Below are positions 1-64,000 of a DNA stretch of 64,000 nt, in pieces. The notes beneath the pieces are model-generated. The model saw only the letters and a list, made by a program, of their open reading frames with translations. It was not told where the DNA came from and ran no database searches. The DNA lies in NCBI GenBank assembly GCA_964342815.1, contig CAYFHS010000006.1, positions 64,001 to 128,000 on the forward strand, read 5' to 3'. The stretch is from an uncultured archaeon (GTDB lineage: Archaea > Thermoplasmatota > Penumbrarchaeia > JASLWR01). Numbering within the stretch: the first letter of the stretch is position 1; every line of letters begins with the position of its first letter. The position numbers and the translations under genes were made by a program.

Positions 1-2
1 GA

Positions 3-3000
3 AGCTTCATTGACCCCGATACCCTCGATCCGGGTGATTTCCTGGTAACTATCAATGTACGAGATAGATATGGGGCGGTTGTTGAGATCGTCGATAACGG
101 GAGTAATGGTGAGAAAGGAATCACAATAGTGAAAGAGGAAGCTGCGCTTTGGACTGTAAGCTGTCCATATGATCCCCCCGACGACGTATCACTGGGTTAC
201 TACGACCTCGCCATAGGTTTGCTAGACGGTGATTTCTCATACGTATCCACCGGGTTCCATAACAATTCTGACGAATTACAGCTCTACCGCAACGCCAATC
301 CCGTAATCGAAGAGGTGGAATGCAGCGCGCTCAGGGTAAACGTATTCGGAGAGGATTCCTGCCGTTTCAGCGCGGTTTTTTCTGATGCGGATGCCGAATC
401 AATTGGGAATTTTTCGGTCTATCTTAATTTATTGGACCCTGAGGGAAATGTTCATGGTTTGGTGGGCGGACCCGGTGAGGATCTCAATGCGTCTGCAATG
501 TATATCAGTCCTCTTGACAGCACCCTTTTTGTTTTCAGATATGACATCGACCCGCCTTCTAAGTTCATGGAGGGAGAATATCTGCTGTCCTTCGGTATTA
601 GGGACGGTTGGCAGGGTTTGGATTCCCTGAGCTTTGGAGAGATATTGATAAATCTGTCGTTCTTTTACAACTCATTTCCTTCACCTCCCATGAAGATATG
701 GCCGAACAGCACCACTGATACATTCCCCTTTATCTCATGGTGGGGTGCATTGGACAAGGAAACACCCCACGATAAATTGAAATACTGGATACAGATAGGA
801 ACCTCCCCGGGAGACGACAACGTTCTTGCATGGTATAATACCAACTTCTCAACCTCCTACCAGCCCTTCAGGGAACTTATTACTGGCGTTTATTATATCC
901 AGGTACGGTGTTTCGATGGTGAATATTACTCCGATACAGCGGAAATTGCAATGACAATAACCAGGACCGGTAACCGCCCACCAGAAATTCCGGGACCCAT
1001 CAGCCCAAAAAATACCGTAAGACAGGATCCCATGATTACTTGGGGAGCCAGTACTGAATATGATGTGAATGATATCATTGAATATACCATAACCATTGGG
1101 ACGGATTGGCATTCAAGTGATATAATGAAGGACATTCCCACCGGTGTCAATACGTTCTATCAGCTTCCGTTCAAGCTGGAATACGGCACCTATTACGTGC
1201 AGATCTCGGCGAACGACGGCTATGAGTTCTCCCCTGTTAGGGAGCAGGCCCTGGTTGTATTCGATCCTACCGATAATCTACCACCTTATCCCCCATCATC
1301 GCTGGAACCACGGGAAACGAGAAATTCCCTTCCATTTATCTCCTGGTCAGGTTCTATGGATCTCAACGGAGATACGCTTTTTTTCTGGCTTCAGATCGGG
1401 ACAAGTTCAGGCAGCGGCGATGTGCTTCCTTGGTGGAATACGGGTAAAAACAGTTATTTCCAGCTTTTTGAGGCACTACCGGAAGGTAGGTATTATTTCC
1501 AGCTAAAATGTTTTGACGGCTTTCTGTTTTCCCAGCTCTACGAGACCACCGTGGATATTTTGACCCCTCGTCCCCTTCTGTCTCCCACCAAGCTAGATCC
1601 ATGGTTCACCACTGATCCCATGCCCCTGTTGAAATGGAGCGGTGCCCGTTATTCAGACGGTAACGAAAGTGATGGAAATTTCTCCTATCTCATACGGATC
1701 GGGACCAATGGAACTTCCGGAGATATTATGCCGTGGACCCTGGTCGAAAATCGAACCTATTATCAGCTGGAGGACGAACTTTGGCTTGGAAAATCCGTTT
1801 ATGTCCAGATCAAGACCTTCGACGGAAGCCAATATTCCAACGCTTCGGTCTGGACCCTGGTGGTGACTGAATTTCGTCTGACGGTGGGATTCAACGTGAC
1901 AAATCAATTATTTAATCTGGAAGAGAGAGAAAACCAGATACTTACGGCTTTCATCATGAACCACGGGATCAACGACATAACTGTGAGCTTGAGTGTAGAC
2001 GGTAGTTTATCAAGTTACGTCGAAATACCCGAAAGTACTGTTCTAATTAGACGTGGTGAATTGGTGTCAATAACGCTGCTTGTCAATATACCATCCTCTC
2101 TGTCATTGGGTGAGAATTCAAAAATAACACTGACCGCCAAGGCCTCCGATGGCGCTGTTGCAAGTTCAGAGCCTTTATCCTTCGAAAGAGTTGTGCTGAA
2201 AGACGAGGAATGGTATTCTTCACTTAATGAAAATTTATATTTCATCATAGGGATCATTATACTCAGTTTTACCTTGATATTATTATTGATCTTGATAATA
2301 AAACGGTACAAGAGAGGAAGACGGGAGCGCTTCGGGGCCGTCAATGCTATGGTAGATATCACTGAAGAGGATATGGAAGAATATATTTCTGTCGATAACT
2401 ATTCAAAACGCAGAGCAGCACTCCGTCGATCCCATAGACAAGTCGACGCAGCCATTCTCGAAACGCTTCGAGCACACGGCCTGATGAGCGGAAAAAAGAG
2501 ATTGAAGGTCACATTTCAGCCCCGTCGTGTTCCCCTGGCTTTGAGAGGGGGAGGTGGGAATACAATGGGGACCCAGCCCCGTGCGTTACCGGCGCCACCC
2601 CCCGGTGATGCTCATTCTTCTCTAATCCTCCCTGATTTTGAAGACACATCACTTCTAATGGGAGATACCCCGCCACTGCTTGAAAAGGGCGCTTCGGAAG
2701 ATATTCGTGAACGTCCTCCAGGTCCTCCGGATGATACTCCTGCGCTTCCCGAGTCGGATATACCGGATGCAGGGCCTCTGTTTCAAGGCCCCCCGCCAGA
2801 TGACCTGGAAATGGATTACCTACCCCCTGAATCATTCGAAATTACCCATGACGACCCGATACCTGAAGGTGGGGTTGTTGAAGTTGAAGGTGTACTTGCT
2901 GATGAAAAGGAAGACATGAAGAGTGGTGAAGGTTGGGGTGAATTTGAGGTTGGAGTAACGAATGAAATAAAGAATGAATTTGAGGTCGGAGGGGATATAG

Positions 3001-3599
3001 AGAAAGAGGCTGCATATGAGGTGGGAGGGAATGTCGAGAAAGAAGCTGCCTATGATGTGGGAGGGGATATCGAGAAAGAAGCTGCCTATGATGTGGGAGG
3101 GGATATCGAGAAAGAAGCTGCCTATGATGTGGGAGGGAATATCGAGGAAGAAACTGCATATGATGTGGGAGGGGATATCGAGAAAGAAGCTGCCTATGAT
3201 GTGGGAGGGGATATCGAGAAAGAAGCTACATATGAGGTCGAAGAGGATGTTGAGAAAGAAGCTGCTTATGATGTGGGAGGGGATATCGAGAAAGAAGCTG
3301 CCTATGATGTGGGAGGGAATGTCGAGAAAGAAGCTGCCTATGATGTGGGAGGGAATGTCGAAATAGAAGATGAATTGGATGCTGGTGGAAATATTGAGAT
3401 AGATACCGAACTGAAAGCGGGGATGGATTATGATATGGGAGACGAGAAGAATGCCGGTACCGAAAATAATTTAGATGATCGAGCAGGTGAAATTCAGGAC
3501 GACCCGGAAGCGGTGGAAGAAGACAAATCGGAAGGGAGCAAATCTGCTCTGGACGATATTATAGGAATACTGGGAATTGATGACGATGAAGAATTTTAA
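3..3599 (+). CDS. Large type-I membrane surface protein (5'-partial): four FN3-like repeats, an Ig-like domain, one TM helix, and a Pro-rich then acidic repeat cytoplasmic tail
   Basis: The frame is open from position 3 (SFIDPDTLDPG...), so the true start lies upstream of the window. Four ~100-aa repeats match P..P..I.P..T....P.I.W...D....Y.IQIGT..G..D...W..T.......YY.Q....DG..YS. TM segment LYFIIGIIILSFTLILLLILII is followed by KRYKRGRR. Confidence 0.85.
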   Translation, partial: SFIDPDTLDPGDFLVTINVRDRYGAVVEIVDNGSNGEKGITIVKEEAALWTVSCPYDPPDDVSLGYYDLAIGLLDGDFSYVSTGFHNNSDELQLYRNANPVIEEVECSALRVNVFGEDSCRFSAVFSDADAESIGNFSVYLNLLDPEGNVHGLVGGPGEDLNASAMYISPLDSTLFVFRYDIDPPSKFMEGEYLLSFGIRDGWQGLDSLSFGEILINLSFFYNSFPSPPMKIWPNSTTDTFPFISWWGALDKETPHDKLKYWIQIGTSPGDDNVLAWYNTNFSTSYQPFRELITGVYYIQVRCFDGEYYSDTAEIAMTITRTGNRPPEIPGPISPKNTVRQDPMITWGASTEYDVNDIIEYTITIGTDWHSSDIMKDIPTGVNTFYQLPFKLEYGTYYVQISANDGYEFSPVREQALVVFDPTDNLPPYPPSSLEPRETRNSLPFISWSGSMDLNGDTLFFWLQIGTSSGSGDVLPWWNTGKNSYFQLFEALPEGRYYFQLKCFDGFLFSQLYETTVDILTPRPLLSPTKLDPWFTTDPMPLLKWSGARYSDGNESDGNFSYLIRIGTNGTSGDIMPWTLVENRTYYQLEDELWLGKSVYVQIKTFDGSQYSNASVWTLVVTEFRLTVGFNVTNQLFNLEERENQILTAFIMNHGINDITVSLSVDGSLSSYVEIPESTVLIRRGELVSITLLVNIPSSLSLGENSKITLTAKASDGAVASSEPLSFERVVLKDEEWYSSLNENLYFIIGIIILSFTLILLLILIIKRYKRGRRERFGAVNAMVDITEEDMEEYISVDNYSKRRAALRRSHRQVDAAILETLRAHGLMSGKKRLKVTFQPRRVPLALRGGGGNTMGTQPRALPAPPPGDAHSSLILPDFEDTSLLMGDTPPLLEKGASEDIRERPPGPPDDTPALPESDIPDAGPLFQGPPPDDLEMDYLPPESFEITHDDPIPEGGVVEVEGVLADEKEDMKSGEGWGEFEVGVTNEIKNEFEVGGDIEKEAAYEVGGNVEKEAAYDVGGDIEKEAAYDVGGDIEKEAAYDVGGNIEEETAYDVGGDIEKEAAYDVGGDIEKEATYEVEEDVEKEAAYDVGGDIEKEAAYDVGGNVEKEAAYDVGGNVEIEDELDAGGNIEIDTELKAGMDYDMGDEKNAGTENNLDDRAGEIQDDPEAVEEDKSEGSKSALDDIIGILGIDDDEEF
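2977..3400 (+). repeat. Coding tandem repeat, 36-bp unit (12 aa, AYDVGGDIEKEA), about 11-12 copies
   Basis: Unit gggaggggatatcgagaaagaagctgcctatgatgt repeats head-to-tail with few substitutions, in frame in the cytoplasmic tail. Confidence 0.95.
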
Positions 3600-3987
3600 T
3601 ATCTTAGCCGTCGAGTTATCTCCCAATGGAGAAAAAAACGATAGCCTGAAATTTGCAGTTGGAGCTAACCCTTCCGATTACCGTAAGCTTCTGGATCGAA
3701 TTGCCAGCACATCACAAAAAAAAATTGGATCCGAAAAAAAACCATCACCCAAAAACCCAGCCGGTTTCCCGGATAATAAAACGGAAAACAAGAAGTGCGG
3801 GATTTGCCTCGAAGAGTTCGGACGGCATTCCAAGGTCGTGACCTGCAACTGTGGGAGATGCTATCACATACTATGTGCCACTCAGGTGGGCGAGTGTCCA
3901 ATTTGTGATGCTGATCTCCTGGCCCTCAGCAGCAGATTGATGGACCGTGGTAAAGTAAATGATTATTCCTTCATTTGGGGTAAATGA
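3586..3987 (+). CDS. Small protein with a C4HC3 RING/PHD-like zinc finger (Prok-RING-like)
   Basis: CGIC-x12-CNC-x4-H-x2-C-x6-CPIC. It overlaps the stop of the upstream gene. The ORF track starts at TTG 3577; ATG 3586 is more likely. Confidence 0.75.
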   Translation: MKNFNILAVELSPNGEKNDSLKFAVGANPSDYRKLLDRIASTSQKKIGSEKKPSPKNPAGFPDNKTENKKCGICLEEFGRHSKVVTCNCGRCYHILCATQVGECPICDADLLALSSRLMDRGKVNDYSFIWGK

Positions 3988-4037
3988 ATTTATTTATACC
4001 GCTCCTCTCACCGATACCAGGATGACCTAAATAAAAT

Positions 4038-5657
4038 TCAATGTGAATTGTTCTTTTTGTGTCGTGCGGACTTCGATTCCGAATAACGGTAATAGGGAGA
4101 GAGAGATTCGTAACCCATGCCACCGGGCTCGATATGCGACTCCACGCTGAAGTTCATGGGGGTGGAGATGAAGATATTTTCTTCCTCGAACCTTCGGAGT
4201 ATTTCGTGAAGAAGTTCAGACTTTACTGAACGCATCTTTTTCGGATTGTCCACGTAGAATCTCACTTCCATGATCACGTCGAAATCCCCGAAATTCCGCA
4301 GGATCACCTGTGGCGCTCTTGGTTTTTCCTGTACTTCGGGGTGGCCGTTGCTTATCTCTTTCATTATGCGCTCCGCAGCTGAAACGTTCTTCCATGTGGG
4401 AACAAGCCCAAGCCTTATCCTGACCCTGAGTGATGGTTCCTGCAGGTGGCTGAAGTTGGCGAGAAAATTCTCGGTAATCATCTTGTTAGGAATGGTTAGG
4501 ATCACCCCGTCTGTGGACCTCACCTTTGTGCTTCTGAGGCCGATGCGAAGCACGTCCCCCCACGCGCTGTAAAGTGTTCCGATCTTCTCCGGCAGGAGTA
4601 TCCGATCACCGATCTTGAAGGATTGGTCGAGCATGAGATGGAGACCCGCAAATACATTTGAAAGCGTATCCTGCGCTGCGAATGCCACGACTATTCCGAT
4701 CACTCCCATACTGGTGATGAAAAAAGTGATATCCAGACCCAGCTGGTTCAGTATGATGAAAATACCCACCACCACTATCACGGCACTGCCTATCCTTCGG
4801 GTCATGGGAAGAAGCATCTTGGATACACTGGGCTCGTTCATACGATCTGATATCTTTATTCCGGCATTCACGAGGGTTGTAAGAATCTTGACGCTGACGT
4901 ACATTACGTTGATGATCAGAATGATATTGTAAGTGAGTTCCAGCCAGTATATCACATTGGTCGGGATGGACAGCAGTTTCAGAGATGATAATATCCCGTA
5001 GAGTGCCACGAGAAGTATCAAAGGTCCCCGAACTGCATTTACGATAATGTCATCCAATTTTATTTTCGTCTTGCCAGTCAACCGTTTTATGACATAGGTA
5101 ATGAAAAGTGTCAAAACGATAATGATGATCATCCATATGGCAAGTGACAGTAGAAACGCTCCCCCTTCATTGTCCAGAGGCGCGGGTAGCGGGTTCTTGA
5201 ACGTATCGAATATTAATGGATCGTGTATTTTTTCCACCTTTACCGCCCGCTGCACATCGAAAGTGCCTTCCTCTGAGGTAACAATGAATATCACAATGAC
5301 ATCGACCTCGTCATCGGCATCTTCCGAATTCGGTGTGGCTGCGATTGACACCTTCGAGCTGTTTCCGGGGGTGAGTGTAAAAGGATTTCCACTTTCAATT
5401 TCGATGCTCCATTGCTTGCCTATCTCGGAAAGTATCACTCTTACGGTACAGTTCGTTCTTCCTTCATTCGTAAGTAACCATTCATACCGTGCATCCTCCC
5501 CCGGTTCCACCGCTTTCACTTTAACGTTGGTATCATTGATTTTTAGTTCATCGGTAACGATTCCCGTAACGCTTGTTCCAGCCCCCACTGTCATTATGAG
5601 AAATATGATTAGAAGAAATACCGCTTTTTGCGTTACCTTGAACCCAGGGCGTTTCAT
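4038..5657 (-). CDS. mscS: MscS-family mechanosensitive channel with a signal peptide and an N-terminal extracellular Ig-like domain
   Basis: MscS core motifs FAAQDTLSNVFAG, FKIGDRI, GDVLRIGLRSTKVRSTDGVILTIPNK. About 140 aa of N-terminal beta-rich domain. Confidence 0.9.
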   Translation of the reverse strand: MKRPGFKVTQKAVFLLIIFLIMTVGAGTSVTGIVTDELKINDTNVKVKAVEPGEDARYEWLLTNEGRTNCTVRVILSEIGKQWSIEIESGNPFTLTPGNSSKVSIAATPNSEDADDEVDVIVIFIVTSEEGTFDVQRAVKVEKIHDPLIFDTFKNPLPAPLDNEGGAFLLSLAIWMIIIIVLTLFITYVIKRLTGKTKIKLDDIIVNAVRGPLILLVALYGILSSLKLLSIPTNVIYWLELTYNIILIINVMYVSVKILTTLVNAGIKISDRMNEPSVSKMLLPMTRRIGSAVIVVVGIFIILNQLGLDITFFITSMGVIGIVVAFAAQDTLSNVFAGLHLMLDQSFKIGDRILLPEKIGTLYSAWGDVLRIGLRSTKVRSTDGVILTIPNKMITENFLANFSHLQEPSLRVRIRLGLVPTWKNVSAAERIMKEISNGHPEVQEKPRAPQVILRNFGDFDVIMEVRFYVDNPKKMRSVKSELLHEILRRFEEENIFISTPMNFSVESHIEPGGMGYESLSPYYRYSESKSARHKKNNSH

Positions 5658-5658
5658 C

Positions 5659-7302
5659 TCATCTACTCCTGAAAACCGAATTGAGGCTTTTCGATATGAG
5701 GTCCATGTCCGCGATCATTCCCTTCTGGGATTCCATTATCTCACGAACCTTCAGGGATTGGTCCAGAGCTGAAGCGTTTCCCGTTCCAGCTCCAAGTACC
5801 AAGTGTATACCATCAAGGGCAATCTTCAAAGCGGTTTCCCTGGCATAGGTTCGGGACATAGCTTTCCATGTATCTTTATCGAAATTCACAGTCTCTCCGT
5901 ACTCTTCCTTGGCCGCACTTTGAGAAAATACCATGGCGGTCTCCCCGAGAGCGGCCAGTTCTCCCAGTTTGAAGAGAACGTGCTGGTTGCGGGTTAGTTT
6001 CTGGGCTCTGCAGTTTGCGAAAATGCTGTTGAGGGCGGCAAGGGCCAGGGAGACGATTCCGGCACCGACGTCCGGGCTGCTCCGGTGCAGTACGGCCAGT
6101 TTCCGGGAGAGTTCGAGATAATAGGTTTCCCTGCTTTTTAGATGATTCTGCCACCTGTTGCGGGCGATGGTCATCTCCATTATCTCGTTTGTGCCCTCGT
6201 ATATCATGGTTATTCTTACGTCGCGTTTTATCTTTTCCACGGCGTATTCTCTCGTATAACCGTATCCACCCAATGCCTGAATGGCGGCTTCAGCTGCATC
6301 ATTTCCCGTTTCCGTCGCCAGATATTTTGCGATGGCTCCTTCTGTCTGCAGTCCCTCCTCCCCTCCGTCCAAGCGTGCTGCGATCTCTTCGATATATGCC
6401 TTGGAAGCTTCTAGCTTGACGGCGTAGGGTACGATCAACTTATGGGTGTACCCCTGCTTCTCCGACAACGGACCTCCGGCCTGTATTCTCTGTTGGGAGT
6501 ATTTGATCGCTCTCTCAATAGCATCCCATCCGGCACCCAGACCGAAGGCGGCAACCATCAGTCGGGTGTAACCGAATACGGCCTGGGCCTGCATTAGCCC
6601 GAATCCCTCTTTCTCTCCAACCAGCTGGTCGGCGGGAACGTAAACGTTATCCATGGTAAAAGCGGCGGTGTTGGCTGCCCTGATGCCGTGCTTGTCCTCT
6701 GGTGCGTTGATGGTGAGACCCTCGGCGCCCTTTTCCATTATGAACCAACAAAATCCTTTGGGAGTCCGAGCCAGGATCAGATAGATGTCGGCCAGGCCTC
6801 CGTTGGAGATCCACTGCTTGGTACCGGTGATCCGGTATCCCGTGATTACATCGTTCTCAATTACTGCTTCGGCCCTTGTGGTGCTGGCGCCGAGGTCGCT
6901 GCCGGCATCCGGTTCGGTGGCTCCGTAAGCAACGAGAGAGCCTTCTTCGGCAATCTTGGTCATCCATCTGTTCTTCTGTTCATCCGTTCCTCCGACACGG
7001 ATTGGATCGGTTCCGAGAAAGGTGGCGAATATTGCCGTGGCAATACCGAGGTCGATCCGGGCCAGTGCTTCGCAGAGCCGGTAGACATCATAGGTGCTGC
7101 CGCCGAAACCCCCGTATTCCTCGGGCATGAGAACCAGATGAAGTCCCAATATCTCCGGGTCGTACATCTTCCGTAGTATCTCCTCGGGAAATTCCCCGTT
7201 CTTGTCCAGCTCCAAAAGATAATCGAAGGGGAGATGACGAGCGGCAAAATCATTAAGGCTTTCAAGTATCATTTCACGCGTATCCGAATCCAGACCGACC
7301 AT
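5659..7302 (-). CDS. Acyl-CoA dehydrogenase family protein with a C-terminal extension
   Basis: Motifs YGATEPDAGSD, GTKQWISNG, EDKHGIRA, IQALGGYGYTREYAVEKIKRDVRITMIYEGTNEI. Confidence 0.93.
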   Translation of the reverse strand: MVGLDSDTREMILESLNDFAARHLPFDYLLELDKNGEFPEEILRKMYDPEILGLHLVLMPEEYGGFGGSTYDVYRLCEALARIDLGIATAIFATFLGTDPIRVGGTDEQKNRWMTKIAEEGSLVAYGATEPDAGSDLGASTTRAEAVIENDVITGYRITGTKQWISNGGLADIYLILARTPKGFCWFIMEKGAEGLTINAPEDKHGIRAANTAAFTMDNVYVPADQLVGEKEGFGLMQAQAVFGYTRLMVAAFGLGAGWDAIERAIKYSQQRIQAGGPLSEKQGYTHKLIVPYAVKLEASKAYIEEIAARLDGGEEGLQTEGAIAKYLATETGNDAAEAAIQALGGYGYTREYAVEKIKRDVRITMIYEGTNEIMEMTIARNRWQNHLKSRETYYLELSRKLAVLHRSSPDVGAGIVSLALAALNSIFANCRAQKLTRNQHVLFKLGELAALGETAMVFSQSAAKEEYGETVNFDKDTWKAMSRTYARETALKIALDGIHLVLGAGTGNASALDQSLKVREIMESQKGMIADMDLISKSLNSVFRSR

Positions 7303-7585
7303 TTAATTCCTCCATATGTCCAAAAATCTTTCATAGTATTCCAGGACTTTTTTAATAGACGGTTTGATAGAAATAAAAAGCTAATATATATTAGTTTGTG
7401 CATATTGGCCCCGATGCACCACAGGACTTTATCAAAGAGCGACATTCAGGGAAAAATAATTATAATCTCTAAAAACGATACATATATACAATAATAAAGA
7501 AGATTACTGAATCCTGAGGGAATCTTAATATAGAATAAATCCATAAAACTTTGGGCGTAAAGTATTCGGCGTATTGGTGAAAATA

Positions 7586-9565
7586 ATGGCAGAACTACCT
7601 GGCGAGCAGGAATGGCTTGAAAAACAGAAATTTTCAGATACCTCCAAGATAAAGATACCGAAGAAATTGATCGATCACGTTATAGGGCAGGACGATGCGG
7701 TAACGGTGGCAAGGAAGGCCGCTCTGCAGCGGCGCCACGTACTTCTCATCGGCGAACCTGGTACCGGGAAATCCATGCTGGCCAACGCAATGGCAGAACT
7801 TTTACCACTGGATAATCTGGAAGACGTCATAGTGTATCCCAACGAGGAGGACCCCAACAATCCAAAGGTACGCGTAGTCCCCCGCGGGAAGGGTAAAGCC
7901 ATCGTGGATTTGCAGAAGGCCGAGGCCAAGATGAGAAAGGATCAGAAGAACAAGATGAAATTGATGATCATCGGAGGAATCGTTGCACTGTCCATATTGG
8001 CATTCATGATGATTCGTGACGCAGACGGTAATCCAAATCCCATGATACTTTTTTTCGGACTGATCGCAGCTGCCATTGTGTATATGGCCATGAGGGGTAT
8101 CGCCCCTCAGAAAGATGAGGAGTCGGTACCCAAGCTCCTGCTGGCACAGAAGAAGAGGTCTTTGGACCGCTTCGTGGACGGTACTGGAGCACACGCAGGG
8201 GCTCTGCTGGGAGACGTCAAGCACGATCCTTTCCAGTCTGGGGGCCTGGAGACCCCCGCCCATGATCGGGTGGAGATAGGTGCCATTCATCGGGCGCACC
8301 GCGGTGTTCTTTTCATAGATGAACTGAATACTCTACGGATCGAATCACAGCACAGCCTGCTCACCGCCATGCAGGAAAAGAAATTCCCCATCACCGGCCA
8401 GAGCGAGAGGAGCTCGGGGGCTATGGTTAAGACCGATCCGGTCCCATGCGATTTCATACTGGTGGCTGCTGGCAATCTCGAGTCCATGAAGGGTATGCAC
8501 CCGGCCCTGCGTTCCAGAATAAGAGGCTACGGTTATGAAATATATGTTAGAAGCACCATGAAGGACACTGACACCAACAGGAAAAAACTTATCAGATTTA
8601 TAGCTCAAGAGGTGAAAAAAGATAAACTGATCCCCCACTTTGCCAAGGATGCCGTAGGGGAGATCATACTTGAAGCCCAGCGCAGGTCCGGTCGTAGAGG
8701 TCATCTTTCGCTGAGGCTCCGGGAGCTGGGGGGTCTCATACGCGTGGCAGGGGATATTGCCAAGGAAGAGAATGCAAAGCTCGTCTCCCCCGAACACGTT
8801 ATAAAGGCCAAGACAATAGCAAAACCTCTGGAGCAGCAGGTGGCGGACCGGTTTATCGAACATAAAAAGGATTACAAGACTTTCAAGGTTACCGGTTACG
8901 AGGTTGGTATGGTAAACGGACTTGGTGTGCTTGGAGCGGATACTGGGATGTCGGATTTTTCAGGGATTATCACGAATATTGCAGCAGAGGTGACCCCGGC
9001 TGCGTCAAGAGATGAAGGGAAGGTGATTGCAACTGGAAAATTGGGCGAGATCGCCAGGGAAGCGGTTCAGAACGTTTCGGCGCTATTCAAGAAGCACACT
9101 GGCAAAGATATCTCAAATCACGATGTTCATATACAGTTCATAGGTACACATGAAGGCGTTGAAGGTGATTCCGCCTCTATCTCTATAGCCACAGCTGTGA
9201 TTTCTGCATTGGAACAGGTCAAAGTGGATCAATCCGTGGCAATGACCGGTTCCCTTAGTGTCAGGGGCGAGGTCTTACCAGTCGGGGGTGTCACGGCAAA
9301 GATCGAAGCCGCAGTAAAATCTGGAATAAAGAAGGTCTTGATACCAAAGGCCAATATGCAAGATGTGCTCATCGAAAACCGGTATAAAGAGATGATAAAG
9401 ATCATACCTGTGAGCAACTTGAAAGAAGTATTGGATAATGCCCTTGTGCAGAAAAAAAAGGGTATAATCGATCGTTTTTCGGAGCTTGTAGTTGAGAAAG
9501 TACCTGTGACGGAGATAGCGACTAAGATCCCCGTAGACAAATCAATAGCCTGCAATACCAGTTGA
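7586..9565 (+). CDS. lonB: Archaeal membrane-anchored ATP-dependent Lon protease (LonB)
   Basis: Walker A GEPGTGKS, two TM helices inside the AAA domain, Walker B LFIDE, catalytic GDSASI Ser, and the KIEAA Lys. ATG 7586 follows a GGTGA SD (ORF track start 7574). Confidence 0.97.
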
Positions 9566-9720
9566 CAAAGATAAATAATTATTCCGTTCGATTTTGGATA
9601 ACGCAAAGAATTAATATATACGAGCTATATCGGAGAATTCCCTTCAAGCTTGTATCGAGCCATCTATCTCGAAGTAATCTTGGACCTGAACTCTCAAAAA
9701 ATACAGGAAGTGATACCACG

Positions 9721-12700
9721 TTGCGTGTTATCAAAATAATGTCGATATTCATAATTGTGACTTGTCTCGTAATACCCGGAATGGTCGTAGGTCCAGGTAT
9801 TCAGAACCTCCAGACCGATTTCGGGAACAACCAGAAATCAATAGAAATAACATTCCTAGGCGAAGGCAGCAAAGTGGTGCAAATCCCGGTTTATTCCAAT
9901 GCTACTTATGATTACTGTACCATGAGCGTTATGGGAAAACCCAAGGGTGATCTCTATCCTTCCAATGTAACTGTGGACGTGGGTGATGATGGAATGGAGG
10001 ATTGGGGATTCCAGGGGATAATGGGCAAGATAACCAGGTTGGGGGATGACAGTAGAGAGCACCGATTCGATCTGACGGGGGATCAGAATTATGATATTGA
10101 GACCTTTATCACAATACCCACGGGCTCCAATGTTAGTTCTGCATCCTTGAACATAACCCCCAAGGGCGGTTACACTGAATCCCTTTTCATGAATATCGGT
10201 CCTGTAAAGCTCATGGCCGGAGTTGATGAAGAGATGTGGTATGCTGTGGACAGTGAGGCACTATTAAGACAGCACATTATTACCGAGAACATAGAGGTAT
10301 TCACAAACAGCGACGGGCTTAATAACAGCAGGATAACGGCTCTCACGGCAGATGAGGATTTCGTGTACGCTGGCTCGGAAAATTTGGGCGTATCAATATT
10401 CGACAGGAAAAAAAACGAGTTCGCCCCGTTTCGGTGGGAAAGTGACAGCCTTCTGGGAACAAATAATACCCGCCTTCTGCATTCCGACGGAGAACGTGTT
10501 TACATCGCCACGGATCGCGCCGTGCAGGTGTTCAATAAATTCGGTGATTTCGGTGATTTTCTCTACACCTGGGTACCGACTCCCGGACAGCTTGTAAGCG
10601 TCAATGTGACAGATATCGAGACGTTGGGCCCCCTTGTTTTCATTGGCACAACCGAAGGCATTTCGATATATAACCAGAATACCTTTAATTGGGTGAACTT
10701 GAATGAAGAAAATGGTCTCCTCTCCGATAGAGTACAGGATATGGTTGTAGATAACGATATATTATACGCTGCCACGGATAAAGGTATCTCGAGATATGAT
10801 CATAATATACTTGATTTCCTACCCGAGATAGACAGTTATCATCTTCCCGACGAGGATGTATCCCATCTGGCCCAGAACTCTACCAGTATATTTGCCGTGG
10901 CCAGTAATGGTGGATATGATTCCATTACAAAGATCAGCAAGTCCACCGGAAAGGCAGTGGGGGATCTCTGGTACCAGGGGAACAAGAATATTGGGGATGA
11001 TGATTTCACCGAGGTACTATATTCTGCCGGGTATCTTTACATTGCCACCCCTTCCGGAGTATTCCGCGGAGAATTCCCATCCGAGGAGTTTCGCGATATC
11101 CCACTATCCAATAATCAGATACTGGCGAATTCCGTTGCCCATGTGTTATTCAATCCCGATGATGGTATATTATATATTGTCTCAGAGGAAGGCGTCAGCA
11201 GGTACGATACTGCCAAACAGCAGTTCATTGAACCCTGGACCGAGGACTCTGGTCTCGAAGATAATGACGGAACGGCCATGCTTATCGATTCCGATTATAT
11301 ATATATCGGAACAGCGAGAGACGGGGTTGCCAGGTGGTCGAGGGCTGACGGGATATGGGATGAGCCCATAGATCGGCGAACGAACCCCGTGGGTCTGGAA
11401 TCGAATAAAATTTCTTCCCTTGGTATGGATGATGAATATCTGTATATCGGTCACGATGAGGGTGTTGACCGGTATTATAAGGCCGGCAATCCTCCGTATG
11501 TGGTAGGCGATCCATTGTGGGATGTGGATGTTTTCAATGCCACCTCGAGAGGAGTAATTGTAAACGATATCGTGAGCGATGAAGATTACGTTTATATTGC
11601 ACATGAATCGGTATTCGGAGCATTTGAGACCTATTCCATCGGGGGTTTATGGTGTAACAATAAGACAAGCGGGAACTGGACGCAGTATACGAACCGGAGC
11701 GAGGTTGGAGACAATCTATCGAGCAATGAGGTATTGAGCCTTAATCAGGACGGAGAGAGCCTGTTCATAGGCACGGATAACGGTTTGAACATTATGAATA
11801 AGGATACCCGAGAGATCGAAATAATAAATTACAGCATCGCTCCCACTTTCCTGGGTGGTGCGATTTACGACATTTACCATGATAACAGCAGCTACCCGCC
11901 ACAGCTTTATATGGCCGCGGCTCCCGTGATGAACGAAACACTTGGACACGAGGTTGGGGGGGGTCTTCTGATCTTTAACCTTATTGCCAAAGAAGTTATC
12001 TTTCAATTGAACCGGACAGTTCAGAATCTGAAGATGACCTCGGACAATATCACCAGTATTGAAAAATTCGGCGGCCTGCTGGCGCTGGGAACCAGAGAAG
12101 GCGGTTTGCTCCGGTTCAACCTATCCAATTACGGGATCATGGACCCTTCACAATCCCTGGGAGATCGTCAATTTCCATCCGATCTGCTTTTCGACCTTGG
12201 AAACGACGGCGACATAGAACAGACCGTTCCGGTGTTCAATGCTCCAGTGAGTTTAGACATCGCCGATAAACTGAATCTACTACTGCATTACTCTAGCTCA
12301 TCCATCTACAAGTACGGGGTGGAATACTCAATAATACCCATTAATATTTCCATCCATCCGGAAAGCACCGGAATAATCCTTTTGTCGGACCTGCACATAG
12401 AGTATGAATATGAACATGCTGTGGCTGATTTTTCCGGTACAATCAATGCTTACATCAGTACACTGCCGCTGGGGGAGGATAATCTGCGTTACATCCCGGT
12501 CCGGGTATATTCGAAGAGTCCGGGAGTGGTTTTATTGACGGCACCGATGATGATGTACAGGATCGCTAATGATCCGGTTGCCAATATCGCAAAACCACTT
12601 TCCTGGGATGGTGGGACTTCTTACAAGAACACCGTACCCATCGAGTTCGACGCATCAGGTTCCTACGATCCCGACAAGGAACCCCTGGAATATGTTTGGC

Positions 12701-14394
12701 GCTCCGACATGGATACAACTTTCCGGGGTAACCAAAGGCAGTTTACGTCATATTTGACAAAAGGGAGACATAACATCTCTCTTAACGTGTCCGATCCCAC
12801 CGGGAGATATTCCTTGACCTATGTGATCATCGATGTGGTAGGGAATCGTCCACCCGTTTCAGTCATAGCGTCCCCGTTTAGCGACGCCACCTTCTTCAAG
12901 GGGCAGCCGGTGACATTCAGTGGAGTTGGTAGTTACGACCCGGACGGCGATGAACTTCTTTATACATGGTATGACAGCACCAATGCAAACAAGAAGATCG
13001 GGACGGGAAAGACAATGATACGGGCTTTCGAGATTCCCGGTGACTATAACGTTACGCTTTCCGTATCGGACGGTTCCCTCACGGTCTCTTCTACTATTGT
13101 GAACCTGACCGTCAATTCCTCAACCACCCGGTACCGTAACCAGACCTTCAACTCCACAACCATGATCGGAGTGACCATCGAATACACGCTGACACATTCA
13201 GGCTACGTATCCGACATCGACATGAATTATCTGGACCTGACCGGCGGAGATTTTGATCTGCCCGACGTGGAAAAGACCAATCTCACTCACATAGGAGTGG
13301 GATTTTATATTGACGAGACCACTGGGGCTACCAGATATGAAGAAATGATACGTATTTCATACAAGGGACAGAAAGAGTTCCTTGACAATATAGATATCAA
13401 TACTCTTGGTCTGTATTATTACAACGAATCCACTGAAATTGATAAAAACAGCGAAATGTGGCTGCCAAGCACCACCATTGAGCACAATACCGACCAGATG
13501 TATATCCTCTGCAGCATACCGAATGAGTGGAGGGATGCTTCCACCCGGACTCAATTCGTACTTTTTGCCAATGCCTCCAGATGGGATCGAACTTTCCTTT
13601 CCGTGACAACCAATCCGGAAGACGGAGCTAAAAAGGTGAATCATAAGGGCCTTGTCATCACCATCACTTTCAACAATCATATAATCGACAGCACCATGAA
13701 AATCGAACTTCAGGATGATCCGGGAGGAAATAATCAGGAAATACAGTTTGGTCCCCATTATGATGAAAATACAACATCCGTATCCTTCCGAATGAAAAAC
13801 CTTGAATATGATTCCAAATACACGATCCATATCTCTTTTGTAATGGACGAGTACAGACAGACCATCGAGGATCGTTCATTTACTTTCCATACGAAAGAAA
13901 AGCCTGTACTGGTCGAAGACACCCCAATCTGGTATTGGATCGCAGGCGGCGTCATACTTTTAATATTGATCGCTGTGGCAGTATATTTCCTCGTGATAAG
14001 AAAGAGATTGGAGGAAGAAGAAGAGGAACAAGAGGTCTTTTCCTGCGCGAGATGTGGTTTTGTCCTGGAGGGTGAAGAGGTCAAGGACTGTCCAGAATGC
14101 GGTTTCGAAATGGAGAAGAAGGCCGAGGCAGTGGTTGAGATGAAGTTCATAAACTGCCCGGAATGCGCTGCCAAGATAGATGGCAGATCGAAGATATGTC
14201 CGTTCTGTTCCAAAAAGGTGGGAGAGGAAGAAGAAGAGGTGCTGGAAGAGGAGACCATGGAGGAAGAAGTGGTACTTCCCCCACCTGCTCAGCTGGGTGT
14301 GCCTGAGGATACGGAGTGTCCCACATGCGGTACCATGGTAGAGAAGGGAAATGAAGAATGTCCGGCCTGCGGAGAAGTTGAGTTCGGATTCTGA
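9721..14394 (+). CDS. Very large surface protein: beta-propeller repeats, two PKD domains, Ig-like domain, TM helix, cytoplasmic acidic tail with three double-CxxC zinc ribbons
   Basis: Signal peptide after TTG 9721 or ATG 9739 (ORF track 9562). Repeats such as NSRITALTADEDFVYAGS and SDRVQDMVVDNDILYAAT. PKD motifs FDASGSYDPD. TM WYWIAGGVILLILIAVAVYFLVI. Zinc ribbons CARC..CPEC, CPEC..CPFC, CPTC..CPAC. Confidence 0.85.
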   Translation: MRVIKIMSIFIIVTCLVIPGMVVGPGIQNLQTDFGNNQKSIEITFLGEGSKVVQIPVYSNATYDYCTMSVMGKPKGDLYPSNVTVDVGDDGMEDWGFQGIMGKITRLGDDSREHRFDLTGDQNYDIETFITIPTGSNVSSASLNITPKGGYTESLFMNIGPVKLMAGVDEEMWYAVDSEALLRQHIITENIEVFTNSDGLNNSRITALTADEDFVYAGSENLGVSIFDRKKNEFAPFRWESDSLLGTNNTRLLHSDGERVYIATDRAVQVFNKFGDFGDFLYTWVPTPGQLVSVNVTDIETLGPLVFIGTTEGISIYNQNTFNWVNLNEENGLLSDRVQDMVVDNDILYAATDKGISRYDHNILDFLPEIDSYHLPDEDVSHLAQNSTSIFAVASNGGYDSITKISKSTGKAVGDLWYQGNKNIGDDDFTEVLYSAGYLYIATPSGVFRGEFPSEEFRDIPLSNNQILANSVAHVLFNPDDGILYIVSEEGVSRYDTAKQQFIEPWTEDSGLEDNDGTAMLIDSDYIYIGTARDGVARWSRADGIWDEPIDRRTNPVGLESNKISSLGMDDEYLYIGHDEGVDRYYKAGNPPYVVGDPLWDVDVFNATSRGVIVNDIVSDEDYVYIAHESVFGAFETYSIGGLWCNNKTSGNWTQYTNRSEVGDNLSSNEVLSLNQDGESLFIGTDNGLNIMNKDTREIEIINYSIAPTFLGGAIYDIYHDNSSYPPQLYMAAAPVMNETLGHEVGGGLLIFNLIAKEVIFQLNRTVQNLKMTSDNITSIEKFGGLLALGTREGGLLRFNLSNYGIMDPSQSLGDRQFPSDLLFDLGNDGDIEQTVPVFNAPVSLDIADKLNLLLHYSSSSIYKYGVEYSIIPINISIHPESTGIILLSDLHIEYEYEHAVADFSGTINAYISTLPLGEDNLRYIPVRVYSKSPGVVLLTAPMMMYRIANDPVANIAKPLSWDGGTSYKNTVPIEFDASGSYDPDKEPLEYVWRSDMDTTFRGNQRQFTSYLTKGRHNISLNVSDPTGRYSLTYVIIDVVGNRPPVSVIASPFSDATFFKGQPVTFSGVGSYDPDGDELLYTWYDSTNANKKIGTGKTMIRAFEIPGDYNVTLSVSDGSLTVSSTIVNLTVNSSTTRYRNQTFNSTTMIGVTIEYTLTHSGYVSDIDMNYLDLTGGDFDLPDVEKTNLTHIGVGFYIDETTGATRYEEMIRISYKGQKEFLDNIDINTLGLYYYNESTEIDKNSEMWLPSTTIEHNTDQMYILCSIPNEWRDASTRTQFVLFANASRWDRTFLSVTTNPEDGAKKVNHKGLVITITFNNHIIDSTMKIELQDDPGGNNQEIQFGPHYDENTTSVSFRMKNLEYDSKYTIHISFVMDEYRQTIEDRSFTFHTKEKPVLVEDTPIWYWIAGGVILLILIAVAVYFLVIRKRLEEEEEEQEVFSCARCGFVLEGEEVKDCPECGFEMEKKAEAVVEMKFINCPECAAKIDGRSKICPFCSKKVGEEEEEVLEEETMEEEVVLPPPAQLGVPEDTECPTCGTMVEKGNEECPACGEVEFGF

Positions 14395-14412
14395 TTTCCT
14401 ACGGGTGGACCC

Positions 14413-15561
14413 ATGCAAGTCGATCCGACAATGCTTGAAAAGCAGAGATTAATTGGCCAGGGTGGAAATTGTGCACCAGCCGGTATATCTTTTTGGGATC
14501 CCAATTCGTATGGCGGTAAGTTGTCTGAAGGATGTGTCCTCTGCGAGAAGGGTGCAAAGATGGTATTTTTCGTGACGGGCATATGTTCTCGTTCTTGCTT
14601 TTACTGCCCGATTTCCGAGAAGAAATCCGGCGTCGACGTTACCTATGCCAACGAGAGACAGGTTTTCGATATCCAGGAGGCCGTGCAGGAAGCCGCACTT
14701 ATTGATGCACTGGGTACTGGTATCACGGGGGGAGATCCTCTGGCAGTGCTCTCAAAAACCTGTTTTTCCATTAGGGAATTGAAAAAGCGTTTCGGCGAAG
14801 CCCATCATATTCACCTGTATACAATGACACCCGCCACTGGAGAAGTTCTCCAGGAATTGGCCAATGCGGGATTGAACGAGATACGTTTTCATGTTCCCCC
14901 TGAAACCTGGAGCTCGGAGGGATTGTGTGATTCTGGATTCGGGGATTCGATCGGAAGCGCAAAGAACCTTGGCTTGGACTGCGGTGTCGAGGTACCAGTT
15001 TTCCCAGAAATGGAGAAGGAATTGATCTTTCTATGCAAGTGGGCCCTTAATACCGGTGCCGATTTCGTCAATCTAAATGAGCTGGAAATGAATTACATCA
15101 ATTATAAATTTTTAAATGAACGTAATTATTCAACCAGATCGGATATCTCAAGTGCAGTTTCCGGTTCAGCTGAGCTCGGGATGCGTGTACTTAGACATTT
15201 CAAGGAGTCCCACAGTAATATCCATTTCTGTTCGGTTGCATTCAAGGACGGAGTCCAGCTAAAAAATAGAATTGGTCGAAGGGCCAAGAATGTGATGAAG
15301 CCTTATCAGGAGATCACCGAAGACAACACTCTGATCAGAGCTTTGATCGAATGTCCGCCAACCGATGAGAATCTAATTTCTCTCAGAGACGAATTCGACA
15401 TACCGGAAGGAATGATCGAAAAGGATCATCTCAATTCATGTCTAAGTACCGCCTGGTACGTGGCTGAGGAGATCAACGAGCATATTCCCTTTCGATGCGC
15501 TATAATTGAAGAGTATCCCACCTACGACCGATTGGAAGTTGAGAGGAGATATCTGAATTAA
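14413..15561 (+). CDS. Archaeal uncharacterised radical SAM protein (COG2108-like)
   Basis: CxxxCxxC motif CSRSCFYC, an upstream CVLC, and GITGGDPL. Confidence 0.88.
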   Translation: MQVDPTMLEKQRLIGQGGNCAPAGISFWDPNSYGGKLSEGCVLCEKGAKMVFFVTGICSRSCFYCPISEKKSGVDVTYANERQVFDIQEAVQEAALIDALGTGITGGDPLAVLSKTCFSIRELKKRFGEAHHIHLYTMTPATGEVLQELANAGLNEIRFHVPPETWSSEGLCDSGFGDSIGSAKNLGLDCGVEVPVFPEMEKELIFLCKWALNTGADFVNLNELEMNYINYKFLNERNYSTRSDISSAVSGSAELGMRVLRHFKESHSNIHFCSVAFKDGVQLKNRIGRRAKNVMKPYQEITEDNTLIRALIECPPTDENLISLRDEFDIPEGMIEKDHLNSCLSTAWYVAEEINEHIPFRCAIIEEYPTYDRLEVERRYLN

Positions 15562-15578
15562 ACCTGTGAGGTATTCGG

Positions 15579-16211
15579 GTGAACACCAAAAGAATATTCA
15601 TCGTGATAGGTCATGATTCACAACTTGACGGGATGTTCCGGCTCGAGGATCTCCCTGGGTCGGGCCGGATCGATGAGATTGCCAGGTGCGTCACAGCCGC
15701 CCTTCTTGTGTCCAACGGTATTAGAAAGGATACAGTGGTAATGCTGATACTTCAAGGTAAGGGGGGAACGAGACTGGTGGAATTTAACGGGAAATATATG
15801 AAGAACCTTAATCCCGACGAGAGGAGTACTGCCGCTCTTCTTAGGATCGCTCTTCGTAATGAGGTATTCATTTTTGAAAAAAAGGTCATTCCGGGTATCA
15901 CACTGGTTCCGGGGGACCTCCGAACCCATCTTGAAAAGATCGACAAGAGCTCCCTTATCTTACATTTGCGGGAAGACGGAAAAGACGCTTTTGAAAAAAG
16001 TGCAAAGGATATTATCAAGACATGGGTAAATAAAAACGAAACTTTAGTGATCATCCTTTCCGACAACAAGGACCTGTCAAAAGAAGAGACCGAGCTTCTT
16101 TTAAAAATCTCCACGGTTCCCATTTCGCTGGGACCTTTGAGCCTGCAATCTCATCAGACCATACTTATAATGCATAATCTACTGGACCGAATTACCCAGT
16201 GGCATAATTGA
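15579..16211 (+). CDS. trmY: tRNA (pseudouridine54-N1)-methyltransferase, SPOUT family
   Basis: DLPGSGRIDEIARCVTAALLVSNGIRKDT, LNPDERSTAALL, SPOUT knot ISLGPLSLQSHQTILIMHNLLD. Confidence 0.9.
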   Translation: MNTKRIFIVIGHDSQLDGMFRLEDLPGSGRIDEIARCVTAALLVSNGIRKDTVVMLILQGKGGTRLVEFNGKYMKNLNPDERSTAALLRIALRNEVFIFEKKVIPGITLVPGDLRTHLEKIDKSSLILHLREDGKDAFEKSAKDIIKTWVNKNETLVIILSDNKDLSKEETELLLKISTVPISLGPLSLQSHQTILIMHNLLDRITQWHN

Positions 16212-16578
16212 TGCCATAGATGGAATCATGTCCCAATTCCCGTCATCAAGTTCACATAATTACATTAATGTTACATTACAGTTCATGAACCGACCATATT
16301 TAATTATCGCCTACATTCATTAATAGCTTCGGGGAAGCAAACATCCTTCATGATCGATAACGACAATATTAAAGGTTGAGGGGCTGATATAAACCGTGAA
16401 AATCCCCGTCATTTGTCAGGGGGGATTTGGGACCGGCGATCGAAATAAACGGATAAAACTAATATAAAATCGAAACACTTGGGTAAAAAGATTTAAAAAC
16501 AGTTGAGATATTAAAAACCAAAAATTATTGTCTAGATTAGAGGAATTAAACGCGAACCTGAAAGAGTGATGAGGTGTA

Positions 16579-19500
16579 ATGATGAGAAAGGTTTTTGCAA
16601 TCGTAATTGTCATTGTCATGTTGGCAATGGTTTTTTACAAAACGATACCGACATACGGGAATGAAACCGCTATCGAAACCATTGAACTGCCGGAGGAGCC
16701 CTCCGCGGGATCATACAAGGAGGCTGATACGGTCGATCAATCGATCCAAAATGAGATGGAACAAACGGATGAACCACCGGCGGATTTCGCCCCTATGGAG
16801 GATGGCAAGCCACTGGTGCGTCCGGACGGTACCATTGACCCTGTTGTCTTTCAGGTATACAAGGAAAGAATACAGCGCGAGAACGACCTCATCAGCAATC
16901 CACCCCCTAAACCGAGATCAAGGTTTCACCTGACCACGGCCACAGGTATCTCATTCATCTATCCAAACAACTGGCCTCGCGTAATGTATTATGAAAATTA
17001 TTCGGTGGTTGGTGTTCTTTTCGAGGATTCCAATGAGAACGGACTTTGGAACCAGGGGGAGATTGGTGTACCCAACGCGCCGGTCCACGTCTACTGGGGC
17101 GAAGGGCACGTAAGGGAAATTCTTCCGGCGCCCATAACAGGCGCGACCCAGGCAACGCTTGGTTCATTTTCAACTTATTTTACAGTTACCGAGACTCAGG
17201 AGGGACTTTATCCGCTTAATTTCACATTCAAGGGTCTTACCACAAGAAACGGGACAACCTATTACGAACACACACCTGGATCACCCCCTCCCGCCGGTCA
17301 CTGGTTGGCTACGGAACCTTCAACCTGGCCGCCTTTACCCCTGGAGGATTACCAAGCCGAGATTTGGCACAACGTCAAGATAGATTTTCAGGTAACCTCC
17401 CCAGACCTCGATGATATAGAGGTGGGAGATACTCTGGAGATAACCGGAACACTTGAAGATGCGGACCTCCATTGGGGATTGAGCCAGAAGGTCTTGCACG
17501 TGAAATTCGATAACAATCCCGTATACCCCTCCACAGTTGCCACGTCAGGGACGGGTACGTTTTCCTATCAGTACCAGATACCTGAAACAGTTCGACCCGG
17601 CAAACATACCATCGGAGTGGAATTTCACTCGGGATATACGAACCCACAGCAGGAAAAACCCAATTATTATTATGTTGATAATTCAACGGTAGTGGAATTC
17701 AAGGTTCACCGTCCGACAAGCTTCGTCGTGAACGACCGTGTGGTCTACAGGACCGATACGATAAACATCTCCGGAGCTATTGTTGACAACCGAGGCCAGG
17801 GGCCTGATCCTGTCATAGCCAACGAATCTTTCAAATACGAGGTGATTATAAACTGGGGAGACCCTTCCGAACTGTATTACGAACCGGGGATGAAAGCCAC
17901 TCTATTACCGTCAGGGAACTTTACCCGACAATTCACCATTAAGAAGACCCAGCCCCTCACCAGGGTGCATATCACCTTCCATTTCAGGGTTGAGAATTCC
18001 GATCACGGAGCTACTATGTACTATCGGGAAGCCACGGGTGAGGCATATTACACTGTTAAAGCGAGGACAATATTAGAGCTGCACGTGATGGATAAGGACG
18101 GCAAAAACGAGCTTGATACCGTCAGCCGAACGGGACCTGACAGCGCCTTCAAGATATCTGGAATTCTCTGGGACAAGGACCAGAGGGATGCCTCGGGTCG
18201 CTGGACCAGCCCCATCGAGAAGATGTCTGTGGATATCTGGTGGGGGGATAAATATCTGGGTGAGCGAACTACCGACCAGTTTGGAAGGTTCAGCATAGAT
18301 AAGAACCTTGGTATAAACGATCCTATCGGTCCGGTAATGGTGCGGGCGAACATGGACGATACCTACTGGTACAAGGGATTTGATACCGACAGTTATGCGG
18401 GTGACGGATCATATTACGGCAAGATAATTGACGTGGTGGCGAAGACTACCATCGAAATAATGCAGGGTTCGGGATTGAAGGGGGAAAAAGCTGTAATAAG
18501 GGGGCGGCTCTACGATGACAGAGGTGCGGCTTACGGTATCGGCAACCGTTCCGTGGAGCTATACTGGAAGAAGACCAAATTCGCCCCGCTGGGTTCGTCC
18601 ATTGGAGAAGCATTTACCGATGCTAATGGGAATTTCGTATTATCGAGTTTCCAGATACCCAAGACCCAAGGAGTGGGGGATGCATTCGTTGTTGGAATAT
18701 TCAGAGGATCCGAAAAGGTAATCCATTCAAAGGACCATCAAAAACACTATACGGCAGGGGATGCATATGATTATACGGAATCGGAGGACATCACTTTCAA
18801 CATTTCAGCCTATATTTACGTTTCCATTGACCCCAGTATACTTAACGGTTCCAAGTATACTCGCGGCGATACCATCAAGATAAGCGGTGAAGTGGTTGAG
18901 GTTTTCGAGAACAAGAGAACGAGTCCACCCCGCTACGTTAAAGGTATAAAGGTGTCGGCATTCTTCATGTGGGACGGCAGGGAGCAGAAACTTCCCGATA
19001 CGACCACTGATGATTTCGGGCAATACGAGATAGTCGCTACCGTTCCCAAGAGTCTTGAAGTGGGTCCGTATATATTAAAAATGTATTTTAATAATACTGA
19101 TAAATATGTGACCAAGCCACAGTTTCTGGAATCGAGAAGCATCGTTGTTGTTGCAGATACATACATAAAGATTGTGGATCAGCCCGAGGACGTCACCGGA
19201 GACGAGATCCCCGATATTGGTTTTGTCAATCCAAACGTGGAGACCGGCTATCAGTTCAGTATTCTTCTTCTCGAGCGGAACACACTGCTGAACGAACCTG
19301 TGCCAGTTAACGGTACCATGGTTTCGCTTACGATCACGTTGTGGGACGATTCCGGTATACGGTATATCAACCTTTCGAACCTCAGAACCAACTATCTTGG
19401 CCGTATCGATTTCAACTTCACCGGATTCAGGTCTGTTGACGGGATCTCCATTTCGACACCCGGACTTGGCGCATCCGGTAAAGCTCTCATAGAGTTCAAG

Positions 19501-20103
19501 GGAAGCGGATATCTTACGAAATCCGATGAGGAGATCGATCTTAACTATATTGCAAGGCCGATCATACCCCCGCCTCCTGGCATTACCGATTGGGAATGGT
19601 GGGCAGATCGGCCGGCTGCACTGGCTGGAGTCGGGATATTCCTGATCTTGCTGATACTTGGTATAATCTTATTGGTCCTCTATCTACGCAATAGGGCCCG
19701 TATCAGGGGTATCAAGAGAATTATCAAGAGGGCTGCCGACCAGCTTATTGCAGGTAACGAGTATACTGCAGTCATCTTCAAATCATACCAGAAACTGGGT
19801 ATGCATTTGAGGCGCTTCGGTTACCTCAGGCGTGAGGCCGAGACGTTCAGGGAGTTCGAGGATGCTGTCCGAACGGCATTGCCCGTGGATAAACAGAGCC
19901 TCAACGGTTTCTTAACCATTCTAGAAGAGGCTCGTTACAGCTCCCATGAGATCGGCGAGACCCAGAGGAACAATGCTATCTCCAATCTACGTGGTATTGA
20001 GAATTCACTAACTTATATACAGTTGGATGAAGAAGAGGCCATGAGAAAACTCGAAGAGAGCGAAGCTGATTTCGTGGAGACGGAGATCATTCTTAAAAAA
20101 TGA
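16579..20103 (+). CDS. Large membrane-anchored Ig-repeat protein with a C-terminal DUF4129-like domain
   Basis: Signal peptide. SdrD-B-like GVLFEDSNENGLWNQGEIGV. Repeated I.G.L.D...G modules. TM LAGVGIFLILLILGIILLVLYL. DUF4129-like AETFREF...LTILEEARYS. Confidence 0.8.
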   Translation: MMRKVFAIVIVIVMLAMVFYKTIPTYGNETAIETIELPEEPSAGSYKEADTVDQSIQNEMEQTDEPPADFAPMEDGKPLVRPDGTIDPVVFQVYKERIQRENDLISNPPPKPRSRFHLTTATGISFIYPNNWPRVMYYENYSVVGVLFEDSNENGLWNQGEIGVPNAPVHVYWGEGHVREILPAPITGATQATLGSFSTYFTVTETQEGLYPLNFTFKGLTTRNGTTYYEHTPGSPPPAGHWLATEPSTWPPLPLEDYQAEIWHNVKIDFQVTSPDLDDIEVGDTLEITGTLEDADLHWGLSQKVLHVKFDNNPVYPSTVATSGTGTFSYQYQIPETVRPGKHTIGVEFHSGYTNPQQEKPNYYYVDNSTVVEFKVHRPTSFVVNDRVVYRTDTINISGAIVDNRGQGPDPVIANESFKYEVIINWGDPSELYYEPGMKATLLPSGNFTRQFTIKKTQPLTRVHITFHFRVENSDHGATMYYREATGEAYYTVKARTILELHVMDKDGKNELDTVSRTGPDSAFKISGILWDKDQRDASGRWTSPIEKMSVDIWWGDKYLGERTTDQFGRFSIDKNLGINDPIGPVMVRANMDDTYWYKGFDTDSYAGDGSYYGKIIDVVAKTTIEIMQGSGLKGEKAVIRGRLYDDRGAAYGIGNRSVELYWKKTKFAPLGSSIGEAFTDANGNFVLSSFQIPKTQGVGDAFVVGIFRGSEKVIHSKDHQKHYTAGDAYDYTESEDITFNISAYIYVSIDPSILNGSKYTRGDTIKISGEVVEVFENKRTSPPRYVKGIKVSAFFMWDGREQKLPDTTTDDFGQYEIVATVPKSLEVGPYILKMYFNNTDKYVTKPQFLESRSIVVVADTYIKIVDQPEDVTGDEIPDIGFVNPNVETGYQFSILLLERNTLLNEPVPVNGTMVSLTITLWDDSGIRYINLSNLRTNYLGRIDFNFTGFRSVDGISISTPGLGASGKALIEFKGSGYLTKSDEEIDLNYIARPIIPPPPGITDWEWWADRPAALAGVGIFLILLILGIILLVLYLRNRARIRGIKRIIKRAADQLIAGNEYTAVIFKSYQKLGMHLRRFGYLRREAETFREFEDAVRTALPVDKQSLNGFLTILEEARYSSHEIGETQRNNAISNLRGIENSLTYIQLDEEEAMRKLEESEADFVETEIILKK

Positions 20104-20107
20104 TGTA

Positions 20108-20147
20108 AAAGGGGCCCTAAAAAAGGGTCCTTTTTTCTTTTTTTTTA
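20108..20147 (+). terminator. Hairpin plus oligo-T terminator
   Basis: aaaaggggccct-aaaaa-agggtcctttt followed by tttcttttttt right after the stop codon. Confidence 0.65.
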
Positions 20148-20272
20148 CCATGATGGCTGTCTGTAATATCGGCGTATAACATAAGACCTAAAACATTAAA
20201 TATCATTAGAAGTATACTGCGAGAGCAATAAAAACCAGTTCCCTGAAATCACAATGAAAAACAGAAGCTGGC

Positions 20273-22594
20273 ATGAAGGGTGGAAAGATGCTGAAGAGGG
20301 TAGCAGCGATCATATTTGCCCTAGTATTAATGGCAACGTACTTGTTTTATCCCATTTTACTTGATGCGATTGAATCCGATGAGGAACCAATTTTTCTCGG
20401 GTTCAATGATACACCCCGAGATATCTCGGGTTTCGTATCTGATATGAAAGGGGATTCGAACTACACCGTAAGAACCGTGGTGACGACCCCTGGGATATTC
20501 GAGCAGAATATGGTCGATCCGGAAAGAACACTGTATATCGCTGCGGGAATTGAACGTGAATATACCGAGAACGAGATCGATGCGATCAAGTCCTTTATTA
20601 AAGCTGGTGGGCACGCCATAATTGCAGATGATTTCGGATATGTCCAGCCCCTGGCAGATGAGTTCAATATCACGTATTATACCGGGCAGTTCTACGACCA
20701 GCGCTTCGACAAGAATGTGAACTTTCCAATATGTGAAGCTGTTCTCGGGCTTGATCAGGGCCGCTGGCAGTACCAGTTTTCCGAGGGGGATATCCCCACC
20801 AGTTCCGGTCAGTACAAAGTTTGGCAGGACGAGCCGGATGGCATCTGGGACGATAACGATGACGGGGACCGCTGGGTGGACGAAGATGTTTTGGATGATA
20901 TTGATAATGATCAGGATAATCGCAAACTGACAAAAAACCACGTTGACGATGATTTTGATAGTGAAGATGAAAATGCCGCAGAAGAAGCCTATAGTCATGA
21001 TTCTTTCTTGGACGGCTCCAACAGCTTGCCAAGGAACGGGAAGTACGACTTGGGTGAAAAGACGGGGAAAGACAAGAAAGGACGGGACGGCGGGGCCATT
21101 TGGGTCGATCTGAATAAAGCCATCGAGGATTTTGATATCACGGGAAAACCCCTTGATAACGATAATGACGGAATCGCCAATGAGGTGATCGACGAATCCA
21201 CTGAAGGAGTTGATGAAGATACGTGGGATGACGATGGTGATTGGATTGATAAGAATAAGAACGGTTACCAGGATCCTTATGAAATCGGTGTGAACGAAGA
21301 AAGTCTGAACGGTATAAATGATGACGAAAAGGTTTACATATTCGGTCTGGAATCGGATAATGACATGATCTATACCATGTTTCAGGGCGCCATCCCGGAT
21401 AAACTTCAGGAACTCTTCACTGAATATAATATATTATTTTCAAAAAATGTCAAGCTGACTTCGGAGACCGAATTGACAATCGATGCCATCATTAACATGC
21501 TCAAAGACGCAGATGTCAACTGGGTGGTACCTCCGAGTTGGAAAATAGTTGATGGCAACCGCGAATTTCAGGTAGAACTTAGCGGGGATGGAGAAACCTT
21601 TGATATATACAAGTTGGACCACATGATTGATGAAGACCTGTTCCACTACCAGTTGATCATGAACAAACCAGTGGGGCTGTACTCTTTCAAAACCGAAACC
21701 AACGTGATAGCAAGAGGTTCTGAGAACAGCTATGTGGATTTGAACAATAACGAGAAGATCGAGTTACCTGAAGAGGGTTCCACCAACTTGGCTGACAGGG
21801 TATCCACTGCAGCAAACCGTGTCGAGCTCATCGTTGAGGTAGTAGACCCCTCCTTCGTAGGTACAGGTTCAGTGGTTTTTATAGCTGATGCCGATTTATT
21901 CACCAACGACCTTTTCTCCCTGGATCATATGTCCATCGATTACGAAGACCCTTCCCACTCTCTTTTCGCGGAAAGCCGGATCAATACAAGCTCCCTTCAT
22001 CCGGATGACAAGGCTGACGGAGATAATCTTGCAGATAACACGCCGGACTCGGAACCGGATTACGATAACCAAAAATTCATGAAAGAACTGATTTATTACC
22101 TGTTTCATGACAAGTTCAATTCGGATGAAGATCCTGAGATCCTCGTTCTCATTGATGACAGCCGGCATGGTGAGGATGCAGTATGGTTAAGACCGATGTA
22201 TGGTAGTTTGAGGGTGACCAGTGTTCTTACCTCACAGAGCTGTTATGTTCTGGTCTCTTCGATATTCCTCTTCGTGGGCCTTTTCCTAGTGGTTTTGTTG
22301 AGCAAGGGCCAATTGGAATGGGAGCACGAATTCAATGTTCGGACATTTAAAAAGAGATCCATGGTGCCCGTGGCTTCCGATTTGAAGAAGTCACGTTTAA
22401 GACGGGCTGTGATCGAGAAAGTAAGGATGGACCGGGGTCTCTCGCCGGAAGAATTCCGTGAGGTGGACCCGCGGGATATTGATCGATTGATCGGAAATCC
22501 ACAGCTTATACAATTGGTAAGGGACGAGAAGATTAGCTATTCGCCAGAGGATTTCAGGCGATTGATTGAGATAATCAATAAATGGAAAAAATAA
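20273..22594 (+). CDS. DUF4350-like membrane protein with a large Asp-rich (putative Ca-binding) insertion
   Basis: N-terminal TM. Class-I glutamine amidotransferase-like motif EIDAIKSFIKAGGHAIIADDFG. GSVVFIADADLFTN. LIDDSRH before a C-terminal TM. DxDxDG/DED repeats at aa ~185-360. Confidence 0.7.
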   Translation: MKGGKMLKRVAAIIFALVLMATYLFYPILLDAIESDEEPIFLGFNDTPRDISGFVSDMKGDSNYTVRTVVTTPGIFEQNMVDPERTLYIAAGIEREYTENEIDAIKSFIKAGGHAIIADDFGYVQPLADEFNITYYTGQFYDQRFDKNVNFPICEAVLGLDQGRWQYQFSEGDIPTSSGQYKVWQDEPDGIWDDNDDGDRWVDEDVLDDIDNDQDNRKLTKNHVDDDFDSEDENAAEEAYSHDSFLDGSNSLPRNGKYDLGEKTGKDKKGRDGGAIWVDLNKAIEDFDITGKPLDNDNDGIANEVIDESTEGVDEDTWDDDGDWIDKNKNGYQDPYEIGVNEESLNGINDDEKVYIFGLESDNDMIYTMFQGAIPDKLQELFTEYNILFSKNVKLTSETELTIDAIINMLKDADVNWVVPPSWKIVDGNREFQVELSGDGETFDIYKLDHMIDEDLFHYQLIMNKPVGLYSFKTETNVIARGSENSYVDLNNNEKIELPEEGSTNLADRVSTAANRVELIVEVVDPSFVGTGSVVFIADADLFTNDLFSLDHMSIDYEDPSHSLFAESRINTSSLHPDDKADGDNLADNTPDSEPDYDNQKFMKELIYYLFHDKFNSDEDPEILVLIDDSRHGEDAVWLRPMYGSLRVTSVLTSQSCYVLVSSIFLFVGLFLVVLLSKGQLEWEHEFNVRTFKKRSMVPVASDLKKSRLRRAVIEKVRMDRGLSPEEFREVDPRDIDRLIGNPQLIQLVRDEKISYSPEDFRRLIEIINKWKK

Positions 22595-22637
22595 CGGTCA
22601 AAGGAGAAATCCTAATATTATAAAAAGGTGATGAAAT

Positions 22638-23759
22638 ATGACAAATGGAGCAGGACCAAAGAAGTTGCCCCCCGGACCGAGAGGACCTGGGCCTGGCGCA
22701 AGGCCAGTGGGGCCTCCGCAGAGAGGACCCATGGGACGACCCGGACCTAGAGGGCCGGGACCCGGACCCAGGGGACCTCCAAGAGCAGGTGGTGCGCCAA
22801 AAGCGAGCCCAGCAGCTATTAGAGGAGTGGCAGCAACGGCAAATGCCGTTATTGAACAGGTATCCAAGGCTATCATAGGTAAAAGAGAGGTTCTGGAGAA
22901 TGTATTGATTTCCATTCTTGCAAATGGTCATACATTGATGGAAGATTTCCCGGGAACGGCGAAGTCCCTAATGATCATGACATTTGCAGACACTCTGGGA
23001 TGCAAATACAGAAGGATTCAGTTCACTCCGGATTTACTTCCCTCTGATATTACTGGTACCTATATATACGACGAAAAGGAAAACGAATTCAAGTTCAGGG
23101 CAGGCCCGATCTTTGCGAACATAATCCTCGCAGATGAGATCAACCGGGCTCCGCCAAAGACCCAGGCGGCTATGCTCGAGGCAATGCAGGAAAGACAGAC
23201 ATCCATTGAAGGTGTTACTCACAAACTTCCGAAACCCTTCATCGTTATGGCGACTCAGAACCCCATTGAGCAGGAAGGAACATATCCCCTGCCCGAAGCT
23301 CAGGTAGATAGGTTCATGCAGAAGATGAGCATGGGTTATCCGTCCAGAGAAGATGAGCGAGAGATTCTCATCAGGAGGATGGGCCGAGGCAAGGATGATG
23401 TGGATGTGGACGTAATAACCAATCCGGAGAAGATCTTGGCTATGATGCGGACTGTTGAGGGTATTCACCTTGATCCAGCATTATTGACCTATATAGTCGA
23501 GATCGTGACCAGGACTAGAGAGGACCCCCGTGTTGTGGTAGGGGCGTCACCAAGAGGTTCATTGGCGCTTTTCAAGCTGTCTAGAGCCAGAGCGGTCCTT
23601 CACGGAAGAGACTATATCACACCGGATGATATCAAGGCTATCTGCATACATGGGTTGGCTCACAGGATTATCCTGAAACCAGAACCTCGTATCAGAGGTG
23701 TACTGCCTGAGGATATCCTTAACAAGATTCTTGCAGAAGTGCCAGTACCAGCGGTGTAA
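22638..23759 (+). CDS. moxR: MoxR-family AAA+ ATPase with a Pro/Gly/Arg-rich N-terminal extension
   Basis: EDFPGTAKS, RIQFTPDLLPSDITG, LADEINRAPPKTQAAMLEAMQE, TQNPIEQEGTYPLPEAQVDRF, GASPRGS. Confidence 0.95.
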   Translation: MTNGAGPKKLPPGPRGPGPGARPVGPPQRGPMGRPGPRGPGPGPRGPPRAGGAPKASPAAIRGVAATANAVIEQVSKAIIGKREVLENVLISILANGHTLMEDFPGTAKSLMIMTFADTLGCKYRRIQFTPDLLPSDITGTYIYDEKENEFKFRAGPIFANIILADEINRAPPKTQAAMLEAMQERQTSIEGVTHKLPKPFIVMATQNPIEQEGTYPLPEAQVDRFMQKMSMGYPSREDEREILIRRMGRGKDDVDVDVITNPEKILAMMRTVEGIHLDPALLTYIVEIVTRTREDPRVVVGASPRGSLALFKLSRARAVLHGRDYITPDDIKAICIHGLAHRIILKPEPRIRGVLPEDILNKILAEVPVPAV

Positions 23760-23762
23760 ATA

Positions 23763-25259
23763 ATGTGGACCAAGAAAGCGGTATTGTTGCTGTGTACGGG
23801 GATAGGTCTAGTACTTCTGGGGTTGATATTTCGGAACCTACTCCTCCTTGGGATCAGTATAGTACTGTTAGTATACTTGGGAATAAGCATCTTCATCAAC
23901 CTGAATATGATGGTGCGTCCGAACAGACAGATGTCCAATGAAAGGATCTTTGAGGACGGGATGATAAAGACCGAACTGCAATTGGTCCGACCAAAATCCC
24001 TTCAGATAATCGCCCCTGTCGTTGGTGGGGGAGTTGTTGGCCTTGTGCTTTCGCTCCCCCTCGGTTTCTGGCTTTGGGGATTTGAGAGTCTTGGCAACGG
24101 AGCGGGTTTCCTCGCTCTTTCGACCCTCCTGATCGGTGCGGTTACCGGAGCTCTAATTGGATATTTTTCCTCGAAAGGGGGGATTGTGGAGGTGCGGGAT
24201 ACTCTGCCAAAACAGGTTGAGCTTAGAAGGGGAAGCAATTATACATACCTCGATCTCAAACCCAAGGGAAAAACCCGGTTGAGATATGCGATTCGCTGCC
24301 CCCTGAAAGGAGTTTACAAACTAGGTCCGGTATCCATTAGATCGCATGATCCTTTCTATCTGTTCTACAGTGAGGTCAACATAAACTACACTTCAAGGCT
24401 CACCGTATTCCCGCAGACGAGAGAAATAAAGGAACTGCGTCTTAAGTCCAGGCAGCCCAAGATGTACCCCGGCGAGATGCGCGTGAAAATGCCGGGCCCG
24501 GGATATGAGTTCTGGGGCATCAGGGATTATGTACCTGGAGATTCCTTCAAAATGATAAACTGGAAGGCATTTGCTTCCACAGGGAGGCTTCTGGTCAACG
24601 AGAAGGAAAGAGAGAGCGTTTCCGATATCACCATCGTCTACGATGCAAGGGAGGTCTCAGGTATCGGGATGGAGTCCGATAATGCCAATATATATGGTGC
24701 TAGAGCGGCTGCTACATTGACCCAGTATTTCCTTGGGCGCCGCGATTCCGTGTGCCTGGTGGTATACAGCGACAAGGTCATGACAATCAAGAAAGGTGGC
24801 GGTCAGAAACAGTTATACGAGATATTGACGGCCTTGGCCGGTGCATCCCCCAAGGGGGATATACCGCTGCAGGGAATCGTTGAGGTCGCACTTCCCTATC
24901 TACCTCGAATGTCTCCTGTCATTGTCATTTCCTCATTGGATGATGACGACTCTCTGAGAAAAGCGGTCAGTATGATGCGTGTCCTCGAGTTCGATGTAAC
25001 CATATTATCTCCTTCTACCATAGATTTTGAACTTCTGGCAAAGGAAAAAGGCGCCGTTCAGGAAGGCTCAAGCATACTGGGAACCAAGAAGATACTGCAG
25101 TTCGATCCACTTGCATATGATGTTTTACGTCTCGAGCGGGATATTCTTCTGAAAGAGATGAGAGGATACGGTATTAACGTCGTTGACTGGAAACCACAGA
25201 CACCTCTACAGCAGGTACTGTTAAGGGCAAGATCCATTTCAGGAATACGGGGGGATTAA
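23763..25259 (+). CDS. DUF58 (vWA-like) membrane protein, MoxR partner
   Basis: GYEFWGIRDYVPGDSFKMINWKAFASTGRLLVNEKE, followed by IVYDAR. Directly downstream of moxR. Confidence 0.9.
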   Translation: MWTKKAVLLLCTGIGLVLLGLIFRNLLLLGISIVLLVYLGISIFINLNMMVRPNRQMSNERIFEDGMIKTELQLVRPKSLQIIAPVVGGGVVGLVLSLPLGFWLWGFESLGNGAGFLALSTLLIGAVTGALIGYFSSKGGIVEVRDTLPKQVELRRGSNYTYLDLKPKGKTRLRYAIRCPLKGVYKLGPVSIRSHDPFYLFYSEVNINYTSRLTVFPQTREIKELRLKSRQPKMYPGEMRVKMPGPGYEFWGIRDYVPGDSFKMINWKAFASTGRLLVNEKERESVSDITIVYDAREVSGIGMESDNANIYGARAAATLTQYFLGRRDSVCLVVYSDKVMTIKKGGGQKQLYEILTALAGASPKGDIPLQGIVEVALPYLPRMSPVIVISSLDDDDSLRKAVSMMRVLEFDVTILSPSTIDFELLAKEKGAVQEGSSILGTKKILQFDPLAYDVLRLERDILLKEMRGYGINVVDWKPQTPLQQVLLRARSISGIRGD

Positions 25260-25261
25260 AT

Positions 25262-26077
25262 ATGGCAAACGAAGTAGCCCGACCTCAAATGTCCATCGAT
25301 GCAACGAAGTCAGCATATTTGATCATATTACTGCAGATATTCGGTACCATCGTCCTGTTTACCGGAGGTTTTTTCCTGTACCAGATTATCAATGCCGGGG
25401 AAACTTCCCAAACACTGCAGCTGATGGGTTTCATTTTTCTTGGCATCGCTGTCATATTGGGACTTGTAGGATTGTGGGGTAGCCTGCCTTTCGAAATAAT
25501 CGAACTGTCCGATTTGGAGATAGTACCAAGCCTAAACAATCTGATGGTAATGTCCACAGCCCTGTTCTTCATACTGGCATCCATAGTTGGTATCTGGGGT
25601 AGCAGGATGTATACCGACGTCGGTAAACTTGGAAGCTGGGATCTCTTTGCGGTTCTTTTGTTCTCTTTCTGCGTGGTGACATATGTCGAATTGGCTTCCA
25701 CCTCGAACCATTTCTATTCGGTAAAGAAATTCGCCAAGAAACACAACCTGAAAAAGGAGAACCTCAATCTGAACGTTCTTTCCGGCAAGTACCTTGTATG
25801 GTTCTTCGTGCTATTCACCATCATATTTATTTATTCCTGGTTCGTATTGGACCTCCAGAATGTAATAATTGCGATGATGGGCGACGGTTATGTAATATCT
25901 CCAATAACAATAGAAGGACTTTCACATCAGTTCGCAAATTCTCTCATATTGAACTCTATCTACGGTGTCGCTCTTTCCATGGCCATTGTTTTCATACCCT
26001 TTACAATATTCATTCTGCTGATTTTCGGCGGGAAGGAAAAGGAAGATGAAGGGTTCGAAAGCGACGATATGATGTGA
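25262..26077 (+). CDS. Hypothetical integral membrane protein (about 6 TM), last gene of the MoxR operon
   Basis: Alternating hydrophobic segments. It starts 2 nt after the DUF58 stop. Confidence 0.75.
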   Translation: MANEVARPQMSIDATKSAYLIILLQIFGTIVLFTGGFFLYQIINAGETSQTLQLMGFIFLGIAVILGLVGLWGSLPFEIIELSDLEIVPSLNNLMVMSTALFFILASIVGIWGSRMYTDVGKLGSWDLFAVLLFSFCVVTYVELASTSNHFYSVKKFAKKHNLKKENLNLNVLSGKYLVWFFVLFTIIFIYSWFVLDLQNVIIAMMGDGYVISPITIEGLSHQFANSLILNSIYGVALSMAIVFIPFTIFILLIFGGKEKEDEGFESDDMM

Positions 26078-26103
26078 TTTCTTTTTTTTCTTTTCTTTTT
26101 TTT
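26078..26103 (+). terminator. Oligo-T terminator
   Basis: tttcttttttttcttttctttttttt directly after the stop codon. Confidence 0.6.
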
Positions 26104-26160
26104 ATAATTCCAGTATAAGCTCTATTTCAATATATATTGCGGGGATTTGGAATTAATTAT

Positions 26161-26347
26161 ATTCAGCGGAATCGGCCCTTCGGGCTCCCACTTTGTTCCG
26201 GAGACACCCTTCTGGCGCTCCTGAGCCCTCGGCAAGAATGCCTACGGCCCCCGATTCCGCGAACTATGACAGGTAACACCTGTCATGCCAGACGAGCCGT
26301 CAGGGTCGTCGAGGATTGTCAAGCTGCAAACGTCGACTTTTTGTCGA
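26161..26347. other. Unidentified structured intergenic element (candidate ncRNA or REP-like repeat)
   Basis: 10-bp closing stem gcggaatcgg (26166-75) / ccgattccgc (26251-60) encloses gggctc/gagccc and ggca/tgcc stems. Then hairpins atgacaggt-aac-acctgtcat, gacga..tcgtc and tcgac-ttttt-gtcga. Confidence 0.45.
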
Positions 26348-26437
26348 GATTTTCACCATTGACAATATATACCAAAAAGGGGATATTAATAAGGTATAGC
26401 AAAATAACTAAGCATGGATTAAGAAGGGATTGAAAGG

Positions 26438-28147
26438 ATGTTCACAACTCGTAGGATAATTGGCCGGAAAGGTAATATGCCGGTTATTTCGTTTACAGCA
26501 ACCTTTATTATTATCCTACTTTCAATAGCTTCTTTTACCGGTATGATTCTTCTAACTGCCTATGGGGCTCAAGAGGGCGAGACGCGACTTGTCTGGACGG
26601 GAGAAGATGGTTACCATACCGATGGTCTAGAACCGGATTCAGGCCTGACGACCGATACTTTTGAATTCAGGGTCATGTACCTGGATGATCTGGGCGATGA
26701 TCCTTTGGATGAACTGGCCGGACATTACATTCATCTGGTATTGGATGACGATGCTTATGATTTGACAACGGTTGATAATGAGTATTCCGACGGATCCATA
26801 TTCAACATAAGCATGAAGGGACTTGAACCGAGACAGTACAAATACTACTTTAAGCTCAAGGTGCGGGATACGACCTATCGGCTGCCGACATCGGGGTATT
26901 TAGATGCTCCTTACGTTAATTCCAACCCAACATTAAGAACCGTATCGGGCGTGGAGCATGAGACTACGGTATACCCGGAGATGGGGAATACCACCGACCT
27001 CTTTAATTTCCAGATATTATATTCCGACCCCGACAATCATCCTCCCGATGCCGGCCCTTTTTCAAGAGGAGTATATATCGACAATGTGTTTTATGAGATG
27101 AGCCGTGTACCCGGTGGTGGAAAGTACGGTAACGGAGTATTCACCGATGGTGAACTGTATCTGTTCACAACAAATCTAAAAAAGGGTGAACATAGGTATT
27201 ATTTCCAGTTCACAGATGAAAAGGGAGGGGTTGCCACCAGCGAATTATTTATGGGTCCAACTGTAATAACAGGTTTTCCAGACCTGATGGTGAAAATGGA
27301 CGGAGCGGTTCCGGATATAGCTTGGGAGTTGCCCTCCAGCGATCCGAAAGATTGGGATGCTGTTACCATAACGGCGGCAGTAGAGAATGATGGGGGATCC
27401 GATATCCCAGTGAACGAAAGCTTCATTGTTGACCTTGAGGTATATTATGTAGATCCCCGCACCGGAGATGCCGTACTCGAGGAGAGCTGGGTATTTCCCG
27501 AAACCGGCTTGGCCGTTGGTAAGGAACACATCATTAGCACAGAATACAATCCCATCTCCGTGGGAGTGTACGAAGTACGGATAATTGTTGACATGGATAA
27601 CGATATCAGGGAACTCGTTGAATTTCAAGGGAATCTTTCCCCTTCAAATAACTTTGCGAAGGTCCGCTTCAAAGTCGGGCCCGATCTTTCGATATCTCAC
27701 AGCGACATAATGCCCATATCCGCCTTTAACAGGGATGATCTGATATCATCCGTCACAATACGCAATACTGGACCCACCGATGCGGTGCTCGGTGACGACC
27801 TTACAGTGGTGTTCAAACTTGGAGATATAATCGAGCGAAGTATTATTCCCAAGGACACAAAGATAGCTGCGGGGAAAGTATACAAGATTGGTGCGGGATT
27901 CTATATTTCAACAGATAAAACCGATGCGAACATTTCGATCTCGGTTGACCCTGATGGAGTTCTCAAAGAAGCAATAAATCGAGAAAGTCTATATGATAAC
28001 AACAATGCGGATTCTCAAATAAAGGTGGTGACGAGAAAAAACCGGACCGTGGCGCCTTCCTTTCAACCGCCTATGCTGCTGCTTATTTCGGTTCTTGCAG
28101 CATTATCCCTTTTAACATGCAAGGATTCTAAAAAGGATCCCTATTGA
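26438..28147 (+). CDS. Secreted/surface protein with two CARDB-like domains and a PGF-CTERM-like C-terminus
   Basis: Signal peptide. Two F...Y.D.D..P modules. PDL....I......V.N.G CARDB signatures. C-terminus APSF + hydrophobic helix + KDSKKDPY. Confidence 0.75.
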   Translation: MFTTRRIIGRKGNMPVISFTATFIIILLSIASFTGMILLTAYGAQEGETRLVWTGEDGYHTDGLEPDSGLTTDTFEFRVMYLDDLGDDPLDELAGHYIHLVLDDDAYDLTTVDNEYSDGSIFNISMKGLEPRQYKYYFKLKVRDTTYRLPTSGYLDAPYVNSNPTLRTVSGVEHETTVYPEMGNTTDLFNFQILYSDPDNHPPDAGPFSRGVYIDNVFYEMSRVPGGGKYGNGVFTDGELYLFTTNLKKGEHRYYFQFTDEKGGVATSELFMGPTVITGFPDLMVKMDGAVPDIAWELPSSDPKDWDAVTITAAVENDGGSDIPVNESFIVDLEVYYVDPRTGDAVLEESWVFPETGLAVGKEHIISTEYNPISVGVYEVRIIVDMDNDIRELVEFQGNLSPSNNFAKVRFKVGPDLSISHSDIMPISAFNRDDLISSVTIRNTGPTDAVLGDDLTVVFKLGDIIERSIIPKDTKIAAGKVYKIGAGFYISTDKTDANISISVDPDGVLKEAINRESLYDNNNADSQIKVVTRKNRTVAPSFQPPMLLLISVLAALSLLTCKDSKKDPY

Positions 28148-28198
28148 GCAATTATTTTAATACCAAAAGTCCAAATTCCTATCTTGGGATGTATTTTT

Positions 28199-28843
28199 AT
28201 GAAAATTCTAGTCGTCAGTGATATTCACGGCAGCAGGAAAGCCGTGGAGATGATCAGGGGGAAGATCGAGAAATTGGGGCCGGACCTTACGGTGGTGTGC
28301 GGTGATATTACACATTTTGGAACTCCTGATGAGGCCCGTTTGACAATTGATTCCTTTTCAGGTCTGGTACTTGCGGTTCCGGGTAACTGCGACCCTCCGG
28401 GGATCGAGGACGGTGTGGCCGATAGTCACGGAGTTGACCTGCACGGAAAGACGTATGAGCTGGACGGAATAATATTCGCGGGATTCGGCGGGGCAAGAAA
28501 GATGTTCGGTACCGCCCGAGAATACGATGAAGAATTTATCGGTGAGAACATAAGACGTATCTTACCGGGTGCGGATGTACTTATTGTTCATGGACCGCCC
28601 TACGGAATCAACGATCTATCCCAAAGTGGTCATGCCGGATCACGCGAGTTACTTGATGCAGTTCAAGCCTACAAGCCACTGCTGGTGCTGTCCGGTCATA
28701 TCCATGAGTGTCAAGGTATCGTCCGGGAAGACGGTATCACTTATATCAATCCCGGGGCTGCCAGAGACGGAAGATTCGCTTTTCTAGAGATAGACGAGGC
28801 AGCTCACAAGATCAGAGATGGGTCTATAGAGATGGTAGATTAA
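28199..28843 (+). CDS. Calcineurin-like metallophosphoesterase
   Basis: SDIHG, CGDIT, PGNCD, IVHGPP, LSGHIHE motifs. ATG 28199 (ORF track 28184). Confidence 0.92.
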   Translation: MKILVVSDIHGSRKAVEMIRGKIEKLGPDLTVVCGDITHFGTPDEARLTIDSFSGLVLAVPGNCDPPGIEDGVADSHGVDLHGKTYELDGIIFAGFGGARKMFGTAREYDEEFIGENIRRILPGADVLIVHGPPYGINDLSQSGHAGSRELLDAVQAYKPLLVLSGHIHECQGIVREDGITYINPGAARDGRFAFLEIDEAAHKIRDGSIEMVD

Positions 28844-28845
28844 GC

Positions 28846-29394
28846 TCAATCATAAAGATATTTGAAGATCCGGGGATTCTTTTCCATTATCTCCTCTTTG
28901 GTTAGCCCTTCCAATTCGTGGGGAAAAACAAGCCAGTTATCGTTTGTACAAGCGTAATAATCGGGAGTTATGTCGGTTTGGTTTCTCGAGGGTTTGTAAT
29001 AAACCGTAGCAACCCGGATCTCAGGTGCGTTCTTCCTGGCCTTTGCCTTAATGACCCTTATAACCTCCACCATGGTCTTCCCAGTGTCGAAAACGTCGTC
29101 GATCAAAAGCATACGGTCCTCGCTGTTCACTCGGTCAATAACATGATCGATACCCTTAATCTCCACCGGGCCGGTGCTCATAATACCGGTATATGATTGG
29201 GTCTTGATTGAAGTATGGTAGGGTTTTATCCCCTTGTAGACCAGAAATTCATGGATCACTATTCCCGGAGGAGTGCCGCCTCTCCAGATACCTATCAGGA
29301 AATTTGGGTAGTATCCGTCATCCCAGATCATTTTGGCCAGTTCGAAGGATTTCTCCTGTAGTTCATTTGCCGAGATATACACCTTTTTTATCAT
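28846..29394 (-). CDS. Type I phosphoribosyltransferase (purine salvage-like)
   Basis: PRPP-binding loop MLLIDDVFDTGKTM, GIWRGG, and WLVFPHE. Confidence 0.9.
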   Translation of the reverse strand: MIKKVYISANELQEKSFELAKMIWDDGYYPNFLIGIWRGGTPPGIVIHEFLVYKGIKPYHTSIKTQSYTGIMSTGPVEIKGIDHVIDRVNSEDRMLLIDDVFDTGKTMVEVIRVIKAKARKNAPEIRVATVYYKPSRNQTDITPDYYACTNDNWLVFPHELEGLTKEEIMEKNPRIFKYLYD

Positions 29395-29410
29395 ATGCTC
29401 CCCTTGTATA

Positions 29411-29437
29411 TTGTCAAAAGTGATTCACTTTTGATAA
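29411..29437. promoter_or_regulatory. Perfect 10-bp inverted repeat just upstream of the PRT gene (operator-like)
   Basis: tcaaaagtga-t-tcacttttga at 29414-29434, extendable to tt/aa. Confidence 0.45.
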
Positions 29438-29438
29438 T

Positions 29439-29481
29439 GTTCGCGGAATGAGAGCTTCGCGGGAACCTTATTCCGCAGAAC
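29439..29481. repeat. Short palindromic element sharing its arms with the 26.2-kb element
   Basis: gttcgcggaat ... attccgcagaac. The 11-mer gttcgcggaat is the exact reverse complement of attccgcgaac at 26254-26264. Confidence 0.45.
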
Positions 29482-29544
29482 ACACATATTATGACTATAG
29501 TGTTATTGGAGTATGACTGTATTATTATTGGTCTTACATAAAAA

Positions 29545-30648
29545 TTATCTTCGTATTACTACCGATAATATATCCTTGTCCTTCAAAATATGGAATAGAC
29601 CCACCTTTTGACCCGGAAACTTCGCGCTGGGACCCCATATACGGGCATATCGAAAGTTATGCACGAAATCTCTGTGAATGTTGTTGCAGATCGATTCCAC
29701 GTCGGTTCCCATTTTCACCACCATTGGCTCCTCAAGATCCGCTTTTTCCCCCTGTGGTTTAAGGAAAACCCTCATAAATCGCAGGGTATCGAAAATACGG
29801 TCCTTGATCTCCTCTATCCCCTGGTTCTTACCAACGGCAATGGGTAGCGGATTGTAGGACCTGTATTTCGCTATGATCTTGGCAACAATTTCGGATTCGG
29901 CCAGGTCTACCTTGTTTATGAAAAGTAATGTCGGGAGATATTTCACACCACCGGTCAGGCTGTCAATCAACTGGTAAGGTTTGATACGACTTCGTACAAC
30001 CACGGTGGCATTGACGTAACCATAGGTTCTCACCATGTCACGTATCAGCTCTTCGGTCATAAAAGGCTGGTGACAGGTGGAGGCAACTTCGATTCCCCCT
30101 GCGTCGTTAACAGTGATGTGTATGTTCGGAGGAGATTCATTGAGTCTAATCTTTGAATCCCTCAGTTCCCTGATCAATAGGTCCAGGTCAGGGGAGAACA
30201 CGTCGAGCATCAGGATAATGAGATCACTACTCCTTGCCGCGCTTATGACCTGTCGGCCTCGTCCCTTTCCCTTTGACGCTCCCTCGATGAGTCCCGGTAG
30301 GTCGAGAACCTGTATGTTCGCGCCCCGGTGATGAAGGGTACCCGGGACCACATCCAAGGTAGTGAAATTGTACGAACCCACCTCACTCTCCGCATCCGTG
30401 ATACAGTTGAGCATGGTGGACTTTCCCACCGATGGGAATCCAACGATGGAAACCGTTGCATTTCCGCTCTTCTTTACCTCATAACCACCTCCTCCCTTTC
30501 CACCGGCGGAACGGTTTCTCTCGAGATCTTCTTTAAGCTTTGCCACCTTCGCCTTGAGCTTCCCTACGTGGTGTTGGGTGGCTTTGTTGTATTTTGTATT
30601 TCGGATCTCTTCTTCAAGCAGATCGATCTGCTCCTTGATGGTCGCCAT
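29545..30648 (-). CDS. drg: DRG/Obg-family GTPase with TGS domain
   Basis: GFPSVGKST, YNFTTL, DLPGLIEGA, NKVD. C-terminal WGPSAKFPGQKVG TGS signature. Confidence 0.95.
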   Translation of the reverse strand: MATIKEQIDLLEEEIRNTKYNKATQHHVGKLKAKVAKLKEDLERNRSAGGKGGGGYEVKKSGNATVSIVGFPSVGKSTMLNCITDAESEVGSYNFTTLDVVPGTLHHRGANIQVLDLPGLIEGASKGKGRGRQVISAARSSDLIILMLDVFSPDLDLLIRELRDSKIRLNESPPNIHITVNDAGGIEVASTCHQPFMTEELIRDMVRTYGYVNATVVVRSRIKPYQLIDSLTGGVKYLPTLLFINKVDLAESEIVAKIIAKYRSYNPLPIAVGKNQGIEEIKDRIFDTLRFMRVFLKPQGEKADLEEPMVVKMGTDVESICNNIHRDFVHNFRYARIWGPSAKFPGQKVGLFHILKDKDILSVVIRR

Positions 30649-30760
30649 TGGGGTCCGAGAGCGTCATTGGATTATATTTGTTTTTTCCACTCAGCCGTCT
30701 GTGACCAAACGGAAGCCAATTTTTATATTTATTTACTCCCTTACACGCCCCGGTGCATGC

Positions 30761-32302
30761 TTGCTAGCGAGGAAGACCCTGCTGATCATTGCGAATAACG
30801 TCGCAGGCGGAATATTGGGATACATCATCCTGTTCGTCATTGCCAGGTACATGATTAACGCCGATTACACATACGGAGTTGTAGCCTTCGGTCTAGCAAC
30901 TCTCGGCTTGTTCATGTTCATTCTAAATCCAGGTACCAATACGGCCCATATAAAGAAGGTGTCCGAGGGAAAAGATGTTGGGACCTGTATCGGTACTTAC
31001 CTGGCAATGAAGGTTGTGTTAACAGCTTTCTTTCTATTTGTGGTACTGGTTGGAATATTCAGCTGGAAACATGTATTTAATCAGGGGTTTGAGTCCAACA
31101 AGATAGAAGTGGCCATATACATCCTTCTCTTTAACTACGTGCTTACCTCCTTCAACGGTGTCTTCGTTGCCACGTATGAGGCAAGAAAGGAGATTGCAAA
31201 GGCTCAACTGGGAATGCTGATGTCCACTCTATCAAGACTGGCGGCCGTCCTGATAATCGTGTACTTCCAGATGGGTGTATACGGTCTTGCTTGGACTTGG
31301 AACATCAGTATGATGGCATACTTTTTTGTGTCCATATTGATGTTCAGGGGTTACAGGATAAAACGCCCATCCTGGACACTTGCCAAGGATTATATAAAAT
31401 TCGCCTTTCCAATTATGTTCATTACCATCGCATTCGTTCTGGTAGTCACAACTGACAGGGTAATGCTGGGTTATTTCTGGAAACCGGAAGACGTGGGTCA
31501 CTATTTTGCAGCATGGCGCATAACAGTCTTCATCATAATGTTCGGAGTTGCTGTGCAGAAACTAGTATTCCCCACTATATCGGAATACCATACGGAAAAC
31601 AAGGAGGGCCACATTCAAAACCTTAGCTGGGTAGCCGAGAAATATATTGGCCTTTTCATCATACCCATCTGTTTTTTTATGGCTGTGTTTCCAAGTGACG
31701 TGATCCATATTATGACCAGCGATGACTTTCTTCCGGCAGCACCCATACTCCGTATTTTTGCCATTTACTCATTACTTATCGCACTCAATACTCCATATGC
31801 GTCCCAGTTTGCTGGAACTAACCGGCCCCGAATGGCGGCCCTGTTGGGAATCCCCGCCGCCTTTTTGAATATATTATTGAACCTCATTTTAATACCTGCA
31901 TCCCTATTTGGAATCCCACTTGCAGGTCTTAAAGGCGTGGGTGCGGCACTGGGAACTCTCATATCCACAACCATTTATGTCGTTGTATCCCGTATAGTAA
32001 TATACAAGTCCATATCTGGGACTAAAAGCAATTGGAAAATAATATTCAACTTGATATCCGCAGGACTGATGAGCCTTTTTCTCTACTACGTTCTTTACCA
32101 GTATCATCCTATAATCCGATATTATGACATCTTTCTCTTCATGGTTGTGGGAGCGTTAATCTATTTTGCCGCAATGTTCGTATTCCGCCAGTTCACAAAG
32201 AAAGAAGTCGTATATCTTCTCAAAGTGGTGGATCCCGTACAGATGATAAAATACATTAAGAACGAAGTATTTAACAGAAATGAAAGGAGTTCTGGAAAAT
32301 AG
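30761..32302 (+). CDS. Oligosaccharide flippase (MOP superfamily, Wzx/RfbX-like)
   Basis: About 14 TM. TDRVMLGYF..VGHYFAAWRI, FPTISEY, GVGAALGT. TTG 30761 is the plausible start; the ORF track start 30554 overlaps drg. Confidence 0.88.
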   Translation: MLARKTLLIIANNVAGGILGYIILFVIARYMINADYTYGVVAFGLATLGLFMFILNPGTNTAHIKKVSEGKDVGTCIGTYLAMKVVLTAFFLFVVLVGIFSWKHVFNQGFESNKIEVAIYILLFNYVLTSFNGVFVATYEARKEIAKAQLGMLMSTLSRLAAVLIIVYFQMGVYGLAWTWNISMMAYFFVSILMFRGYRIKRPSWTLAKDYIKFAFPIMFITIAFVLVVTTDRVMLGYFWKPEDVGHYFAAWRITVFIIMFGVAVQKLVFPTISEYHTENKEGHIQNLSWVAEKYIGLFIIPICFFMAVFPSDVIHIMTSDDFLPAAPILRIFAIYSLLIALNTPYASQFAGTNRPRMAALLGIPAAFLNILLNLILIPASLFGIPLAGLKGVGAALGTLISTTIYVVVSRIVIYKSISGTKSNWKIIFNLISAGLMSLFLYYVLYQYHPIIRYYDIFLFMVVGALIYFAAMFVFRQFTKKEVVYLLKVVDPVQMIKYIKNEVFNRNERSSGK

Positions 32303-32335
32303 AAATGGAAAAATAAAAAAGGAGAATAACTGCGA

Positions 32336-32680
32336 CTACTTTTTCTTCGCCGCAGCCTTTACTGTCTTCAGTTTTCTCTCAAGAGATGAGATATCCGCAT
32401 CCGCCGTGTTAATAAATGTTTTGAGATTGGTAATCCGCTGAACGAGTATATCGTATTTTTCCTCATACTCAAGTGTGTCGACCCTTGTTACCAATCCGAA
32501 CTCCTCGATATAATTGTTGAAGTTCTCGTCCAGATATCGCTCGATCCTTCCGTCGAAAAATCTTCTTTTGTAATGAGCTTCTTCCGGTGCTACTTTTTCT
32601 TTTGAGAAGAGCTTTTTGACCCGGGCGAAAAAGGGCGGCTTCTCTTCCATTTCCTGTTCCTGTTCGGTTAATTCTGCCAT
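32336..32680 (-). CDS. Coiled-coil protein, paralog A (BMFP/UbiK/phasin-like motif)
   Basis: RIERYLDENFNNYIEEFGLVTRVD followed by heptads. GGAGG SD. Confidence 0.75.
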   Translation of the reverse strand: MAELTEQEQEMEEKPPFFARVKKLFSKEKVAPEEAHYKRRFFDGRIERYLDENFNNYIEEFGLVTRVDTLEYEEKYDILVQRITNLKTFINTADADISSLERKLKTVKAAAKKK

Positions 32681-32694
32681 ATCCTTTTCCTCCT

Positions 32695-33030
32695 TTAGAA
32701 TTCCTCCAAGCTTTTCATTCCCTTCTCAATGGAATCCATTCGGGAATTGATGGAAGTCTTCTTTTTCTTTATCGTCCCGATATCCCGGCTGATAACCTTT
32801 AACTTCTTATTCATATCCTTTTTCCAGGTCTTTACCTTGGACCGGGGCATCAGGTCCCATTCGTCAATGATGTTCCGGAAATGTTCATCGAAATAGAGTT
32901 GGATGTGATCCGCTCCTCCTCCTCTTTTCTTCTTCAACTGATAAATATAATATATCAAGTAAACGAAGACAAAAGCCAATAATAGGACCACAATGAATAT
33001 TCCGACCTGTTGAAATGTTGACATTGCCAT
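32695..33030 (-). CDS. Membrane-anchored coiled-coil protein, paralog B
   Basis: N-terminal TM VGIFIVVLLLAFVFVYLIYYIY, then HIQLYFDEHFRNIIDEWDLMPR and Lys-rich heptads. ATG 33030 with GGAGG SD (ORF track 33048). Confidence 0.75.
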   Translation of the reverse strand: MAMSTFQQVGIFIVVLLLAFVFVYLIYYIYQLKKKRGGGADHIQLYFDEHFRNIIDEWDLMPRSKVKTWKKDMNKKLKVISRDIGTIKKKKTSINSRMDSIEKGMKSLEEF

Positions 33031-33031
33031 A

Positions 33032-33313
33032 TTATTTCCCCTCCACACCGTATTTTAATTCGAGCCTTTCCATTCGAAGCCGGGCCTTTTTCAAACGCTC
33101 TTCGGTTTCTTCTTTCCATGAATCCAGATCATTCAATTCTGTTTCCGCCCAGTTGAAAGAACTGTCTACGTCGATAAAATCGTTCTTGGTGGCCAACCGG
33201 TGAGTATCGATCAATTCCGGTAAATGCTCACTGATATACCTATCGATCTTTCGGGGATTGCCCCCGGTGAGTTCCCTGAAGTATGCGGATATTCTTTCGC
33301 TTACACCTACCAT
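33032..33313 (-). CDS. Coiled-coil protein, paralog C
   Basis: KIDRYISEHLPELIDTHRLATKND followed by heptads. GGAGG SD. Confidence 0.75.
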   Translation of the reverse strand: MVGVSERISAYFRELTGGNPRKIDRYISEHLPELIDTHRLATKNDFIDVDSSFNWAETELNDLDSWKEETEERLKKARLRMERLELKYGVEGK

Positions 33314-33346
33314 TTTATTCCTCCTTTAACATTTTTAGGATGAGTA

Positions 33347-33754
33347 TCATTCAGTATTATCTTTTTCATCTTCTTCAGCCTCTTCTTCATCTTTCTTGCG
33401 GATGATTTTGTCTTTTATCTTTTGATACCCGTCCTTCAAACTCTCGGTATATTTTTTGTAATTTTTTAATATGACTGTGTCTCCGTCCTGGATCTTCAAT
33501 TTGTTCATATCCCTTTGCCTTATTGAAGCAACATTGATGGAAATGAATTTATCCGCGTTCAATTTCACGATTACTCCCTTATCGATCTCCGGTGTACAGA
33601 GAAACACTTTGTCGCCTGGGTTGAAGTCCACACTTTCCATGAGGGATTCATGAACTCTTACCAGGCCCGGCTGCCCCTTAATCATGCTGGTTTTCGCCTT
33701 CAGTTCCAGTTTGGGCACCTCAAGTTCTTCAATTTCTTCCTTTTCCATGATCAT
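33347..33754 (-). CDS. Stand-alone double-psi beta-barrel protein (Cdc48/VAT N-domain-like) with a charged tail
   Basis: Two-fold internal pattern G.VRV...LM......PGD.V and ...SI...DM.KL.I.DGD.V. No AAA domain. TAATG overlap with the upstream gene. Confidence 0.6.
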   Translation of the reverse strand: MIMEKEEIEELEVPKLELKAKTSMIKGQPGLVRVHESLMESVDFNPGDKVFLCTPEIDKGVIVKLNADKFISINVASIRQRDMNKLKIQDGDTVILKNYKKYTESLKDGYQKIKDKIIRKKDEEEAEEDEKDNTE

Positions 33755-34263
33755 TACTCCTTTTCTTCTTCTTCTTCTTTCGATGGGAAAAGTTCATCAT
33801 AGGTCTTCCTGAGAACCATCTCCCCCCCGAGGCTCTTAATTTCTTCCGGCGATATCCTGAGGCGACGACTTTTGAAGCCTGTGGTGATCATTATCTTCCA
33901 TATTTTCCATATCTTCAATTTCTCAGGTATATCAAAATCAGTGACCTTTCCGATCTTTTTGTTGTCAGATGAAACTACTGATATTCCCACAAAGTCCTTG
34001 CACATGAACATCTCTCTCTTCGAGGTCAAAGGGATTTCCTCTTCCTCGTGTTCGTCGGTGAGAAGTATGAGATTATTGTCCATATCGAATTTTTGTACAT
34101 ACTTTTCGTGTATCAGTTTCTTGGCCTTCTTGCCCATCCCATGAGAGATCACAAAATGGGTAACCCGCCATGTATTGGTATTCAATATCATGCCCACTTG
34201 TTTGCCGATGATACCTTCGATGGCTTTTTTGAATTCAAATTCCTTTACCCTAGAGTATAACAT
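33754..34263 (-). CDS. Tandem PRC-barrel protein
   Basis: Two PRC-like halves: IGKQVGMILNTNTWRVTHFVI..., and DFVGISVVSSDNKKIGKVTDFDI. GGAGG SD. Confidence 0.7.
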   Translation of the reverse strand: MLYSRVKEFEFKKAIEGIIGKQVGMILNTNTWRVTHFVISHGMGKKAKKLIHEKYVQKFDMDNNLILLTDEHEEEEIPLTSKREMFMCKDFVGISVVSSDNKKIGKVTDFDIPEKLKIWKIWKIMITTGFKSRRLRISPEEIKSLGGEMVLRKTYDELFPSKEEEEEKE

Positions 34264-34368
34264 TGCTTTTCCTCCATTTTTGAGATGTGCGAACTAACGA
34301 GACTAATGGATTATCTATTTATATAAGTTTCGGTGAACTCTCCTTCTTGCGAGGAATAATTGTGGAAA

Positions 34369-35568
34369 TCAATAGGGGTCTCTTTTACCGAATGTGAATA
34401 CAAAAAGAGCGAGTAGTATGACGATTGTTATTAATATGACCAGAACTATCAAAACGGGCTGAGGATCATCACCATTCTGCGGTGTTTCGCCTTCTTTCAC
34501 GTGGAAGTTCATTTCGACCAGCGTAAATTCCGTTCCGTTATAGGTATATTCTATACGGTACATCCAATCACCGACGGTAATCCCTTCAGTAGTAAGATCA
34601 ACTCTTCGCTCATAGATCGCACCTTTTTTTGGGGTTCCCGTCTCATGAGGAATGTTACCTGAAAAAATGAGGGTGTCCGTAGAACTGTTGAATATGCTAA
34701 CCATTATCTTGTCCGGCGGATCGCCCTCTGCGTCCTTGTAGCTTATCTGGAACATTATGGGTTTATTTGCGAACAGCTCCGGAGGGATGTTTGTCAAGTC
34801 TTTGACATCCGGGAGTGTATCATTCAAGGGTAGTTCGCCTTCGATGATGTTGATGGGAAAGGTCTTAACATATGTCCAATTGTTATCTCCGTCCTTCTTT
34901 CTTGTGGTTTTGATCGAGTAATTGTAGGACTCAATCGTATGATGCAATCTTCCGATGTATTTCGTATATATTCCACCGTCATTTGACATTATATAATTAG
35001 TATCATTTACCACTATCTCGACCTGTACGATCCGGTCCCCATCCGGATCGGTTATATTTGCCGAGAAGACGATCTCATCATTCGTCGTATGAACATAATC
35101 AGGGCGTGGTGTGATGGTATCGATAATAGGGGCCGCATCGCTTTCCCGGATGGAAAAGGGAGCTCTGGCGGATTCTCCCGTGGCACCGCTTTCAAGTTCC
35201 ATGTGATGAATGAAATGCCATGCACCGGGTGACAGGTCACCTGTGTTCAATTTAAGGTGGAGCCTGAAAAAATTCGCAAAGGGCATTTCGGTATCGTTTC
35301 GTTTGTACTGGAAGGTATATGTGCTATTCGCCTCATCAATGAGAGTGATGTATGTTCCAGTCCGGTGCATGCCGGAATATTTAATCTCCCCGTCTGTTTG
35401 GACCTGTGCAATAAAGTGAATCGTGTCCCCCTTGATTATCGTGTCCGAGATATCCGTGGCATCCACCACCGACAACTCTCCTTCCTCCCCTTTAGACTTA
35501 TGAGTGGGGAAAAGTAACAGATTTAGTAAAAATAAAAAAATGACAACAATAGTAAACAGTTTTTTCAT
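34369..35568 (-). CDS. Secreted protein with three Ig-like modules and a C-terminal TM anchor
   Basis: Signal peptide MKKLFTIVVIF (ATG 35568; ORF track 35628). FSANITDPDGD and FQISYKDAEGDPP modules. TM followed by GKRDPY. Confidence 0.78.
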   Translation of the reverse strand: MKKLFTIVVIFLFLLNLLLFPTHKSKGEEGELSVVDATDISDTIIKGDTIHFIAQVQTDGEIKYSGMHRTGTYITLIDEANSTYTFQYKRNDTEMPFANFFRLHLKLNTGDLSPGAWHFIHHMELESGATGESARAPFSIRESDAAPIIDTITPRPDYVHTTNDEIVFSANITDPDGDRIVQVEIVVNDTNYIMSNDGGIYTKYIGRLHHTIESYNYSIKTTRKKDGDNNWTYVKTFPINIIEGELPLNDTLPDVKDLTNIPPELFANKPIMFQISYKDAEGDPPDKIMVSIFNSSTDTLIFSGNIPHETGTPKKGAIYERRVDLTTEGITVGDWMYRIEYTYNGTEFTLVEMNFHVKEGETPQNGDDPQPVLIVLVILITIVILLALFVFTFGKRDPY

Positions 35569-35805
35569 TCTACATTCCTCGTACCAGTTCCGGTTGTTGA
35601 TCAGCACCTGTGAGCTACTTTGAATCATAGTGCTGGTTATATATAATTATGCACCGTATTATAAATAATTTCGTCTCTCCTATTGGTAAGGTATTATTAT
35701 AATTGGAAATTGAATAATCGGGGAAAATATTTTTAATACAACGAAAGATAGATTACCTGATAACATTTTTCCAATAATGTATTTCAGAGTTAGGAAGGTG
35801 TGATA

Positions 35806-38418
35806 ATGCAGCGTATATTCAGAAAAAGCGTAGTTGGAGTAATTTGCATTTTATTACTATTAGTTACAATGATTATAACGCCTGAAATTCTTGGCGAGAA
35901 AGCGCATGAGACACGGGCCTATCAGCTCCCTGTTTGGAAATCGGATGATTGGTGGAAATATTATTACCATTCGGATGAGCCCCTGTTTCTGGATTCCGGG
36001 GATATTCAAGTAACCATCGACGAGATCACGACCGTGGAGGTCTTGACGGTGGCAGGAAGTGAATCTGTTATGGTCAACGGGACTTCATATGACATATATA
36101 ACGTTACGATCGAAGGCAATATCGCTCAAAAGGGCTCTTATGTATATGGTCAATATTCGGGCCCGTACACGGATAACAGCGAATCAACCGGATTTGCCTA
36201 CTACCGAAGGTCTGACCTTGCCTTCATAAAAAGGGTGGATGATATCACGGGTACCATAACAATGACGATCATGGGAAGCCCTCAAAATAGTCCTTACACA
36301 AGTACCGTTTTAACGAATATGCAGCCGCCCCGGGAGGATTTCAATTTTCCCATGTCACATTTAAGCACGTGGAATGTCAATTCCCTGCAGACTGTAAACC
36401 AGACCTTTTCATCCCAGGGGCAGACCGAGTCAGTGGAGACTCATACACTCTTCAGTTACATCGCCACCGTGGGAGCCGAGGACAAGGGAGAAGTGGCTGG
36501 CAGGGTTGTGGACTTTTATCCCATTCATGGGGTAGGAACCGCGGTGGGGGGCGGCAATACGGCCCCTTTCGAGGTGTACAATAATTATTCGTCTGTGGTG
36601 AAGAACTCCATCATAGGTCTCATCGGTTTCGGTGATGTTGACAGTCCTCCAGGTTCGGGGGATCTTACTATTGATGTTGAAGATTTTTTAATTGCACCAC
36701 AATCCCCCAGAGAAGGAGTGAGAGCGAATATAAGCTGTGAGATATCAAACGTGGGCTATGGGAACGTAGCATACCCCAGGGTTAGAGCGGAACTGGATGG
36801 TGATACTTATGGTGAAGACATCATCATCGATATGATCGAATCGTACGGTAAATACACCATTTACTATGACATCGTGCCACTAGATCGTGGATCCCATAGT
36901 TTCGAGATCATTTTGGACCCCGATAACTTGATCGAGGAAAGCGATGAAACCAATAACGGGGCTGTTTTTACCTTCGAGGTTGCTGCCAACAAAGAACCGT
37001 TGATAACTGGTTATCAGCCCTTTACGAATATTATTATCAACAAGGGTTCCACTGCGGTTTTTGAAATAGTTGCAAGTGACCCGGATGGGGATAAGATCAA
37101 TTATGAATGGACCGTTGATGGAGGAACGGTTTCAGGTGCAAATGGACCGGATTGCGAAATTGCATTTACAGGTGTCGACGAGGGTGATGAGCTGGTGGTC
37201 AAGGCAGTTGTGTACGATGATTTCAATGCCAATGTTTCCCATGAATGGGGGGTAACCATCAATACGGCCCCAACCATTACCGGTCACACTCCACCGGAAC
37301 AGATGATCACCACACTAGAGGGCGAAGAAGTTGATTTCGTCATCACTTACGATAATGCAGGAGAGGAATCCATTATCTTTCGATGGTATCTTGATGATGA
37401 TCTCCTTCACTGGGAGAAGGCTGGTTTTTTTACCTTCGAGGCCGCCCTTAGCGGTGCGAATTCCTCTGAGGGTTCACCATACGAGATCAAAGTTGTTGTG
37501 GAAGACTTTTTGAACCTCACAGACGAGTATTCATGGACTCTGCAGGTGGACAATATGAATCAGGCACCTCAAATTATCAATGCGTTTGCAGGAGGGGCCG
37601 CACGCGAGATGCAAACCATCAATGAGACCGAGAATATGAATTATAATATAACTGCCCTTGATCCGGACAACGACGCTTTGACCTATACCTGGTTCGTTGA
37701 CGGACAGGAGATCACCGGGGCAAAGGCCGCGGATTTTATCTATACCACAGATAAAGACACGGTAACCCACCTAAATGGAAGGAGAACCCAGGATTTCATC
37801 ATCAAGGTGCTTTGCGACGACGGCGAATTAAATGACACGTTCACGTGGATCCTGAGAGTGGTGGACATCAACAGAGCACCGATCATATCTTTCGAAGAAT
37901 CTCTAGATTCCGCCTTGTCCGGTATTAAAGAGGGTGAAATGGCCGCTCTCAATGTAAGTTCGGAAGATTCCGACGGTGATGTCATGACGTATCAATGGTT
38001 GCTGGATGGTGAGATATTGGCAGTTGATCCCTCCTTCACCATCAGTTTCAAGGAAGGGGATCACACCATCCAACTGCTTGTGGACGACGGTTATGACAAA
38101 ACTCGGACGGAAATATTTAATTTTACAATTCTGCCAGGAGAAACAGGGCCTGGAAACTCCGGGAATACCGATGGCAGCAAGGGTGGAAAAGGTATTCCTC
38201 TCTGGGCCGTGATCGTCATAGTACTTGTGGTGCTGGTTGTCATCATGGTAATTATTCTTTTAATAAAAAGAAAAAAGCCGGTAGCGAAAGTATCTTTTGA
38301 GGGAGTGAATGAACACAAGGAGAATGTTATATTCTTGTGCCCTAAATGCAACGAGAAAGAAGACCTTGATCTGGGTTACTGCATCAGCTGCGGAAATGAT
38401 TTCAGCCATAAAAAATGA
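35806..38418 (+). CDS. Surface protein: N-terminal beta-rich domain, CARDB, Ig/PKD repeats, TM and a zinc ribbon
   Basis: Signal peptide. IILDPDNLIEESDETNN CARDB motif. A.DPDGD.L.Y.W.VDG repeats. TM LWAVIVIVLVVLVVIMVIILLI. CPKC...CISC. Confidence 0.82.
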   Translation: MQRIFRKSVVGVICILLLLVTMIITPEILGEKAHETRAYQLPVWKSDDWWKYYYHSDEPLFLDSGDIQVTIDEITTVEVLTVAGSESVMVNGTSYDIYNVTIEGNIAQKGSYVYGQYSGPYTDNSESTGFAYYRRSDLAFIKRVDDITGTITMTIMGSPQNSPYTSTVLTNMQPPREDFNFPMSHLSTWNVNSLQTVNQTFSSQGQTESVETHTLFSYIATVGAEDKGEVAGRVVDFYPIHGVGTAVGGGNTAPFEVYNNYSSVVKNSIIGLIGFGDVDSPPGSGDLTIDVEDFLIAPQSPREGVRANISCEISNVGYGNVAYPRVRAELDGDTYGEDIIIDMIESYGKYTIYYDIVPLDRGSHSFEIILDPDNLIEESDETNNGAVFTFEVAANKEPLITGYQPFTNIIINKGSTAVFEIVASDPDGDKINYEWTVDGGTVSGANGPDCEIAFTGVDEGDELVVKAVVYDDFNANVSHEWGVTINTAPTITGHTPPEQMITTLEGEEVDFVITYDNAGEESIIFRWYLDDDLLHWEKAGFFTFEAALSGANSSEGSPYEIKVVVEDFLNLTDEYSWTLQVDNMNQAPQIINAFAGGAAREMQTINETENMNYNITALDPDNDALTYTWFVDGQEITGAKAADFIYTTDKDTVTHLNGRRTQDFIIKVLCDDGELNDTFTWILRVVDINRAPIISFEESLDSALSGIKEGEMAALNVSSEDSDGDVMTYQWLLDGEILAVDPSFTISFKEGDHTIQLLVDDGYDKTRTEIFNFTILPGETGPGNSGNTDGSKGGKGIPLWAVIVIVLVVLVVIMVIILLIKRKKPVAKVSFEGVNEHKENVIFLCPKCNEKEDLDLGYCISCGNDFSHKK

Positions 38419-38442
38419 ATTGACCTGTTAATTGGTGAAACA

Positions 38443-38595
38443 ATGAATGAAAAGGAAATTATGTGTCCCCTGCTGAAGGAAGCCTGTTTGCAGGATAGAT
38501 GTTCTTGGTTTCAGGTTTCGGGACAGTGCTCGATAACTGTACTTGCACAGGCTTTTTCAACGAGAAGCAAGGGATCCGGTCTTGGACCGTTGTAA
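38443..38595 (+). CDS. 50-aa Cys-rich microprotein (not in the ORF track)
   Basis: GGTGA SD, then ATG. Translation MNEKEIMCPLLKEACLQDRCSWFQVSGQCSITVLAQAFSTRSKGSGLGPL*. Confidence 0.6.
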   Translation: MNEKEIMCPLLKEACLQDRCSWFQVSGQCSITVLAQAFSTRSKGSGLGPL

Positions 38596-38898
38596 TATGA
38601 AAAATACGTGTATGTTTTCCATAAATATTCTTGGAAAACTCTCGACGTTGCTGATTAGGCGCGGGCTTGTAGAATAAAAAATTTTTTCTTATCAATCCCG
38701 AGGAATCCGAATGGGGAACGACTTGAAAATTACACGAAACAATTATATCGTAAGAATAGCTATCAGTAAAGCACCAATAATATTCGTTGACCGGGAAAGT
38801 TATCTTGTAACGCAGTGAATCAAAATCTGAATAAGTTTACTTTATCGAAGATCATGTTAGATAAACCGGCTCCATCATTGGTGTATCTTGAAAGGTTG

Positions 38899-40944
38899 AT
38901 GACATTGAATAAACAAAACAGTATATTATTGCTTACGATCTTTCTCCTGATCGCCTCGTCGCTTATTATGGGTGACCGATCCGCAGTAATGGGTAATGAC
39001 GATGTGACTCCGGTTACGGTTCAAATCCTTGCACCGGCGAACGGTACGGAAGTGAATGGCTCGGTACCGATCGATGCAAAGGTCCTCAACTGTGGCTCGA
39101 ATTGTACCGGCAACACCTCCATCTACATCGACAAGAAGTTCCAATCCATCGGGACAAGATACGATCTTGTGGGTCAGTACGAATATTTCAGACATGAATG
39201 GAACACAACGACGGTTGAGAACGGACTGCACGAGATACTCGTCTTTGATAAACACAATATCACCTACGATATAATATACCTTTTCGTAAACAACGCGGTC
39301 AACGGGAGTTCCATTAGAAATACCAGAATTACATCACCCGGCAACAACACGAATATTCAAGGTATAGTGGCCGTTCACGCTGAAGTGCTCACTTGTAATT
39401 GCAGTGGGTTATCCTCGCTGTACGTCGACGGGGATTTCATCTCGAACGGCACTCGAGGGGCCACGATCAACCACGACGGGAGGTGGTGGGAGATATTCAA
39501 ACATTCATGGGATACACGTACTGTGGAGAATGGTAGGCATACAATAAGGATCTACGGCAAGCATCCGGAATATTATCATGAGATCAGCGTGATAGTGGAT
39601 AACGAGGAAGTTGAACCGAACACAATGATTATCTCCCTGCACAACAATACTGAGGTACACGGCAATCAGAGGGTGAGCATCCGGGTAATGGCATGCAAAT
39701 GCACTGCCCTGACATCCCTCTACGTGGACGGGCTGTTCATCTCCAACGGGACGAAGGATGGGTCGGTGGGGCTGTACGAGTACTATAGCCATGAGTGGGA
39801 CAGCACGATGGTGGAGAACGGCAGGCATCTCTTGAGGGCGTACGGAAAGCACAAGGAATATTACGATGAGATCACCATATTCGTAAACAACACGGACGAC
39901 GGGTACGACGGGGAAGTGAGAATCCTGTCCCCGGAGATGAACTCGGAAGTAAAGGGTCTGGTAACGGTGAGGGTCGAGGTCACGAAGGGAAACGTCAGCG
40001 GGAACACATCGTTGTTCATTGATGACGTCTTCGTATCCAACGGGACCCATGAGCTGAGCGTCGGTCAGTATGAATACTACAGTCACCTCTGGGACAGCAC
40101 CACCGTCAATAACGGGATTTACCTACTAAAGGTAGTGGGGAAAAATAGAAAAATTTTCGATGTCATCAATGTTATTGTAAATAATCCAATCGTCATGGAG
40201 CATCCCCCCATCCGGATTGTTACACCGACGAATAATTCACAAGTGGAAGGGATCGCGGCAATAAAGGTGGAAGTATTGGCGAATATAAGTGTTAATACCA
40301 CCATATTGTACATTGACGATATATTGATGTCAAACGGCATTAGCGAGTCAAAGATAAATAAGAACGGAACCTGGTTTGATATCTACCTTTATGAATGGAA
40401 CAGCAAATCAACTTCAAACGGTAATCACGAAATAAAGGTTATCACTGACGATATGAGTTTTTTAGATTCTATTACCGTTTTTGTTCTGAATCCATTGGAC
40501 GAGTCAATCACGATCACCAAGATCATATCTCCTACGAATGGTTCTCTCATCGATAATAAAATAACCATCGAAATTGAAGTAATGGTTATTTGTCCCTGCA
40601 ACGGCACTACGATCATGTTTGTTGATGGGCTCTATTTGTCGAACGGGACCTTGCTCGATACCTATTTCCGCAACGATTCCCTGTACGAGGTGTATGCTCA
40701 CCAGTGGAACACAACATCCATCGCGGATGGATCACATTTGATTCGGATACTCGGTAAACACAGGCAATATTTCGATCAAATCACAGTTATTGTTGATAAT
40801 TCACCCGCAATAAAACCAGTAACGGACGATAATCGATCGTCCTCTTACAGAATCTTTTCAATCATTTTCGCATCCACAATCGTTGTAATAATATTAATAA
40901 CAATAATAAGAAAAAAGAAATTCCAGGACGAGTCGCAAAAATGA
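38899..40944 (+). CDS. Surface protein of six bacterial Ig-like repeats with CxC/His motifs and a C-terminal TM anchor
   Basis: Six ~90-100-aa repeats I.SP.N...V.G...H.W.T..V.NG.H.I. Signal peptide after ATG 38899 (ORF track 38815). Confidence 0.82.
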   Translation: MTLNKQNSILLLTIFLLIASSLIMGDRSAVMGNDDVTPVTVQILAPANGTEVNGSVPIDAKVLNCGSNCTGNTSIYIDKKFQSIGTRYDLVGQYEYFRHEWNTTTVENGLHEILVFDKHNITYDIIYLFVNNAVNGSSIRNTRITSPGNNTNIQGIVAVHAEVLTCNCSGLSSLYVDGDFISNGTRGATINHDGRWWEIFKHSWDTRTVENGRHTIRIYGKHPEYYHEISVIVDNEEVEPNTMIISLHNNTEVHGNQRVSIRVMACKCTALTSLYVDGLFISNGTKDGSVGLYEYYSHEWDSTMVENGRHLLRAYGKHKEYYDEITIFVNNTDDGYDGEVRILSPEMNSEVKGLVTVRVEVTKGNVSGNTSLFIDDVFVSNGTHELSVGQYEYYSHLWDSTTVNNGIYLLKVVGKNRKIFDVINVIVNNPIVMEHPPIRIVTPTNNSQVEGIAAIKVEVLANISVNTTILYIDDILMSNGISESKINKNGTWFDIYLYEWNSKSTSNGNHEIKVITDDMSFLDSITVFVLNPLDESITITKIISPTNGSLIDNKITIEIEVMVICPCNGTTIMFVDGLYLSNGTLLDTYFRNDSLYEVYAHQWNTTSIADGSHLIRILGKHRQYFDQITVIVDNSPAIKPVTDDNRSSSYRIFSIIFASTIVVIILITIIRKKKFQDESQK

Positions 40945-40981
40945 TTTGACTCATCAATCGATATATGGTCAGAGGAAGTAC

Positions 40982-42628
40982 ATGTTTAATAAAAAGGGTC
41001 GGCCCTTGGTCGTTATAATCTTGTTTTCTCTAATTATCGTATCCATGATCGCTCTACCACTGGCGGCCTATACCTTTGATTTTCTGCCCTCAAGTAGAGA
41101 TGACGATGATGACACAAAGGATAACAACACCAACTCATCACTGGTATTGGGGCCTGCACCCGATATAACGCTTTATGACAGGGTCCCCAATGGTTCGATT
41201 CGATTATCGGAATATAAAGGCAGGATGATTATATTACATTTTATGAAAATAGTTCATTTAGGCGGAGACGAGGTCAGTTTCAATGAGGATAATAAGGCGC
41301 AAATAGATATTTTGATCAAGCTCCGTGACACTTATCCCGAAGAAAATATTTCTCTCGTAACGGTGTTGGTCCCCAACTGCTGCATGCCATCCAAGGATTT
41401 ATGGCTCAATAATATATATGACCAATCAGAGATAAGCTGGCACTTTGAGAATGATCTTTACTATAAGACATCCATGGCATATTTCGACTATATCGGGGAT
41501 GAAAGCGGTTTATTGATAGAGGATCCTACAATTGTACTGATCGACCGGGATTTTAAAATAATCTCGGTCTCGGGTTTTGTGTCGTTTGATAAATTTGATC
41601 GAATTATATCCAATTACACAAGGAATGATGGCTATATTAGTGAAGAAGACCTTCTTCCTCAGGTCCAACGAACGAAGGATTTCAGCCTTATAAAAGCCTA
41701 TGGCACGGTTTTTGTTTCCGGCTTTCTCTCAAGCATCGATCCTTGCTGCATAGCAATGCTGGTTGTTACCATAATCGTCTTGGAAGGGTTGTTGAAGAAT
41801 TGGGGCGATCGATCCAGCAATAAAAAAGAGATAATTAAGCGCAAGGGGGGAAAAAACGATGACCGAATGGAGAGAATAATCGTCGTTTTGGGATTCTGTA
41901 TTGGTATGGGTATTATATTTTTCATTATTGGATTGGCTGCAGCCTCTCTTATTTCCTTACTTCCATATTTTCAAAATACTGCTAAATTCTTGATCGGGGC
42001 GCTGATTATATTGCTAGGATTAAAATTGCTGAGGGTTTGGTCATTGGTTTTACGATATACCCCATTCTTAAATAGATACGCTCACGATCATAATCATCAT
42101 TCCTGTGCCTCTCATGCTCACACTCATACTCATAGTCATAGTTCTTCTCATCATGAAAATTTTGACAAGAAATCCAAAACTCAACACGACCCCGATGGAT
42201 CGAGACTACATACCGCCGGAAGGACTCCCGATGGAATTTCCGATAAATGCGATTGCCATGAAGGTGACATTCAAGGACGAATGCAGCGTTTCTTCGTTCA
42301 TCTGAGGAAATATCCTTTATGGACCGCAAGCATAATCGGTGCTGTCTTTTTTGGAATTCTCGAGATCCCGGGAGATACCTTTCTGATATCACCGTCTGTT
42401 TTATTCCTGGTCTCGCTAAAAACTCCGGTGATAATGATTGGTATTTTTATGTTCATATTTGGTCTTTCCAAGGGTGCTATTATAATCCCTTTTATAGTAA
42501 GTATCGGATTTATAAGACGCGTCATTGATTCAAACCTATGGCAAAGGACGGTCCGAAAAATTACAACGCTCTTGGGTTTTTTACTTATAATCTGGGGCGT
42601 GTACCTAATCTGGTTGTATAGCTTATAA
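40982..42628 (+). CDS. Fusion of a thioredoxin-like (TlpA/ResA-type) ectodomain and a CcdA/DsbD-type TM domain with a His-rich loop
   Basis: APDITL....IRLSEYKGRMIILHF and PTIVLIDRD (TlpA-like). GFLSSIDPCCIAML (CcdA-like). HDHNHHSCASHAHTHTHSHSSSHH. ATG 40982 (ORF track 40946). Confidence 0.7.
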   Translation: MFNKKGRPLVVIILFSLIIVSMIALPLAAYTFDFLPSSRDDDDDTKDNNTNSSLVLGPAPDITLYDRVPNGSIRLSEYKGRMIILHFMKIVHLGGDEVSFNEDNKAQIDILIKLRDTYPEENISLVTVLVPNCCMPSKDLWLNNIYDQSEISWHFENDLYYKTSMAYFDYIGDESGLLIEDPTIVLIDRDFKIISVSGFVSFDKFDRIISNYTRNDGYISEEDLLPQVQRTKDFSLIKAYGTVFVSGFLSSIDPCCIAMLVVTIIVLEGLLKNWGDRSSNKKEIIKRKGGKNDDRMERIIVVLGFCIGMGIIFFIIGLAAASLISLLPYFQNTAKFLIGALIILLGLKLLRVWSLVLRYTPFLNRYAHDHNHHSCASHAHTHTHSHSSSHHENFDKKSKTQHDPDGSRLHTAGRTPDGISDKCDCHEGDIQGRMQRFFVHLRKYPLWTASIIGAVFFGILEIPGDTFLISPSVLFLVSLKTPVIMIGIFMFIFGLSKGAIIIPFIVSIGFIRRVIDSNLWQRTVRKITTLLGFLLIIWGVYLIWLYSL

Positions 42629-42775
42629 TAAAACAAATAGAGTCATGAAAATTATTAGCTCCGAATTGCCATATCAAGATGCAATATGAATGTCCTATAA
42701 CTATCAATGAAATATATAAGCAATGACATATATTACCGGTCTCTTTTGAACTATTCGTCAAAGGTGGTTGTTATA

Positions 42776-45367
42776 ATGGGTTATCTGAAAAGGATTATCG
42801 TGCTCCTTGCTACGATCTTGATATTTATTCACGTTTTTAATATTTCCACCCATTCCACAGTGGAAATATCCAGAATGAGGCGCTATTCGGGGACCCGGGC
42901 GGATGATGAACCACCCCGTTTAGTTGTGGATAATACTCCCGGGACGGGTAATACCGGAGAAGAATTAACCTTCTCGGCGAATTTCACGGACAACGTAAGT
43001 GTGATAGCCGTACGGGTGAACTACACCTACGATAATATCCTATTCTACAATAGATCCATGAACAATACCGCCGGGGAGAGCTGGTCTCTGACCATTACAG
43101 TCAATATTACTGCAACGAAGATCGATTATTATTTCCATTTCAATGACAGTGCTAACAATACGAACACTTCTGTGACAGAAAGAATAGATATAATCGACAT
43201 CATCCCTCCGGTGGCGAATGCCGGTGCGGATATGAGCCTGCCCCAGGGGGCAGGCTTTTACCTTGATGGCTCAAACAGTACCGACAATATCGGGATCGTA
43301 AATTATACGTGGAATTGGAAATGCTTAACTGGTTGCAACACATCTCATATGGCCTATGGCGTCAATCCGTTTATCTACGCGCTCACCTTTGATTTCTCGG
43401 TCGATCTCATCGTAAGAGATGCCGAGGGGAACATCGATAACGATTCGATAAATATCACGATAACCGATATAATCCCCCCTATTTCCGATGCCGGGGATGA
43501 TATCATTATAGACCAGCATGAAATAGCCCGTTTCAACGGTAACGCGAGCAGCGATAATTACGGTATCAATTTCGGGATAGTGAACTACACATGGTCCTTT
43601 AATTACAGCGACACAGTCGTAAACCTTTATGGTATGTACGCAAACTTTTCCTTCGATATAGCGGGAGAATACGAGGTGATCCTCACTGTGGCCGATGCCG
43701 CAGGGAACACCGGACCCTTATGTTCGGACAGCGTCTTGGTCACAGTCCGAGATATCACTCCTCCTCAAGCAAATGCAGGCGAGGATGTGGATATCGACCA
43801 GCATGGGACCGTTCATTTCAACGCTAATCTGAGTACGGATAACGTTTTCATCCTGCACTTTACGTGGTCGTTCTTCGATGATTTCGAAAAATCATTTTTC
43901 GGTATTTCCCTGAATTATACATTTCACAATGCAGGTACATATAATATCACTCTAAATGTTTCAGACGGGGCGGGAAACTGTGCCTATGATACATTTAATG
44001 TGACCGTGAGGGATACAACGGCTCCCATGGCCGATGCAGGGTGGAACTGGACGAACATGAACTATGGTGAACTCATCGTTCTGAACGGGAGCGGCAGCCG
44101 AGACAATGTCGGGATAATCAACTATACCTGGAGCTTTTTATACAATAATTCTCACCATTACCTCTATGGTGAAGAGGTCTCCTTTCGTTTTTTCAGCCTT
44201 GGTGAAATTAAAATTCGATTGAATGTGACTGATGCGGAGGGGAATATTGGTGTAGACAACTGTACTATTGAAGTTGTTGACAAGATCCCCCCGAAAGCCG
44301 ATGCGGGACCGGATATGGTGGTCGGCGTAGGTTTATCGGTAATTCTGGATGCAAATGGGACAACGGACCATTCGAAAATAATTTCATATATATGGATGTT
44401 CACATATAACAAGGTCACAGAAATTTTGAACGGATCAAGGATTAATTTCACATTCGACATAATTGGCATATATGAGACCCTGCTGATAGTAAAGGATGAA
44501 TGGGATAACACGGCCACGGATATCCTTATCATCGAGGTCAGGGATACCACGCCTCCCGTGGCAGAGGCTGGCGTTGACAGGGAAACATTGGAGGGAAAGA
44601 AAATTCATTTCTCCGGTGATGGATGGGATAATATCGCTGTTATGAATTACAGCTGGAAATTCACCTATAATAACTCTGAAGTGATTCTCGAAGGAAAGGT
44701 GGCTACCTTTCTTTTTGATATTGCCGGCAATTATTCCGTAACCCTCACGGTGACCGATGAGGCGGGAAATTATGGTAAGGATATTATGTGGGTGAACGTG
44801 AGCATCCTCCCGGATGGAGATGATGACGACGATGATAACGATGACGATGATGTCGGCGACGATGATGACGGCGACGATGATGTCGGCGACGATGATGATG
44901 TCGACGACGATGTGACGGATAATGACGAAAAGAAAACCGCTGAAAAATCTTTTTTAACTTCTCCCACCGGTTTGATAATCGCAGTTGCACTGCTGATCCT
45001 GATCATCCTTGGAGTGGTGATCGCAGTGAGGAAAAAACGCCGGATCGACGAGCCAGAGGCCGCGCCGGGTGAGAAAGCGGGTGTAATTACCGCTGATGTC
45101 CATAATGGGAAAAGGGACGGGGCCATTGAAGTGGAGGAGGATGCGGTCTTGAAAGATGATGGAGTGACTGAAACAGAGGGCGGAAAGGGGGCTGAAGAGG
45201 AGCCAGAAGTGGAGACTGATGAGGAGCCAGAAGTGGAGACTGATGAGGAGCCAGAAGTGAAGGCTGAAGAGGAGGTTGAGGAGGTGGGCGATGCAGGAAT
45301 TGACATTGATGTTGCTGTGGATGACGAGGCAGCCAACGAACTCTCCAAAAACAATCTCAGTCCGTAA
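42776..45367 (+). CDS. PKD-repeat surface protein with an Asp-rich stalk, TM and Glu-rich tail
   Basis: About six PP.A.AG.D...F.G..S.DN..I..Y.W repeats. DDDDDDND tract. TM IIAVALLILIILGVVIAV. ATG 42776 (ORF track 42707). Confidence 0.85.
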   Translation: MGYLKRIIVLLATILIFIHVFNISTHSTVEISRMRRYSGTRADDEPPRLVVDNTPGTGNTGEELTFSANFTDNVSVIAVRVNYTYDNILFYNRSMNNTAGESWSLTITVNITATKIDYYFHFNDSANNTNTSVTERIDIIDIIPPVANAGADMSLPQGAGFYLDGSNSTDNIGIVNYTWNWKCLTGCNTSHMAYGVNPFIYALTFDFSVDLIVRDAEGNIDNDSINITITDIIPPISDAGDDIIIDQHEIARFNGNASSDNYGINFGIVNYTWSFNYSDTVVNLYGMYANFSFDIAGEYEVILTVADAAGNTGPLCSDSVLVTVRDITPPQANAGEDVDIDQHGTVHFNANLSTDNVFILHFTWSFFDDFEKSFFGISLNYTFHNAGTYNITLNVSDGAGNCAYDTFNVTVRDTTAPMADAGWNWTNMNYGELIVLNGSGSRDNVGIINYTWSFLYNNSHHYLYGEEVSFRFFSLGEIKIRLNVTDAEGNIGVDNCTIEVVDKIPPKADAGPDMVVGVGLSVILDANGTTDHSKIISYIWMFTYNKVTEILNGSRINFTFDIIGIYETLLIVKDEWDNTATDILIIEVRDTTPPVAEAGVDRETLEGKKIHFSGDGWDNIAVMNYSWKFTYNNSEVILEGKVATFLFDIAGNYSVTLTVTDEAGNYGKDIMWVNVSILPDGDDDDDDNDDDDVGDDDDGDDDVGDDDDVDDDVTDNDEKKTAEKSFLTSPTGLIIAVALLILIILGVVIAVRKKRRIDEPEAAPGEKAGVITADVHNGKRDGAIEVEEDAVLKDDGVTETEGGKGAEEEPEVETDEEPEVETDEEPEVKAEEEVEEVGDAGIDIDVAVDDEAANELSKNNLSP
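45197..45268 (+). repeat. Coding tandem repeat, 24-bp unit x3 (EEPEVETD)
   Basis: gaggagccagaagtggagactgat twice, plus one variant copy. Confidence 0.9.
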
Positions 45368-45449
45368 GGTATCGGCTGAGAACTGTTAATAGACTTTTTG
45401 AATAATGTCAAATTGACAAATCTTAAAAAGTAGAGGTGATCCTACAGGC

Positions 45450-45689
45450 TTACTTTCCCCTATCGAGGGCGTTTTTCAATATCCTCAGGTCCGTGCTCCA
45501 GGGCGGGACAGCACTAGATAAGCTCTCATCTATCAAAGCGGATAATTTCTCACAATCCAGGTCCCTATGTTCATGAATGAATTCGAGGACAGAAGGGTGA
45601 TCGGACAGATAGGGGGCCGCGAGAGCATATGCCTCTTTTATGCGGTCCTTGAGATTGCTTATATCGGGGGATTCCTGCAAAGTACTCAA
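45450..45689 (-). CDS. Small helical hypothetical protein
   Basis: 79 aa. The TTG start overlaps the upstream TGA (TTGA), which suggests translational coupling. Confidence 0.5.
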   Translation of the reverse strand: MSTLQESPDISNLKDRIKEAYALAAPYLSDHPSVLEFIHEHRDLDCEKLSALIDESLSSAVPPWSTDLRILKNALDRGK

Positions 45690-48600
45690 TCCTTATCTTT
45701 TGTTACCGGTTTCATCTTCGGCCGCTCTTTTTCCCCTACGGGTCTCATGGTGGGGGTGGCGCCTGTCCTTGGTTTGATCGAGGGTCTGCGAGGAGATGTT
45801 CGGGGTTTCATCATCGGCCGCCCCATTTGTTTTGTTATCCCGTTACCAGCCTCAACCTGTACCACCGGACTTGCCTCAACCTTTACCGCGGGACTGGTCT
45901 GCATCGACCGATCCCGGGGTTTCATCATTGGTCGTCCAACCTGTTTTGATATCCCTGGACCTGATCCGCCCGGCACCACAGGACTGGTTTGCCTGGGCGC
46001 ATGGCGGGATTTGGGGGATCTCAATATACCGAATAAATCGTCCAATTTATCATTCTCCCCTTTTGATCTGGAGACCACAGGGCCGGAAACGGGTTTCATC
46101 ATCAACGGTTTTTTCGTACGAGCTTTTTCCGTTTCCTTTTTTTCCGATTTTGGCTTTAGCATCAAATATTGCTTCCTTTCAGGGATGACGGGAGTACTTT
46201 GCCTAGTTTGTTCTTCTTCTTTCCCGTGATCCTCATCCATTGGTACTGATTCTCCAGGAATCGGAATCTCATCAGACTTTTCGTATTGATCGCTCTCAAC
46301 ACTTTCTTTCGATTCACCATCGGATGTCTGTGCATCCTCGCCCCACTCCCCGTATTGTGCTTCATCCGTTTCGGAACTTGTATCATGTTCTTCCCACTCT
46401 GTCCGATCCCCTTCATGCAAATAAGTGGTTGAATCTTTTTCTTCCCACTCACTCTGATCCTCCTCATGCATATCAGTGGTTGAATCTTTTTCTTTCCACT
46501 CACTCTGATCCTCCTCATGCATATAGATGGCTGAATCTTGTTCCTCTCGCTCACTCTGATCCTCCTCATGCATATAGATGGCTGAATCTTGTTCCTCCCG
46601 CTCACTCTGATCCTCCTCATGCATATCAGTGGCTGAATCTTTTTCTTTCCACTCACTCTGATCCTCCTCATGAATATAGGTGGCTGAATCTTGTTCCACC
46701 CGCACACTCTGATCCTCCTCATGCATATAGATTGCTGAATCTTGTTCCTCCCACTCACTCTGATACGATCTCTGGGTGGACGTAGTGCCAGTTATCTTCG
46801 ATGGAGGTTTGTAGATCGTGAATCCCAGATCGGTTCCCCCGCTATCTACCTGGTCCTGGCCGCTTACGAAATAACCGGTTCCCTCGTCCTTTATCGTATC
46901 TTCCTTTTTCTTTTCCTTTTCCGTATCCCCCTCCATGCCTTCGAAGAAATCATCCAGTTCCAAACCATCGAATTCGGGCTTTATCCCCCTGTCGTGAAAC
47001 TTGTATTCTTCTCCTTCCACCAACCCGGTGTCTATCAACGGATCCTTTCTTCGAGACCTGCTTATCCTTATCACGATGGTGGCCACTATGACAAGTACGA
47101 TAACAGCACCAAGTATCTCCAGGATCAATAATAATGGCGAATCATTTCCTTCGGAGTTCTGATCGACATGGTATACCACCATTTCGCTCCCGGTGATAGA
47201 TAAACGATATTCCACCGATCCATCCGTTACTTTCCATTCATTTTCTTTATCGGAACTGATCACGGCACGCTTTGACAAGTTGATATCATTCAGGGAAAAG
47301 CAGTTTTTCAATTTATCGCTCACAGGGCCAGGGTTCAGCCCACCACAGTCCTCAAGTAGCATGCTGAATAGATAACCTTCATTTGCCTCCCTCACGATAT
47401 ATGTCAGTACCACCCGATTGTTGGATTCATTCATCTCCGAGATGATTCCCCCGGGGTCCACAATAAAGAAAAAACGATAGGTACTGTATGTGCTTGGACT
47501 GAAATCGAAAGAGAGCTCTTTGTTCATTTCGGATTTAAAATCGAATATTTCCCGGGTTCTGTAGGGAGCGATCCTCTCGTCGTTGATATACAGAGAGACG
47601 TTGAATCGATCAATGTCAAGGTTTCCCACGTTCCTAACCCAAATCTTCAGTTCGATGCTGTTGATATTTGCACTGCTGATGTTTTCCGATGAGTCTACAA
47701 GATGGGAATCCAGTGAGATTATTTTATCTATTTCAATATCAAAACGTACGATCTTGACGATAAAATCTATTGAATCCGATGCGGGATTTTCGGACGGATC
47801 CTTGGTGGATGTCACGTGGACGGTGAAATGATATTCCCCTATGGCGATACCGAAAGGAGCCCGTACTGTCAATATCAGGTTTCCGCGGGTTTCCCGGTAT
47901 TGAAGCATAACCTGCGAGATCATAAAATCGGGTGGTCTCCATCCTTCTTTCTCGGGATAGTCGATGGTAAAAAGCAATATGTCCTGTGCGTTTCCGAGAT
48001 TGCTGACATTGAATTGGAACAAATCCAGCCGCTTTTCGGGGTCGGTCTCGTCCGAGTTGATGGATAGAATCTCGTCTCCAATTCGACCCGTCATCTTAAG
48101 AGAGTATTGTTTCATTATTTCGAAAGAGAAACTTAGAGTTTCTTCTATGACAAGCTGCATTTCCCGTGCACCTGTTGAGACAACCTGTATACCGATAATA
48201 TATTTGCCAGCCCTGCTCATTTCTGGTATTCGGACATAGAAAAAGATCTCATGAGAAAAACCGTTTCCCATTTCAACATTTCTGGTATCAAGTTCGCACC
48301 AAGATGTGACGTTGATATCCCCTCCCTTTTGCAGTTGGATACTGTAATTATCCTCACCATTGCCGGAGTTCTCCACGGAGAAATTATATGTTATCATTTC
48401 CCCTGGAAAAACCTTAATTGAATTTGTTTTCTGGGTGAGGTTAAGATCGAACTCCTGAAATACCGTGATATTGAATGTAATGGAATCGTCGGGTAATTGT
48501 TTCAGGGAGCTATAGGTTTCAATGCTTATTGTATAGGTCCTGTTCAGAGCGGTTTCGGGGATCACCAGCGATAGAACGCAACGGGCTTTCCCGTATCTTT

Positions 48601-49603
48601 GAATTCCATTCACACCGATATCTGAAAGATCGAACTCCCATATCCAATCCGGGGATATGGACTTCATTTCCATCCTGGCGGTACCGTCATCCCCGTTCCC
48701 TTCATTTGTGATATTGAAGTCCAGTTCCACCTCTGAGTGCGGATAGGAGAAGGTGGAATAGATAGGTGCCTCAAGGCCCAAACTGAATATCTGTTTAACC
48801 TTCGTCTCCACGCTGGCCAAGTGATGTATCTCCGGATCAACCTGTGAAGATGCTATGAACTTTAGGACATCGCTGTCATCCTTTTTGGCATTGTCAGGAA
48901 TCTTCACTTTCACTCTTTTTATCGCGGTCTGGTTTATACCAAGGGTTTGTGTGAACGAAGGACCCTGTATCTCGTGCCACCAGTTGTTCGGTGAAACCAG
49001 TGATATGAAGTAAGCTTCCTCCCCGTTCCCGATATTGCGTATCTGGAAATCATATGTGACATAGTCGCCAGGGTCTCCTTCGCGGTAGTCAGGTATTCCG
49101 TTTGCCGGATCGATATCAGTATCCTCAACATTGATCGGTCCTTCAACACTTACCAGAGGAACAAGCATAACCTGAACGTCAATATATATGACGTGATATT
49201 GGGTGGGGTCTCCCTGGCTCGTCCCTTTTATGGCTATACGGTATATTCCCTGCTTCTCCATCTTCGGACAGCTGATCAGCAGGGTGGTGCTCTTCTCGGG
49301 TCCGGTAGGCGGGCTGGTTCCCACATCGATGGTCGGTTCGAGAACGATGACATCCCACCCCTGAGGTCTCTGTGTGGCCTCCAATCTAAATGTATCGGAT
49401 TTATCCGGACTGGTATTTGTCACTGTAATGTTCAAAAAATCCGTCCATTTCCCCTCGCGGGGAAAATAAGGCTGATCAATTACTTTCAGGACGACTCCGT
49501 ATGAACTCCTGGTGGATTCAGCACTGCTTTCTTCAGGGCTGAGAACCATCAATGTCGCTCCAATAATAACGAGCAGCAAGAAAACAATTGTCCATTTCGG
49601 CAT
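45686..49603 (-). CDS. Large surface protein: five to six NEW3/Ig-like repeats, CARDB, TM, acidic repeat tail and basic Pro-rich C-terminus
   Basis: Signal peptide. Repeats PG....Y.F.I.N.GNG.D.Y. VDPGGIISEMNESNN. TM LLILEILGAVIVLVIVATIVI. Confidence 0.85.
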   Translation of the reverse strand: MPKWTIVFLLLVIIGATLMVLSPEESSAESTRSSYGVVLKVIDQPYFPREGKWTDFLNITVTNTSPDKSDTFRLEATQRPQGWDVIVLEPTIDVGTSPPTGPEKSTTLLISCPKMEKQGIYRIAIKGTSQGDPTQYHVIYIDVQVMLVPLVSVEGPINVEDTDIDPANGIPDYREGDPGDYVTYDFQIRNIGNGEEAYFISLVSPNNWWHEIQGPSFTQTLGINQTAIKRVKVKIPDNAKKDDSDVLKFIASSQVDPEIHHLASVETKVKQIFSLGLEAPIYSTFSYPHSEVELDFNITNEGNGDDGTARMEMKSISPDWIWEFDLSDIGVNGIQRYGKARCVLSLVIPETALNRTYTISIETYSSLKQLPDDSITFNITVFQEFDLNLTQKTNSIKVFPGEMITYNFSVENSGNGEDNYSIQLQKGGDINVTSWCELDTRNVEMGNGFSHEIFFYVRIPEMSRAGKYIIGIQVVSTGAREMQLVIEETLSFSFEIMKQYSLKMTGRIGDEILSINSDETDPEKRLDLFQFNVSNLGNAQDILLFTIDYPEKEGWRPPDFMISQVMLQYRETRGNLILTVRAPFGIAIGEYHFTVHVTSTKDPSENPASDSIDFIVKIVRFDIEIDKIISLDSHLVDSSENISSANINSIELKIWVRNVGNLDIDRFNVSLYINDERIAPYRTREIFDFKSEMNKELSFDFSPSTYSTYRFFFIVDPGGIISEMNESNNRVVLTYIVREANEGYLFSMLLEDCGGLNPGPVSDKLKNCFSLNDINLSKRAVISSDKENEWKVTDGSVEYRLSITGSEMVVYHVDQNSEGNDSPLLLILEILGAVIVLVIVATIVIRISRSRRKDPLIDTGLVEGEEYKFHDRGIKPEFDGLELDDFFEGMEGDTEKEKKKEDTIKDEGTGYFVSGQDQVDSGGTDLGFTIYKPPSKITGTTSTQRSYQSEWEEQDSAIYMHEEDQSVRVEQDSATYIHEEDQSEWKEKDSATDMHEEDQSEREEQDSAIYMHEEDQSEREEQDSAIYMHEEDQSEWKEKDSTTDMHEEDQSEWEEKDSTTYLHEGDRTEWEEHDTSSETDEAQYGEWGEDAQTSDGESKESVESDQYEKSDEIPIPGESVPMDEDHGKEEEQTRQSTPVIPERKQYLMLKPKSEKKETEKARTKKPLMMKPVSGPVVSRSKGENDKLDDLFGILRSPKSRHAPRQTSPVVPGGSGPGISKQVGRPMMKPRDRSMQTSPAVKVEASPVVQVEAGNGITKQMGRPMMKPRTSPRRPSIKPRTGATPTMRPVGEKERPKMKPVTKDKD
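46406..46762 (-). repeat. Coding tandem repeat, 51-bp unit (17 aa, QSEWEEQDSAIYMHEED) x7
   Basis: Seven head-to-tail in-frame copies, plus a degenerate eighth toward ~46380. Confidence 0.95.
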
Positions 49604-49699
49604 TTTATACGTTCCTTTCGGTTTTACTGAATCATCTTTAGCTCATTGTCTCTATTTTATTTATCTTTTTTACTCATTTATCCGTAGGAAACAGCAGAA

Positions 49700-50020
49700 T
49701 GACTGCTTCGCTCCGGTGACTTTTCAAGTCCCCTGCACCCTCGGGAGTTTACTCCCTGCGGGTACACCCGTTTTAAACGGGGGATGAATGCTCCTGTAGC
49801 CACACTTGGCGAAGGAGCAGCAAAGCCCAAAGGGGTTTGCGGAGTGTAACGGGCTCCTCCGGTCGTTTCCGAGGATGGAGGCGTATCACCGATGCGTCCG
49901 CAGGGGGGTCATCCCTGAGGGCGCAGCAACGTCGTAGATGTTGCGTAGCGAAGCGTGCGCCGGAACGATAGTGGGCACCTGTAAGCACACTTGCTGAAGG
50001 TGCAGGGGAAACTTTTCCCC
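49700..50020 (+). ncRNA. Candidate structured RNA or MITE-like element with a twice-repeated covarying hairpin
   Basis: GC-rich, hairpin-dense intergenic segment. Hairpins at 49790-49818 and 49975-50003 differ only by compensatory changes. Long-range stem 49729-39/49999-50009. Confidence 0.5.
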
Positions 50021-50122
50021 GTAATGAAATGTGCATCTGTGGGTGATTCATTTAGTAGATTCCTTTTAAACTTTGCGATAATCTCGTAAAGATTTTAGTA
50101 ATAGAGAAAGGATTGGTCGGGT

Positions 50123-52387
50123 ATGGTTGATAAAAAAATTTCATATTTATTGGTTTTTCTTTTCATATTTATTTTTATACTCCTTTTCGGGTGCGGTCCT
50201 CGATTTGTTTCAATATCCGGAAATCGATCACCCGTTTTCCCCGGAACTGGTGAAAGGAGTTCCATGGATGATATGCTGGTCATGGACGAGGATAGTATTA
50301 TCAATGACGGAGAAACGCTCAAGATACCTCCCGGGACCGTGGTATCGCTGGGGAAGGACGTCAGGTTGACCGTTTACGGAGCACTGGAGGTAAGAGGGGA
50401 GGTGAATGACCCCGTGGTCTTCAGGAGGAGTGATCCAAATTATCCCTGGGAAGGCATACTTGTAGAAAAAGGTGGATTTGCACATATTGTAAATGCCGAT
50501 ATTTCCGGCGGAACCAGGACCATCATATGCAATAACAGCTCGCCGATCTTGGAAAACCTATCAATCAGAGATGCGACTAACGGATTAATTGTTGCAGGCG
50601 ACTCGAAGCCCTTTGTGAGGAATGTAAAGCTCGATAATGTAGTGAACGGTATCGGTCTTCGGTCGAATGAGAATTCCGGGGCCGACTTCGATTATTCCTT
50701 CACGGAATGGCAGGTGAATATGTCTGGTAGCGAAGGCTCCATAGACTACCCGGCTCAACACTTGTCTTCCGATTCATTTATCTCACTCCAATCAAATTTT
50801 AAAAATTTGAAAGGAAATAATGCGACGAAGGTTGTTTTAGAAAACAGTTTTCATCTTTCGGCGTTTGAACATCTTTCGAGGGACGGCCTTCGTTTGGTGC
50901 TTTCCTACGACCGAACCATGGAAGACCTCCGGGGGATAAAGGTTAGGCTCAACGGTATTATACAAAACACCTCTTGCTCGGTAATTGATGCAGGTCTCTG
51001 TGAAAATGGAACATTTTTTCAGGCCCTTGAACTCTCCGGTTTCTATGATAACTATTCGGACATGCTCTCCAATAAAAGGAATTCGCTCATTTCCCCTACT
51101 TCTCAGGTACCAAATATTATTCCTAACGAATATCACATAGCACTTGGGGAGGGATTAATGGAGGGTTTGAATGTGATCCGAGTTGAGTTGGATGAAAATT
51201 TATTTTCCGATAAACCACCCTCGGTATTCATGGAATCCGCTCTTCCCACAGGTGGAGTATACGATAACATATCCATGACAAATGGCGGGGACTGGGGTTT
51301 ATTTATCTCCGGATCCGAACCGCTTTTTTCCAGAGTGAATGTAGAAGGTGTTTCGCGTCATATGGTTGTCAAGGGATGCTCCCGCCCGGTCTTGTTAGAA
51401 TGTAATTTTGTTGGAGGGAATGCAACGGACGGGATAATCTCACTGGATGAGGGAGCTTTTATCAGAATACGTGATTCGACATTTTCAGATTTCACTTCTT
51501 CGCCAATAGAGCTGTCCCAGGGTACTGCTGCTCTTGTTTTCTGTAGATTTGAAAATATCACCACAAATGAGATGGGAGCTCTAAAGCTGGATGTGAATCC
51601 GTTCATAATTCCCTCGGTTGCCAGCCTTCTGGAAATCCGACCCATCGTAATAAATGGGATCGAGATGAAGAACATTTCTGGGTGGGGGCTCATGGTCTTG
51701 GGGGGCAGGATATCAATCTTCGATTCCACGTTCGCTGACAGCGCAAATGGTCTTTATATCGGTGAGGGGACAGCCGCGGATATTCGTGGAAATACATTTC
51801 GAGATCTGGTCTCCACAGGGATTCTTTTATACCGTGCCATGGATAATCGCGTTAACATAAATTCGAATTTATTTATTGCTGTTGAAAAATACGGAATAAT
51901 TGTAAAACAGACTTCCGCCAGCCTCTCCGATAATATTGTGGAGGGTTCGATCGATCACGCCGTTAGTTCCGTTAAATTAACTGACACTTATCTTCTGGAG
52001 CGTAACTGGGCAGTCTATATCGAGAACAGTATATGCAGTTTAGAAAGTAATTTTATCTCGAACAACAGCTTTTCGATACTCGTTGGTATCGACAGCATAG
52101 CATGGCTGGAAAACAACCGGATCTCAGGAATTGACGGGATCGGTATTGGTGTTCTTTCAAAAAAAGCGGTTCATATTTCCGAAACTTCTGTTACAGTTTT
52201 AGACGGATATGACATTGTCTACTTCGAGGATTCAAAGGTCAGTTTTGATCAGGTCACATACAATACAACTGCTTATATTGAAGAGGGTAATAATGAACTG
52301 GATGAAGGTTATTTCAGCGTTATTATTCCTGTAATTATCCTTTTCGTTCTATTGCTCGTGGCCCTTGTTCGTATCAAGATAAAATAA
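50123..52387 (+). CDS. Right-handed parallel beta-helix (NosD/pectin-lyase-like) surface protein with a C-terminal TM
   Basis: LTVYGALEVRGEVNDPVVF....WEGI motif. Repeated I..N.F..N turns. C-terminal hydrophobic helix followed by RIKIK. Confidence 0.8.
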   Translation: MVDKKISYLLVFLFIFIFILLFGCGPRFVSISGNRSPVFPGTGERSSMDDMLVMDEDSIINDGETLKIPPGTVVSLGKDVRLTVYGALEVRGEVNDPVVFRRSDPNYPWEGILVEKGGFAHIVNADISGGTRTIICNNSSPILENLSIRDATNGLIVAGDSKPFVRNVKLDNVVNGIGLRSNENSGADFDYSFTEWQVNMSGSEGSIDYPAQHLSSDSFISLQSNFKNLKGNNATKVVLENSFHLSAFEHLSRDGLRLVLSYDRTMEDLRGIKVRLNGIIQNTSCSVIDAGLCENGTFFQALELSGFYDNYSDMLSNKRNSLISPTSQVPNIIPNEYHIALGEGLMEGLNVIRVELDENLFSDKPPSVFMESALPTGGVYDNISMTNGGDWGLFISGSEPLFSRVNVEGVSRHMVVKGCSRPVLLECNFVGGNATDGIISLDEGAFIRIRDSTFSDFTSSPIELSQGTAALVFCRFENITTNEMGALKLDVNPFIIPSVASLLEIRPIVINGIEMKNISGWGLMVLGGRISIFDSTFADSANGLYIGEGTAADIRGNTFRDLVSTGILLYRAMDNRVNINSNLFIAVEKYGIIVKQTSASLSDNIVEGSIDHAVSSVKLTDTYLLERNWAVYIENSICSLESNFISNNSFSILVGIDSIAWLENNRISGIDGIGIGVLSKKAVHISETSVTVLDGYDIVYFEDSKVSFDQVTYNTTAYIEEGNNELDEGYFSVIIPVIILFVLLLVALVRIKIK

Positions 52388-52450
52388 TTTTTTTTTTATA
52401 ACTTTGAGATTGAAATATCCGATAGATCAGTGGAATATTGTTTCTATACA

Positions 52451-52531
52451 GAATATCCTGGCGAGTAAATTTAAGTACTAACGAGTTTATGTTAATAGTA
52501 TCAGTCTTTACATACCTGATGGTGAATGTCC
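52451..52531 (+). promoter_or_regulatory. Duplicated promoter/leader, copy 1
   Basis: 77/81 identical to 56159-56239. TATA-like tttaagta, atcag..ctgat inverted repeat, GGTGA SD. Confidence 0.7.
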
Positions 52532-55477
52532 ATGAAATTTATCTCGATTCCGTTTGTATTTTTACTTCTGTCAAGTATCTTTGCCGGGATCGTGAACTTA
52601 GAGGTTGAATTTGGGAAAGGAGATTTATCCGAAGTCGAGGTGGTTCAAATCGGTGACACGGAAAGGGGAAACTCGTTTTCTATTGGTGCGAGAGGGAACC
52701 AATGGTACTCAGGGACGGTAGATTCTCAAGGTTCTGTGGGTAGATATTCTTCTATTGCAGTGGACCCTAATAATCAGGTACATATAAGTTATTATGATTA
52801 CTCAAACAGTGCTTTAAAATACTCGATTTTTGACGGTATAAAATGGTCCACGGATTTTGTCGATTCCAGGGGTAATGTTGGTGAATACACATCCATAGCC
52901 ATCGATAGTCTGAATCAGCCCCACATCAGTTATTATGATAATAGCAATTATAATCTGAAATATGCTTTTTTCAATGGCGTAAACTGGCAAACTGAAACCG
53001 TGGATTCAATTGGATATGTTGGAGAATATACATCACTGGCTCTAGACTCAAATGACCTTCCCCATATAAGTTATTATGATCTTATCAACTTCGATCTGAA
53101 ATACACTTACAACAATGGGGTAGAATGGTATACTGAAACTGTGGATTATCAAGGGAGAGTTGGTGAACATACCTCTATTGCCCTTGATTCCAATAACCAT
53201 CCTCATATAAGTTATTATGATGATCTCAACCGCGGTTTGAGATATACTTATTATGATGGAGATCAGTGGTTTAATGAGACGATATATTCCGAAGTTTCCG
53301 GAAGTCGGACCTCAATCGCAATTGATAACAACGACCACCCTCACATCAGCTTCGTTGACATTGGTAATGATGATTTGAAATATGCTCATTGGAATGGGAC
53401 AGCATGGTTAAACGAAACTATTGACTCACAAAGGGAAGTAGGCTATTGTTCTTCATTAGCATTAGATGTAAAAGGAAATCCCCACATAGCTTATTATGAC
53501 AATTCCAACGGTGGTCTGAAATATGTTTATTATGATGGATTTCTGTGGCGTTCCGAGCTTATAGATGCGTCGGTGGGTTCGTATTTGTCAATGACACTGG
53601 ATGACTCCGACCAACCGCACATTAGCTATGAAAGCTTAAATTATTACCTGAAATATGCTACTATCGACGATGACCCACCCAATCTTATCAGCGATAACAG
53701 TCCGGATTACGCCACCACCGGCGACGAGTTCAATTTTAAAATATCTGCATCGGATAATACTGAAATCGATGTGGTTTTTATCAACTGGACTCATGGTAGA
53801 GAAATGGGTATTGTAAATCTTTCTGAATCTGGACAATATTGGAAATCCACGATCCGACTCGACCACACTCTAACGAACATGACCTATACAATATACATAG
53901 ATGACATTATGGGAAACCGTTTTTGTGGTACTTTAGAGACAGTGATCATATCTGATAATGATCCTCCAGGAATGGAGCAACCTACAAATTCGCAAGGTTA
54001 TACCGGGGACGAAATGACATTTTTTATTGATATTTTAGACAACATTGCAGTGGAAAATGTATATTTTACTTATTGGACTGGATGGGGCTCATATAATTAC
54101 TCGATAGATAATAATACTGGCACTTCATGGAATATTACAATTATTACACCTATTAGTGAATTGTCGTTAACGTATTACTTTTCCGCGATGGATACGTCCG
54201 GAAACTGGGCAAATACTACAGCGTATAACGTTGAGATCATTGATAATGATGGGCCTTTGCTCATACAGGACTTGACAAGCGGCCAAGCAGTAACCGGTAG
54301 TAAATATTTTTTTCAAATAGGAGCCTGGGATCAGTCAGGTGTAGCATCTGCTAACATATGTTGTTCCTTTGACAATAATGTATATATTGAGAATCCCATG
54401 ATCTATAATAATCTATTCGATTTATGGGATGGATTGATCTCAGTTTCTATAAATTCCAGTTATATATATTACCATTTTAACATAACGGATTCCTACGGTA
54501 ATTATCGATTAACGCCTCAGAGGATCATCAAGGTTATAGATAATATAAAACCTGTGGTAGAGACGGGAAAGGATATGGTTTGTTCGCTAAATGAAACCGT
54601 TACGTTCGATGGATCAGGTTCAGTTGACAATATCGGCATAGTATCGTATAATTGGACTTTCAATTATAATGGAACACCAATATTGCTGACCGGTGAAAGA
54701 TCAAACTTTAGCTTCAATATCTTGGGAGTCTATGGCATCAAATTAACAGTAACCGATGAAGCAGGAAATATAGCAAATGATATATTCATTCTAGGAGTGA
54801 AAGATATTACACCACCCATTGCCAACATATCATTGTTGGGAAATTACAATTATAGCAATGGATTGTATATAATTCCTGTTAATCAAAAAATCATTTTTTC
54901 CGGTAGGGATAGTTATGACAATGATATAATCGAGCAATATCTTTGGAGATTCAAAGATAACTTGAAACAGGTTGAAAGGGAAAAAGATCAAATATCATAC
55001 AGTTTTAGTCAACCCGGATATTATTATATCATGCTTACGACCACTGATCGGTCTGGAAATAACGGCACTAATCTTATTAAAATAGATGTAATCGAGGATG
55101 ATATAGAGAATGAAATCATTGATAAACCTAAGGAGACCGTACCTAAAAAAATTGAGAATGACAACTCCTTTTTGGACATAATCTTGGATATACTATTGAT
55201 AATTTTATTATTGGTCATTGGTTATATGCTCGTTGTAAGGTTTAAAACGAGAAAAAATAAAAAACCAAAAGTATCAACTAGAAGAGCCAATGATGGAGGC
55301 CGCTTATTTAGAACGTCCAATAAGTATCGAAGACGGAGAAAATTAAGATATAAGATGCCTAAAGCCAGGGAGATGCCGGGGGAACAGATTTTTTCAAATT
55401 CTACACGGCAGGGGCTGAGAACTCCACCGGAGGCTCCAATAAATACCCGTTATTCTCATGGTTTTAATGATTGGTAG
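52532..55477 (+). CDS. Seven-repeat beta-propeller + Ig/PKD surface protein, copy 1 (ends at an in-frame TAG before the J-domain)
   Basis: Seven ~47-aa repeats VDS.G.VG.YTSIALDSN..PHISYYD..N..LKY. PKD motifs. TM. Paralog of 56240-59602. The conserved ATG is 52532. Confidence 0.88.
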   Translation: MKFISIPFVFLLLSSIFAGIVNLEVEFGKGDLSEVEVVQIGDTERGNSFSIGARGNQWYSGTVDSQGSVGRYSSIAVDPNNQVHISYYDYSNSALKYSIFDGIKWSTDFVDSRGNVGEYTSIAIDSLNQPHISYYDNSNYNLKYAFFNGVNWQTETVDSIGYVGEYTSLALDSNDLPHISYYDLINFDLKYTYNNGVEWYTETVDYQGRVGEHTSIALDSNNHPHISYYDDLNRGLRYTYYDGDQWFNETIYSEVSGSRTSIAIDNNDHPHISFVDIGNDDLKYAHWNGTAWLNETIDSQREVGYCSSLALDVKGNPHIAYYDNSNGGLKYVYYDGFLWRSELIDASVGSYLSMTLDDSDQPHISYESLNYYLKYATIDDDPPNLISDNSPDYATTGDEFNFKISASDNTEIDVVFINWTHGREMGIVNLSESGQYWKSTIRLDHTLTNMTYTIYIDDIMGNRFCGTLETVIISDNDPPGMEQPTNSQGYTGDEMTFFIDILDNIAVENVYFTYWTGWGSYNYSIDNNTGTSWNITIITPISELSLTYYFSAMDTSGNWANTTAYNVEIIDNDGPLLIQDLTSGQAVTGSKYFFQIGAWDQSGVASANICCSFDNNVYIENPMIYNNLFDLWDGLISVSINSSYIYYHFNITDSYGNYRLTPQRIIKVIDNIKPVVETGKDMVCSLNETVTFDGSGSVDNIGIVSYNWTFNYNGTPILLTGERSNFSFNILGVYGIKLTVTDEAGNIANDIFILGVKDITPPIANISLLGNYNYSNGLYIIPVNQKIIFSGRDSYDNDIIEQYLWRFKDNLKQVEREKDQISYSFSQPGYYYIMLTTTDRSGNNGTNLIKIDVIEDDIENEIIDKPKETVPKKIENDNSFLDIILDILLIILLLVIGYMLVVRFKTRKNKKPKVSTRRANDGGRLFRTSNKYRRRRKLRYKMPKAREMPGEQIFSNSTRQGLRTPPEAPINTRYSHGFNDW

Positions 55478-55873
55478 TCATCTCCGGTACCGGAAATATC
55501 CATCGAAAAGGATCCGATTCCCAAAACGGTGGAGAAGGAACAATTGAATGATAATATTAATTTGGGTATTGGTCCGAAGGTCCATGTTGAACCAATTGGG
55601 ACGGGTCGGGTGATAAAAACAAAACCCGTACCAGTTCTCGCAAATCCTTTTGATATTTCAACACGCCAGGGATGCCTGAATTTTTATAATATGCTTCTTG
55701 GGAAAAACCGTATTAACGTTACGTTAAGATCTGATTCCACCCCTGATCAGATCAAGAAAGCCCACAGAATAATAATAAAGAAATATCATCCCGATAAGTG
55801 GCAAAAGGACAAAGATAAAGCCACCTTTCTCATGAAAAGGATTAACGCCGCCTGGGAATTGCTTTCCAAATAA
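55478..55873 (+). CDS. In-frame continuation of copy 1 encoding a J-domain (read-through, split gene or pseudogenised tail)
   Basis: SSPVPEISIEKDP aligns with copy-2 SSQVPGISIEKDP. IIKKYHPDKW HPD motif. The ORF track gives GTG 55529. Confidence 0.75.
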   Translation, partial: SSPVPEISIEKDPIPKTVEKEQLNDNINLGIGPKVHVEPIGTGRVIKTKPVPVLANPFDISTRQGCLNFYNMLLGKNRINVTLRSDSTPDQIKKAHRIIIKKYHPDKWQKDKDKATFLMKRINAAWELLSK

Positions 55874-56007
55874 TAATTTTTTTTAATGGAAAACAAAAGC
55901 TAGAATCAGTCCCCTTGTTGACTAGACTTGAAATTGGGTACTTGAAACATTAGCCGATCGGTTTTAAGGTACTATTTACATTAATACCGCGTATTTAGTG
56001 GAGGATG

Positions 56008-56100
56008 ATATTAAAGGGGATGGAGGTGATTTTGGATTATTCTTGCTATAATTTTTCCCTTATCCTAGTTCTCTTGATCCTCGTTCGCGGAATAAAATGG
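56008..56100 (+). pseudogene. Frameshifted relic of a C-terminal TM anchor (3' end of a lost gene)
   Basis: Reads EDDIKGDGGDFWIILAIIF, then after a 1-nt shift LILVLLILVRGIK. It resembles the beta-helix gene end and sits a similar distance upstream of the duplicated promoter. Confidence 0.35.
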
Positions 56101-56158
56101 AATCCTTCTATATTACAGGTTGAAAGTTTTTGTATGTGTGTATTCTTATATCTGTGTT

Positions 56159-56239
56159 GAATATCCTAGCGAGTAGATTTAAGTACTAACGAGTTTATGT
56201 TATTAGTATCAGTCTTTACATACCTGATGGTGAATATCC
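56159..56239 (+). promoter_or_regulatory. Duplicated promoter/leader, copy 2
   Basis: Near-identical to 52451-52531. Confidence 0.7.
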
Positions 56240-59200
56240 ATGAAATTTATCTCGATTCCGTTTGTTTTTTTACTTCTGTCAGGTATCTTTGCCGGGATCG
56301 TGAACCTAGAGGTTGAATTCGGGAAAGGGGATTTATCCGAAGTCGAAGTGGTTCAAATCGGTGACACGGAAAGGGGAACCTCGTTTTCTTTGGGTACCAG
56401 AGGGAATAACTGGTACAGTGTTCAAATTGATACTTTAGGTTACAGGGGGCAAACCACCATTGCATTGGATTCGAATAATCAAGCACATATAAGTTATTAT
56501 GATTCTTCCAATAACGAGCTGAAATACTCTAATTTTGATGGAAACAAATGGTCCATTGATTTTATCGATCCGGCTGGTGGGTATGGTGCGTACCCATCCA
56601 TTGCTATTGATAACTTGAATCAGCCCCATATGAGTTATTATGGTAACGGAGATTTGAAATATGCTTATTTAAAATGGATGGAATGGCAGACCGAAATGGT
56701 AGATTTTGTGGGGGATGTCGGTTATCATACGTCTCTGGCTTTGGATTCTGACAATCATCCTCATATAAGCTATTATGATAATTCCAATACTGATCTGAAA
56801 TACGCATATCACGATGGGGCGGAATGGCAGACCGAAATAGTGGATTCTCAAGGTATAGTCGGTTCATATACCTCTATTGCTCTGGATTCACAGGATCTTC
56901 CTCACATTAGTTATTTTGATTATACCAACTATGACCTAAAATACGCATTTTTTGATGGATCTCGGTGGCACAACCAGACCCTGGATTCAAATGGGAATGT
57001 TGGAAGGTATACGTCATTGGCAGTGGATTCTAATGACCGTCCACATATCAGCTATGTTGATTATTCGTACTCCGATCTGAAATACACAGCCTATGATGGG
57101 ACCAATTGGCAAACTGAAACTGTGGATTTGCAAGGACCGCATGATGCTTACACATCTATTGCCCTGGATTCAAATGACCGCCCACACATAAGTTATCATG
57201 ATAATTCCAATCGCGACCTTAAATATGCTATTTTTGATGGATCTATCTGGCGGACCGAGATTGTAGATACAGAGGGCGGGGAAGCTTCGTCATTGGCTTT
57301 GGACGACAAAGATATACCGCATATTAGCTATGATTGCAGTACCGGAGGTTACGGTTATTACTTAAAATATACTACACTCGACTACGATCCCCCAATTCTT
57401 CTTAGCGATAAGAGCCCGGATTTTGCCACAACCGGCGATGAGTTCGATTTTAAGATATCCGCCTGGGATATTACGGAAGTTGGTGAAGTTTATATCGATT
57501 GGGCCCATGGGAAGAAAACGGGTATTGAAAATCTATCCAAATCGGGTGAATATTGGAAATCCAATGTACGTCTCGATCACAATTTATCGAAGATGACCTA
57601 TACAATATACATGGATGATATAATGGGAAACCGTTTTAATAGTAGCTTACAGACGGTGAATATCACCGATAACGACCTCCCGGTATTGGAGCAACCTAAG
57701 CATATGCAAGGGTATGCCGGGGAGCCGATAACTTTTAGGATTCCCATTGGGGACAATATCGCATTGGAAAGGGTACATTTCGCATATTGGTACGGATCAG
57801 GTTCATACAATTATTCGGTTGTAAATAACTCACAAAATACATGGAATATTACAATAACCGCACCTACTAATGAACTTTGGTTCTCCTATTACTTTTCCGC
57901 TATGGATACCTCCGGTAACTGGGCGGATACCCCAATATATAATATAGAGCTCTACGATATCAAAGCACCTGTGCTTCTGGATGACCTCACGAGCGGCCAA
58001 CCAAAAACCGGTAAACTATTTCGTATTCAGATGAGAGCCTGGGACCATTTCGGTATCTCTTCTGTGAATCTTTTTTATTCGTCTGACGTTAATACATATG
58101 TTGATGATCCCATGATCTATTTTTATCAGCATGATTTCTGGGAGAGTTCGATTACCATTCCGATTGATGCCACTTATATTTATTATTATTTCATAATAAC
58201 GGATTCAAACGGTAATTCCTTACTGACAGATATCAGGAATATCGATGTGCTGGATAAACAAAAGCCCGTGGCCGATGCTGGAAAAGATCGGATTATAAAG
58301 CAGCACGAATCGGTAATATTCGATGGGTCTAGCTCTCGCGATAACATGGGGATCGTGTCGTATAATTGGACCTTTGTCTATGATAATGAAACTATATTGT
58401 TGACCGGTGAAAGATTGAGTTTTTCATTCAGCAGTTTTGGAATTTATAGTGTTACATTAACTGTTTCCGATAAAGCCGGTAATATTGCAAAGGATATAAT
58501 GATCGTAGATGTGAAGGATACTACCCCTCCCAAAGCCAATGCATCACTGTTCGGAAAACATAATTTTACCGAGGGTTGGTATATTTTTCCAGAGAATCAG
58601 GTGGTCTATCTGGACGGTAGGGGGAGTACAGATAATGACTTGATTGATAAATATATCTGGAGGTTCGAGGAGGGTCGCAAACAGATTGAAATCAAGGGGT
58701 ACCTGAGGTCATACACGTTTAGTCAACCCGGGGTCTATACAGTTATACTTACAACCTATGATCGATCCGGTAATTCTGGCTCAGATATCATGAAATTGGA
58801 CGTATTGGGGGATGAAACCGATTTTGAAATCCCTGAGGAACCAGCAGGTAACCCTTCTCCGGTGAAAGAGAAAGAAACAGAAAAAGAAAAAGATTACTCT
58901 TTCTATATTTACCTGGGTATTCTTTTGTTACCACTGTTTTTAACAATTGATATCTTGCTCGTGATGAGGTATCGAAGGAGAAAAATAAAAACGAGAGTTT
59001 CAATTGAGGATCCCGATTATACTGAGCAATCTTATGAACAGATTGATAAGTATGTAAGGCGTAGAAAACATCGTGAAAAGACAAGACAAACGTGGGAAAT
59101 ACCGGGAGACAGTATATTTTCTTATTCGACATGGGAGTGGCTGGGAGCTCCACCGGAGGGTCCGGTAAATCCACGTTATTCCAATGCAAATGATGGTTGG

Positions 59201-59602
59201 CAATCATCTCAGGTACCGGGAATATCCATAGAAAAAGATCCCCTTCCCAAATCGATAGATGTGGGGATATTGAATGAAGATATAGAATGGGACCCGATCA
59301 GAATTATCCAAGGCAGGCCAATTGGAGCCCGTAGTGTGAAGAAAACAATACCCGTTCCAATCCTCGCAAATCCTTTTGATATTACCAAAAGGCAGGGATG
59401 CCTGAATTTTTATAATATGCTTCTTGGGAAAAAAAAGTTCAAAATTAAATTATCGTCCGATTCCACACCCGATCAGATCAAGAAAGCGCGCAGGATAATA
59501 ATCAAGAATTATCATCCCGATAAATGGCAGAGCGACAAAGATAAGGCCACCTTTCTCATGAAGAGGATCAACGTCGCGTGGGACTTGCTTTCTAAAAAAT
59601 AA
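56240..59602 (+). CDS. Seven-repeat beta-propeller + Ig/PKD surface protein with TM and C-terminal J-domain, copy 2 (intact)
   Basis: Same architecture as copy 1. C-terminus DSTPDQIKKARRIIIKNYHPDKWQSDKDKATFLMKRINVAWDLL is a DnaJ J-domain with HPD. Confidence 0.9.
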   Translation: MKFISIPFVFLLLSGIFAGIVNLEVEFGKGDLSEVEVVQIGDTERGTSFSLGTRGNNWYSVQIDTLGYRGQTTIALDSNNQAHISYYDSSNNELKYSNFDGNKWSIDFIDPAGGYGAYPSIAIDNLNQPHMSYYGNGDLKYAYLKWMEWQTEMVDFVGDVGYHTSLALDSDNHPHISYYDNSNTDLKYAYHDGAEWQTEIVDSQGIVGSYTSIALDSQDLPHISYFDYTNYDLKYAFFDGSRWHNQTLDSNGNVGRYTSLAVDSNDRPHISYVDYSYSDLKYTAYDGTNWQTETVDLQGPHDAYTSIALDSNDRPHISYHDNSNRDLKYAIFDGSIWRTEIVDTEGGEASSLALDDKDIPHISYDCSTGGYGYYLKYTTLDYDPPILLSDKSPDFATTGDEFDFKISAWDITEVGEVYIDWAHGKKTGIENLSKSGEYWKSNVRLDHNLSKMTYTIYMDDIMGNRFNSSLQTVNITDNDLPVLEQPKHMQGYAGEPITFRIPIGDNIALERVHFAYWYGSGSYNYSVVNNSQNTWNITITAPTNELWFSYYFSAMDTSGNWADTPIYNIELYDIKAPVLLDDLTSGQPKTGKLFRIQMRAWDHFGISSVNLFYSSDVNTYVDDPMIYFYQHDFWESSITIPIDATYIYYYFIITDSNGNSLLTDIRNIDVLDKQKPVADAGKDRIIKQHESVIFDGSSSRDNMGIVSYNWTFVYDNETILLTGERLSFSFSSFGIYSVTLTVSDKAGNIAKDIMIVDVKDTTPPKANASLFGKHNFTEGWYIFPENQVVYLDGRGSTDNDLIDKYIWRFEEGRKQIEIKGYLRSYTFSQPGVYTVILTTYDRSGNSGSDIMKLDVLGDETDFEIPEEPAGNPSPVKEKETEKEKDYSFYIYLGILLLPLFLTIDILLVMRYRRRKIKTRVSIEDPDYTEQSYEQIDKYVRRRKHREKTRQTWEIPGDSIFSYSTWEWLGAPPEGPVNPRYSNANDGWQSSQVPGISIEKDPLPKSIDVGILNEDIEWDPIRIIQGRPIGARSVKKTIPVPILANPFDITKRQGCLNFYNMLLGKKKFKIKLSSDSTPDQIKKARRIIIKNYHPDKWQSDKDKATFLMKRINVAWDLLSKK

Positions 59603-59619
59603 TATATCTCCCACAACTG

Positions 59620-59735
59620 GAAAAAATATGCAGTAACTCGCAATCCCCTTGGTCGAAAATAAATGCAGGTACACGCAGCCCCTTTCAGGCTCTGCTGTCC
59701 CTAAATTTTTCCATAAATGTAAAAATGCAGGTGCT
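59620..59735 (-). repeat. Three degenerate copies of the tRNA-Gly 3' end plus T-tract (att-like scars)
   Basis: aaaaaatatgcag (59621-33), aaatgcaggt (59661-70) and aaaaatgcaggtg (59721-33) match the tRNA end aaaaaatatgcaggtg. Confidence 0.4.
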
Positions 59736-59805
59736 CGCCCTGCTCCGGCGGAAACAAGTTCCGCCTGCCCCTTCAATTTTTTTCTCTCATAGTTCGAAAA
59801 AAATA

Positions 59806-59901
59806 TGCAGGTGTCGGGATTTGAACCCGAGCAGTAGGCTTTCTCCGGTAACAGTGTTACCGTGGAAGGCCCAAATCCTAACCAGGCTAGATCACACCTG
59901 C
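59806..59901 (-). tRNA. trnG: tRNA-Gly(TCC) with a 22-nt intron at canonical 37/38 (intron 59841-59862)
   Basis: Acceptor GCAGGTG/CACCTGC with discriminator A. T-loop GGTTCAAATCC. Anticodon loop CT-TCC-A|A. Bulge-helix-bulge: CUUC/GGAG helix, CAC and AAA bulges, intron hairpin GGTAAC-ACT-GTTACC. The spliced length is 74 nt. Confidence 0.97.
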
Positions 59902-59989
59902 ATCGTCGGTCCGGCGCTATCGGTTATTTGATATTTAAAGATATTTCTCGCTGGATATTGCTTTCATGACGAGACCCATGATGGCAGGC

Positions 59990-61207
59990 TCAATCTTCCA
60001 TATTGTCCAGGTATTCTTTGATCCTGAGAGCGAAAGATATCGCCTCACTGTCCATATTCTTCTCCAGAGCCCTCTCAGCCTGGAAAAGAGGTTTGGCGAG
60101 AATGCTGAGATGTTCCTCGTAATCGTCACGCTTCAGTAGAGTATTTCGGATGGAAGAATAGATTTCTCCTGCTTTCGGATAAAGATATTTCCCGGAAAGC
60201 GTTTCGATCATCTTCTCAGCATCCCCGAAGGTTTTAAGGGCCTTTTCGAATTTCCCGGAGTTGATCTCCCACTCCGCCTGCGAAAGGAATTTATCCACAC
60301 GGTATATCTTGAAGATCGCTCTCTCATCCTCATCCACCTCCGAGAACTCATGTAACGCCTGAACCCGCAGACCGAGATTTTCCGATATCTCCTCGCATTC
60401 CTGGTATTTTCCTGCTAGGTCCCCCGCATCTATTTCATCCTCGAATTCCTGTGCACATGATGGGCAAACAGTATCCTCGGTATTCAAAGCGGCACCGCAC
60501 TCGGAGCATACATAATCTCCCGTTTTTTCCTCCACCTCCATATCTTCCGCCTCGTAAGGCACTGTCTTTGCAACAGTAATCGTACGCAGACCCAGAGGCC
60601 CGGTTCTTTCCTCTATTACTATCTTTTCCCTTCGCGCAGACTCCATTAAAGGTTCTTCGGGAGGTACTAACATCTCCTCCTCTGCCGGCGGTGGGGGCGG
60701 TGCCATCTCCTCTCCTTCATCTTCTTCTTCCATTACCTCATCGATATCCTCTTCCTCTTTACGGGTTTGCATGAAGGGAAGCATGGTTGGTTCTTTAAAG
60801 GAAGTTTCTGGTTCTGAAGAGCTTTTCGCCACAGGGGGCCCCGCTTTTTTTGTTACCTTGGGAGGCTCTTCCGCGGGTTTAGCCGCTCCATACTGCTGGA
60901 CGATGGATTTCTTACGTTTGACGCCGAAGAGATTATCCTGAATCTCCTTCTCACAGGCCTCGAGATTAGCTTTCGCAGAGTCATTTTCCTCGTTGATCTG
61001 CAGGGCACGTTTGAAGCATTTGAGGGCAAAGTTCAGGTTATCGATTTCTCTGTATGCCAATCCCATATTATTCCAAGCTTTATCAAATTGTGGGAAGGTC
61101 GAAACTGCTCCCAGATAATACTTGATAGCAGCAGGATAATCCTTTTTCATGAATGTTTCATCACCAAGCTTCTTCAACGATTCCGCTTTGGGGGATATTT
61201 CTGACAT
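59990..61207 (-). CDS. TPR-repeat protein with a Pro/Glu-rich linker, zinc ribbon and helical C-terminal domain
   Basis: TPRs with AWNNMGLAY..ALKCFKRALQINEEN. CSECG...CPSC. Confidence 0.85.
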   Translation of the reverse strand: MSEISPKAESLKKLGDETFMKKDYPAAIKYYLGAVSTFPQFDKAWNNMGLAYREIDNLNFALKCFKRALQINEENDSAKANLEACEKEIQDNLFGVKRKKSIVQQYGAAKPAEEPPKVTKKAGPPVAKSSSEPETSFKEPTMLPFMQTRKEEEDIDEVMEEEDEGEEMAPPPPPAEEEMLVPPEEPLMESARREKIVIEERTGPLGLRTITVAKTVPYEAEDMEVEEKTGDYVCSECGAALNTEDTVCPSCAQEFEDEIDAGDLAGKYQECEEISENLGLRVQALHEFSEVDEDERAIFKIYRVDKFLSQAEWEINSGKFEKALKTFGDAEKMIETLSGKYLYPKAGEIYSSIRNTLLKRDDYEEHLSILAKPLFQAERALEKNMDSEAISFALRIKEYLDNMED

Positions 61208-61285
61208 GGTTGCACCTCAGCTATGTTTATACATTTTCTCTTTTTATACTTTTCTAAGCTGTAAATCGGTAGGGTCAAAGACATG

Positions 61286-63676
61286 TTAATTAGTTGAACG
61301 GATCAATACTTCCACGTTACCGTAACGCCTAAGCAAATTGTATCGGGTATATATATATTCCCTGAAATAGTCTCTGTTAGTAAAGAAAACGTCCTTGACG
61401 TTCTGGTCCACAATTACTATCTTGACTTCATTATTATCCATGTATTGAATTATCTCGTGGACCGTGGGATAGCTAAACTCTTTAAGTCCGTATTCGTTCT
61501 CACCTACATATTCCTGGTAAAGCAGCGGATGGGTTATGTTGAATATAACATGCCTGTTCGATTGAAACGCGTATATCGGCCATGCGAATATCTCATCTTT
61601 TTCCCCGGTATTTTCTTCAATATAACCGGAAATACTCCTGATGGTCGATACCGAGGGGTGTTGTTCTTCACGGCCCACATAGACGTTATAGGGATCAACG
61701 ACGTACATATAAACTGGCAATACAAGTATGATCACTACCAGGGCTGATGTTATAATCCTTTTATTCATGTTTAGGATGGCTGATTTTCTGAGGATTGTTT
61801 TAGCCTTATTTTCCGATCGATCTTTGCCTTGGTTGATGTGACATCCTCCTTTATCCGCCGGAAAAAGCCCAACCAGAACAACTGCCGAGATAATGCAGAG
61901 ACCAGGTGCCATCTCAGAAAAATAGATCGGCATCCACCACCATCGAAGAAAATAAAACAGGAATGGAACAATGATCAGAAAAATGGGGACAGCAAAGCGG
62001 TACTTCAGGCCTGGGGAATTTTTTTTATATTCGGCGGTATTATCCAACCGAAAACGATCATCGGCTATGATATAAGCCGCAATATATCCTGTAAAAAGGG
62101 TGAATCCGAGAAATACTGCCTTGGAAATATTAACATTATCATAAACCTGTGTGAGAATGATGGGGCATGCAATAGTCATTGAAGTACCTATAAATAAGAC
62201 GATATGTTGGAAATTTTTTCCTCCCAGCAGATCTGTGAATCGATTTTTCACTATCTTCATTTTCCACATGACGCAAATCTTTGCGCTCATAATAATTCCC
62301 GCCGCAAGCGTGCCTGCAAATAGGATCAGGACCGTACGATCTCGATAAATTGCCTTTGAAATTGCGGTCATATAGATGATATATAGAATGATTATTGCCG
62401 TGTAGTAGAGTTTAGCATTACCCTGACCATATTTTTTAATTACGGTTTTCCCGAGATTTAGTAACAGTAGCAGAATTACTGCCAGGATATACGCTTTCAT
62501 AGCCCATTCAATAAATGTATTTGACAGCTCCATTCCGGGAATCAAAGCAGCAACGGCAAGTGGTAGGGACAGTGGAAAAAGCCTTTTTACTACCTTTCCT
62601 GGACTGGACTTTTTGTCTGACAAAGGAATCCACGGTCGGGTTAAAATAAAAATAATACCGAAGACGGCTAGTACATAGGCTGCTGTGGCAAGAAAACCCC
62701 CGGGGGAGCTTGCAATAAAGCCCTCCAGCTCATTGAGTGATAGGGCAGTATGCATGAGAATGATCGAGATCGCAGCGGTCAATGATACAAACAATCGATA
62801 ATAGTTTTGTTTTAAGAACCGTTTCATGGCAGATGAGATGAATATCATGAAAAATACCGCTAAATACCACATCTGGTATCCCAATTCCTTTAGGTTCCAT
62901 ATGATGGTCTTTTCCAGCTCTATATATCTCCATAACTCGCTGATGTTATACATAGATCGGACCATGTTCATGTTTGCGTCGTTTACAAGAAAGAAAAGCA
63001 AAGCCAAAAACACTATGGAGAAGCTCACCGTAAAAATTATCGCATTGACTAAAAAGATCGAGAACCATTCCTTTCGGGATTTTTTTTTTCGGATTACCGG
63101 AACGGAAGAATAAATAAAATAGAAAATAGGAAGCGCCACGGCATAAATGGCTGAAGACCTGCGGACCAATACGGCCAATGAAAGCACGATTCCGGAAATA
63201 AAGAAATTTTTTTTACTCTGGAAATCACAACCCTTCAGGAAAAAATGTATGGAAATGAGAACGAAAAGGATACTTACGGGTTCGGTTACCGCAATAAAAC
63301 CGTATCTTAGGGGGAAAGGTGAGAGAGCGTAAAGAAGACCGCTGAGCACGGCGGCCCTCTCCGAAAAATATTTTTTTGCGATGGAATAAATTAAAACCGC
63401 GGATAAGGACGACGATAAGACAGATACAAGCCTCCCAAAAAAGATATCATGAGTGGTAAGCTTTACCATTCCCCCGATCATGTATAGTAGAAGGGGTGAC
63501 CTCCCAAAGAAATCCCGGTAGGGAATCTGACCGTCCATAGTCAGACTGCTGTTTGCCAGGTACCAGGCTTCATCGAAATCCAGGGGCATCCTTTCAGCGA
63601 GGAAAAGTCGAATAACAAGAGCGGAAAGAAAGATGATCGCCCCATTGATGAGCGTTTCTCTTTTCAATGGCGACAT
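61286..63676 (-). CDS. GT-C fold glycosyltransferase (GT39/PMT/ArnT-like) with an extended TM region
   Basis: DFDEAWY, PYRDFFGRSPLLLY, ALSPF and TEPV motifs. Many TM helices and a C-terminal soluble domain. Confidence 0.85.
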   Translation of the reverse strand: MSPLKRETLINGAIIFLSALVIRLFLAERMPLDFDEAWYLANSSLTMDGQIPYRDFFGRSPLLLYMIGGMVKLTTHDIFFGRLVSVLSSSLSAVLIYSIAKKYFSERAAVLSGLLYALSPFPLRYGFIAVTEPVSILFVLISIHFFLKGCDFQSKKNFFISGIVLSLAVLVRRSSAIYAVALPIFYFIYSSVPVIRKKKSRKEWFSIFLVNAIIFTVSFSIVFLALLFFLVNDANMNMVRSMYNISELWRYIELEKTIIWNLKELGYQMWYLAVFFMIFISSAMKRFLKQNYYRLFVSLTAAISIILMHTALSLNELEGFIASSPGGFLATAAYVLAVFGIIFILTRPWIPLSDKKSSPGKVVKRLFPLSLPLAVAALIPGMELSNTFIEWAMKAYILAVILLLLLNLGKTVIKKYGQGNAKLYYTAIIILYIIYMTAISKAIYRDRTVLILFAGTLAAGIIMSAKICVMWKMKIVKNRFTDLLGGKNFQHIVLFIGTSMTIACPIILTQVYDNVNISKAVFLGFTLFTGYIAAYIIADDRFRLDNTAEYKKNSPGLKYRFAVPIFLIIVPFLFYFLRWWWMPIYFSEMAPGLCIISAVVLVGLFPADKGGCHINQGKDRSENKAKTILRKSAILNMNKRIITSALVVIILVLPVYMYVVDPYNVYVGREEQHPSVSTIRSISGYIEENTGEKDEIFAWPIYAFQSNRHVIFNITHPLLYQEYVGENEYGLKEFSYPTVHEIIQYMDNNEVKIVIVDQNVKDVFFTNRDYFREYIYTRYNLLRRYGNVEVLIRSTN

Positions 63677-63777
63677 TATCCGTCACCTGTATTATCGGTA
63701 CTTAAATCTATCCGAATAAACTTGGTAACCTTCACCCTTTCATGCTTCTCCGGGGTTATTCTCTTCAATAAGGCCAT
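63676..63777 (-). CDS. Possible 33-aa bridging micro-ORF
   Basis: ATG immediately follows the upstream TGA. Its TAA overlaps the glycosyltransferase ATG. Translation MALLKRITPEKHERVKVTKFIRIDLSTDNTGDG. Confidence 0.3.
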   Translation of the reverse strand: MALLKRITPEKHERVKVTKFIRIDLSTDNTGDG

Positions 63778-63999
63778 TCAGATATCTCTTACCTTTCTGC
63801 CAAAGGCGATTCTACCCTGAATCCTATCGATCTTGATCTTCACCCGGGCACCCTTAGCCACTCCTGCAATGAAAATCGTATAACCTCCCTCTTTTGCAAC
63901 TCCGTCTCCCTGTTTCCCGATATCCGTTATCAACACATCCACTTCCGCTCCCTCACGTACCGCAGATAGTTCGGTTTTTCTACCACCTTTTTTGACCTT
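63778..63999 (-). CDS. TRAM-domain C-terminus (5'-partial), probably a translation initiation factor 2 beta-TRAM fusion
   Basis: Own translation: KVKKGGRKTELSAVREGAEVDVLITDIGKQGDGVAKEGGYTIFIAGVAKGARVKIKIDRIQGRIAFGRKVRDI*. I.DIG..GDGVAK..GY.IF is the TRAM signature. Confidence 0.75.
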   Translation of the reverse strand, partial: KVKKGGRKTELSAVREGAEVDVLITDIGKQGDGVAKEGGYTIFIAGVAKGARVKIKIDRIQGRIAFGRKVRDI

Positions 64000-64000
64000 G

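Follow-up and report, generated by a model that had tools for sequence, protein, structure and literature searches.

The five small genes between positions 32336 and 34263 of the window (the whole stretch of 64,000 nucleotides that was analysed) probably encode a membrane scaffold that is undescribed, contains no enzyme and lies on the cytoplasmic side, with a possible link to the division/Cdc48 network. Their products would be five subunits of one complex, namely three paralogous coil proteins (subunits A, B and C), a stand-alone double-psi beta-barrel (DPBB) protein and a tandem PRC-barrel protein. The joint occurrence of small enzyme-free genes in two phyla, the strict triplet of coil genes and the conserved charge complementarity of their products are taken here as the mark of a structural complex with a fixed stoichiometry. 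The original prediction relied on a genuine motif shared by the coil proteins, on co-conservation of the genes, on a confident prediction of a hetero-complex and on the novelty of the cluster. The results contradict it in none of these respects, and no characterised system was found to match the cluster.

Gene arrangement and the larger module

All five genes are co-directional and lie on the minus strand. The tandem PRC-barrel protein is encoded by gene 1 (33754..34263, 169 aa) and the stand-alone DPBB protein by gene 2 (33347..33754, 135 aa), followed by coil subunits C (gene 3, 33032..33313, 93 aa), B (gene 4, 32695..33030) and A (gene 5, 32336..32680, 114 aa). The length of subunit B is 111 aa when counted from the ATG behind a GGAGG; the list of open reading frames starts this gene farther upstream, at a GTG at 33048. 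The expression signals described at the outset can be read in the sequence: GGAGG stands 6-9 nt ahead of the start codon in four of the five genes, and genes 1 and 2 are joined by the stop/start overlap TAATG. A TATA-like element, CTTATATAAATAG (34315..34327, minus strand), is located ~55 nt ahead of the ATG of gene 1 and is a candidate operon promoter. Likewise, the T-rich run TTTTTTATTTTT (32309..32322, minus strand) a few bases past the stop of gene 5 is a candidate archaeal terminator. Gene 5 is convergent with a plus-strand gene for a Polysacc_synt/MatE-type flippase, which ends at 32302.

The five genes are conserved together in 16 related genomes, in two gene orders. They are not, however, a full unit as originally proposed; the operon is a fragment, specific to its lineage, of a module of six to eight genes. 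Six more distant genomes from other Thermoplasmatota classes display the order DPBB-C-B-c16-A-c17-tandem PRC, in which c16 is a second transmembrane (TM) coiled-coil protein and c17 a Zn-ribbon protein. The Prok-RING_2 zinc finger c18 adjoins the module in 4 of the 6 Thermoplasmatota stretches that were fetched. In the source genome the genes for c16, c17 and c18 are unlinked to the operon. The Methanomicrobiales version, DPBB-c16-three coils-c18, lacks both PRC and c17; among 67 loci of this order the three coils are accompanied by DPBB in 65, by c16 in 66 and by c18 in 62. Homology across the phyla is indicated by a probability of 99.5% (E 4e-23). The association with c18 extends to whole genomes, as 32 of 201 genomes contain both c18 and the triplet, 5 the triplet only, 7 c18 only and 157 neither.

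Outside the module no conserved neighbours were found at the loci examined, where the flanking genes vary by lineage. Division genes (ftsZ, sepF, cdpB1) are absent beside the module in every locus examined. An ESCRT/Cdv identity was rejected because the module loci contain no Vps4 or ESCRT-III gene. Nor was there any sign of anti-phage defence or of a virus: PADLOC gave no match, PHROGs returned two weak matches of unassigned function, and a scan of IMG/VR viral contigs with subunit B retrieved no relative. Prok-RING_2 (PF14445), the zinc-finger marker of the module, had no match in any of 14 control genomes, among them the archaeal models H. volcanii, M. jannaschii, M. acetivorans and S. acidocaldarius, which may explain why the module has escaped study; for this family, a full-text search of the available papers found no description of function or gene context.

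The coil proteins and their predicted trimer

By BLASTP the coil proteins are only weakly similar to each other (A-B E=1e-5, B-C 0.002, A-C 0.27). Profile-profile comparison demonstrates that the motif common to A, B and C is real, and hhalign of the family profiles establishes their paralogy with probabilities of 88.8-94.6% and E values of 2.5e-6 to 7e-8, the subunit C family aligning at 94.6% to A and at 91.5% to B. The three proteins differ in the parts that surround the shared motif. Subunit A consists of an acidic N-terminus, an amphipathic FFARVKKLF segment, the head motif, the coil and a basic tail, while subunit B starts with a TM helix, followed by KKKR, the head motif and a Lys-rich coil. 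Subunit C combines a short amphipathic N-terminus and the head motif with a coil whose first half is acidic and with a conserved LKYGV tail. As stated originally, a TM segment is confined to B (residues 11-29), where the mean hydrophobicity across 19 residues is 1.0 versus 0.14 in A and 0.07 in C, and subunit B is the predicted membrane anchor. It groups with D3, a TM-bearing paralogue of Methanomicrobiales, and the anchored subunits form a clade with a support of 98/95. The reported charge pattern was recovered too: the net charge of the first half of the coil is -2 in A, +6 in B and -7 in C, with family means of -1.8, +2.8 and -6.1, respectively.

Pfam and NCBIfam searches with A, B and C yielded nothing above threshold and only coiled-coil noise (CdvA coil, XhlA, DUF16). 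A word-index search retrieved 16 relatives of subunit A, and in the ESM Atlas A and c16 matched unnamed archaeal clusters only, plus a lead to PhaE at 0.79. Profile matches of A and C to PDB entries (P22 gp26 needle, tektin, HA2) were rejected as generic trimeric or dimeric coils with marginal E values, which we ascribe to composition. Long repetitive proteins from the representative search were discarded as well, since they matched coil positions 55-99 alone, in many stretches.

For the combination A+B+C a parallel in-register trimer is predicted, with an ipSAE of 0.78 (0.78-0.79 in three runs, subunit C being the scored partner), compared with 0.33 for the best of three controls. The mark that this prediction passes is reached in 58 of 80 solved complexes and in 2 of 110 mismatched pairs. 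At least 89% of the contacts agree between runs, the partner pLDDT is at least 80, and the predicted contacts are in register, e.g., A86/B87/C63. It has to be considered that the alignments were built by the authors and that three paralogous helices may easily align side by side. A composition of three is mirrored by the gene content of the 51 genomes positive for the coil genes. Coil genes occur in multiples of three (3, 6 or 9) in 34 of the 37 positive Thermoplasmatota genomes, the three exceptions (2, 4 and 5 matches) all being fragmented assemblies of 100-980 contigs, and number exactly three in 14 of 14 positive genomes on the Halobacteriota side. Charge complementarity, the strict three-gene unit and the passing complex prediction argue for the membrane-tethered A/B/C hetero-oligomer that had been proposed.

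In the arrangement that we favour, A, B and C would assemble 1:1:1 into this trimer, to which each chain would add a coil of ~45 residues, preceded by a short head helix and the turn L-x-T/P-R/K. The coil of B, which is basic, would pair with its acidic counterparts in A and C, and the TM helix of B would anchor the resulting stalk, with the KKKR stretch on the cytoplasmic side.

The barrel proteins and the role of the module

Both barrel assignments of the original prediction hold. In the 169-aa protein, the Pfam PRC family (PF05239) matches the C-terminal half (residues 85-153) with 23.9 bits, above the gathering cut-off of 21.2, and with 21.7 bits in the whole-genome scan. Its model (pLDDT 87.8) comprises two barrels, and the best Foldseek matches are the chains of 8qzo across the full length (E 6e-9, TM 0.65-0.74), followed by single-barrel matches to 1pm3, 8onw and 3htr; 8qzo_A is also matched by the family profile (E=2e-4). 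PRC-barrel division proteins were first recognised in 2023-24. The source genome possesses separate CdpB1-like and CdpB2-like proteins, which match the 8qzo/8onw chains far better than the module protein does (E 4e-9 and 1e-6 versus 2e-4). Consequently, we regard the module protein as an additional paralogue and not as the orthologue of a division protein, and no linkage of it to SepF or FtsZ was seen. In two Methanomicrobiales genomes that bear the module core, no member of the tandem PRC family was found; the versions from this order have no PRC at all, which rules it out as a central part of the core function.

The 135-aa DPBB protein consists of a barrel of the Cdc48/p97 N-domain type and an acidic helical tail. 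Its fold is confirmed although the Pfam score (CDC48_N, PF02359, 25.0 bits) stays below the cut-off of 35.1. The barrel is modelled with a pLDDT of 80-92, and Foldseek finds p97/Cdc48 N domains (E ~2e-6, rmsd 1.3-2.1 across ~85 residues) as well as the isolated DPBBs 7dg9 and 7dww, and the profile matches designed and VCP-derived DPBBs in the PDB (7dvc, E=1.2e-4). In Methanomicrobiales the DPBB protein is fused to apolipoprotein-like amphipathic repeats (E 2e-6) and a TrkA_C-like domain.

From the gene linkage, we infer that the coil uses both barrels as adaptors; they would be the protein-binding subunits of the complex, and c16, c17 and c18 would be further subunits. Through PRC and DPBB the scaffold could connect to the PRC-barrel/SepF/FtsZ division network or, alternatively, to Cdc48, and a membrane scaffold joined to one of these is the role that we infer as most likely. 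CdpB1-3 are PRC-barrel proteins that function in the division of H. volcanii (bioRxiv 10.1101/2023.03.28.534520), and the gene neighbourhood of PRC and Cdc48 described below is a further lead to such a link.

Three other readings have to be weighed against such a scaffold. The module might serve Cdc48/VAT-type unfoldases as a receptor or adaptor at the membrane, i.e., as a platform for the quality control or extraction of membrane proteins. In this view DPBB would mimic the Cdc48 N-domain, PRC would be a partner linked to Cdc48, and clients would be marked or recruited by the RING-like finger. The closeness of DPBB to p97/Cdc48 N domains, the retention of Prok-RING_2 with the module and the two Cdc48 copies of the source genome fit this reading, as does the CdpB2-like PRC gene immediately upstream of Cdc48 in the source genome, a neighbourhood reported from many archaea (bioRxiv 10.1101/2023.03.28.534520). 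We nevertheless consider it unlikely, as none of the loci examined contains or adjoins a gene for Cdc48, the proteasome, a ubiquitin-like protein, E1 or E2, and the free DPBB lacks the beta-clam subdomain, the part of p97 N that shapes its cofactor-binding cleft. Moreover, not every RING-like finger of prokaryotes is related to ubiquitin, as reportedly described by Burroughs et al. in 2011.

More improbable still is a role like that of phasins, in coating or tethering a hydrophobic inclusion or lipid surface, with coils akin to PhaF/PhaI and DPBB akin to an AbrB-type granule regulator. The phasin likeness noted originally amounts to weak hits on only the zipper region at the C-terminus of PF05597, which recur below threshold in 14 of 21 Methanomicrobiales members (best E 4e-4) and in 4 of 44 A/B/C members; the Atlas lead (to PHA_synth_III_E) and the amphipathic repeats on the Methanomicrobiales DPBB protein point in the same direction. 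Every phasin match, however, is under the curated cut-off of 28.8 bits (best 20.6) and covers only ~45 positions (profile positions ~83-125), one subunit is an integral membrane protein, and the Foldseek matches listed for DPBB are almost all Cdc48/p97 N or designed/VCP DPBBs, with none of the AbrB type. PhaC_N (PF07167) and PhaE (PF09712) were not found in the source genome, which is 89% complete, a result that for PhaC, class III included, covers proteins with a PhaC_N domain. A device for fusion, scission or tethering, in which a TM-anchored three-helix bundle zips up in the manner of SNAREs or the BMFP fusogen and the NSF/Cdc48-N-like barrel serves as handler, is the least credible of the three and would be an argument by analogy alone. 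It could draw on the predicted heteromeric, parallel, membrane-anchored coil beside a stand-alone NSF/Cdc48-N-type barrel and on the short LVTR-type motif shared with UbiK/BMFP. Yet the proposed relationship to UbiK/BMFP (PF04380) did not hold in the profile comparison, where hhalign gave non-significant probabilities of 13.6% across 26 columns (A6) and 0.8% (A7) with a UbiK profile built from sequences 78-84% identical, and hmmscan of 65 coil members found no match to Pfam BMFP at E<=0.1. Furthermore, no linked gene encodes an AAA+ ATPase, and each trimer is predicted to have a single anchor, on the side where the other two chains also lie, so that no geometry for pairing in trans is evident.

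Returning to the scaffold, we tentatively suggest, as one possibility, an ancient archaeal membrane machine whose core would predate the divergence of its Thermoplasmatota and Methanomicrobiales versions. An obligate A/B/C stalk anchored by one subunit, together with a Cdc48-N-like barrel, the further TM coil and a RING-like finger, would constitute a new membrane organiser for division, envelope shaping or Cdc48-linked remodelling, in which a free DPBB and PRC are paired independently of an AAA+ ATPase. Most of the membrane-associated machinery is still missing from archaeal cell biology, to which the module would add a new complex. The free Cdc48-N-type barrel beside PRC echoes the unexplained PRC-Cdc48 neighbourhood and suggests a direct interaction that is open to testing. 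As the carriers Methanospirillum and Methanoregula are in culture, biochemistry and localisation are feasible.

Comparison with known systems

The Dip system, CdpC and ten new mid-cell proteins of H. volcanii were compared as described in the preprints, and none of them matches a component of the module. Its c18 is a clear member of Prok-RING_2, scoring 115 bits in Methanospirillum, while the scores in the source genome are 45-49 bits.

Among the barrel proteins, the whole model of the module PRC protein superposes on the chains of 8qzo, the CdpB1/CdpB2 complex of A. fulgidus (8QZO, 8ONW; CdpB1/CdpB2 are also known from H. volcanii), and resembles a CdpB1/CdpB2 pair fused into one chain. It is distinct in carrying both barrels within a single polypeptide, and the sequence likeness is marginal at the profile level. 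The module DPBB is equal in fold to the N-terminal domain of Cdc48/p97/VAT, from which it differs in standing alone, without the beta-clam subdomain and without AAA+ modules.

The coil proteins share with the phasins of PF05597 (PhaF/PhaI-type) a turn, L-x-T-R-x-D/E, that is followed by a leucine-zipper-like coil. The matches are confined to the last third of the phasin model, and the module differs in its heteromeric triplet, with a TM helix in one subunit. The likeness to UbiK/BMFP lies in the succession of a short helix, an LV(T/S)R-E-E-F-type turn and a coil, and BMFP is reported to be trimeric. UbiK/BMFP is described as a soluble bacterial homo-oligomer, in contrast to the coil of the module, which is archaeal and predicted to be heteromeric and membrane-anchored.

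Operon layout and the two barrel proteins

Five co-directional genes occupy positions 34263-32336 of the minus strand, as is evident from the ORF listing and the raw sequence. Gene 1 encodes a tandem PRC-barrel protein (169 aa), gene 2 a stand-alone double-psi barrel (DPBB; 135 aa), and genes 3, 4 and 5 the coiled-coil proteins C, B and A. The intergenic gaps are 0-33 nt, the stop codon of gene 1 overlaps the start codon of gene 2 in a TAATG, and GGAGG is located 6-9 nt 5' of the start codon in four of the five genes. Gene 5 is convergent with a plus-strand MOP-type flippase gene (Polysacc_synt, MatE). The gene set, GGAGG signals, overlap and convergence of the original prediction are confirmed, and the raw sequence adds a TATA-like CTTATATAAATAG about 55 nt 5' of gene 1 and a T-run 3' of gene 5. 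Of two possible starts for gene 4, a GTG at 33048 and an ATG at 33030 behind a GGAGG, the ATG was chosen, which makes the product 111 aa long.

The start region of the annotated flippase ORF is overlapped by a DRG/Obg-type GTPase gene (MMR_HSR1 + TGS; 29545-30648, minus strand), and a later ATG is probably the true flippase start. On its upstream side the operon is bordered by genes for two large surface proteins, secreted or anchored (34369-35628, minus strand; 35800-38418, plus strand), each combining Ig/PKD-like repeats with a TM helix at the C-terminus. The first has a homologue next to the cluster in two further genomes of this family (L013, L014), the second in a genome of the same genus (L013); this conservation is lost at greater distance.

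The C-terminal half of the gene 1 product exceeds the Pfam PRC cut-off (23.9 bits vs 21.2), and its AlphaFold model, with 16 orthologues as input, displays two barrels (pLDDT 87.8), which bears out the tandem fold. The top Foldseek matches, ahead of single PRC barrels, are chains of 8QZO, the A. fulgidus CdpB1/CdpB2 complex, with alignments that span the entire protein (E 6e-9, TM 0.65-0.74). The protein resembles a pair of CdpB1/CdpB2-type barrels within a single chain, because the N- and C-terminal halves of the 182-residue 8qzo chain match two different single-domain PRC proteins of the window's genome. It is not itself an orthologue of CdpB1 or CdpB2, as two CdpB1-like genes (contigs C24 and C8) and one CdpB2-like gene (C5) of this genome are far better matches. 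The C5 gene (92 aa; L037:2740-3018, minus strand) is the immediate upstream neighbour of a gene for a 735-aa Cdc48 (L037:3036-5243, minus strand), a PRC-Cdc48 neighbourhood reported previously (bioRxiv 10.1101/2023.03.28.534520).

With 25 bits to CDC48_N, the gene 2 product stays under the Pfam threshold. The profile of its family nonetheless hits double-psi barrels that are designed or derived from VCP (7dvc, E 1.2e-4), and its model fits p97/Cdc48 N domains as well as isolated DPBBs with an rmsd of 1.3-2.1 over about 85 residues, so that the proposed Cdc48/NSF-type barrel stands. Unlike Cdc48/p97, it has neither the second N subdomain nor any ATPase module. Another free-standing DPBB gene of the window's genome, 53% identical (C45:22351-22683, locus L038; also L016 and L017), belongs to a different cluster, kept in three genomes of the family, whose other members are YbjQ_1 (PF01906), a DUF4234 membrane protein and two proteins with zinc ribbons. 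The pairing of free DPBB and zinc-ribbon proteins may be a pattern that recurs.

Coiled-coil proteins and their predicted trimer

BLASTP similarity among A, B and C is weak, but mutual hhalign comparison of their family alignments (16 orthologues each) gives probabilities of 88.8-94.6% (E 2.5e-6 to 7e-8) across head motif and coil; the three proteins are thus paralogous, as had been proposed. Only B carries a TM helix, followed by KKKR, again in agreement with the prediction, and by the positive-inside rule its coil would be cytoplasmic. Charge counts uphold the contrast between a basic B coil and acidic A and C coils: the first coil halves carry net charges of -2 (A), +6 (B) and -7 (C), with family means of -1.8, +2.8 and -6.1.

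A complex prediction for A+B+C, made with our own alignments and for the heteromer only, passed with an ipSAE of 0.78 (runs 0.79, 0.78, 0.78) against 0.33 for the best control; 58 of 80 solved complexes attain the mark applied, as do 2 of 110 mismatched pairs. Contact agreement between runs was at least 89% and partner pLDDT at least 80. The predicted contacts form a parallel, in-register three-chain bundle including the heads. This supports, rather than demonstrates, binding of A, B and C to one another, and lends weight to the suggested hetero-oligomeric coil tethered by B, here predicted to be a 1:1:1 parallel trimer anchored by that subunit.

A larger module in two phyla

Whole genomes searched with the DPBB protein and then analysed locally yielded the complete five-gene set, kept together, in 16 genomes of the window's class; the order is PRC-DPBB-C-B-A within the window's family and DPBB-C-B-A-PRC outside it. 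The five-gene operon is therefore real and co-conserved, but it is part of a larger module. Three of these loci continue into three further genes, c16 (~137 aa; TM helix and coiled coil), c17 (~117 aa; C-terminal CPxC...CxxC zinc ribbon) and c18 (a Prok-RING_2 finger, PF14445). Six genomes of other Thermoplasmatota families, all outside the class, have the order DPBB-C-B-c16-A-c17-PRC, adjoined by c18 in four of the six stretches and in two by a small TM protein after c18. The window's genome has c16 and c17 together on contig C9, and a c16 paralogue with c18 (45-49 bits to PF14445) on C1. Two or three full DPBB-C-B-A-PRC clusters (6 or 9 coil matches) accompany a single Prok-RING_2 gene in the related genomes G009, G030, G015, G016, G018-G020, G025, G026 and G034; the two copies on contig C464 of G030, with identical scores and ~4.2 kb apart, may be an assembly repeat.

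A merged A/B/C profile searched against 1.84 billion representatives retrieved sister families of about 100, 73 and 115 aa in Methanoregula, Methanospirillum and related Methanomicrobiales, homologous to those of Thermoplasmatota (hhalign 99.5%, E 4e-23). At 67 loci the three tandem coil genes, the last with the TM helix, occur with DPBB (65/67), c16 (66/67) and c18 (62/67); c17 and the tandem PRC gene were found at none, and the PRC profile had no match in two whole genomes of this group. The DPBB protein there (270 aa in Methanospirillum purgamenti, L095:4785-5597) continues into apolipoprotein-like amphipathic repeats (E 2e-6) and a C-terminal TrkA_C-like domain (E 1e-3), possibly a ligand-sensing version of the barrel subunit.

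Coil genes are present in 37 of 201 sampled Thermoplasmatota genomes (31 in the window's class, 6 elsewhere), and in 34 of the 37 the matches are a multiple of three (3, 6 or 9); the remaining genomes, with 2, 4 and 5, are fragmented assemblies of 100-980 contigs. Among 251 genomes of Methanospirillum's phylum, all 14 with coil genes have exactly three in tandem. Prok-RING_2 and the triplet occur together in 32 of the same 201 genomes, including some where they are unlinked, the triplet only in 5, RING only in 7 and neither in 157, counts that are descriptive and without a test since related genomes are non-independent. Prok-RING_2 matched none of 14 control genomes, among them those of model organisms. 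The counts in threes and the co-occurrence of partners point to a stoichiometric complex.

In a tree of 39 coil sequences A, B, C and the Methanomicrobiales families D1, D2 and D3 each form one group (support 95-100), with no resolved order among A, C, D1 and D2. The TM-bearing B and D3 are joined (98/95) although the fill filter had left out the TM columns, and therefore the split into anchored and soluble subunits predates the divergence of the two versions.

Putative role and comparison with known systems

The observations comprise the folds, the paralogy, linkage over two phyla, the three-gene unit and co-occurrence with unlinked partners. In our reading, the DPBB, PRC, c16, c17 and c18 proteins would be subunits or direct partners of the predicted A/B/C trimer. 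Since it contains no enzyme, the assembly would be a scaffold, placed on the cytoplasmic side of the membrane; we consider this scaffold complex as a whole somewhat more likely than not. Through its PRC and DPBB components it might be linked to Cdc48 or to the division network of PRC-barrel proteins, SepF and FtsZ. Speaking against such a role are the methanogen version without PRC, the CdpB orthologues that the window's genome has of its own, and the finding of no division gene adjacent to the module at any locus examined. We place any specific cellular role at well under half.

The structural part of the original prediction largely holds, while its UbiK/BMFP and phasin analogies do not as family memberships. 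UbiK/BMFP reaches an hhalign probability of 13.6% across 26 columns; with the methanogen family the value is 0.8%. Recurrent matches to Phasin PF05597 are all sub-threshold and confined to the last ~45 profile positions, and PhaC_N and PhaE were not found in the window's genome (89% complete). An anti-phage defence or viral module is likewise not indicated by PADLOC, PHROGs or a viral-contig scan, and Pfam and NCBIfam offer no family covering A, B, C, c16 or c17. The literature on PRC-barrel division proteins, CdpA/CdpC, the Dip oscillator, ESCRT diversity and archaeal dark matter describes no such module. The five-gene observation is confirmed and extended to a larger module, which, compared with these known systems, appears to be undescribed so far.
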